Assembly: GCF_902459465.1 (NCBI RefSeq)
Contig: NC_047064.1
Location: 16,058,001 to 16,122,000, forward strand
Direction: 5' to 3'
DNA from: Asterias rubens
Lineage: Eukaryota
DNA length: 64,000 nt
In this document: piece after piece, positions 1 through 64,000 of the stretch
Layout: each line of letters begins with the position of its first letter
How positions within the stretch are numbered: the stretch's first letter is position 1
Made by a program: the position numbers and the translations under genes
Notes under the pieces: model-generated
The model's database searches: none
Told to the model about the DNA's origin: nothing
The model's input: only the letters and a program-made list of their open reading frames with translations

Positions 1-243
1 CCAATTGGCTTTTGCCGGAACTGGGTTGGTTAGAGCACTCCATGGTTTGAGAAAGTCTGGAAACCTTTCCGAAACCAAGGCTCTGGCCATGGAGCTTAGG
101 CCATGGCTTAGGCTACGGTTAAGTATGTTGCTTACGCTGTGGACTAGGCTCTGATGGGTAAGACTTCCTATCTCATAAAAAACAGTGCCACCGTTTTCGT
201 TGGTCCAATGACCAGCTGGAGCATTTGGATAATAGCGTACACT

Positions 244-624
244 TTAAAGTCATTATACACTTTCGGAACAGAAACAAAATAAAAGTTCACAGATTTACAA
301 ATAACTTTTTACAGGGTTTACAAAAGGTAATGGTGAAAGACTTCTCTTGAAATATTATTCCATGAAATGCTTTACTTTTCGAGAAAACGTTAAAACATTT
401 ATCAATTCTCGCTAACGAGAATAGGCCTACGGATTTATTCTGAACACATGTCATGACATGGCGAAGCGCGCGGAAACAAGGTTGGGGTTTCCCGTTATTT
501 TCTCCCGACTCCGATGACCGGTTGAGCCTAAATTTTCACAGGTTTGTTATTTTATATAACTTGTGATACACAACGTGTGGGCCTTTAGACACAACTGTTT
601 ACCGAAAGTGTCCAATGGCTTTAA
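244..624. mobile_element. TTAA-flanked MITE family B (Kolobok/T2-type)
   Basis: TTAAAG(T/C)CATT..ACTTTCGG / CCGAAAGTGTCCAATGGCTTTAA termini. Homologous to 16228-16551 and to a partial copy at about 44490-44652. Confidence 0.75.
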
Positions 625-674
625 TCCAATTTGAAAAAAAAAACATAATGTATTTTAGTTAAGCTTTTAGTTTC

Positions 675-790
675 TGGATAACTTCGGGTTGAACAAAGTC
701 GGACTTGAACCTCTGACCTTCGGATTAACGTGCTAGCGCACAATCCAATCCTATAGTTGACGGGTTCCCAATTTTGTAAATATCATTGCG
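675..790 (-). mobile_element. tRNA-derived SINE remnant
   Basis: B-box-like GGTTCAAGTCC followed by TTTGTTCAACCC on the minus strand; same family as 40281. Confidence 0.5.
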
Positions 791-863
791 CCGGAGTCAA
801 AGTCATTAAACTTTGTACTATATTACATTATTTTATTTTTAGATCTCGAATATTATTACTTAC

Positions 864-3800
864 CCGAATGCAAAAGCGAAGGCACTGGTCGCCAAGATAA
901 ATGCGTTTTTGTCCATGAGAGACGTAATATTTTTACAACCCTGAAAATTATAACAAACATTATTAAAGTATACACTCAGTGTCAGAATATCACAGTCACA
1001 TACATTCGTTCTTATTTGAAGATGTTTTTATTCATAATTGGAATTGTATAATTGTATGTAACTGGCGTATACTCACTAAATATAACTTTCTGGCGCAGTT
1101 CTGAAGTTTTGTGCTCGGAGCGAATGACTGTCGGTCTCTGGTATGCCGTTTTAGCAGATACAGCCCATTGGCCTGAAAAGACAAGATGACAAGTATTTGG
1201 TAGTATTGAGGGAAAGAGCCACTTTACAATGGCACTTTAAAGACATAGACACATTTGGTAATAATAATTGTCTAAGACCACTATTTTCACTTAGTGTATC
1301 CCAACATTTGCATAAAATAACAAACCTGTGAAAGTTTGAGATCAATTGGTTGTTGAAGTTGCAAGAGAATAATGAAAGAAAAACTACCATTGATGCATTA
1401 CTTTGTGTGCTTTCAGATGCGTAATTAAATGCTGAAGTAGTTTTTTTTATTAATTGAGAGAGAAATTACCTCTTTCTAAAATCATCTTCAGAGGGAGTCG
1501 TTTCTCACAATGTTTTATACAGTATCAACATGTCTCCATTGCTCGTTACCAGTAAGTTTTTATAAAAACAATTATTTTGAGTAATTACACTCTAAAAACT
1601 AAAGAGTTGAATCCAACACTTGCATGAGTTCGATGAGTGACTACACTTTGAAAGTGTTGGATCCAGCGTTTTGTTTGTTAAATCTAGCATTTAAATTTTT
1701 TGATCGAACGCAAATAGGGTTAATTCAACAATTTAAGTGTTATTTCATCATATCTCACACAAAAATTCCTCTGAATTGTTGGATTAACTTTTTAAACGTT
1801 AAACCTTGCACTTAAATTGTTGACCGAATACTTTTAAATGCTGGATTTAACATATAAAATGCTGGATTCAACACTTTCAAAGTGTAGTCACTCACCGAAC
1901 TCATGCAAGTGTTGGATTCAACTCTTTGGTATTTAGAGTGTACCACTAGTGTCCAGTGCCTGTAATCGCCAATAAATTATTTTGGAGGCCCAGCCTGTGC
2001 TTGACTTACCCTGTCTTTAAACATTTCAAGGTGCGAGTTACCACGGTTGTACGAGTACGCCTGCGTCAAGACCTGGATAGTCTCTGTCCATTTCCTTGTC
2101 TGTAGTAAGGACAAATTAACGGTTAGAAGTGCATTACAGGATATTTTTTACCGTAATTTACTTTCATAATAATTATGCTCTTTGCTGTTTAGTCAAATTA
2201 ATAATGAATGTAATATTGTTTTTGTTCTCGTATTTTGTTTAGCCTACCCCTAATCCAACACCCTCTAAGTGTTTTTCTTTCAGAGCCAACATTTTTTCAT
2301 AATTAATTGTTTTCCTCCCCTTTTCTTATATTCTCGTTTTCTGTATGTTTTCGTCTTATGTTATAGCAAGCTTCCCGCTTGAGATCATAATGTGTTGGGC
2401 CGAAGGTGTCGCATGCAATTATGTCCTCTATGCAAAACCGTCCGGCGAGACATTATTGCATATGCAATATTGTCCCTCCAGACGGTTTTGCACATGCAAT
2501 TCGTGTCCGCCCGGACGCTGCTGCATTATGCAATTGTGTCCGCCCGGACACATTTGCATATGAAGTTGTGTCCGCCCCCGTGCAAAACCGTCCTTGCAGT
2601 AAATTAAACGCCCTTGGTCGACGGAACACGTTCGCCATTTTTGTCGGGTTAAGTGCATGTCATGAATGGCGGGAAATGTTCGGCCGTTGGGCATTCGCTG
2701 CAATCATAAAATAGGCCTACGTGAATTATTTATGCTGTATCGTAGGTTCAGTGCATGCATGCTCGCTTACGCGCGCACCTACATGATCATGTACATGTCC
2801 GCTGGACGGTTTTTTGCATAGCCCCGGACACGATTGCATATGCAAAAGTGTCCGGAGCGGACATTATTGCATGGCGGACAAAATTGCATCTGACACCGGT
2901 ACTGACGTGTTTGTGTTGTACAATGTATTCACGATTAGTAGGTTCCAGAAAATTAACGAGTCACTTTGAGTGCCGTTTTAGCCCGTTTTATCCAAGAGTC
3001 ACATTATTGTTTCATTTTTTTTTTCTCAGTAGGTGCCACACATAATACCAACGGTTCTACAGGCCTACCTCTGCTAATAGATATGGGCTGTCGGGGAGAA
3101 TCGTTGGGAGAAGTACGGCCGATACCACGGGAAGCAGCGACGTCACTAAACAGAATATACGCCAGTTCGCGAATGGGCTGCGAGCAAAGTCTCCTGTGTG
3201 AAAAGTAAGCACAACAACAAACCGTGTCATTCCAAGTCGGTCCGAAATTGGGGTTTGGCAAATTAAGCAGAGAGATCTCGGCTTCCGTTTGACGACCAAT
3301 TAAAATGCACACTGCTCCTAAATTGATTACGGAACCGGAACTGTGAATGAGCCTATAAAGGTTTGTATAAATTCAGCTACCTTTTTAAGTCCAAAGAGGG
3401 CAGCAGATTGATTTATGACTTTCATGATTTTTGTTTCATCTTTAACTCACAAGGAACACAAATGTTTTATCTCACCGTCTGTCAAGCTTGAGGCAAATGC
3501 TGCAGTTACAATTGGAGTTAACATGGCGCCGATGACCGTGAATGTAAGAAGAGCACACACCGTCTTATGTGCAATTCGTCTCGGTACAAACTCAGTCAAA
3601 TAGGCGAAGGGGATCGAGATCACACCGCCGGTTCTGCAAAAGAATAATAATAATAATAATAATAATAATAGTAGTAGTAGGTATTTGTAATGCGTCAAAT
3701 CAATCTTTACAGATGTTCAAGGCGCAAGCAGAGACAATGAAAACACAACAATACATGTACATATCCAGTGAATGCTAAACAAACAATAATAATAACACCA

Positions 3801-6800
3801 TTTAAAAACAACAACAATGAGAAGAAATCTGAGGAGGGAAACCACAACCAGACCTGCAGCATTGAGCCAAAGAAAGTCCCGCCGAAGCCGGTCTCTCTGT
3901 GACAAGAACGTGCAGGCCAAGCCGAGCGATACCGGGCACACACTAAAAAACATAATAATATGAGTTTTCAGGGCAACTTTGAACTTGTGTACATCGGAAA
4001 TACTACGAATAATTTGAGGGAGTTCGTTCCAGAGAGAAGCTACAGCATGTGTGAAAGAACGGTCCCCCCAAGGGTGTGAGTTTTAGGAACAACTAGTGAA
4101 AATGAATTGGAGGACCGAAGATTTCTAGATGGATGATATTGAACGAACAGATTAGTATTGTACTCAGGAGCAGAACCATGCAAGCAATGAAAAACAAGCA
4201 AAAGTAACTTAAATACAATTCTAGAAGGTACAGGCAGCCAATGAAAAGATTGAAGTACCGGTGTGATGTGATTTCTACGTTCACGAGATTACTTATTGGC
4301 GAGAATTTCCAAAACAAACAAATAAAGCTATAGTATTGCTCCATTATTTAATATCCGCCCACGTATTTTTCATAACAATCTTTCTAGTATTCTGGTCATT
4401 AAACAAGAAATTGGTTCAGTGTTGACGATGAGCCTGGAGATACAGAATTTAAACGTTTACTAAAATTAATTCTCGCACTTGGCTGAATTTCATCAACATG
4501 TTATCCGTGAGCTTACTATTGCAGTGGGGTGCTTTTAGGCAAACTGTTACATAACAATCAAGAAGATTTGAAAGTGCACGTGGCACGTTCACAGTGGATT
4601 TGCATTTATACGCCATTAAACTATTTCTGTGACGTCACTCTATCGTTGAAAGTGTAGATTATTTTTACGAATCTACACTTAACTGTAGATTCATTCCAAA
4701 CCTACACTTAAAGGCAGTGGACACTATTGGTAATTACTCAAAATAATTATTAGCATAAAACCTTTCTTGGTGACGAGAAATGGAGAGAGGTTGATGGTAT
4801 AAAACAATGTGAGAAACGGCTCCCTCTGAAGTGCCATAGTTTTCGAGAAAGAAGTAATTTTCAACGAATTTGATTTCGAGACCTCAGATTTAGAACTTCA
4901 GGTCTCGAAATTAACAATCTCAGCGCACACAACTTCGTGTGACAAGGGTGTTTTTTTAATTTTATTATCATCTCGCAAGTTCGATGACCGATTGAGCTCA
5001 AATGTTCACGGGTTTGTTATTTTATGCATATGTTGAGATACACCAACTGTGAAGGCTAGTCTTTGACAATTACCAATAGTGTCCACCGCCTTTAAGTGTG
5101 TATTTGTAACATATACAGTTGAGTGTATTTGCGTTACAATAGTACAACTTGAAAATTACTGTCTTTCCAAACTGAAAGATAGAATGAAGTGCAACAAAAC
5201 ATTGGCTATGCTGATCTATCAATATTTACAAAAACTTTTTAAAGTTAAGAAAAATCACTTTAGCAACACAATTTGTTGTTAGCTGAGCAACTCGATAATG
5301 TTGCAAGCACTAAAGAATGCCTCTATTATGTTGTAAAATGTTTATAAAATGTGACCATAGAGCTATATATATTGACTAGAGCGCTAACTTGCTCCGCGTT
5401 TTGAAGCCACCCTGAGCGCAGAGACATGTTTGATGTGTTGCGTGACTACGGAACGATTTTAATTTTAAGAGAACACACACATTGCCGCGATTTGTTTTTA
5501 ATTCGGCATGTGCGCTTTCGTACGCGACTGCCCATTCGCGCACGTCCGCGCTACGAAAACCGTATGTTCGACTTGATTGATGTACTAAAAAAAGTATACG
5601 CGCCTTTTAAACATGACGCACATGGCGCTCGCAGTTTTGTACGCTCATCAGCAGATTTTGCGTTCACATTTGCTGCATTTTTTGCTTCGATGACACATAG
5701 AAAAGAACAAACGCACTATCATGCAAATAGCCGTACAATTGCCGTACAAAATTTCAAGCTTTTGTATTGGTTTGTACATAAACATGGATGCGCCCACACG
5801 GCTTCAAAACCTTAGTGCGTGTATAACGGGGTGTTAGCGCTCTAGTCAATATAATTATATAGCTCTATGAATGTGACCAACCGTCGTTGTTATTGTAAAC
5901 GGAATAAGATAGACTAACTAGTGTTGTTACTAATATAATGATAAATCCAAGTCATTGAAACTGTTATATAACCAATGGGGGAAATAGTTTAAGTCAGAGA
6001 ACAGACTCGAAAGTGTAGATTCGATCGTGAATACAATGTACTCGCCTTCGGATCGTATACATTCTATTCACGAATGTAAACTTTATCGTCCATTCATGCA
6101 TGGGCTAAATAAAATAAAAATTTGCTTGCTAACTGCGGAATTCTGAAAACAGAGCACCGTATGTGAAGAATCCTTAGACTGGCTTATCAATATCAGAACT
6201 CCCGGCAAGCTATAGAGTACATTTTTTGCTTTCTTACTTTAACAGTAAGCAGTGTTTATTGCTCAAACTAAAAAAAGGTCGCTCAGTAGAGCATCAGGGC
6301 CAAACTCCATAAAGTACAGAAGCTTGCAAGAACATTGACATTAAAATTATAGCACAAGGCCTTACCAGCCATCATTTCTGTGCCTCCTGCCCTACTCAAT
6401 GTTTTGCTCAGCTAAGATTTTTTAACAGCATTTTAAAGTTTGCAAAGTGGGGTTCGAACGAATTGTGGTCCAAGGCGGCGAAACCACGAAGGAGATTAGC
6501 CAATCAGGTAAACGTACGTATGGGTTTGGGTTGTTGTTTTTAATTTCATTTTTTTGTTCCCGTAAGTCTGCCTTAGAATACGAACCCAAGACTTGCGATG
6601 ATAAGAAACACCAGCAGAGCCGTGTGGCTCCGGGCGAAGCACGCTGCCATTGCCGTGGAGACTCCGCTTATAATCAGACACACACTCAGGGTTTTCCGTC
6701 TGCTACCAAGATCGGCAGCGCATCCCCAGATGATGCTCACAAATATCACTCCAATAAACACGGAGCCTCCTGTTGAAATGAAAGGAAATTCATGTGAAAG

Positions 6801-7642
6801 ATTGACTAAAACAGAGAGGGATTTTCATTTGATTTATTTTAACGAAACAAAAAGCTAGGTTTTAAAAATATTGAAAACAAAACTTGGGGTTGATGTGCAA
6901 CACCGTAGATGAGGATCCTGGGTCAAAAAATTGACCCGGGTCCCGGTTTTCAGGGTCAGGTTGATCCGAAAACCGGTTAGAAATGGGATTCTTCGTCAGT
7001 TTGTTCTGATGGGTAATAAGTGTTAATATGGACACTGATGGTGGATTTGACACATAATTATTCTGGGTCACACTGACGCAGAAATGGATCAGGCCCCATG
7101 ACCCAGGCCGAGTCAAAATAGTTTGCGGGATTTCAATATTGCTCAACATGCCCCAAGTACTCACTCAACCATCCAGTGGACTCATCGGTCAGACATAAAT
7201 CCCGTGCAATGTCCGGCAGCAAATACCCGATGAACCCCAACTGAACACTGCCGTAGACCATCCCCCAGCCGCACACAATCAGCATCAGCCATTGCAACTT
7301 CCCGAATCCAACAAGCTCCAGCAGTCTCTCCATGGCCTCATCCAGTTCTTCAGCTCGCTCCTGCGACCCCGAAGGGTTCCTCTGCTCCATTGCCGTCTGG
7401 TAGGCAGAGGGACCAAGTTCATGGGTCGACTTGACTCGCTTTACGGAGTTTTGGTTTGGCTGAAGTTGTAACTCGATGTCCTCATCCGTGGCCCCGAAAC
7501 GAGAGGCTTGCATCCCCCGCCTATCTGCACCCCGCCTGCTCCGTCGTCCGCTCACGGAGTAAATCTCCACTTCATCCTGATCATCGTCTTCGTTCCTCCC
7601 GTCAAATCTGATCTCCTGATCATAATGGCGGCTAGACGCCAT
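864..7642 (-). CDS. Synaptic vesicle glycoprotein 2 (SV2/SVOP)-like MFS transporter, 5' part (continues beyond the left window edge)
   Basis: Exons 7642-7165, 6769-6586, 3633-3476, 3193-3069, 2099-2010, 1172-1077, 940-864, all GT-AG with matching phases (1,2,1,0,0,0,2). Translation has SV2-type segments: VGFGKLQWLMLIVCGW, IWGCAADLGSRRK, FAYLTEFVP, NWRIFCLV..PDSPYLLAE, and AFAFG (start of the GYYG helix). No further exon found at 1-863. Confidence 0.85.
1236..1965. mobile_element. TTAA MITE family A copy interrupted by a nested MITE
   Basis: Family A body resumes at 1941 (taccactagtgtccagtgcc) after the insertion. Confidence 0.75.
1588..1940. mobile_element. Palindromic MITE with CACTCTAAA termini and TA duplication
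   Basis: Inverted arms of about 100 bp (CACTCTAAAAACTAAAGAGTTGAATCCAACACTTGCATGAG.. / ..CTCATGCAAGTGTTGGATTCAACTCTTTGGTATTTAGAGTG). TA at 1586-1587 and 1941-1942. Confidence 0.85.
2404..2900. mobile_element. MITE with subterminal repeats
   Basis: Imperfect TIR GGTGTCGCATGCAAT / ATTGCATCTGACACC. Repeated TGCATATGCA and GTGTCCGCCCGGAC units in both orientations. Confidence 0.65.
3642..3680. repeat. (TAA)n(TAG)n microsatellite at an SV2-like acceptor
   Basis: Direct reading. Confidence 0.8.
4708..5095. mobile_element. TTAA MITE family A
   Basis: TTAA|AGGCAGTGGACACTATTGGTAATT ... AATTACCAATAGTGTCCACCGCCT|TTAA; full length. Confidence 0.9.
5356..5869. mobile_element. hAT-type MITE
   Basis: TIR CATAGAGCTATATA..TTGACTAGAGCGCTAAC with an exact 8-bp TSD AATGTGAC (5348-5355, 5870-5877). 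Confidence 0.85.
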
Positions 7643-8730
7643 TTTGGATGTTGGTGTTATTCTCACGCTAGTTTGATCCCGATCTTTTGATCGCTAGTTG
7701 TGTGCATCCCTTTTTCTCTGATGAACACAACGTCATAAGTTTCCATCAATACCGTTTGTTACACCACTTTGTTTCCAGCACCTGTGCGTACAATCAATAA
7801 AAGCTTTTGAAAAAACACAGTTTTCAATCGATGCTATTAGTTTGTGGGAACAGCTAGACGCATAACCCGTTTCATTCCAAATAACCATGTTAGTGTTAAT
7901 AATAAACAGGTTCAATGAATATTTTGAATTAATTTTTTGGGCAGATATTCTCAGATATCAGCCCCCCCCCCCCCCCCCCAAATGAACGGGGAGGCCTTAG
8001 GCTGTGTGCATGCTCATTGCCTCCTACAGTTCCGTGGCACAGTGTAATTCGTTTCATGTGCGTTGGTCCAGGCATAACAAGTGCCACGGAGTTTTTTTTT
8101 TTTTTAATATCAACATAATAATATAAAAAATTAAGTTGTGAACTCGTTAATATGGCACTGGGGATCGTTTTGTTTACGCACTATGGGCCTTCACCACCGA
8201 TAACTGGCAGATGGCACATTTTTTGTTTTTTTTTCTCAAAATTTGGATAAAAAGATCGACTTATCACCCCAAAAGATTTAAAGAATTTCCAAACTTTTAA
8301 AAAGCTCAACTGACTGACGTCCCAAATCGCATTATTTAGGCCTACTAAGACCTAAACTGTTGAAGTTCTTCCGACGGGACAATTTTAGCAAAAGTTAGTT
8401 GGGAATCAACAATTTTATACCATGTTCTTTCGAAGGGAGAAGATGCTCGCTGCAAAGAGACTATGGCCATTTTCGAAACGACTGGATTTGGCTTTGGGAG
8501 TCCGCTCAGGCTAGCTTTGCCCGTGGTTGTTTTGACAATAATAATAATTATTGCGCGTGCTTTGCGTATACGCGCTCAGGGTTTCAGACAGAACGACGGA
8601 GCCTGAAGCCGAACGCCAAGCCGAAGCCGTGGTTTCGAAAAAGGCCTCGGTCTTTGCAAAATAATGCACAAACATTGACTCTAGAGGGCGGTATAAAGAA
8701 AACGTAAACAGAACGCACGTTGGTGATGTA

Positions 8731-8768
8731 ATGGCCAGTCGTCGTCGTATTTTAATGGAACGTAACCC
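8731..8768 (+). CDS. Candidate upstream coding exon of the F-box/LRR gene (MASRRRILMERN-P)
   Basis: ATG at 8731, strong GTAAGT donor at 8769, TATAAAG about 40 nt upstream. The 38-nt exon joins in frame to the AG acceptor at 11760 (CC|G GTA AGC ATG). That acceptor has a weak pyrimidine tract. Confidence 0.45.
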
Positions 8769-9064
8769 GTAAGTAAAATCGTAATTTATCTCTTTTCCAT
8801 CTTCTAATCAATAAGTACATCCCTCGAGAGAAGAATAACCGTACTTGGATGGTGAAAATTCGCTTGGTCACGGGAAAAATAAACGTAAATGTTCTGTAAA
8901 CTGAAATCAATGGCAAGGCGCACGTGCTGATCGGAGACAGATTGTGAGAATGTATTTAATATGTCGACTGTTTTGTTGAGTATTGTATAATAATTATAGA
9001 TTATTAATTATAGATTATAGATATGGGGAATGCCTCACTGTACTGTATACATGGTATGGAAAAG

Positions 9065-9182
9065 TTTCCGTATGGCGCCACCAATTTTTCATTCGCAATA
9101 AAATAATATAGTATCTAATTTACCTGATTGATATATCCCTTTTTGTAAAAATGAGTGAAAAAGTGGTGGCGCCATACGGAAA
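9065..9182. mobile_element. Small MITE
   Basis: Perfect 19-bp TIR TTTCCGTATGGCGCCACCA / TGGTGGCGCCATACGGAAA. Confidence 0.65.
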
Positions 9183-10073
9183 GTTATCTCAGCCTTTCAA
9201 CAGATCAAAGGTTTAAACTCTCAATAAATAAAGCAGAACATAAACTCAATTGAAAGAGTTCAACGTCAAGCTAGATTTTGCACAGGAAACTACAAAAGGG
9301 ATACGGGAACTGTTACTAAACTTCTACCTAGTAGATGATTTGAGATGGGACACACTTAGGGGGTTGTTCTAAAACCCCCTCGACCCCCTCGACCATCGAC
9401 TTTTGTGCGATCTTTTTTTCTGTACACCGAAATTGCCACAGTTCACAACCTCAGCCAATCACGCACACAATTTTGTATGCTGACGTCGACTACCATGCCT
9501 CGCACATCACAACAACACAGCGTACGAGACAAGTAGTATGCACGAAGCAAACTTCGCGTGATTGGCTGCTGAGATCGGGCCTGTGGCAATTGTGATGTAC
9601 AGATAAAAAAACGCGGCATTTCCACGTGTATCTCTTGGCCGATCCAAGATTATTATCTCAACTGGAAACCTGCGTGTACTGCCCGAATACGATTACGGCA
9701 AACTCATTACCTGATGATCAGGTGGACCCATTTCCGGATGACTTCCGTCCTGTGTACTATTCCTTCATGGTACTACTAGTTACTCTAAGCGGAGCTCAAG
9801 GTTGTAGACCCGACTGACCAAATGGCCACACGGACGTGTTTGGGGTCCCCAATCGGTGTGCACTTGTCGTGTGGAAGCGGAGAGTAAATTCTCCCAATTA
9901 TGTGTGGCTGATGCAGATAAATATAACCGCAGTCTCAGACTTGAAGTCAAGCCTAGTCGTGGAAGGAAGTTGCGTCGCGGGACGCGGGTCACACACTGTG
10001 AATTCTAAATCGGGGACTTAATTCTTGCTCGGCCATAAAGGCGACATTTTATGAATTCGGAATTGATGTTGAT

Positions 10074-10263
10074 TGATTAGACCGATGTTTTAACAAGAGC
10101 CCTCTAACGTAGTTGGGATGGGTGTGTGGAGAACTTTGCACTGTTCTTGTTTCTGTTCTACTCGGTCCAGGACCAGGTCACAGTTGCACGGCTCCCCCTT
10201 GCCCCAATGCCCACCCCCCCCTCTCCCAACACACACACACTGCAGCTGTACAAAAACAAATTT
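10074..10263 (+). repeat. 190-bp direct repeat, copy 1
   Basis: Identical to 10978-11165 except for a 2-nt indel; flanked by AATTCGGAATTG at 10054-10065 and 10269-10280. Confidence 0.9.
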
Positions 10264-10977
10264 CAAACAATTCGGAATTGGGACATTCTTCGAACACGGT
10301 GCGGACGTTGAGGGGTCGTGGGTCGTGGGTTGAGTGGATTTTAGAACAACCCCACACTTAGCCCAGGTTGGACTCCTCCGTGGCACTGACTGATGTCCTA
10401 CCAGGGCTGGGACACACTCTACAGAACAGAATAAATCAACAGAAGTTATGTATGCTCTAAAACTTTGAAGGTGAAAATTGGGTTGGTTGACATTCCACTT
10501 CACAAAATGTTCAGCCCAATACCAGGGATACAAGGGGGAAAAAAATAATTCAAGTCGGTCACAAAGCTAGGGCCTTCAAAGATTCATTCTTAGTATCAAC
10601 TGAGTGTTAAACTCTGGAACTCACTCTCCTCAGTAGCTGCTAAATTCAAGGGACAAAAATTATTTATAAGCAATACCCAGTACCAGTAGTCTATTTCCAC
10701 ACACAGTGCGCAAATGTACCCGGCAGGATATTTTGCTGACTGAACCAATGGAGATGGAGTATCCCAAAAATAGTTATAATTCATGAAACAAACAAACATG
10801 GGAAATTTTATTTTAGGCTGTATCGCAATCGGACATTTGATTTGTTTGAAATCAACCCTATCTTCTTGGTTTGTTTTGCAATTCTACCTCCAGCATAGTC
10901 CATAGATGGATTGGTACCACCAATGGCAATGTGGTTGCTTGGCTGTTTTGTGGCACCCTTTGAACAACGGTGTAATA

Positions 10978-11165
10978 TGATTAGACCGATGTTTTAACAA
11001 GAGCCCTCTAACGTAGTTGGGATGGGTGTGTGGAGAACTTTGCACTGTTCTTGTTTCTGTTCTACTCGGTCCAGGACCAGGTCACAGTTGCACGGCTCCC
11101 CCTTGCCCCAATGCCCACCCCCCCCTCCCAACACACACACACTGCAGCTGTACAAAAACAAATTT
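10978..11165 (+). repeat. 190-bp direct repeat, copy 2
   Basis: Matches 10074-10263. Confidence 0.9.
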
Positions 11166-11767
11166 ATGCAGTAAGCAGACCTTAGACATGACAGCACCCG
11201 TCAGCCTGTCCTCAAAAAAACTAAAATAGTACAGGAAAGTATTACTTAGTAAAATAGTAAGTCGTGACTGATTGTTATATTTTAACATTCCATCTGTTTA
11301 AATTCCAGATAACTTGTGTAATGACTCAATGAGATGATGGTTTACTCTCCCTACATTGGCTCCCGTCTCACAGCCAAGTCTTTAAAATGCTCTCAGTGTT
11401 TTCTTTGCAGTGAAAACAAACAACTGCATCAGTCCAGAAATGAATGCAAGTCTCAACGAATGAGCTGATTTCCTTTTTTTACTCGCTTTATTTGTACCAA
11501 AGACATTTTATAAAATACTTCAAAAATCTATTTGTTTTATATCAAATTGCACATCTGATGAGTTTGGCAGATTCAAGATTCAAAATATCCATAATGTCAT
11601 GATAATAAGTATGAATAATAAGGAGAATAAAAATATAAAGGCATACAAAACAAAACCAGTAGACAGCAAGAAGTTAAGTTTTAAAATTACAGTTAAAGAC
11701 AAATCATGATGCAGGATTTCAAACACACAACATCATTTGAATGAGCGCATAAGTGTTCAGGGTAAGC

Positions 11768-14700
11768 ATGGCAACAGAAGAGGGAGTAACTGTGGCGACT
11801 GATAAGGGAGTATCCGTAGCAACAAATGATGTTTTTAGAAACTGTTCCGATCTTCCGGATGAGATCATGCTGTATCACGTCTTGCCACTGATGTCCATAC
11901 GCGAAGTGAACACCTGCAAGCTCGTCTGCAAGAAGTGGCAGCATTACGTGACCTCTTACATCAAGAGGTTAAAGGTCATTGACCTGACGCAGTGGGACTG
12001 TATGGTAACTGAGGACCTACTTTTGGGGATAGTGAAATATGCAACGAATGTACGGGAACTGAGGTGAGATGTAAATGTGTGGAATAAAAATTGCAATTTA
12101 AAAAAAAAATTGAATTTTTTTCAACCAGTCAGATTCTCTGATTGATATAGTGAGTGCATTCCAGGTATGAGGAACAAACTTAACAATGCGTGACTTGATG
12201 CAGGCTTGAGAAGCTACACAGAGTTGGGTTTTATGAGCCAAGTAGTGTCGGACGCCGAGCGAAGGCTTGAGCGGCCACGCTGGTGGGGAGACGGGCAAAA
12301 GGATAAACAGCCAGGTGCTGTGTTGTCTCTTGAAAACAACAGGGCGACCGCTTGGCTATGTTACAGTCTGAACCAAATCTTATCATAGCTGTAGGGTGTC
12401 ATGGCTGAGCGGTTTAGAGCATCGAAATCAAGTTCTGGTGGTTAAGTCATCAGAGTGTGGGTTCGAATCCCGGTCTTGATACTTGTGTAGTAAGCAAGAT
12501 GCTTTACTATAATTGCTTCTCTCCACCAAGGGGTAGGGTTAGGTTTAGGGTTAAGGTACCTGCGAGGGTTGATATTGTGTATGAAAGAGCCACTATCGCC
12601 ATACGACGGTCAGGGCAGTATACTCCCCAGGGAGCTGAGGAAGATTTTAAAAGGAAGGTTTTAGGCACAATGACCAGCCGTCGATTTCACCAAACTTCCT
12701 AACTTCGGATTAATCATAGGAATAAGGACTGGTTCAGTTCCATATCAAAATACGTAGGACGCATTAAACCCATCCTAAGTTAGGACGGGTTACTCATCCA
12801 ACTCAAGTTAGGATCAATCCTAGCGTTTCGTGAAATCAGCTGCAGGGCACTTACATGGAAAGCGCATTGATATGGTTGATGTAAAATTAGTTATTATTAT
12901 TAAAACCAAATTTCCTCATAGCGTTTCCTGTACCAATCCTTTGCAGGTTAGACGTATGTTGGAGAGCTGTAACAGACACCAGCATCACCGCCGCTGCCGA
13001 AGTCTGTCACAATCTGAGGGTTTTTGCCGCGAGTAGATGTGGGAATCTGACAGACAATGCCATCGTTACTTTGGCTGAGATGTGTCCCCATCTAGAGGAG
13101 CTGGATCTCAGCAGCTGCTACGGGGTAAGGCTGAAAATTAGGCTGGATTTTTATTTGCGGCTACAGCTGTTGAGGATGTCTAATACTTCACTGTACGATG
13201 AGGCTGCCATCCATCCCTAGCCGTAGCCGCCAATATTACGAGTAGTATTGTGCACTAGCCTTAAGGTCTGGTGCTGTCAGAGTTCGAGTTCGGGAAGTGG
13301 ACGTATGGCACACAGTCGTTATTGAGCAAGACAAGATGAATAACATGTGGTCCCGTGTGTTGTGGAAGGAACATTCAAAAAAGCCTTTTTCAAACTGCTA
13401 CTTCAAAAAACCTTGATGAAAACTTTTTATCCAAATCCTGGCTAAACCATGGCCACAAGAGTCTGTGGTATCATCATGTGTAAATGTAGAGATGACTTAC
13501 AGACAATGGACACTGCTGGTAATTGTCAAAGAACAGTCTTCTCACTTGGTGTATCTCAAAATTTATGCATAAAATAAAAAACCTGTTAAAATTTGAGCTT
13601 GATTGGTCATCGGAGTTGAGAGCAAAAAACACCCTTGTCACACGAAGTTGTGTGCTTTCAGATGCTTGCCTTCGAGACCTCAAATTCTAAACTTGAGGTC
13701 TCGAAATCAAATTCGTAAAAAATCACCCATTTCTCGAAAACTGCGTCACTTCAGAGGGAGCTGTTTCTCGCAATGTTTTATACTATCAACTTCTCCCCAA
13801 TACTCGTAACCAAGTAAGGTTTTATGATAATAATACTTTTGAGTAATTACCAATAGTGTCCAGTGCCTTTAATCACGATATGCATAAACTGGTCTCTAAA
13901 AAGGGCCAAGATATAACTTACATCTCAGCAATTTATCTGTCCTTATCATACAAATCATTTAGATTAGCGATGAGGCTGTTTGTGGGTTAGCCGATAACGC
14001 CAAGAACTTGAAAGAGCTTCACATGAGCAGTGTCTACGGCGTGACAGACTACGGAGTCAGCCAGCTGGCCTTCAAGTGCTCGCTACTTCAGAATCTTGAT
14101 GTGAGCTACTGCAACGTTGTGAGTAACATCGGACTGCAGGCATTCCTGAACAAAGAGGGACCGCTGGCACTGACAGAGCTTCGGGTCAAGAACTGCCACA
14201 AGGTAGGAAAAATGTATACGAACGAAGAAAAATGTACACAGAAAGTGTATGGCGTCTTGTCTAACGGTGCAAAAAGGGCCAGGAAGCTATGTTCTTATAG
14301 TTCAACAGTTTTGTAGAAAAAGAAAGCGTGTGGCGGGTATGAACTCCGAGCGTAGGGTTTTTTCTGCTTGTGAAAATATTGATAGGTTGAGCAAGATTTG
14401 ATTAGTTTTGACCATTCGCCAGTGTGTGTTTGTAGGGCGTCATGGTCAAGTGGTTTTAAGAGGATCAAAATTCAAGTTCTGGTGGTCAAGTCATCAGAGT
14501 GTTGGTTCTGGTCCCAATCTTGACACTTGTGTCCTTGAGCAAGATACCTCTCCTTGCCCAGGGGTATATTTTAGTACCTGCTATGGTAGAGGTTGATAAC
14601 GGAACCCCTGGCAATAATTGCAGCCGATTATATACATTCAGAACTATGTCGAATGCTCCAGATTGAAAAGTAAAACCAATGATAAGCTACAAGTAAAAAA

Positions 14701-14944
14701 CAATACGTGAACGTCATTTCAACTCGGCATACTTCACTTAGGCCAAACTTGACAAATGTGGGTACAGATTGCCCCCTCTAGTTTCCAGCTGGCCATTTTT
14801 TAATTTCATTTTATTTATTTACTTGGGTTATTATATGAATAATCAATCAACCGCTTTTTGTTTTTCCAATCGTGTTTGCAGGTCACCTATCCAATGATTT
14901 TTAAGCTAATGGAGGCAGGAGTGGCTGTCAACAATATGTTCTGA
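11768..14944 (+). CDS. F-box/leucine-rich-repeat protein (FBXL15-like)
   Basis: Exons 11768-12063, 12947-13124, 13963-14202, 14882-14944 give 258 aa in one frame. F-box motif SDLPDEIMLYHVLPLMSIREVNTCKLVCKKW is followed by cysteine-containing LRRs (LEELDLSSCYGISDEAV, LQNLDVSYCNVVSNIGL, LTELRVKNCHKVT). Confidence 0.88.
12110..12300 (-). mobile_element. CR1/L2-type LINE 3' fragment
   Basis: FVPHTWNALTISIRES resembles the SFxPRT..WNxLP C-terminal motif. Confidence 0.45.
12392..12890 (+). mobile_element. tRNA-derived SINE interrupted by a Harbinger-type MITE
   Basis: A-box-like TGGCTGAGCGGT and B-box GGTTCGAATCC; body matches 47690-47955. Confidence 0.75.
12678..12842. mobile_element. Harbinger-type MITE (CWG TSD)
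   Basis: CCGTCGATTTCAC ... GTGAAATCAGCTG with CAG on both sides. Confidence 0.8.
13497..13872. mobile_element. TTAA MITE family A
   Basis: Family A body; right end GTGTCCAGTGCCTTTAA. Confidence 0.85.
14435..14600 (+). mobile_element. SINE 5' fragment
   Basis: Similar to the head of 12392; includes GTGTCCTTGAGCAAGATAC. Confidence 0.6.
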
Positions 14945-15798
14945 TCAAGCATCGAGAATCGGCCAACAGTCGTCCTTAGCCCTTTCTACTGTACAGAGCC
15001 AATTTTTATTATTGCTGTATATATTTTTTTATTATTTCAGAGATACCAACATACACGATTTGGGCGTAGCAAATACGATTTCGAGCCGTGACTACGACGC
15101 TACGATAATACTCAATAAAACACGCTAAACAAGCCGCCCAATATAATTTTATTAAATCTTACAATACATGCAAACAACGAATGAACTATTAAGTGGAAAT
15201 ACAAATTAAGAAAAATATCAAAACAATTGTAACAGAAAAGAAAAACACACTTTTTATTTTAGAACGCAGTGTTGAATAATAGCGGCGAATTCACTCGAAG
15301 AATGTACGTGTCTCGACGTAATGATTGTTGCGTGCCCTCCCCCGCTGGCTGGCCGGCTGAGTGTGCATTTTTTACGCTAGTGATTGCTGCAAGATCGTAC
15401 CCATTGATCTCTATTACACAATGGGGAATAGTGCACACGTGCGTGGGGAATGAGGTTGTGTGTGAACTAAACGTGTCACAGTAACCTCATTCCTCATGTA
15501 TCCACTATTATTGTGCCCACGCTGTCTGTACATGTACTTCATCGAAGATTGGCAAAAAAAGTACGAAATAATGGCGACAAAAAAAGGAGACCTTCTGAAC
15601 AAAAATACCTTCAACTGAGTGGCCTGCGAGGTCTAAGCTAGACAGTGTTTCATGTTTTCCTACCAGTAATTGTAGCGCCGATGTCCAGACAATGCCCAAA
15701 ATACGGACACGTATTTTTTGCCCAAAATCCGGACACTTTTTTTTTTTTTTTCTCCCTCCCAATAGCTTGTTGTTGCATTTCTGATCATTAAAACAAAA

Positions 15799-15867
15799 AC
15801 ATTTAAGTAAGGCCACCCTTTTTTATGTTACATTTAAGTAAGGCCACCCTTTTTTATGTTACATTTA
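15799..15867 (+). repeat. 31-bp tandem duplication
   Basis: ACATTTAAGTAAGGCCACCCTTTTTTATGTT twice plus a partial third unit. Confidence 0.85.
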
Positions 15868-16227
15868 TTTTTGAAACATAGTCAGAAGATGAGGGAAATC
15901 AGTTTTTTTTTTCAAGTTTCTTTTCACTGGCCATTATAAACATTTGTAGCTGTTCTGTTGATGCATACAGGTAATTGTTATTTCACAACAATGCCTGAAA
16001 ATGAGCTAATTAGCATTGTAGAGAGTAAAAGAAAGATCGGTATAGGTAGCCCAAGCTGCGCTCGCCCTTAACATTTGGGAGATGCTACTCTTTTTTAAAA
16101 TTCAATGTTGGCATCTCTGTTATTTGTGTATACATTTCTGGTACATATATAAGTAAACCAAGGATGCCTAATGTAAGTGAACCTATGTAATCACTCTAGC
16201 TTTTAAGCCTGAGGAAACATATTAACA

Positions 16228-16551
16228 TTAAAGCCAGTGGACCCTTTCGGTACAGACAAACAAATATAAGTTCACAGATTTACAAATAACTTACAGGGTT
16301 TACAGAAGGTACAATGTAGTGGTGAAAGACTTCTCTTGAAATATTATTCCATGAAATGCTTTACTTTTTGAGAAAACAGTAAAAAAATATCAATTCTCGA
16401 TAGCGAGAATTACGGATTTATTTTAAACACATGTCATGACACGGCGATTGAGCCTAAATTTTCACAGGTTTGTTATTTTATATAGACGTTGTGATACACG
16501 AAGTGTGGGCCTTGGACAATACTGTTTACCGAAAGGGTCCAATGGCTTTAA
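16228..16551. mobile_element. TTAA MITE family B
   Basis: TTAAAGCCAGTGGACCCTTTCGG ... CCGAAAGGGTCCAATGGCTTTAA. Confidence 0.85.
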
Positions 16552-17676
16552 CAAGGGTGCTTGCAATGTGATCAAGAAACACAAGGGTTAACCCCTCTTC
16601 CGTGTTGGTGTGTTCTTTTACATGCACTACTTAGTAAACATAATCTACGGATTAATGTCCCATCGGAAGGCCAAAACAGTTATGGTTAAGTATCACAATG
16701 AATTTTAAAGTCCATTAGCAATGCACAAACAATCTGTATGTCACATGTATTTTGTGCATTGCACATGTCAGATGTAAGAGTTTTTGTTTCAATTTGCAAT
16801 AATGCTGTGAAATACTGGTGTTCTTTTTAATGGGGATTATTTGACATTCTTAATTTTAAAATTGAATTATCTATTGAAGGCAATTTCCATGAATATCTAA
16901 ATAACTTGGTCAAGTTAGTTAAAGTGCATTTTATATTAACTGTATCAATGTGCTTTGCATTAGCTGCCTGCTGTCGATTTCTGGGAGTGACTAGTGTCAA
17001 GATGTGATAAATAAATAAAAACAATAAGACAAACTGTTCAGGTATTTATAAATGCCCTTTATTTATTTATTTGGTTTGTTTCAAACTAACTGAAGGTTTA
17101 ATCTATGGACAAGATATTTTATTCCCATTTCTTATTTTCATTTTCTCTAAAAACAACACCTTTGGTAGGCTAACACTTCTTTTGCACTATAACAAAAATC
17201 AAAAGGTTTAACATTGCTTATCATATTATTTCAATTCAATTTAATTTGGTTCAAAACCTCATTTATTTCACATAGACATCCTAAAAGGCTATGTTGTTTT
17301 GTTGTCCTGATATTGACGGCCATGTTCAATGGCCCTTAAAGGCCACCAAACATGTATGGAAAAAAAATGGGGGAAAAAATCTTAGAACACACGACTAAAG
17401 AAACAAAACTTTATGTAAAATGTTTTTGAACAGCTCTACAACATTATTATAACTACATTTCAATGAGTTAAACTCCAAATATAGAATCGGTAAGTTTACA
17501 AAAATACTATAAACAGAACCATTTGAAAGCTCAATGATTATGAACTTCAGGCCATTCACTAACTGCTTTATTTTGCTTGCATTCTACATTCCGGCACCCC
17601 TATTTCAGACAACCCTAATGTTCCGAGAAAAAAACCCACTGATGATTTAAACGGTAGTGTATTAGGGTTGGTTAAA

Positions 17677-17972
17677 CTAAGGGACACGCTGCCTTGGATC
17701 GGGCGAGATGGTTAATGAAAAGCATTTGAAACCATTAGTTATAAAATGCGTGTGATTAGATATTGCGCACTAACATGGTGGACCAACTTGTGGAGGCAGC
17801 AATTTTACTCCACAAATTAGCGAGCAGTGTTAGTTCATAACGTACATGTACACGGAAAACAAACAGGTGCATTTTTGAGGCATATTTGTGTGGATCATTA
17901 TTCTACTTTAAAAACATCTTTCTAATGAGGCATTTTATAGACCAAATCGCCCAATCCAAGGCAACATGTCCC
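17677..17972. mobile_element. TTAA MITE family C, degenerate
   Basis: GACACGCTGCCTTGGATCGG ... CCAAGGCAACATGTCC; homologous to 38888 and 52929. Confidence 0.65.
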
Positions 17973-18461
17973 GCTGTTTTCGTAAAGGTTAAGAAAATAC
18001 ACTAGGGGTGTAAAAACCCAGCAATCAAATCAGCAAGTATAGAACCCATCACAAACCCCCGACAATTAACGTTTGTTATTGATTTCAGTACAAAACAGGA
18101 TTTATTGGAAGCATGTTGATTAGACAGTACAAGTTGCAAATGAATTACTCTTCCAGAGTCAAATTAAATTGGGAGGGGGGGGGGGAGGGGGGAGGCTGTC
18201 GTCATGACACGGGCGGCCACTAGTATCAGGCCTAGAGTTTCATCTTTGAACATGCATGTCAAAAGGGCAAGGCCTTTTTCATTTTGAGAAAGGCACTTCC
18301 ATTTGAAAGTCTTTAAGTCGATGGGAAACTTTTCGACAAGATCAGGGGCAACAGAGGCCATGCCCTCCGTGCCCTCCGTGGCCTACAGGCATAGTATCAC
18401 AAAATAAACTTTGACAAGCCCCCCCAAAAATATATAATATTTAAGACAAAAAAAATCATAA

Positions 18462-21400
18462 TTATCTGTTGAGGTTTGCCCGTTGTATGTGCTCGTTAAC
18501 CGACGTCCGTAGCGTGTTAATGACCTGTCGTTGGTTGTCACTCTTCATAATAGCGCTGCCTGATACGATCATGTTTGCCCCCGCCTACAAGAAAACCAAA
18601 AGCAGTGTCAATCCTCTCAGGAGATGAACTCGCAATACAAAGTGGTTCCCACAGAGTGCACCAACGTTCCCTTTGATTTGTACTTGCAAAATGCGAGTAA
18701 CAACTTTTCTTCCACAAACACAAGTTTAAGTCTTCATATATCATGCGTGTTAAAGGGTCTTGGTACAAAACACAATGTCCACAGATTTACTTCAAGCTTA
18801 CACGGTTTGAAGATTTATGATGGTAGAGAGTTCCCTCAAAATATTACTTGCTGAGGTGCTTTAGTTTTTCAAAAATTAGTAAAACAAGTCACAAAAGTTT
18901 TTTAGCATGTAAAATGCATGTAAAAGTGATATTTTAAGAGACCTTCTACTAGCATTATCTGTGTAAGTTTAATGTAAATCTGTGGATATTGTGTTTTGTG
19001 TTACAAAAAGTACCAAAATCTTGTAAAAATAAAATAAAGTAATTAAAATACTGACCTTAGCCGCCATGTCGATAGTGGCAGGTCCCACGCCACCGTCCAC
19101 CTCGATGTCTAGAGACTGGTACATGCTGCGCAGCTTCTCAACCTAATCAGTGGAAACAAACAACAAATCCAATGTGAAAAGGAAAAGTGTAAAGGTTTCA
19201 AAGTTCTGAACTTTATAGTTGGAAACAGCGGATATGTAACCTGGCAAGTGATGGTAAGTGGACCAATGACAGTATGGGCTTCAATCATGAATATGTATGA
19301 GGTGCAGTTAATATTATAGTGTGCGTTCGTAAAGCTTCCCTGGGTCGACCCTGGTGTGTGGCGGTTTTCTTTTCCAGAACGAACATGGGTAATTATCTGC
19401 ACACGTTCATCCTGGAAAAAAAAAAACGCCACAAACCGGGGTCGACCTGGGGAAGCTAATCGAACACACCCATAAACAATCCAACAACAAGTTTATGCTA
19501 ACCATTCAATGGTGTTTCGGCAGGCCTGGGATTTCATCTTGGAGAGGGCAAGGCCATGATTTTACATTTTTTAAAAGGGCACTTTCATTAGAAAATCTTA
19601 AAGTTTTCATGATACTTTTTAAGGGGCACCAAGGTCAAGACTAGGGGCAACAAAAGGCTCGGACCTCCCTGGCCTTCCAGGTTCGATTTTGGGGGTAAGC
19701 TTTAGGGCTGCTCATAATCAATCAACCAGCCTGGCGGTTAAAGGCAGTGGACACTATTGGTAATTACTCAAAATAATTTTTAGCATTAAACCTTACTTGG
19801 TAACGAGTAATGGGGAGAGGTTGATAGTATAAAACATTGTGAGAAACGGCTCCCTGTGAAGTGATGTAGAAGTATTTTTCCACGAATTTGATATCGAGAC
19901 CTCAGATTAAGAATTTGACGTCTCGAAATCAAGCATCTGAAAGCACACAACTTCGCGTGGCAAGGGTGTTTTTTCTTTCATTATTACGTCGCAACTTCGA
20001 CGACCGATTGAGCCCAGATTTTCACAAGTTTGCTATTTTATGCATTATATGCTGAGATAGACTGGTCTTTGACAATAACCAAAGGTGTCCAGTGTCTTTA
20101 AGAGCACTGGACTCGAGAACCAATGTTTCTGATCAGCAGAGTGTGGGTTCGAGTCCCAGTTGTGAAAACTGTGTTCCTATTAAGAACGACACTTATTAAA
20201 CCACGATGTCCTTCAGACAGGGTGTAAAGCCGTTGGTCTTGTGTGTTTTGTAATGCAAGCAAAAAAAAACCTGCACATTATTGAAAATAGAAGGGGTTTG
20301 ACCCGGTGTTCCTGGTTTGATTGGCAGCATATTGCGCCACAGCACCTTGTAAACCATTACATGGTGCTATTTGAAAGAAGTAGGTCTCATACTTCAAGTG
20401 TAACCACACACCTTGCAGGAAAATATTGAATATACACGCTCCTTGAGCATCACTAAGCGCTATACAAGAAATCTATATTATTATTATTATTATACACATA
20501 TTGACTGGCAACGAGGTAACTAGTATATGTCTATTTCCACGAGGGACTTTGAGTGACCAGAAGAGCGACCCATTTCCCGAGGCCGAAAGCCGGACAAATA
20601 GGCCCCTCTTCTGGTCACTCACAGGCCCGAGGGGGAATCATCATGTCGAGCGCCATCTAGAAGCTCGAGCCTGCCCAGTGATTTTTCTCCAGATGTTCCG
20701 GTCCAGCATGCAGGAGCCAAGTTCCTCAGCGCTGGTCAAGCCGGTGTCTCGTTTTAGTGTGTCTACAAAGGAGAGACATCTTCTCCCACGCAAGGCCTTG
20801 CCTTGGGTGGGCTCCCAGAGGATGGTTGGGCAAGCGGCAAGCTCCGAGTGGCGGACACAGTGCCCAGCGAGCTTGAGTCGGCGTTCACGGATCTTCTCTG
20901 TGGCCTTTGGCCAGCCAGCATACAGGTTGGAGTTTCTCATGTGGTCCTGCCAGGGGATGTTACCGAATTATGCCAGTCAATATGTGTTGTATAACACAGC
21001 TCGGTCTTATATAGTCAAATAAGAACAGAAAAAGGAATTTTGTAGTTTGTTAAAGGTTCACGTCAAGAGAGGGCGCTGTTACCACGGGCACTATTTGCAC
21101 AGACTAGTGTCCGTTCTGGTACTATTACCGCAAAACACGCGCGCGCGATCACTAGCCTATAATAGTTCATCCCACATGACCGTGTTTCAGCCAACCAGAA
21201 CACAGAACGAGCAAGAGGTGTGTTAAAATATTATTATTATTATTATACAATACACTACCTTTGGCATCATGTCTTCCATGAACTTTTGTCCGCCGAATCC
21301 TGGTTCTACGGTCATGACTAGGATCATGTCTGCTTCTTCAACATACGGGAGGACTACATCGATAGGTGTCTTCGGCTTTACACCAATTCCTGCCTGGAAA

Positions 21401-23919
21401 CACAAACATAAACTAGGGCTTAAAAAAAAGGAGTTCCTTGGCTATAAACCTCTACTTAGTGGTATGCACCACTTGACTAGTCGCGCCTTAAATAGTTGCG
21501 AGTTCGACACTAGTCGCGACAAATTTTCAGTTCCAAAGATGTAGTGCTGCATATTGTTTGCCACAGGCGCAATATGGTTAATTTCGTGCTTAAAGGATTG
21601 AAGGATTGTGTCACTGATGTCCGATTTTGTTTTGTAAGTGCATTATGTTGTTTTGAATAGTGGTGAGCGACATAATTTTTGTAGTAGTCATGGGGGCACA
21701 ATTAACTGAGTAGTTGAATAAGGAGAGTCGTGACTCGACTAACCTATAAATAGCCTTGACCTTGACACTAGTCCAACTAGTTGTCCAGGCCTACTTAGCT
21801 ATAGCACACTATGATCATTTTTTTTCAGGACCTGGAAAGGATCAGAAGCATCGAGTTGTCAACCACCATTCTAAAAGTGGAGTGAAACTGACCTTCATGC
21901 CAGCTTCTTTGATTAGCCTGATCACGTCCTTTGGTTTGTCGGTCGCTTCAATGTGGAATGTGTACTGGTTGGCACCTGCATCCGCCATCGGCTGAATCCA
22001 CTGTGAAATAAACACACAAAAAAATCAAACAAAATTCTTAAAGGGCACTGGACACTATTGGCAATTACTCAAAATAACTGTTAGCAGAAAACCCAAAGGT
22101 ATACTTTTCATAGTTGTTGTGGTTTCCATCACTAACACAAGGGTATGTTGCGAACTACCCCTGGTGCCACTGGTCCACACACTTAGATGAGAGTTGATAT
22201 GACAAGTCTTTTACAAGCTATCACTCAAAAAACATTTCTTTTGTTTTAGGCATAATAACCATAAAACTTGGTCAAGGGTCCAAAAGAAATAGGCTTGTGG
22301 GGGATCCCAGGACCAATCCACATACCAAGTGTGGAGTTGATATGACAAGTCCTAGTCAAGGTTTTGCTCAGACAGCATTTCTTTGTTTTAGCCATAATGA
22401 CCTTGACATTTGACAGAGGGGGGTAACAATAGGCTTTTATGGTACCCCAAGACCATCCACAAACAGGGTTTGCAGTTGATAAACCAAGTCCAGCTCAAGT
22501 TATCAATCCAACAAATATTTGTTGTTTTAGCTACAATGACATCAACATTTAACAAAAGGGGTTCAATGGGGGTCGATCGTTTAGCTTCCCTGGGTCTACC
22601 CTGCGGTGCTCACACGGGTGAGCCCCTGACAAGAGCTAATCGAACGATCACACTCGCCCTCTCTCGTGGTGACGGCATGCACCTCAGGTCACCCCAAAGT
22701 GACCCACTCCACAAGCAGGGTACTGGGGGCTAAATAAGGTGAGCCCCGTCAAAGCTCATCGAACTTAACGGGGCAGACCGGGGTCGACCCAGGGAAGCTA
22801 AACGAACGCACCCAATGGCAGGCTTCTGGGGGAAACCCATGACCAATCCAAATAACAAGTGTTGAGTTGACATTTGAGTCCTTTTGCAACAAACCCACAC
22901 ACTGGAAGGACATGTCTGAAATAGTTAGTTGCGATAATGTAACCCGACTCTCTGGCGTCGGGAGGAGGGTTACGTTATCACAACTATGAAACAGTATGCC
23001 CCTTTGATGGCTTTGCCAACCGCGGGGCAAAAAAACTAAATCTTTTTATAGGAAAGTTAAGAAGAGTTTCAACCACAAAATCAATTACCTTTTCTGGATC
23101 TGCTACCATCATGTGCATGTCTGAAGAAGAAACAAATAACTCTTATAACAAGCCAGTATGCTGAAATATAAACGACAGCCGGTTTCACAAAACTTTACGC
23201 AACTGCGTAAGTCCACTTGCGCAACTTTTATGGAGCGACTTGCGCCATAAACGTTGCGCAAGTGGACTTACGCAGTGGCGTAAAGTTTCGTGAAATCGGC
23301 TCCCGGGCTATAATTTGGGGGGGGGGGGGGGGGGTAATCCACAGGACTGCAGGCTTGTAGCTCAGAATCTTTACTGGGCCAGGATTTTATTTACAAGACC
23401 AAGCCTAGGCTGAGGCTCAAGCTTAGGCTTGGGCTAAGGCAAGTTAGGGTTAAGGGGCTTCAGACAACAATCCCCCTTGAAAATATTGTTCTCAAAACTT
23501 ACCAAAGAACGCTGTTTGAATTTTCTTTCGCAAGCACTGCACAACGGGATGGCCAAAGGTGAGGTTGGGTACAAAATGTCTGGAACAGAAAACAAAGACA
23601 ATAAGTTATACAGGGGGCTCATGTTTCAGCCCCAGAACGGTTGACAGTTGATTGGGTTGACTACCGAGCAGCTTTGGTAGCCCTCACCTTGAAGTGGTGG
23701 TCTGGCCATGTGATGAAAGGCAATTTCTCATAAACAAGTTTTAAACCAAGAAAAAAATGGGAATAAATAAAATGAAGCAAACAATACCCACCCGTCCATA
23801 ACATCCAAGTGGAGGTAATCGGCGCCACTGTCAAGAACTCGCTGGCACTCATCTGCCAAAACAGAGAGGTCAGAGTTCAGGATGGATGGACCAATCATGC
23901 ACTCATAGTGCGCCGGCAT
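18462..23919 (-). CDS. RPE: Ribulose-phosphate 3-epimerase
   Basis: Exons 23919-23792, 23579-23503, 23120-23089, 22000-21893, 21393-21259, 19142-19056, 18584-18462 total 690 nt (229 aa). Motifs [55 protein letters not shown] and [11 protein letters not shown] are all present. Confidence 0.97.
18750..19025. mobile_element. TTAA MITE family D
   Basis: TTAAAGGGTCTTGGTAC..ATGTCCACAGATTTAC ... GTACCAAAATC; homologous to 51776. Confidence 0.65.
19325..19475. mobile_element. Short TIR element (GTGCGTTCG..AGCTTCCCTGGGTCGACC)
   Basis: Shares TIRs with 22565-22815 but has a different interior. Confidence 0.6.
19738..20101. mobile_element. TTAA MITE family A
   Basis: Both termini present with TTAA. 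Confidence 0.88.
20103..20492 (+). mobile_element. tRNA-derived SINE with (ATT)n tail
   Basis: GTGGGTTCGAGTCCC B-box; body shared with 31255-31530; ATT repeat tail. Confidence 0.7.
20494..21015. mobile_element. Palindromic MITE whose right arm is interrupted by an RTE fragment
   Basis: 17-bp inverted ACACATATTGACTGGCA / TGCCAGTCAATATGTGT, plus an inner GAGTGACCAGAAGAG / CTCTTCTGGTCACTC pair. Confidence 0.7.
20638..20958 (-). mobile_element. RTE-clade LINE 3' fragment (5' truncated)
   Basis: [54 protein letters not shown] is the RTE C-terminus; short ATGATGAT tail. Confidence 0.85.
22565..22815. mobile_element. Short TIR element
   Basis: CGTTTAGCTTCCCTGGGTCTACC / GGTCGACCCAGGGAAGCTAAACG. 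Confidence 0.65.
23177..23300. mobile_element. Palindromic Harbinger-like MITE
   Basis: AGCCGGTTTCACAAAACTTTACGC..CTGCGTAAGTCCACTTGCGCAAC and its inverse. Confidence 0.65.
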
Positions 23920-37400: not shown

Positions 37401-40400
37401 CAAAACTTTCCTGTGCGATTGTCCGAAATTATTCCTGCACAATAAGTTGATTGCACAAACCATTCGCCATTCAGTCCAAAACTGTTGTGGAGGACCCTTT
37501 GAGCATGGTGTCCTTTTTTATAATTTTTTTTAATCCTCCTTTTTATACTTCTTAATGGCCCCCTTTTTTTTGTGGTTGATTGTGTCGTTTTTTGCACTTT
37601 ATTCTCAGGTGCCATTTTTGTATCCGAATTCTAAGTATTCATTTAGGTTATAAGTAGGTGCTTTTGTATTGTATCTCTATGCATTTCACATTGTATGTAT
37701 TGAGGGCCCACAGGGAGAGCCGTTTATTAAAATGGGGCTACCCTGGTTAAATAGAATGAAATAAATACGTCAAGATGATCATCAAATCTGCAAGACTCTT
37801 CACAATGGACCCTTCCCATGAAATATGCTAATAACATTCAAGCATGCGTACAAACCTTATTGGTTGGCAAACATCATAAAGATGTGCACTAAGCAGACGC
37901 ACAATCGAGTCTGCGTCACCACCCATTAGCCGTGTACCAAACAGCGCGATGCTCCCTCATTTTTGCCAACCAAAATGTTAGTGCGCATGCGTTACCTGCA
38001 ATTAACATATTTCATGGGAAGGGTCTATTGAACTCATTAATGTCATTATCAAACTTGATCAATCTCATGTTCAGAGGATTATCAAACGCCAGAGATGTTG
38101 AGGATCCCCCTTGAGCAGATAGTGGTACAGTCCAAGCTACATTTCCCGCACATGAGAGCTGCCGATCTTTTGGGCCAAGCCATCCAGCCACCTCCACTTC
38201 CAGCAGGTAAGTTCCTCTCAAGAATAAAGACATATTTAAATTTGAAGAGTTTTGTTGTCGATTAAACTTCAACAATTTATGTCATCAAAAACTAATTTAA
38301 GAGTGCAACAATACGGAGGTCGATGGTTCAACTCCCGCTGGTTTAAATGTTTCTTTGTTCATCCCAAATTAATAGTGACGATAACTATGGACATTTTTGG
38401 TGTACACCGTGTCTGTCTGAAGACACTCCTTGCGTTTATAAAAAAAACTCTTCAGTCTACGCCAGCTCTTTCTTCCCACGCACCATCCGGGACTGGAACA
38501 ACCTCCCAGTTGATCCTGCGGCGTACCCGTCCCTTGACGCTTAAACCCCATCTCCAGCTTTTTACTCGCACCTGTACATAATTCTATCTGCACCTGACAC
38601 AAATTCCTGTTGCCTAAGTCAACACATGCGCTCACACGCAGTGCGTACATCTTCAACCATTTGAAGGCTGCACTTTATAAGGAAGAAGAAGAAGAATTGT
38701 TTTTATTAATTTGTTTAAAGCATGAACTATGACCTAACATTCATTATTGAGGTCAATACAGACTTGAAAATTAGAATCAGACTGAAGGCTCTACAGAGAA
38801 GAACTCTGATTGGCTAATCAAATAGTTTACTGCAGCTCACAGTTGTACCAGACAAGTATAGTGGAAGCGTAAAGATATGTAGTATCCAGGAACACGTTGC
38901 CTTGAATCGGTCGAGTTGGTCTTTGAAAAGCGTTCTGTAACCGTTTGTTATAAAATGCATATGGGTAGAAAGAAGTTGTAAAAGTAGAATACAATGAATT
39001 ACACAAATATGCCTCGAAATTGCGCGGTTTTCTTTTTACCTCGTCGACAAACACGGTCGGCCATATATGGGAGTCAAATTTTTTACTCCCATAAATGGCC
39101 GACCGTGTTAGTTCGCAACGTAAATGGAAAACCGTGCAATTTTGAGTGATACTTGTGTGGATCATTATATTCTACTTTTAAAACATCTTTCTAACCAATG
39201 CATTTCATAACAAACGGTTTCAAACACTTTTTATAGATCAACTCGTCTGATCCAAGGCAACGTGTTCCTTTAAGAAGTTGTGCTCTCACACGCCATATAA
39301 AATACTAAATCCCTTTCTCAGTCATGTGTGCATTTCAAGTTAATTTTGAAGCTGGAGAGAGTGACGGGATAGGCATTTGCTATTTTACAATTGTTCATTA
39401 TTTCACCCACCAATTGAGTTTAGATTGTTTAATTTGTTGAACGACGAAAACAAACAAAGAATCAACAAACTGAGCCCAAAGATCTTTGTTTTTTGAGATT
39501 GAGCGATTTGTGTGGCAATCATAAAGACTTTTTTTGTGCTATTGTAGAACACATAGGTGTAACGGTAAAACCAAATGAATATTCTTTATCCTGATGGAAA
39601 TTTAACATCTATCCAAAATCGTTGCCATACCCGCTGCTAAAATATAGGAATCGAACTGACTCTAGCTACCAGGCAATCTTGATGCTCTAGAATTGCAAAA
39701 AAAGTACTGAATATACGTTGCTAAATATTAACTTAATATTCCTTATCCCTGATGCAAATTTGACATCTAAAAAAAAACAGTTTCCCCTCCATTTCTGTTA
39801 GTTGAAAAGGCCGTTGAAGTTCTACAGGATCTTGCCATTCTCAACAATGATGAAAGCCTGACTGCGCTGGGCGACAAAATACTGGGGCTTTCCACTGAAC
39901 CTAGACTAGCCAAGGCGCTTGTGCTCTCGGCAATATACAGGTTGGACATTCCTCTTTTTATTTTAAATTATGTAGTTGTAATGTCAGAAATTAGGTGTTG
40001 CATTGTCCATGAAATTTGCAATTGTTTTTCACACAAAGCACTTAGAATTATCTATCGAAAACATTTGTTTATCGAGTTAGTTTCCCCAATGGTTTATTAT
40101 TTGACTGAAATAATAAAACTCTAATCCCCTCAAGGTGATTCCCTGGCTGCCGCTTCCCAGGTTGTATCGTAATTTGGGTGTGATCCCTGGCTACACATAA
40201 GCTACATGTACATGTTGAATGGTTTCTGACTGGAACTACCGAACAAAGATATTGACAAAAACAGGAAGACTGCAACATCAGGACTATCTAGCTCAGTTGG
40301 TAGAGCGCATTCACTTAAATCTGGAGGTCATTGGTTCAAGTCCTGCATTAGTCAAATTTTCTGTGTTCAACCAAAAATCATTTTAAATTTACCCAGTCAG

Positions 40401-43400
40401 TTTCCAGTGTGGTTTATTAAATGCAGTGGACACTATTGGTAATTTCTCAAAATTTTTTTTAGCATAAAACCTTTCTTGGTGACGAGTTATGGGGAGTGGT
40501 TGATGGTATAAAACATTGTGAAAAACGGCACCCTCTGAAGTGCCATAGTTTTCGAGAAAGAAGTAATTTTCCACGAATTTGATTTCGAGACCTCAGATTT
40601 AGAACTTTAGGTATCGAAATCAACCATCCAAACGCACACAACTTTGTGTGACAAGTGTGTTTTTTCTTTCATTAATATCTCGCAAGTTCGACAACCGATT
40701 GAGCTCAAATTTTCACAGGTTTGTTATTTTATGCATATGTTGAGAAACACCAACTGAGAAGACTGGTCTTTGATAATTACCAATAGTGTCCACTGCCTTT
40801 AAACCTAAAAACGTTTTGAAAAGAAATTTCCATATTATGATTTTGTGTACTATTTTCTGTGCAGGTGTGTGAATCCGATGTTGACAGTGGCTGCTGGCAT
40901 GCACACAAGGGCACCGTTTGTTGACTCCATGGAGAACAGAGCAGCTATCTTACGGGTAGAAATTTTATTAATTTTTTATTCAAAATCCAACAGCAGATTT
41001 ACTGTCATTTACAGAGCGCTTTGATATGCCCCTAGGGGTGTGATAAAGCGCTAGATAGACGATTTGACCTCTGACGTCACTCGAAAAGCATAACATGATT
41101 CGCGCGCATGCCGCCGGGCAAAACATTTGTGTTTTGGCAGCCAGTTAGAGAGTACATGCAATCTTACCATGACTAAGCGTCTTTTTGTCCAGCAAAACAT
41201 GACATGTATGGTGTCTTGTCAACAGAGGGCCATTTGAATGTAAACATAGGTCATATCGTCTATAGGAACCTTTTATTATTATTATTTTGCAAGGCAGGAA
41301 TGTGATTTATTCCTTTTTAAACAAAAAATCTGTGTTTTTTTGTTTTTTTGTTTTTTAAGATCAACTTATTAAAAAAATGAGGTGATAACCAATTAATAAC
41401 GTCCCAGATTGCAGAGTAGGGCTTTCAAAACCAAAGATAAATGTTAATATTGGGCTTCATGCTCGCAATTTTTTCAAGCACGCAAGCTTTCGCTCTGCGC
41501 TCTGACTTCAAGGTTTTTTTTCTCAACAGTCTATCACATCCCTGACAAGGGGTCTTTATCTATGTTGTTGTTCTTCTTCTTTTAGGTTAGGAGACAATTT
41601 GCAGAGGGTAGCCAGAGTGACCATCTAGCTCAGGTACAACTGTATGAAGCGTGGGACCAGGCCATGTACTCCAGAGATGTTAGATCCTTCAATGATCAAA
41701 ATTATATACACCATTCTACAATGATTTTCATCAGAGGTGAGTCCTGCTATTTTTTAGTGCTGTCAACAAAAATTTACTTTAGATTCCTAGCCAAATACAA
41801 AATCTGGTTTGGTGCATTTTTGTTAATTTTTGTTTTCGCCAAAAACTCAAACTCACAAAATTCTCAATAAATCTCAAACGTTACTGGTTTTGCCACAACA
41901 AATGTAATATTTCCGATATTTAGTAGGATTTGAAACTTTGCATGATGGAAATATGATGTAAAGGTTTGATCGAAACATCGAGTTAAAACCAACGGTTCTT
42001 TTCAGAACCACTTAAACTCATTAGAGATAGTTATTACGGTGTTACCGCAAACCTTTCCATTTCCAATATTGTTTCTTCTTCCTTAGTCGTGCTCCTTCGT
42101 GGTTGAAGTTATGGTTTTTATGCTTCACCAGAAAAAAAAGGCTTTTAAGAATTTACAATAGAAAACTTATAGAAAACTTTTAACTTAGCCGGGACTCAAA
42201 CAACCTCCAACCCACAGCTTTCTTCATGGCTTCAATGCAGGCTTCTTGACCCATTACTTATAATTTATTGTTTTGTGTTCACGACATACTCTAGGTCTTC
42301 GGCAACAACTGGCGGAGAATTTAGCAGATGCAGGTTTGGTGACATCATCCAAGGACTGTCTCCATGGTTACGATGGCAGCAGTGACCACGCCCATAATGA
42401 TCAACTCATAAAGGTAATACACCGTACATTATTTTCATTCTTTCCTAGTCGTATACGGTATAGGGACTCCATATTTTAAAGGAACTACAATGAAAGATTG
42501 TCGGGAAACAGGTTCGAATCTTGAATTCTGGCAAAATGGTTCCACCTTCAGTCTACCTGTTTCTCTGAACTATCTCTCTAGCTGTTTGTAGGTCCCTGTT
42601 CTCATCAAGTGGGCGCTAGTAAAAATATGTAAGAATGCACATGTAAGCACAGCTGTTGTGCATCCAGGCGTTGTGATCTTTGGCCAAAAAGCCTGAGTAC
42701 TGGAATTGGAAAGTTAAATTAAAGTTTTTTCTTTATTTCACACTTTCTAACAAAAAGGGTATTCATGAATGGTAAAACAGAAGGTAATTCTTTCTTACAC
42801 CACTTAAGACCAACTGTTTAAGATTGACCAGTTTAGACTTTGTCTTCTACTACCTTATTTTTATTTGTAGTACAAGGAAGTTGGAGTGTTGAAGACACAC
42901 TGTCTTGAACTACTTAATCTTATTAAGGGATCCCATTCTTTTCTATATTTAGAACCGTTTTCTAAATGTTTCTATTTTGCAGGGTGTCCTTTGTGGTTCA
43001 TTCTTCCCAAACTTGTTGAGGGCCAGACAAGGCAAGATTGAAAAGGGCAGAATGGCGTTCAAGAAAACGGTCGTCAAAGACATGTAAGTTAAGAAAACCA
43101 TCTGGAGAATCTTTACTCTATTGAATCTGTTAATTTCTGCATAATCATCACAATACGCCTGCCGTGGCCTAGCGGATAAGAGCCTTTGCCTTGGGTGCCA
43201 CTTGCCCCCTCAGGGTACAAAACACCATGGATCCCGACACAGTGTGCAATAATTGTATACTGTATTAAAAGCACTGGACATTATGGGTAATTACTCCAAA
43301 TAATTGTAAACATTTAAAACTCACTTGGTAACGAGCAATGGAGAGATGTTTGATAGAATCAATTATTGTGAGAAACAGCTCCCTCTGATGTAACGCAGTT

Positions 43401-45984
43401 TTTGAGTAAAAGGTAATTTCTCACTCAAATATTAAAATACTTCAGGTCTGAAGTCTTTTTAGGCATCTGAAAGCACACAAAGTTGTGCAACAAGGGTGTT
43501 TTTTTCTTTCATTATTGTTTTGCAAATTACACCAAGTGAGAGTACTGGTCTTTGAAAATTACCAAAAGTGTTCAGTGTCTTTAACTCATAAATTCATTCT
43601 TCCATATAATATATATCTTTTGTTGATGAATTTGTGCAATTTTGAAATGAAACTTATTAATACTTTATTGTTGTTGATTTGTAGCGAGTCTAACAATGTG
43701 TTACTCAGTCGGAGATCAGTGAACAACACCCTGAAGAACTTAAGCAGCCGCTGGCTGACATACTTCTCAAAGGTAACAGGTTTTTTTAATCATGTATCTT
43801 CTCTGTCTATTTACCAATGACATTGTTCCAGTTTCACTATTTCTCAATCTTTCAGGGATGTGAAAGGGTGAAAGCTTGCGAGCGCAAAGCATGAAAGCTT
43901 GCAAGCCTGAAAGCTTGCGGGTATAAAGCCTGCTTGAATACATGCATTTTTGATTGTTATCTCTGCCATCTGGGATGTTCCATATGGTTTGATCTTCATT
44001 TGCATATGAATTTGATCCAAGTTTGTAAAATATAATCAACAAGTAATATTTACATACATAATAATTTTGTCTTTTTTCGGTGGGGGTTTAAAAAAACGGA
44101 TTTCCGGTAAAAAACAAAGAGACCACATCCCTGATCTTTATGTAAATAATTTAAGATACCATAATCCTCCTTTTCTTCGTGTATTTGTTGATAAAGGCAA
44201 AGGCAGATCAGGTCTTCATCCATGATACTTCCACTGTACACCCCTTGGCAGTTCTTTGCATGACAGGAAGACGGGTACATGTTAAACCAGTCTCACAAAG
44301 AGGTAACCTGAACTACGGTCATTTTAATTTATTAATTCATAAATACCTCAGGCATTTCTCCTATTGGTGGAGAGCGCGTCACGTGGGTGTGCTTAAAACC
44401 TTTTGTTAATGCACAGTAAAAAGTGTTAACAACATGGGCGTGACACGCGAGCTTATTAGACAGTTTCTTCATCAATCGGTCAATGTCAAAAATTGATAAT
44501 TGTTTTAATGTTTTCTCAAAAAGGAAAGCATTTCATGGAATAATATTTCAAGAGAAGTCTTTCACAATTACGTTCTGTGAACCTTGTAAGTTATTTGTAA
44601 ATCTGTGAACTTTTAATTTTGTATCTGTACCGAAAGTCTCCAATGGCTTTAATCACAATTTTCCATATCTTGCCAAGAGCACAAAATTTGAAAAGATGTA
44701 AATCAGACTAAAGCCCCTTTCATACTTCAACCGTATGCAAATGGGATGCAAGTTTGACTTGAATTGACATTACAATTCTATTTTCGCTGCGATATTCAAA
44801 GGAGAGTTGAGCACAACGTAACAGCTGCGAATTCTTCGTTACGAATTTGCAACGTCACATTTGTATCGCATTTGCATTCACATTCTCAGGAAGTATGCAC
44901 CGGGCTTTAAGTAGGAATAATACCACGCCAGCAAACTAAACATTTTTTCTTGGTTCCTATCCATCCTTTTATTGGCCCTAATTGTGCTGTTGGGTGTGTA
45001 ATAAATAAGGTGAGAGGCCCATTTCCCCCAGAATGGTTGCTCAATCAAAACCCCTGGAGGTGTGACTTTGAAATATCCAATTAAGTTGAAGGATTGACTT
45101 TAGTGTTTTCATCAGTATTGGCCTTTTCACTTAGAAATGCTGCGGCTCGAAGAGGAAGACCCCGGCTTAGACCCCAATGCAGAGGTTGTGAAACTTGTCG
45201 TCAGTGCAGACATCCACACAACCAGTGGCAGCTATGCAGAGAGAACGCCCGTCACTTTCTACGCTACGTACGACACGGCTGTCGTGCTGATGGGTTTGAT
45301 ACGAGAAGTCAATACCATGGTGGAAGAATGCCTCAATGCTAAACGCATCGATGACTTGGTAAGTGAAAACTAGGGTCGTGCATCAATGTCTATTTTAAGT
45401 AAGATGGAACGTGTGACTTCTGTTTTACTCTTTTTTACTGTTTCTATAATTCTAATTTGAACTATGAGGCAATCTGTAAAAGATACAAATGTCAACACAC
45501 TTTCTAGGATCGATCAGAAGTGTAGGCTTTGGTTTGTTTTTTGTTTGGGTTTTTTTCTCTCTCTTTTTACTTTTGGTTTCATTGTCTTCGTTTAACCTTT
45601 TATCTTTAAGCCAATTTTGAAACAGATTTAAATGGTTATCCGGTCAAGTGTAAAACCAAAATGCTTATTCAGAGGGATTGAAGGAACGATGAGGAAGGGT
45701 TGGGGCCAAGTTTCTCATCTTTCAATTGCAATATACATTCCTATATCCCCAATCCAAAGACAATGGTTTCCCTTTAAGTATTTCTAACGAGCCCAGTTCT
45801 CATCTTTCTCCAGCCCCAGGAAGTGAAGACGAGACATGAAGATGTCTTGGAGATGCTTCAGAAGATTGTCAACAGCCCTCAGACCCCGTTCATGGTGACG
45901 GCCGCCAGCAAGAAGAAGAAACAGAACCACAGAAATAATGACTGGCATACTGCAATGAATATGAACCTCACTGCCCGCTGGTGA
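25473..45984 (+). CDS. DHX30: DEAH-box ATP-dependent RNA helicase DHX30-like
   Basis: 22 exons: 25473-25683, 27971-28230, 28724-28888, 30310-30590, 32123-32273, 33075-33258, 33512-33671, 34508-34724, 35315-35392, 35928-35998, 36472-36601, 37180-37303, 38075-38206, 39802-39940, 40865-40955, 41586-41736, 42295-42413, 42983-43083, 43685-43772, 44197-44302, 45135-45358, 45814-45984. Phases are consistent, about 1117 aa. Motifs [50 protein letters not shown]. The N-terminal dsRBD-like segment ([30 protein letters not shown]) and RWLTYF..HPLAVL point to DHX30. Confidence 0.9.
25997..26170. mobile_element. Harbinger-type MITE (CWG TSD)
   Basis: Reverse-complement relative of 12678; CTG on both sides. 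Confidence 0.8.
26272..26431. mobile_element. Harbinger-type MITE (CWG TSD)
   Basis: GGGTCGATTTCACAAA ... TTTGTGAAATCCACCC with CTG on both sides. Confidence 0.8.
26475..27525. mobile_element. Foldback element of about 1.05 kb
   Basis: Outer ACTGTACTTCTAGAAACTATAAG / CTTATAGTTTCTAGAAGTACAGT; arms inverted over most of the length down to GAGGGCGGGC / GCCCGCCCTC. Confidence 0.85.
28955..29485 (+). repeat. Dispersed repeat (AATACCTCAG..GAGAGCGCGTCACGTGGG) carrying a nested hAT MITE
   Basis: An uninterrupted homologue lies at 44338-44472. Confidence 0.7.
29010..29367. mobile_element. hAT-type MITE
   Basis: TIR TAAGCTTGGGCGATA / TATCGCCCAAGCTTA; 8-bp TSD GTCATGTG / GTCACGTG. Confidence 0.85.
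29856..30244. mobile_element. TTAA MITE family A
   Basis: Both termini present. Confidence 0.88.
30699..31087. mobile_element. TTAA MITE family A
   Basis: Both termini present. Confidence 0.9.
31255..31530 (+). mobile_element. tRNA-derived SINE, partial
   Basis: GTGGGTTCGAGTCCT and body similar to 20103. Confidence 0.6.
31677..32072. mobile_element. TTAA MITE family A
   Basis: Both termini present. Confidence 0.85.
32336..32803. mobile_element. TTAA MITE family A, subfamily variant
   Basis: TTAAAGGCACTGTACACGTTTGG ... CCAAACGTGTACCTTCCCTTTAA. Confidence 0.8.
34835..35132 (-). mobile_element. SINE 3' part interrupted by a Harbinger-type MITE
   Basis: Reverse complement matches 47850-47955. 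Confidence 0.7.
34904..35070. mobile_element. Harbinger-type MITE (CWG TSD)
   Basis: CCGTCGACTTCAC ... GTGAAATCAACGG; CTG at 34901-34903 and 35071-35073. Confidence 0.82.
35670..35800 (+). mobile_element. L2-clade LINE 3' fragment
   Basis: [20 protein letters not shown] resembles the L2 [15 protein letters not shown] motif. Confidence 0.7.
36245..36425 (+). mobile_element. Penelope-like remnant with a decayed minimal hammerhead ribozyme
   Basis: CTC-CTGAAGA-C-GAGCAG-AGCATA-CTGTTC-AAAA-CATA-GAG at 36310-36349; homologous to 58790-58975. Confidence 0.6.
36851..37088. mobile_element. Harbinger-type MITE (GGCCCAATTTCAT termini)
   Basis: GTCCCAATGTCATGGCTCTGCTTAC / GTAAGCAGAGCCATGAAATTGGGCC, flanked by CAG and CTG. 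Confidence 0.7.
38440..38697 (+). mobile_element. CR1/L2-type LINE 3' fragment
   Basis: [15 protein letters not shown] motif followed by a 3' UTR and a (GAA)n tail. Confidence 0.75.
38888..39273. mobile_element. TTAA MITE family C
   Basis: GGAACACGTTGCCTTGAATCGG ... CCAAGGCAACGTGTTCCTTTAA. Confidence 0.82.
40281..40415 (+). mobile_element. tRNA-derived SINE head (not a functional tRNA)
   Basis: Intact D-arm GCTCAGTTGGTAGAGC and GGTTCAAGTCC, but the anticodon and T stems do not pair; continues into SINE body sequence. Confidence 0.65.
40417..40802. mobile_element. TTAA MITE family A
   Basis: Both termini present. Confidence 0.9.
41966..42062 (+). mobile_element. Penelope-like remnant, partial
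   Basis: TGATCGAAACATCGAGTTAAAACC..TTTTCAGAACCAC..GGTGTTACCGCAAAC matches 58868-58965. Confidence 0.55.
43265..43584. mobile_element. TTAA MITE family A, internally deleted
   Basis: Both termini recognisable. Confidence 0.8.
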
Positions 45985-46510
45985 TCAGTAATTCCTTGCC
46001 AGGCAGCCGTCTCAGCGACTCCCGGAGATTCAGAAGGAAACAGAAGAACAATTTGTAACAGACAGTTGAAGTCAATGGACCGTTCCGGCTTTCCACTAAG
46101 CTCCGCCCACCACTCGTGAGCAAGACAAGTGTACGAACACTCCCAATGACATTCAGCATGATTCTGCCGCGCGTGCCAAATATACGCGCACGCATGACCG
46201 AGTTTGTCCGACCACAATCATTGCTGTGATTGGTCAAATGGGTGAACGCGCACAGTTTGCTTGATAGGCCGGATCAGTCCATTACTGTATGACATGAAAG
46301 GTACTTGTCTATGTGTGTATGTCGGATTTAATTGCAAATCTCCGGAACAGTGCTGAAGACCATGTGAAATGAGAATATGTACCCTATGCAGCTCTCTGGC
46401 GTTCACAAGCATCCAAGTGTGAAGTCAGGTGTTCAAGCTATATTACACCATACAATAGGAGGCTGTTGAACACTAGGTAGCAGCAGACTTACAAGGTCAA
46501 TTTCCATTGT

Positions 46511-46898
46511 TTAAAGACAGTGGACACTGTTGGTAATTGTCAAAATCCAGTCGTCTCACTTGGTGTATCTGAACATTATGCATTACAAAACTAACCTGTG
46601 AAAATTTGAGCTTGATTTTATCGTCGGAGTTGCGAGATAACTGAGAAAGAAAAAACACCCTTGTCACACAAAGTTTTGTGCTTTCAGATGCTTGATTTCG
46701 ATACCTCAAATTCTAAACTTGAGGTCTCGAAATCAAATTTGTGGAAAATTACTTCTTTCTCAAAAACTACGTTACTTCAGAGGGAGCGGTTTCTCACAAT
46801 GTTTTATACTATCAATCTCTCCCCATTACTCATTACCAAGTGAGGTTCTATGTCGATAATTATTTTGAGTAATTACCAATAGTGTCCACTGCCTTTAA
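46511..46898. mobile_element. TTAA MITE family A
   Basis: Both termini present. Confidence 0.9.
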
Positions 46899-47119
46899 GT
46901 CAATCTGTGTATGCTCACATTTCCAAGAACAATGGATTTACCTGGTGAGTCTGCTGCCACCTAGAGTCCCTAAGTAGCTCTAACGATCTTGCATTACTTG
47001 ATCAGAGCGCCTAACCAAGTTAATTAATTGACTCATTTCTCAAACACCTTTATCCACCATTCCCATAGGTTACATGTAAACACTGAAACTTTCAATTATA
47101 TCAGTGTTATACTGGGGTT

Positions 47120-47505
47120 TTAAAGGCAGTGGACACTATTGGTAATTGTCAAAGACTAGTCTTCACAGTTGGTGTATCTCAACATATGCACAAAATAACA
47201 AACCTGTGAAAATTTGAGCTCAATCGATCATCGAAGTTGCGAGATAGTAATGAAAGAAAAAACACCCATGTCACACGAATTTGTGTGTGATTAGATGGTT
47301 GATTTCGAGACCTCAAGTTCTAAATCTGAGGTCTTGAAATCAAATTCGTGGGAAACTACTTCTTTCTCGAAAGATATGGCACTTCAGAGGGAGCCGGTTC
47401 TCACAATGTTTTATACCATCAACCTCTCCCTATTATTCGTCACCAAGAAAGGTTTTTTGCTAATAATTATTTTGAGTAATTACCAATAGTGTCCACTGCC
47501 TTTAA
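47120..47505. mobile_element. TTAA MITE family A
   Basis: Both termini present. Confidence 0.9.
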
Positions 47506-47689
47506 CCCACAAACAAATTTAGACCGTTGGCTAGTCACCAGCGATCTTGTTATACAATAAGAGTCTACTGTATTCTATTTAATACCCATTTAATACAAAC
47601 CATCTTTGAAATAGGAATGAATATAGTCAAAGTCTCATGTTACAAGGGTAAATATATACTGATTTCAGTCTATAAATCTTTCTTTTCCA

Positions 47690-47955
47690 CATCTGTGTGA
47701 GTTTGAAACCCAGTCGTGACACTCGTGTCCCTGAGCAAGACACTTGACTATTACTGCTTCTCTCCACCCAGGGGTAAATGGGTACCTGTGAGGGCAGAGA
47801 TGGTTCTTGTGATTGATTTAGCCGAGTAGCGCATTTGCTGCACGAGGCTGTATACTCCCCAGGGAGCTGAGATGGTTCAGGGAGTGAATTAAGGCCCAGT
47901 GACCAGGGGTAATATCTTGAAGCGCTTTGAAACACCTGTAGGGAGTGAAAAAGCG
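47690..47955 (+). mobile_element. tRNA-derived SINE (uninterrupted at the MITE target site)
   Basis: GTGTCCCTGAGCAAGACAC..CCACCCAGGGGTAAATGGGTACC core; runs into the gap. Confidence 0.75.
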
Positions 47956-48107
47956 NNNNNNNNNNNNNNNNNNNNNNNNNNNNNNNNNNNNNNNNNNNNN
48001 NNNNNNNNNNNNNNNNNNNNNNNNNNNNNNNNNNNNNNNNNNNNNNNNNNNNNNNNNNNNNNNNNNNNNNNNNNNNNNNNNNNNNNNNNNNNNNNNNNNN
48101 NNNNNNN
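47956..48107. other. Assembly gap (152 N)
   Basis: Run of N; begins where the SINE tail would be. Confidence 1.
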
Positions 48108-48420
48108 GACATAAAAGTGAACGCGTCTGCCAGGTATGTTGAAATAACCAAGAGCATTCAACTGTAAGTGTAGTGTGTGCTAATGTGAAAGATATATTTG
48201 CCATTTGCCATTGGGCAGAGATCCAATGGTACTGGGTGTAAACTATTTAAGTTTTGAGCAGTTGTCTAAAACTGTAAAAAGTATAAAAGCATTACAAAAG
48301 TATTAGGCCTGTTGCCAAACGAGTTTTTATCTTCAAAATCTTTTTTTTAAACCCAATGATTCTATCATTTATAGCGGTTGCTGCTGCTGCTGAAATATGG
48401 GATTCTAACTGCCTCTAGCT

Positions 48421-48510
48421 ACCGGGTAGTCTCAGTGGTCTAGCCGGTGAATTTTCTGCTCTAGAATGGTACAGTTTGGGGGTTCGAATCCCACCCGAGT
48501 ATTGTGCTTT
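48421..48510 (+). mobile_element. tRNA-like SINE head
   Basis: GGTAGTCTCAGTGGTCTAG..GGTTCGAATCCCACCCGAG; an inverse fragment lies at about 59180-59215. Confidence 0.5.
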
Positions 48511-48572
48511 TTGGGGGTTTTTTTTCAAAGTATACAGTGCTTTAAAAAAACATCTGTGTAAGGGTACGTTAA

Positions 48573-48937
48573 TTAAAGGCAGCGGACACTATTAGTAAAT
48601 ACTCAAAATAATTGTTAGCATAAAACCTGACAAAGAGTAATGGGGAGAGGTTGGTAATATAAAAATTGTGAGAAACAGCTCCCTCTGAAGTGACATAGTT
48701 TTCGAGAAAGAAGTAATTTTCCACGAATTTGATTTAGAATTTGAGGTCTCCAAATCAAGCATCTGAAAGCACACAACTTCCATGTGACAAGGGTGTTTTT
48801 TCTTTCATTATTATCTCGCAATTTTGACGACCAATTAAGCTCAAATGTTCACAGGTTTGCTATTTTATGCATACTGTGAGATACACTAAGTGAGAAGACT
48901 GGTCTTTGACAATTACCAATTGTGTCCAGTGTCTTGA
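48573..48937. mobile_element. TTAA MITE family A
   Basis: Both termini recognisable. Confidence 0.85.
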
Positions 48938-49888
48938 ATATAATTTATATGTTGATCTCATTTTCAGTCAAGATTTATGTTATCCAGTGATTTAAACCAG
49001 TTGTGTTATATACTTGCTTTCATTTGAAGGGAGGGCTACCTCGAGACCTACTCAAAAATTCTAATTAACATTAGGTTTTCAAAGAAAAATCACAAAATAT
49101 CCAAAATGTGACCCCCATACACCTTTACTTAAAATAAAACAAAATTACGATACCTCCGTTTCTGGTTAAAAACTATCACTACGAATTTGAAATAATGGAT
49201 TATTTTTTTCGAATCCAATCATTTTAGTTTAGGTCCACTCCTAAGCTAAGAGCTTCTTTGATCTTTTAGACTGGTAACCATGTCTAATGCTCAACTGCCC
49301 TTTTGTATCATTTCTTTTTGGTCATAGAGGGCGCTGTAGGCCTCCTCTACAAAGAAAGGGTACAAAAGGTGTTGAAGCATTGGACATGGCTACTGAAGAA
49401 GCTCCTAGCTTTAGGAGTGAATCGTGAGTAACATTTACATTGTATTATGTTTTGAATTCGGAAAAAAAATCATAATCCATTCTTTATTAGCAGTTCAGAT
49501 GAACTTATTTAATGAGTTGAAATAATGATTAACACTTTCGTCAAAAATAACAATTAAACATAATTGCAATTCAGACATTTTTTGTATGTTAGTGTGATTT
49601 CATATTGTAGATCCAATGTATACTTCTATAAACGATTTTTAAGAGCTGCTGATGACATTATAGGCTTAGCAATGGTAATTAGACTTGTGATCAAGTCGCT
49701 ATGCTTGTTGTGTCTCTTGCGATATTGCTGCATGGCTCCCCCTATTGCCGCGAAAGTAGAGTCTCGTGAGAGTATCTGAATCTGAATTATTAAGTCGGAA
49801 ACATCAGCGAAAGTACTGCTCGGAGAAAGCCATTATTAACCAATCACCGCGAGAAACCTTTAAAAACGACTTGTCCACAAGTCTACGG

Positions 49889-52800
49889 CTACTTTGCCGG
49901 CGGGATCAGAACTCCAGACACTTCATGAATGACGCCGTTCACGACTGTGGTATCCGTCTGGATCACTTGTTCGTTATCAACGAATACTCCTCCTGGACCG
50001 ATCAGAACCAAAATAGTCCCACCCGCCAGTGGTGCCAGCTTCTGGTTGTCGTACAGACCAGCGGCGTAGAGGGCAGCATTCACCACGTGGTACTCGAGAA
50101 CTTCTTGAAGGAAGGTCACATTGGCGAGCTTAGCCACCACGGCCTTGGGAAGCTTCTTGAAGGCGGCGTCGTTGGGAGCAAAGATCGTCAGTGGCTTGGA
50201 TGGGTCTGTTGCTAGTGCACCGGTTAGGTTTGCTTTCTGCAATGTTAAAAAAATAGTTTGCATCATGTTAGAGTCGAGAAAATAGAACTAGCTGTTGCAA
50301 GCAACGTTTTCTACACCTTTGCGTACTGGAGGGTAAATCAAAATACAGTTTTTGTTTTTATCTCCGATGCAAATAATTACACCTTATTAATAAATAATAC
50401 TGGTATAATAATTATTTGATTTGGCAAAGCATGGTGAGATGTTTCCGGTATTACCATGTGTGCATCTGCTTGCTCGGTATAGATGTTCTATAACAATATT
50501 GCCTTGCTTTATATTCTACTAACCGCGGATTGAGTAGATTTTCGGAATTCGCGAGAATTCACTCCGCTGAATAAGTGACCTCGACACTCAAGTGTAGTAG
50601 TCCCAGCTGATTTTCTACCTTCCGCCTACAGGTAGTTTAGTTCAAAAGCAGGAAAGTTCTTTTCACAACTGAAAAGTCTCAAAAATTCTGATAAATCTAC
50701 TACCGTACGCAGAAATAGAATACAAAGCAAGACAAATTTTCAAAAGAACATAGTCTACTCGGGTGTTTACCGCAAAAACAAACTTCCTCATCATGCAATG
50801 CCTCAAATCCCATAAACTGACGTTTCAAATTCCATACCGTTAGGAAACTGAAGAGAAGGCTGAATCTGGGATCCTTCTTCAGAAAGTCTGGCATGTTGAC
50901 ACCCATCGGGATGGGAAACATGACCTTATCGATGATGTGTACGATGCCGTTGCTGGCCTGGAGATCCGGGTGGATGATGGGAGCTCCGGTCGCCGTCACC
51001 GTCTGTGTTTACCGAATTAAAGACCATGGCAAAATTAAGTTAAAAGTACTGGACACTATTAATGGTAATTTTTCAAAAATAACCGTTAGTTTTATAGCAT
51101 AACAACTTACTTGGTAACGAGCAAGGGAGAGAGAGCTATTGGTAGTATACAACGTGAGAAATCAAACGTTTTTAGAAACAGCTCCCTCTGAAGTAACGTA
51201 GTTTTTGAGAAAGAAGTACATGTATATTTCTTACTCAAATATAACAAGACTTCAGGCCTGAAGCATTCCATCTGGCATTTCATCAGGCAAAAGTGTGCAA
51301 CAAGGGCTGCTTTCTTTCATTATTCTCTTGCAACTTCGACGACCGAAATGTAGTCAAAACTTTCCCAGATTTGTCATTTTATCATGCATTATGTTGGGAT
51401 ACACCAAGTGAGAATACTGGTCTTTGACAATACTAATGGTGTCCATTGCCTTTTTACGCGGGGTGAAAAATACAACACGAAAATGAGACGATGACCACGT
51501 GCGATTGTAGTCTTGGTGCAAGACGTTGTTGCTCATTAAAATACATCGGTGAAAGAATCGCAACGTGTGTAGTATCGAGTGTATGGCGGGCCTTATGGTT
51601 TTACTAACTCAACAATAACGTCTTGCACCAAGACTATAGAACAATCGTAGTACAGGACGTTTTGGGCGTAACAAAAAGGTTACTGTTAGCACCAACACCG
51701 CTCTTGTTACTAGTATACATGTACAAAGCTCTTGCATCAGGGAGATTTTTTACAACAATCACGAAGATATATGTCAAAGGATTTGGGTACCTTTTCAAAA
51801 TGTCCATAGATTTACATTAAACTTACAGGGTTTGAAGATAATGATAGTGGAAAGCTTCCCTTCAAATATCACTTACTAAGGTACTGTAGTTTTTGAGAAA
51901 TGAGTAAAACAATGTCATGAAAATACGTTTGTAAATGATAAAAGTAATGTTTGTCTCATGAGACGAACATTATTTTCATGACATTGTTTTACTCGTTTCC
52001 CAAAAACTACAGCACCTCAGCACGTAATATTTTCAGGGAAGCTTTCCACTATCATTATCTTCAAACTGTGTAAGTTTAGTGTAAATCTGTGGACATTGTG
52101 TTTTTTGGCCTACAAACGTTACATAGGTTGATTCTTTAAAAAACAAACTCCCGTGGCGACCGGAGGTCGAATTACAGGAAAAATTGTACAGAGATTAAAA
52201 ATTTGAAAAAAAATCACACTCTGTTATAAATTTAAGAAATAATTTACAATGTATAAAACAAATTGTTTTAAAAGTTGCGAAACAGTAGCCATGATTAAAA
52301 TGTTGCAGGCATAGTCAAAAAGCGCATAAAAAGCTGCATTCTATAGTATTGCAATTCAGTTGTTAAATAGGCGTGTGAGGTGAGGGAAATGGCTCTTTCT
52401 ATAGCGCTCTGTTACAAGCTCTGTGCTTGTGGATGTTTTTTTGTAGAGATAGCGAATACAACTTAGTCAACGTTTTATTGTAGGGCTTATGTTTGCTCGG
52501 TTGTAATCGCTGATAAAATAAAGTTGTAAAAGAATAAGCCGTTGCTAACAAACAAAGAGATCTGTAAATTATTGCGCTTCTCTTTCGACTAAACGCATAT
52601 CGTCGCCTGCGTCCGCCCGTCGCTGAAAAACATGAGAGGCAGATGGCGCAATCACCGAACGACGAGGAAACGAGAATAATTCAAGCCATACATTAAATTA
52701 TAATATGAATCTGTTTTGATTTTTGCGTTACCATTCAAAGTCTGATTCAGACTGTGTGGGAGCACAGAGAAGCTTTCTCTATGGTGGGAGGGTCGAAATA

Positions 52801-54855
52801 GAAAACAGAGACCTGGAGTTTGGCCGTCGGGCCTTACTTGCCCATAGCCTCAGTTGGTTGTAAACCTCACAGAAATTTTCCGTGGGTTCACCTTTCCATT
52901 GGTTCACTTTTAATCTAGAAGTCTCAAGTTAAAGGAACACGTTGCCCTGGATCGGTCGAGATGGTCTTTGAAAAGCGTTTGTAACCGTTTGGTACAAAAT
53001 GCATATTGGTAGAAAGATGTTGTAAAAGTAGAATACAATGATCCACACAAACATGCCTCTAAATTGCACTGGAAGTTTCCTTTTACCTCGTCGACTAATG
53101 GGAGTCAAATTGTTGACTCCCATGGCCGACCGTGTTAGTTCGCACAATAAAAGGATAAGTACGCAATTTCGAGGCAAATTTGTGTGGATCATTGTATTCT
53201 ACTTTTAAAACATCTTTCCAACCATATCCATTTTATAAAAAAACGGTTACAAACGCTTTTTATATACCAACTCGTCCGACTAATGTAGCTCAAATCTCTT
53301 GTGACACAACCATAAATGACACTCATGAATAGTGATAAACATATAACAATCACACAGTGAAATCATCTTTGTATACCCTACTCCACAGGAGTGCCCAAGA
53401 TGATGTGCGAATGTCACCGTGTTCAGAATCATATGAACGAACTTCCCGTGGCATTCAAATTGAAATGTGACAAAGCAATTATTGTGACTGCATGGCTCAT
53501 TTAAAATTCAATCTCTACAGAAATATTTCGATTGATTATTCACACAGATGCTCTAAAACCACAGCCAATTTCACCATGGTTTCTCCAAAATAACAAAGAA
53601 CGAAACTGTAAGCCGAGTGATGATCGGGCAAGAGACCTTCGATATACCGCCCATAAGTTCCATCTCAGCCCCCTTTGACAGTCGATGAGATCATCCGATC
53701 ATCCGAACAAAACAACTAGAAAAGGAGTCAGACCCTCAAAGAAGTAAATATAGAAGGACATTAATTTATCAGGACTATACCATACAAAAGTAATCCCTCC
53801 CGGTCCCGATGCCACCCTCGCTCGGCTTCCAGTGGAGAATGGATTAAAAAGGATTATCCGTAAACTGAAATTTTGACAAACAAATCAGTAACCTCCTCTT
53901 TGCGAGAGTACTTCTCTATAATACCCTCGATCTCCTTAATTCGTTCCGGCCTGAAGAATGGATCTACCATGGAGGAATCCTCCATGGATCTACCGAGGCT
54001 ACATATTTATTACAGTATTAAAGTATTACTTAGTGCTACCTACTGAGCCCAGTATTTAGAAGAAAAACTATTGTCGGTTTCTCTATGGTCTACCATTGTC
54101 ACTCCTCAAGCGAGGTGGTGTTAAGCCCACAATGCGAAAAAAGGGGACGGATTTCCTCTTTTGATTTCTAACAACTCATAAAGGTCCTTGGGCGAGATAA
54201 ACCTCGCCAGTTCGCGAATCACTCACTGTGTGGTCATTATTTATTCCCCAACAAAGATGTAAAACAGCTCTTTCTTTATAATGTTGAACTCCTTTTGATA
54301 CAAGCTTAATCCGGACAACAAGCAAGCTGACCCCACCCCCCCCCCCCCCTTTGCGCTGACGCGATGTGGCCTACATTTTCTCTACCTCCGTTCTCTTCTT
54401 ACCTGAACTGAATTAAGTTCCCCTTCCGAGTTGGGTAAAGTGTAAAAGTTGATCCGGATAAACTGAGGAGGGAGTGACGAACCGCCCATAGGACTCGGGA
54501 ACACGCTGGTAAGTAGCAAATTATTTCGTAGATCTTTACTGGTCGTCAGGCCGAGAGAAACATGGTACTCGATCCCAAATCGCAGCCCGTCTGTGCTGTT
54601 GATAAACTCTTTGAAAGCCGCCGGGCTTGAGGCGTATGCGCTGTCTGTGAACGCGAACACGGTGAGGCCATTGGATTGTGCACTGGACTCCAGAAGCTTT
54701 TTCAAATACGGACTCTTCCGGGCGAGGGCAGAAAACTCCTTTGCGCCGTTAGCCTCAGCGATGTCCAGGACATCATTCTTGCCAGAAGTCTTCACAGGGA
54801 AGACGACAGCCGCGATCACAAGGACCATGAGAATGGGTAGTGTTGATGAAGCCAT
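49889..54855 (-). CDS. Secreted two-domain fasciclin (FAS1; TGFBI/periostin-like) protein, isoform with first exon A
   Basis: Exons 54855-54403, 51002-50838, 50236-49889, all phase 0, 321 aa. Signal peptide MASSTLPILMVLVIAAVVFP. FAS1 motifs LTVFAFTDSAY / EYHV / ASNGIVHIIDKV and LTIFAPNDAAF / LEYHVV / VVNGVIHEVSGV. Confidence 0.9.
51040..51455. mobile_element. TTAA MITE family A, diverged
   Basis: Family A body and termini. Confidence 0.75.
51776..52130. mobile_element. TTAA MITE family D (internally palindromic)
   Basis: AAGATAATGATAGTGGAAAGCTTCCC / GGGAAGCTTTCCACTATCATTATCTT arms. Confidence 0.7.
52929..53280. mobile_element. TTAA MITE family C, right end truncated
   Basis: TTAAAGGAACACGTTGCCCTGGATCGG left end. 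Confidence 0.78.
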
Positions 54856-54893
54856 TTTGGACGAGTATGTAATGCCTAGTCGTATTTTCCGCC

Positions 54894-54900
54894 TTATATA
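54894..54900 (-). promoter_or_regulatory. TATA box of FAS1 exon A
   Basis: TATATAAGG on the minus strand about 40 nt upstream of the ATG at 54855. Confidence 0.55.
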
Positions 54901-55258
54901 GGGAGGTTTATGTAAACTGTACTATGTCGAGTACATGTACTTGAACATGAATGTATGAATTACATGTACAATGATATGGTACTCGCAACATGCAGTGGAA
55001 CCAGACCAGACTATATAATGCACAACCAAAAAGCTGCAATCGGAAGCACGTGCCTTTTATTATTGATAATGCCCCTATTGTAAATATTTTACGTAAGGAT
55101 ATCGGTTGCCCCGTGGTTGCCCTATGTCATAACCAATAATTTCTAAAGCTAACTGCAAACATGCTATTAAAGGCACTGGTCACTTTGGTAATTACTCAAT
55201 GTTGGTTGCAGGCCTGGTTGTTTGCTAGCCCACCTTGTTGGGCTGTTATGTCTCTCCT

Positions 55259-55680
55259 TTAAATGCAGTGTCGACACTATTGGTAATTTATACTAACAAA
55301 TAATTGTTAGCATAAAAACTTACTTGGGTAACGAGCAATTGAGAGTTGTTGATAGCATAACTCATTGGGAGAACGGCTCCCTCCGAAGTAACGTAATTTT
55401 TTAGAAATAGGTAATTTCTCACTCAAATAATAACAGATGGCCTACCTAAGCTGGAACCTTTTTTGTAATGCACCTGAAACTGAACGTACACAAAGTAATG
55501 CAACAAGGGTGTATTTTCTTTCATTAATCTCTTGCAAATTCGATGATCAATTAGCGAGTCAAAATGTTCACAGGTTTGTTGTTTTATGCATATAGGGCAA
55601 GTGTTGGGATACACCCAGTGGGAAAACTGGTCTTTGACAAATTGACAAAAACCAAAGGTCCCCAGTCCCAGTGCCTTTAA
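55259..55680. mobile_element. TTAA MITE family A, diverged
   Basis: Family A body; a short extra left end at about 55166-55200. Confidence 0.75.
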
Positions 55681-57599
55681 GTCGATGGTCAAAGGTCGTG
55701 TTGTGCTTGGGAGCCCAAAACATACTATACTAGTAGGACTACAGCTCACTATCGCACAGTGTGCGCGTGACTTAAGATTATCAAAAGTTACATTATTGCA
55801 TGGGATAATATGGATAATTTAATCTAGTGTGTACAAGTAAATTTACCTCTTCCATCCCAGGGTCTCGTGACAAAGTGCACGTGATGGGAAACTTTACGTT
55901 GTGCATCATAATTTTCAGGCACTGGTGAATCCGGCAGTTTTTTGGTTCAAATCCCGGTTAAAATCATGGTTAACAAAAAATAACAGCTGAATCAGTATTG
56001 GGATGTAGGCACTTTCTTTAGGCCTATTTTAAAAGTTTATATAAAAATCGGACAGTGCAATCTCCATGAAAAACAAGATTTAATGTTTCTCTTCAATTGA
56101 GCATTGTCCACTGAAATCGTCCCTGCATGGAAGTCGGTGTGATAATTTTTGTTTAGGCATAGAGCTCTATGGTTTATGTTACTTGAGATGATCCAACATT
56201 ACTTCATTATACACGTTCCGTCCCAGAATTGTATAGAACTGTCCCATCCCAACTGTAGAACTGTCCCAATAGTCGGGACCCAATCCCAACTTCAAACCCA
56301 ACAAAGTTGGGACGGCCCAAGTATATCTGGGATTAAGTGATAGTGTAATAATCACAGCAACAACCATGGCGGGCCTTTTCATTAATTTTTGATCTTTTCT
56401 AGTTTCGCTTGACACAGCCTTTTACCAAGGCTTTCGTGGTTTGGACAGGTTTGTGGAGCCGCGATCCCGAGCAACTGGAAGTAGACCAATTTATTGCAAA
56501 ATGCCCGCTTGATTTGTTTTTTTAGATTGGGGTTCGCACGTTCGAGAATTATCTTGAGAACAAAAAAATGTTACAAGAATCCACGTGTCCCTTTTCTATG
56601 ATTTAAATACCGTCCACGTTTCTGCAGCTACCATTGTGCTGTGACCCCACACACATGGACACTGGTCCGGCGGTCCGACCCTGTCTTAGTGCAATGTTCT
56701 TGTTAAAACCATAGCCATACGCAATGTGCACTCACTCCGTTCAACGCTACCTACCACACGTCGCGACTATTCCAAGGGAAAATGAGTACAAATTGCTATA
56801 AATAGACGATGTGACCTGTGACATCACATGACTTATTGTTTACAAAAGAGACACAGACCCTGGACTTCGCGCAGGCATGCTTTGTATACAGCTCAATGGA
56901 AGAAAACATAAAATCTTATATTTTATGGAGATTGCACTGTCTAATTCTTAACAACTTTTGATATGATGAAAAGGGGAACATCTCAAAACTTGACCAGCTT
57001 TTACTTCACAACTCTTGGTTTTATGTGGAAATTATGACACAAAATGTCAACTTTCCCATAGGACCAGTGTACGTAGTATCTTGACTGCCAGAATACTAAA
57101 AGAATGTACAGGGTCACACTTATTGTAAACAAAGTTCACATGGTCTATAGAAACTACCACATTGTATAATAGGCCAATAAGGAAACCATGTTTTCAACTT
57201 GGACGGGGGAAAAAATCACCAGGTTTCTTCACGTGTGGAATTCGTGTTTGTAATTGTTACGGTTTCTACCATTGGAACTGGTGTGTGTAGAATCCACGTT
57301 TGTAGTTCTTTCATAATTTTCAAGTTCTGTAACAATTGTTGATATATACCATGCTAAACATACTCATCAAAGCAAAATATCAATTTTATCGACATTTAAA
57401 TTTGACAATGAGATGTCTTTGTATGCCTGATTGAACCGTATAAAAAAAAATGTATTCCTCCATGATTTAATCAGATGAAGGGTGGGTTTATGGGGGGGGG
57501 GCTTTCCAGGGTCAAATGACAACGTTTCTGACGTACACCAGTCTCACATTCCCATGAAGCTCAACTAAAAATTTAAGCTGTATTTGAAAACTGTCTTTT

Positions 57600-57778
57600 T
57601 TCAAAGGCACTGGGCACTTTTGGAAATTAAAGCACATAAAAACAACTTGGTGTTTTTCTTTCATTATGCTCTCCTTGCAACTTCGATGATCAATTGAGTT
57701 CAAATTTTCACAGGTTCATAGTATGCATAATTTGTTGGGATACATACTGGTCTTACCAAAGGTATACAGTGCCTTTAA
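57600..57778. mobile_element. TTAA MITE family A, short derivative
   Basis: AAAGGCACTGGGCAC ... CAGTGCCTTTAA. Confidence 0.65.
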
Positions 57779-57832
57779 GCTGTGATTTAAGTAATTTAAA
57801 CACTATATATTTTTTTTTATGAATCTAATCAC

Positions 57833-58309
57833 CTTTCCAAAACGGTTAGTCAAGTTTGCCTTTTCATCATATTCAACATCGTAGACATTGAACCTGATGG
57901 TCAGGACAGGTTCCGGTAAGTCCTCCATCTTCCCAGGTGGGCGGAATGCACTTGGGATCCTCAAATTGTTGTTAATCTCCTTCGTATAAACCTCAGAGAG
58001 ACCAATGTGGTACCGTAAATACCACTCCAAGACCTGTGGGTCCCGCAGGGCGATCTTGACGGCTTTGGGTAGCCTGTCGAACGCACGGTCGGTCGGGGCT
58101 AGGGCCATGTACCCCGTTGACGACAGGTTCCCAAGGGTCTGGTTCACCCATGGTATGGATCGAGCGTACTTGGCGAATGTCAAAGCTCCTGCGTTCTGGC
58201 ACACCTGAAGGATGTCATCGTTATGCACAGCGATGTTGACATCGTTACTCAGCCGTGAACTACAGCCGAAGGCAGAGAGGAACCAAACCAGTAATTTCGA
58301 GAAAAACAT
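57833..58309 (-). CDS. Second FAS1 first exon (exon B: signal peptide plus most of FAS1 domain 1); probably splices to 51002-50838 and 50236-49889 (329 aa)
   Basis: Open 159-codon exon MFFSKLLVWFLSAFGCSS..YMALAPTDRAF..LRYHIG..IRFNVY..RFGK, ending at a phase-0 GT donor (AAG|GTGATT). No downstream exon of its own was seen in 54856-57832. Confidence 0.8.
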
Positions 58310-58789
58310 TTTGCACAAAAGTTGATTTTTGTGTACTGTTTACGGTGTATGTAGCACACAAAATGACTCGAGGTCTATGATTCTGACCTTAAATTTTCAC
58401 ATTGAAACATAAACTATTCGTTTCCTGTACGTGTGATATCTGATAGTTCCTGTTCCAACACTGGTTTCATTGTCTATCTTAACCTTTGGTAGACTCCAAA
58501 GTCGGCTTTCAGTTTCCCTCATTCTCGAAGCAAAACACTTTATTTTGCAATAGCGCCCTCTCTTCAATAATTCAGGTTGCATACGAGGAGTGAAGGCCTA
58601 CATGCTGATGTAATTTTTAAAATAATATTAAGAGACCATCCCTTATCGTACTACCTAGATTAGAAGAAAAGAAAATACATTTTGGAGATTTAATTTTATG
58701 ATCATTATTAATTTTATGAAATTTAATGATCATACTGACCTTATGATATTGAAGGACAACGCTGATGCGATGGGACATCCATTCTCAAA

Positions 58790-58975
58790 CTAAAATGAGC
58801 CGTACTTAAGCAGCATGCATGCATCAAAAAAGTCCAGCTTTCTCCATAAGACGATCAGAGCATAAACTGATCGAAACGTCGAGTTAAACCATTGGTTCTT
58901 TTCAGAACCACACCCCCCCCCCCCAACTAATTAGAGATAGTCATTACATGGTGTTACCGCAAACATTTTCATATA
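58790..58975 (+). mobile_element. Penelope-like remnant with a decayed minimal hammerhead ribozyme
   Basis: CTC-CATAAGA-C-GATCAG-AGCATAAA-CTGATC-GAAA-CGTC-GAG at 58842-58883. Confidence 0.62.
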
Positions 58976-60724
58976 TAAAATGAGCCGGTGTTACAATTGA
59001 ATGGTTGTTTTGCTGTAATTGACTTTGAAAACCTATTTTTAATAAATGGAAATTTGCATCGGGGATAAAGAATATTATTTTTTGGTTTTACCCATACATA
59101 CATCGATATGAGTTATTGAGCTGTACTTTCACGAGTTCAGTACTTTCCCGAGTTCTGTGCAAAAAAAAATAACAGGCATTATTACTCGGGTGGGATTCGA
59201 ACTCCTTTGCAACAAACCCGTTAGTATTCGTAATTCAATGTTGAATATGAAGTCCGTAGGCCTATGCAATTCTGTATCCTTTTATAGCTTCATGCGACGA
59301 TTGGTTGTTGAGAAACTACTTTATTTATATAAAGGGCTTTGATATGATGTAAGCTAATCTTTGTATAAGCGCCTTAAATTTGGAGATAAATCTGTCCAAA
59401 CTTGGGAAGTCATCCTAAAAAAAGAGTTAACACCCCAAAATAAAAAAAACTCCACTATTACATTTACATATTGTACGTTTTGTCAGCAAGCACAGAAGAC
59501 AAGTAAAGCACTATTATCCTAAGGCTTATACCCTTAGTCAATTTACTACATTGTATACTTCACCCGAAATCCCTTCAGAATATTGCGCTCAATAAAGCCT
59601 CTGTGTGTTTGTAATCCTCCAACCGGAGACGAACGTGTTCACGTCCAGCTAGCTGCGGGCACGCCAGAAACGCGAATGATTTGAATTATGCGCCCTCTTT
59701 GTTCAAAGTGGTGCGAATAGCTTCGATGTGCGCTTTATTTGTATCAAAATGGGGGGGGGGGGAGGCATTGAAGGAATATTTGAGATTGTTGTATGAGCTA
59801 TGGATACATCCCTTTGGACTTCCTTGAGTGATAATTCCCTTTTAGATGGGTGTGCACACGTGTGGGCCTAAAATGGACATGGGAGCTACCTAGTGAAGCT
59901 GAAGAGCAAGGGGGGCAGTGGTTTGGGATACGCGGGATACGAAGTGCGCCCGCACCGCATTGCGTACAATCATGGAGCAATGAACCAAACTGTGTCAAAA
60001 CAAACGGCACAACATGGCATGATGTGAATCGTGTTCTCACACAACCGATGATAATTTGTTTACGTTTTGCAGTTGATAATTAACCCAATGATCCCTTGAC
60101 TGGGATAGTAACGTGTTTTGACGTCGTCCCACGCACAAAGACGGCAATCAGAGCAGTGCAAAAACGGTGTTTTGTAAAGTGTATACAGACCAGTGTTTTG
60201 TTTAGTTTTGTGGTTCTCAAACTATTGTGCCTGAATGCTGAGCTGAACGGGTTTGCTAACCTTTTGGTAAAACAGTAATTGCACAGCTTACAAAAAGTTA
60301 CCCTATGTGATGGGCAATTGAACGACACCATTGTCCTACCTCCCGTAACAATTTCTGAGTGAAATCCCGGTTTGGAGGGGTCGTTGTGCTCAAACAACCA
60401 CCCTACCCCAACCATACTCCCCAAACAAAACAAACAAACCCCAAAACGAAAAATTAGAAAACATAACAGAAACACATAAACAAAAGTAATGTGTCAACAA
60501 AAGTAATTTTATAAGAAATGTTTTCTTTGGGTGCCCCCCGATCCAAAACCAATAATAATTATTCTTAAGGTTTTTGTACTTTTTGTACTTTTCAAGAGAG
60601 CACAATGAAGAAACCTAAAACTGCACGCAAATAATTATAGAGTTCTCACAAATAAAACACCTAGATACCAGAAAAAAAATTGTTCTGGAGATGGAGTCTG
60701 TATTAGAACTGCATTTAAATAATA

Positions 60725-61110
60725 CAAAGGAAGTGGGACACTATTGGTAATTATTCAAAATAATCATAAGCATAAACCTTTTACTTGGTAACGAGTAATG
60801 GGGAGCTGTTGATAGTATAAAATGTTGTGAGAAACAGCTCCCTCTGAAGTGACATAATTTTCGAGAAAGAAGTAATTTTCCGCGAATTTGCTTTGGAGAC
60901 CTCAGACTTAGATTTGAGGTCTCGAATTAAAGCATCTGAAAGCACACAACTTCGTGTGACAAGGGTGTTTTTTCTTTCATCTCGCAACTTCGACGACCAA
61001 ATTGTACTGAAATTTCCACAGGTTTGTTATTTTATGCATAATTATTATGTTGAGATACACCAAGTGAGAAGACTGGTCTTTGACAATTACCAAAAGTGTC
61101 CGGTGTTTTT
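60725..61110. mobile_element. TTAA MITE family A
   Basis: Family A body; termini degenerate. Confidence 0.8.
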
Positions 61111-62255
61111 ATTTTTAAAGTTTTCAAACAGCTGATTTACTTATGTTTTTTTTTGTATTGTTAATTCACAGAAATCCCCCGGTCTGCTGCACCTCGCAGA
61201 GGAGCCATTCGTGTACATTGAAGACAAAAAGTTGCTGTCCACGACTATCATAACACAGTCAGACACAGAAGCATGCCCAATTTCCAAAGAGGCAATTGGC
61301 AAACTCTTTTAGCAAAGCATGATGGGTATGCAGCAATACACTGTTGAGCGGGTTTGTGTACACCACCGCATATGTAACGGGCTTTCATACATGCTCAGTT
61401 TGCAACAAGTGCAATAGGGGACAATAAGCCATCCACAGTGTGTGTGATCCCTTATTGACAACAGCACCCCTGTTTAGTGCGGTGGTGAACGAAGCTCTTT
61501 CCGTCGAGGCTATTAAAATACAGTGTATTTAAGCCCAAATAAAAGGTGGATTGTCGTACAATCTCTGATTTTTGACAACGCTACGCCGGACTTGGAAACA
61601 GAGAGGAAATTTACCGTCATCACACGGCCACTAAGAGGCAGTTTGGGTCAGTGCCTACAGCTTTTTGTCATTGTTTTAATGAACTCCATGGCTGACGATA
61701 TCGACAGCACTTCTTCCCAGACATTCAGTGGACAGCAAACTAAAGGAACGCAACATAACAAGAGCTTGTGCTGACAGTGGCAGTGTGCTATCCATGCCGG
61801 TACCTCACTGAAAAGTGATTTGTGATTTATCTTCAGCAGCAGTGTGAAGTAACTCATATCCAAGTACAACGGTGAAGTCTGACGAACTGCTTTTAGGGAG
61901 CTATTCCCGGACCGTCGACCACACAACAGCGAAGGCACGGTTGCCGGGGCTGAACTCGTCATTTTACGGGGGACGCAAGACACTTCCACAAGGGGTCTCT
62001 TGGGTTGTCGCTCGGTACTACTTAGGGCATGTTCCTGCACCCCTAGTTTGACCGAGAGAGGCCGCGAAAATTGAACTTTAGAATATAGAGAGTCTTATCA
62101 TCAACGCACGTCAGGTTTTTGTTGAAGCTCTGACATTATCTTTGGTAGTTTGCGTACGACTACAATCGACGGATGGTGTTGTGGACTTTCGTACCCTTCA
62201 TATAACTTATAAACTATCTCAACACCGAGAGGGAATTGTTTTTAACCTAACCACA

Positions 62256-62338
62256 ATGGAGTTAAAAGGAATGAGACCCGGACAATTAGCGTTGATATTT
62301 CTTGCCTGTGTTGTGTTGGATTTTGTTTATGCAAATGA
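62256..62338 (+). CDS. Probable first exon of a secreted or membrane protein (signal peptide only)
   Basis: MELKGMRPGQLALIFLACVVLDFVYAN, good start context (acaATGg) and a GTAAGT donor at 62339. No next exon in the window. Confidence 0.45.
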
Positions 62339-62959
62339 GTAAGTATGCCGTCAGTATTTTCTTATTTTTAATTACAAAGTGTGAATAGACTGTTTTGTGT
62401 TCTGGGTGTATGTTATAATTGTTGTGTTCCAGCAGATAGTTGGTCACTGATTTTGGAACCAGGCCACAGCAGAATTGATTTTCAAACATTTCATAATAAA
62501 CTAACACAAACGACATTATTCCATTATATATTTTTTTCATTATCGAAAAACAAGTTCTGAAAATGGTTGCCATGTTTTGCTCATCAAAAAAGACATTAAG
62601 ACGCAACCTGGCAAATAGTTTTGCTAACTAAAAATAGCTGTGTATTTTTAAGCGTTAACAATTAATCCACATGTTCCAAGGAGAAGCAGTTGTTGCTGCA
62701 CTTTGCATTTCCATTCCGAATGCAATGCAGAATCATGATCTGTGCATAAAATGACAGGATGCTGGGAAGTCCAGTTTCCTCTCTCGGTCTGACATATCCA
62801 TTATTTGGTTCAGTTCTTGAATTGAAGGTAAACCATTTTGTCAACTTACATTATCATTGCCAGGGCAGACATGACAGATAAGATAAGTCTTGAAAATTGT
62901 TTTCCCTCCCCATTTACAAAATGTAACGTTACATCATCATAGGTTGGTTGTTGTTGATA

Positions 62960-63265
62960 ATTAACTTAGTTCCAATCTTCTAAGTTGCAATAGACACAAC
63001 TGCACCCAACCTGAAAAGCTTTTTAAATGCTTGATTTCGAGACCTCAAATTCTAAACTTGAGCTCTCGAATTCAAATTCGTGTAAAATTACTTCTTTTTC
63101 AAACAATACGTCACTTCAGAGGGAGCCGTTTCTCAAAATGTTTTTTTTTACTATCAACCTCTCCCCATTACTCGTTACCAAGTGAGGTTTTATGACAATA
63201 ATTATTTTGAGTAATTACCAAGGATAGTGTCCACTTCCTTTACGTAAGTGTCCACTACCTTTAAA
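62960..63265. mobile_element. TTAA MITE family A, partial, with duplicated right terminus
   Basis: Ends GTGTCCACTTCCTTTAC then GTGTCCACTACCTTTAA. Confidence 0.7.
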
Positions 63266-63747
63266 CTTAGGGCCTATACGTTTTGTTTTATTATTATAAC
63301 TTGGTTCCATAAACCTAAATTTTTACTTTTCACACATGCTCCAGTATTTCCTTTTTAGCCTCAGCTCAGCCAAACTTCCACACGAACCGAAATAACAGCC
63401 CAGATTGCCCTTTTCTGTCACAAATCACCGGCAAATATTCCCGGCTTTTTAAATTATTTCCCGGAAATTCCGTTTTAAATCCGGCCCTGATAAGAAAAAG
63501 AACATAAACATTTGCTTTACGTGAGTGTGTGTTTTGGCAAATGAACCATAGAGACTTCCTATTGCATTTAACATCACTTCATCAAACATTGAAGGCTGAT
63601 ACCCGTAAGTTGCAGTATAGCACATTGTACTATTTTGTAGCCATCCCATTTTCTTCCCATTTTAATGATGCTACCAAGGTGAAACCATGAAGCTATGGTT
63701 TAGACTGACAGTCAACACAATCTCTGGTGTTGCAAAACAGTTTTCAT

Positions 63748-64000
63748 AAAAGGCACTGGACACGTTCTGTAATTGCCAAAAAGACCAGTATTCTCACTTT
63801 GTGTAATAACAAACCTGAGAAAGTGTGGGCTCAGTTGGTCATCGAATATGCGAGAGAATAATGAAAGAAAAGACACCGTTGTTGCATTACTTTGTGTGCT
63901 TTTAGATGCATACTACTTCAGCTGAACTCTGAAGGAATTACCTCTTTCTCAAAAACTATACTTCAGAGGGAACAGTTTCTCTCACTGTTTTAACTATCAA
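63748..64000. mobile_element. TTAA MITE family A, cut by the window edge
   Basis: TAAAAGGCACTGGACAC left end plus body. Confidence 0.7.

What the first reader, a model, noticed from the sequence alone, without database searches (positions are those of the whole stretch)
49889..58309. Fasciclin locus with two variable first exons sharing constant 3' exons (protocadherin/UGT1A-like architecture)
Seen: two open exons, A (54855-54403, 151 codons) and B (58309-57833, 159 codons). Each encodes a signal-like N-terminus, the FAS1 H1 motif (LTVFAFTDSAY vs YMALAPTDRAF), the YH motif and IRINFY/IRFNVY, then a different loop. Both end in phase 0 at the same structural point, just before the last strands of FAS1 domain 1. 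Those strands (TVTATGAP..ASNGIVHIIDKV) occur only once, in the phase-0 exon 51002-50838, and I found no copy between A and B. A has its own TATA box. A and B are very divergent yet both free of stops. Known: clustered protocadherins and UGT1A use promoter choice among variable first exons; I know of no such description for FAS1 adhesion or matrix proteins. Inference: promoter choice builds two chimeric FAS1 domains (321 and 329 aa proteins) with different binding surfaces on a constant scaffold.
Basis: partly seen in the sequence, partly recalled or inferred. Interest (0 to 1): 0.82.

Follow-up and report, generated by a model that had tools for sequence, protein, structure and literature searches.

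The report
Sea-star fasciclin gene, two first exons
A sea-star gene for a small secreted adhesion-type protein has two interchangeable first exons that share the same last two exons; the arrangement is real and very old, but it is already in the public annotation and is a familiar gene design.

Summary
The window is Asterias rubens. On the minus strand lie exon B (58309-57833), exon A (54855-54403), E2 (51002-50838) and E3 (50236-49889). A and B each encode a signal peptide plus the first two-thirds of FAS1 domain 1. E2 alone supplies its last strands, and no second copy exists in the window. RefSeq already lists both products exactly: XP_033625042.1 (329 aa, B+E2+E3) and XP_033625043.1 (321 aa, A+E2+E3). 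The same isoform pair is annotated in A. amurensis and Patiria miniata.

RNA contigs cover both exons and not the unique intron sequence. They leave the genome exactly at both donors. Each B- and A-exon contig that crosses its donor in a run with both exons fully covered carries 28 extra letters, which is what k=31 assembly gives if both paths merge on one shared exon.

The order B-A-E2-E3 also holds in a brittle star (B unannotated) and a sea urchin. A and B form separate clades, so the duplication predates the split of these classes. B is under purifying selection (dN/dS 0.26).

This is a two-member, alternative-promoter, tandem-exon-duplication locus: a known kind, far smaller than protocadherin or UGT1A arrays. 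Different binding by the two isoforms is untested.

The parts
57833..58309 (-). Variable first exon B, coding part: signal peptide plus the N-terminal two-thirds of FAS1 domain 1 (159 codons, phase-0 GT donor at 57832). The 5' UTR runs upstream to at least about 58416-58429.
   Evidence: It equals residues 1-159 of RefSeq XP_033625042.1. RNA contigs X1 record 8 and X3 record 32 match 57833-58399 and leave the genome exactly at 57833.
54403..54855 (-). Variable first exon A, coding part: signal peptide plus the N-terminal two-thirds of FAS1 domain 1 (151 codons, phase-0 GT donor at 54402). The 5' UTR reaches about 54885-54889.
   Evidence: It equals residues 1-151 of XP_033625043.1. Contigs X2 record 19 and X3 record 28 stop matching exactly at 54403. 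X1 record 3 and X2 record 19 begin at 54889 and 54885.
54894..54900 (-). TATATAA motif upstream of exon A. Its role as a TATA box is doubtful because RNA contigs reach within 5-9 nt of it.
   Evidence: Sequence; contig ends.
50838..51002 (-). Constant exon E2: the last beta-strands of FAS1 domain 1 plus the linker and start of domain 2 (55 codons, phase 0 at both ends). It is the only copy in the window.
   Evidence: It is shared by both RefSeq isoforms.
49889..50236 (-). Constant exon E3, coding part: FAS1 domain 2 (115 codons plus stop). The 3' UTR probably runs about 980 nt further, to about 48906.
   Evidence: The 3' UTR length is inferred: X2 record 19 is 1979 nt, of which 483 lie in exon A, and a SINE-like repeat starts near 48920.
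54856..57832 (-). Spacer between B and A. It is intron for B-promoter transcripts and holds A's promoter. No FAS1-like coding sequence is present. Non-repeat parts have near-zero RNA depth. It contains SINE-like repeats.
51003..54402 (-). Intron common to both transcripts, holding MITE-like inverted repeats and SINE-like repeats.

Best explanation
This is one Asterias rubens gene for a small secreted protein with two FAS1 (fasciclin) domains. It has two tandemly duplicated alternative first exons, B (upstream) and A, each with its own transcription start. Each first exon ends in a phase-0 donor and has no acceptor. A transcript started at B therefore splices over A to the first available acceptor, E2, and a transcript started at A splices to the same E2. 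The products are a 329-aa and a 321-aa protein. They differ in the signal peptide and the helical N-terminal two-thirds of FAS1 domain 1, which carries the H1 and YH motifs. They share the last strands of domain 1, the linker and all of domain 2. Shown here: the exon anatomy, the single copy of E2/E3, expression of both first exons, use of both donors, conservation and constraint of both exons, and foldability of both chimeras. Inferred: that the B donor joins E2 itself (from the 28-letter overhang and RefSeq models), that promoter choice is regulated by tissue or stage, and that the isoforms bind different partners. The exon-1 duplication arose before asteroids, ophiuroids and echinoids diverged. 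By general knowledge of echinoderm divergence times, not tested here, that is roughly 480-500 million years ago.
For: RefSeq proteins XP_033625042.1 (isoform X1) and XP_033625043.1 (isoform X2) equal B+E2+E3 and A+E2+E3 residue for residue. The same X1/X2 pairs with identical C-termini exist in A. amurensis and Patiria miniata.

RNA contigs: unique intron bins have 0 depth in X1 and X2. Exon A depth is 467-945, 22.6 and 49.8 in X1, X2 and X3. Exon B depth is 98.6, 7, 72.9 and 7.1 in X1, X2, X3 and X14. The B contigs X1 record 8 and X3 record 32 end their match exactly at 57833 with 28 unplaced letters. The A contig X3 record 28 ends at 54403, also with 28 unplaced letters. A ends ..CAG and B ends ..AAG. 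The shared AG plus 28 nt of E2 makes 30 = k-1, so the paths merge on one exon. X2 record 19 runs from exon A for 1496 nt more, which fits E2+E3+3'UTR.

There is no hidden E2 copy. The order B-A-E2-E3 holds in A. amurensis, Patiria, Amphiura and Diadema. In the tree, the A clade has support 95/90 and the B clade 82/85, each with three classes. B has dN/dS 0.26 between the Asterias species; B is 61% identical between Asterias and Patiria, against 59% for the constant part. AlphaFold gives pLDDT 85.2 and 86.7, with the exon junction inside a confident strand. The fold matches TGFBIp 5NV6 at TMq 0.76.
Against: I did not read the letters across the B-E2 junction. The stretch allowed for read laying could not hold both sides, and the loose-end table was cut off. 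Contigs are assemblies, and the runs are only guessed to be RNA, although silent introns support that. In two sea urchins RefSeq models the B-type exon as a separate short protein (169 and 178 aa) that is not joined to the constant exons, so sharing of E2 is not shown for all echinoderms. Exon A shows dN/dS of about 0.93 between the two Asterias species, though from only about 14 substitutions. No tissue or stage data were available, and contig depths are poor measures of expression.
Confidence: 0.88

Rival explanations
1. Exon B is the orphaned first exon of a lost tandem gene copy. Its transcripts borrow E2/E3 of the downstream gene only as low-level read-through chimeras with no function of their own.
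For: B has no private downstream exons. The present layout could have arisen by whole-gene duplication followed by loss of the upstream copy's 3' exons.
Against: B has stayed intact, with signal peptide and phase-0 donor, in asteroids, an ophiuroid and echinoids. Its dN/dS is 0.26. It is as conserved between Asterias and Patiria as the constant exons. Its contig depth is comparable to A's and exceeds it in X3.
Confidence: 0.05
2. B belongs to a separate gene that makes a short secreted protein with a truncated FAS1 domain, ending in the intron or in a private small exon, as RefSeq models it in sea urchins.
For: Diadema setosum XP_072174327.1 (169 aa) and Lytechinus pictus XP_054750091.1 (178 aa) are B-type exons with unrelated short tails. 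ORF calls that read through the donor exist in public contigs (P0173, P0176).
Against: In Asterias the RNA contigs leave the genome exactly at the GT donor, so they are not read-through, and the overhang is the 28 letters expected for convergence on E2. Unique sequence between B and A is silent. A FAS1 domain without its last strands is unlikely to fold. The urchin B exon also ends in a phase-0 donor compatible with its E2. P0173 and P0176 look like ORF calls on genomic or unspliced contigs.
Confidence: 0.05
3. This is an assembly artefact: B's own E2/E3 were collapsed or lost in this assembly.
For: None specific. An N run lies at 47956-48107, outside the locus.
Against: Independent assemblies of A. 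amurensis, Patiria, Amphiura and Diadema show the same order, with one E2 and one E3.
Confidence: 0.01

Closest known systems
Tandem exon duplication-derived N-terminal substitutions made by alternative promoters (class described for human genes in Martinez-Gomez et al. 2021, PMC8373072)
   Same: A tandemly duplicated 5' coding exon, each copy used from its own promoter, gives homologous but diverged N-termini on a constant body. Conservation is deep and both copies are under purifying selection. The paper states that duplicated 5' CDS plus alternative promoter use gives homologous N-termini, and that 91% of such human events predate the fish-mammal split.
   Different: This is a different protein family and phylum. 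Here the swapped piece is two-thirds of a single FAS1 domain plus the signal peptide.
Clustered protocadherins and UGT1A (variable first exons, constant 3' exons)
   Same: Each variable first exon has its own promoter and a donor but no acceptor, and splices to the first constant exon. Mutual exclusion follows from promoter choice.
   Different: There are two variable exons, not about 9 to 50 or more. There is no evidence for stochastic or combinatorial choice. In those loci the variable exon encodes whole domains (the entire ectodomain plus TM, or the entire substrate-binding domain); here it ends inside a domain. This comparison rests on my general knowledge.
Chelicerate sDscam 5' cassettes (PMC4835542) and Drosophila Gr39a (PMC2204066)
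   Same: These are invertebrate loci where tandem 5' cassettes or first exons are combined with constant 3' exons through alternative promoters (abstracts seen).
   Different: They have larger arrays and encode membrane receptors. I did not read these papers beyond the abstracts.
TGFBIp (BIGH3) and periostin, human FAS1 matrix proteins
   Same: The FAS1 fold matches: Foldseek to 5NV6 and 5YJG gives E about 1e-23, TMq 0.75-0.76 and rmsd 2.4-2.7 over 301 columns. Both are secreted, and RefSeq names the sea-star proteins after them.
   Different: The sea-star protein has two FAS1 domains and no EMI domain, against four FAS1 plus EMI. Sequence identity is 21-26%. It is not an ortholog. The human genes are not known to me to swap part of a FAS1 domain through alternative first exons.

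Membership tests
FAS1 / fasciclin domain proteins (Pfam PF02469) | Sequence match to the Fasciclin profile above the curated cut-off | tested here: met
   All four exons score above the 22-bit cut-off: B 29.4, A 26.5, E2 27.9, E3 87.2. A or B (ending at profile positions 85 and 80) followed by E2 (94-123) covers most of one domain, with a short unmatched stretch in between.
FAS1 / fasciclin domain proteins (Pfam PF02469) | FAS1 fold | tested here: met
   AlphaFold models have pLDDT 85-87. Foldseek top hits are TGFBIp and periostin, then fasciclin I 1O70.
TGFBI / periostin orthologs | N-terminal EMI (CROPT) domain followed by four FAS1 domains | tested here: not met
   Only two FAS1 domains in 321 or 329 aa and no other Pfam hit. 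The RefSeq names 'periostin-like' and 'TGFBI-like' reflect domain similarity only.
Variable-first-exon / constant-exon loci (Pcdh, UGT1A type) | Two or more homologous first exons in tandem, each with start codon and donor, upstream of shared exons | tested here: met
   the same order in four other echinoderm genomes.
Variable-first-exon / constant-exon loci (Pcdh, UGT1A type) | Each variable exon has its own transcription start | tested here: met
   A contigs begin at 54885-54889 with nothing upstream attached. B contigs run to about 58416-58429. Unique sequence between them is silent. Exact start sites (CAGE) were not available.
Variable-first-exon / constant-exon loci (Pcdh, UGT1A type) | Every variable exon is spliced to the same first constant exon | tested here: inconclusive
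   For A: the contig continues 1496 nt past the donor, and full-length homologs exist. For B: there is an exact donor break, a 28-letter overhang matching convergence on E2, and RefSeq models in three species. The junction letters themselves were not seen.
Variable-first-exon / constant-exon loci (Pcdh, UGT1A type) | Large array with stochastic or combinatorial choice giving cell-to-cell diversity | tested here: not met
   There are exactly two variable exons in the window and in relatives. The choice mechanism is not testable here.
Tandem exon duplication-derived substitution (PMC8373072) | Homologous adjacent exons used alternatively, both conserved in distant species | tested here: met
   A and B are 29-32% identical within each species and 40-61% identical between orthologs. 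They form separate A and B clades across three classes. No contig joins B to A (within what was listed).

The most novel reading that the evidence does not exclude
An exon-1 swap roughly half a billion years old, kept in at least three echinoderm classes, lets one gene make two secreted FAS1 proteins. Their first domains have different ligand-facing helical halves on one shared beta-core and second domain, and they are deployed from separate promoters in different tissues or life stages. Only B was seen in a marine metatranscriptome, and the A:B contig depth ratio ranged from about 0.7 to about 9 between runs. This would be a rare documented case of specificity switching by exchanging part of a single adhesion domain.
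Probability: 0.45. Interest if true: 0.45.

Novelty: new member of a known kind. Interest (0 to 1): 0.35.

Why it matters
This is a clean, deeply conserved example of alternative promoters exchanging most of one protein domain while keeping its last strands, in a family (FAS1) for which I found no such description. It gives echinoderm developmental biologists two isoform-specific targets. It also flags annotation gaps: an unannotated B exon in Amphiura, and B modelled as a separate short gene in sea urchins. It does not open a new mechanism. The design is well known, and the isoforms are already in RefSeq.

Tried and rejected
1. The phmmer search of exon B against 50%-identity cluster representatives gave no self-hit, because the cluster representative differs. 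It was still useful for finding B-type exons in urchins, TARA contigs and Ptychodera.

2. Read laying could not span both the B donor and the E2 acceptor. I chose 52400-58399. The loose-end table was truncated and did not list the letters at 57833.

3. An exact search for the 26-nt B|E2 junction in JGI metagenome contigs found 0 hits.

4. No Logan or ENA contig in the protein collection carries a full spliced isoform. The cluster members are read-through ORFs from genomic or unspliced contigs.

5. Literature searches for 'Asterias rubens' + 'periostin-like' and for 'fasciclin' + 'alternative first exon' found nothing relevant.

6. A search with the B part of the full isoform found full-length B-type proteins only in A. 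amurensis and Patiria.

7. A hidden or diverged private exon 2 for B is rejected.

8. The TATATAA motif as A's TATA box is doubtful, because contigs reach within 5-9 nt of it.

9. The earlier-findings look-up by place was empty.
Full report
**What is there.**
- Exon B is 58309-57833: 159 codons, ending AAG|GTGATT.
- Exon A is 54855-54403: 151 codons, ending CAG|GTAAGA.
- E2 is 51002-50838: 55 codons.
- E3 is 50236-49889: 115 codons plus stop.
- All junctions are in phase 0.

Pfam's Fasciclin profile (123 positions) is matched at 3-85 by A, 16-80 by B, 94-123 by E2 and 13-123 by E3. A and B are therefore alternative N-terminal two-thirds of one FAS1 domain, and E2 holds its only C-terminal strands. 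A and B are about 30% identical.

Neither tblastn nor a profile HMM of the E2 segment run on every six-frame ORF finds another E2- or E3-like piece in the 64 kb. The HMM hit E2 at 1e-31 and the end of E3 at 3e-6; the next hit was E=0.66.

**It is already annotated.** A search with the A-type protein returned two NCBI models per species:
- Asterias rubens XP_033625042.1, 'periostin-like isoform X1', 329 aa.
- Asterias rubens XP_033625043.1, 'TGFBI ig-h3-like isoform X2', 321 aa.

These are identical, residue for residue, to B+E2+E3 and A+E2+E3 of the window. A. amurensis and Patiria miniata carry the same X1/X2 pairs with identical C-terminal halves.

**RNA evidence.** Two runs of organism A (X1, X2), one of a close relative (X3) and one marine metatranscriptome (X14) were laid on 52400-58399.
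- Unique intron and spacer bins have zero or near-zero depth, while both first exons are covered, so the runs behave as RNA.
- Contig depth for A versus B was 467-945 versus 98.6 (X1), 22.6 versus 7 (X2), 49.8 versus 72.9 (X3) and 0 versus 7.1 (X14).
- Contigs X1 record 8 and X3 record 32 match 57833-58399 and then carry 28 letters that do not continue into the intron. X3 record 28 does the same at A's donor, 54403, again with 28 letters.
- A ends ..CAG and B ends ..AAG, in both Asterias species, and E2's first 30 nt are identical in both.
- In a k=31 de Bruijn assembly, two paths that merge on one sequence are cut after k-1 = 30 shared letters. Here that means AG plus 28 letters of E2. Logan's word size is my general knowledge, consistent with the tool's 31-letter index.
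- The exact 28 in all three contigs is what convergence of A and B on one shared exon predicts. A private exon for B would not produce it.
- X2 record 19 (1979 nt) runs from 54885 through A's donor for 1496 further letters. That fits E2 (165) + E3 (348) + about 983 nt of 3' UTR, and would end where a SINE-like repeat begins.
- A's contigs start at 54885-54889 with nothing attached upstream, so A has its own start. B's contigs reach about 58416-58429.

I did not see the junction letters themselves, because the loose-end table was truncated. The B-to-E2 join is therefore strongly inferred, not read.

**Evolution.** Fetching the orthologous loci shows the same order, B-A-E2-E3, in four other genomes.
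- A. amurensis (L001) and Patiria miniata (L002) both have it.
- The brittle star Amphiura filiformis (L006) has an intact but unannotated B-type exon at 7036-7521, with signal peptide and a phase-0 CAG|GTATGG donor, 2.5 kb upstream of the annotated A-type first exon.
- The sea urchin Diadema setosum (L003) also has the order. B there is split by an extra intron and modelled as a separate 169-aa protein.
- The hemichordate Ptychodera flava has the same three-exon gene but only one first exon.

The flanking alpha-2-macroglobulin-like gene is shared by Asterias, Patiria and Diadema, and the DEAH-helicase gene by the two sea stars.

In a maximum-likelihood tree of first exons, the A-types form one clade (95/90) and the B-types another (82/85). 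Each clade contains asteroids, ophiuroids and echinoids, and Ptychodera sits next to B (85/79). The duplication therefore predates the split of these classes.

Between A. rubens and A. amurensis:

| Region | dN/dS | Note |
|---|---|---|
| Exon B | 0.26 | dS 0.15 |
| E2+E3 | 0.20 | |
| Exon A | 0.93 | about 14 substitutions in all |
| Introns | n/a | about 94% identical |

Between Asterias and Patiria, B is 61% identical, A is 49% and the constant part is 59%. B is not a decaying relic. If anything it is the more conserved of the two.

**Structure.** AlphaFold2 with a 15-sequence alignment gives pLDDT 85.2 and pTM 0.80 for the B isoform, and 86.7 and 0.82 for the A isoform. In both models the exon junction falls inside a confident beta-strand (157-163 in B, 149-155 in A), followed by the two final strands from E2. 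The low-confidence parts are the signal peptides and the loops just before the junction. The B model superposes on two consecutive FAS1 domains of human TGFBIp (5NV6; TMq 0.76, rmsd 2.4 over 301 columns) and of periostin. With two FAS1 domains and no EMI domain, the protein is a FAS1 family member but not a TGFBI or periostin ortholog.

**Mechanism.** Each first exon has a donor and no acceptor. Transcripts from the B promoter therefore remove everything up to E2, exon A included, and transcripts from the A promoter join the same E2. Mutual exclusion follows from promoter choice alone, as in clustered protocadherins and UGT1A. This is the class that Martinez-Gomez et al. describe as tandem exon duplication-derived N-terminal substitutions made by alternative promoters, which are typically ancient (PMC8373072). 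Whether the isoforms differ in expression pattern or binding is not shown. The varying A:B depths, and B alone in a plankton metatranscriptome, are only hints.

**Verdict.** It is a real, conserved, two-promoter, shared-exon FAS1 gene. It is a new member of a known kind and is already present as automated gene models, so interest is modest. The scan's own notes list other alternative-first-exon loci in this genome, for example a Rab8 locus (s1-150079; not checked by me). That suggests the design recurs here.

Noticed in passing
L006:7036-7521 (Amphiura filiformis, CM076874.1): There is an intact B-type first exon: 162 codons, signal peptide, phase-0 donor CAG|GTATGG. It lies 2.5 kb upstream of the annotated A-type first exon of XP_072020726.1 and is not part of any listed gene model. 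It is probably a missed isoform.
   Followed up: partly
L003:10001-15076 and 15286-18462 (Diadema setosum, OZ188199.1): The B-type exon is split by an extra intron (10001-10222 and 12163-12363). It is modelled as a separate 169-aa protein whose last exon (about 14983-15076) sits about 200 nt upstream of the A-type ATG. Its phase-0 donor at 12363 would also fit E2 at 17061. Either urchins uncoupled B from the constant exons, or the model is incomplete. Lytechinus pictus XP_054750091.1 is similar.
   Followed up: partly
window 58375-58410 (-): A short upstream ORF (ATG plus 10 codons, then stop) lies inside the 5' UTR of the B transcript, as delimited by RNA contigs.
   Followed up: no
window 52800-53400, 55200-55800, 56800-57200, 57600-57800: Intronic repeats (MITE-like inverted repeats at 51796-52100 and 52988-53242; SINE-like elements sharing a 42-nt core) draw RNA contig depths of 10^4 to 10^5 from copies elsewhere. 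These repeat families are therefore heavily represented in sea-star transcriptomes.
   Followed up: no
window 54403-54855 vs L001:13013-13462: Exon A has dN about equal to dS (0.031 vs 0.034), plus a one-codon indel, between A. rubens and A. amurensis, while B and the constant exons are constrained. A-type branches are also longer in the tree. Selection on the A isoform may be relaxed or diversifying, but the counts are small.
   Followed up: partly
L007:2919-3530 and L008:646-1239 (TARA metagenome scaffolds): Ocean metagenome contigs carry B-type first exons that group with Amphiura's in the tree (45-46% identical to the Asterias B exon), read through into the intron by the ORF caller. This is echinoderm, probably ophiuroid, DNA in plankton samples.
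   Followed up: partly
L001, L002, L003 flanks: Synteny is conserved. An alpha-2-macroglobulin-like gene lies upstream, divergently oriented, in Asterias, Patiria and Diadema. A DEAH-box helicase gene lies downstream in the two sea stars.
   Followed up: no
window 47956-48107: This is a run of 152 N, downstream of the gene's 3' end.
   Followed up: no
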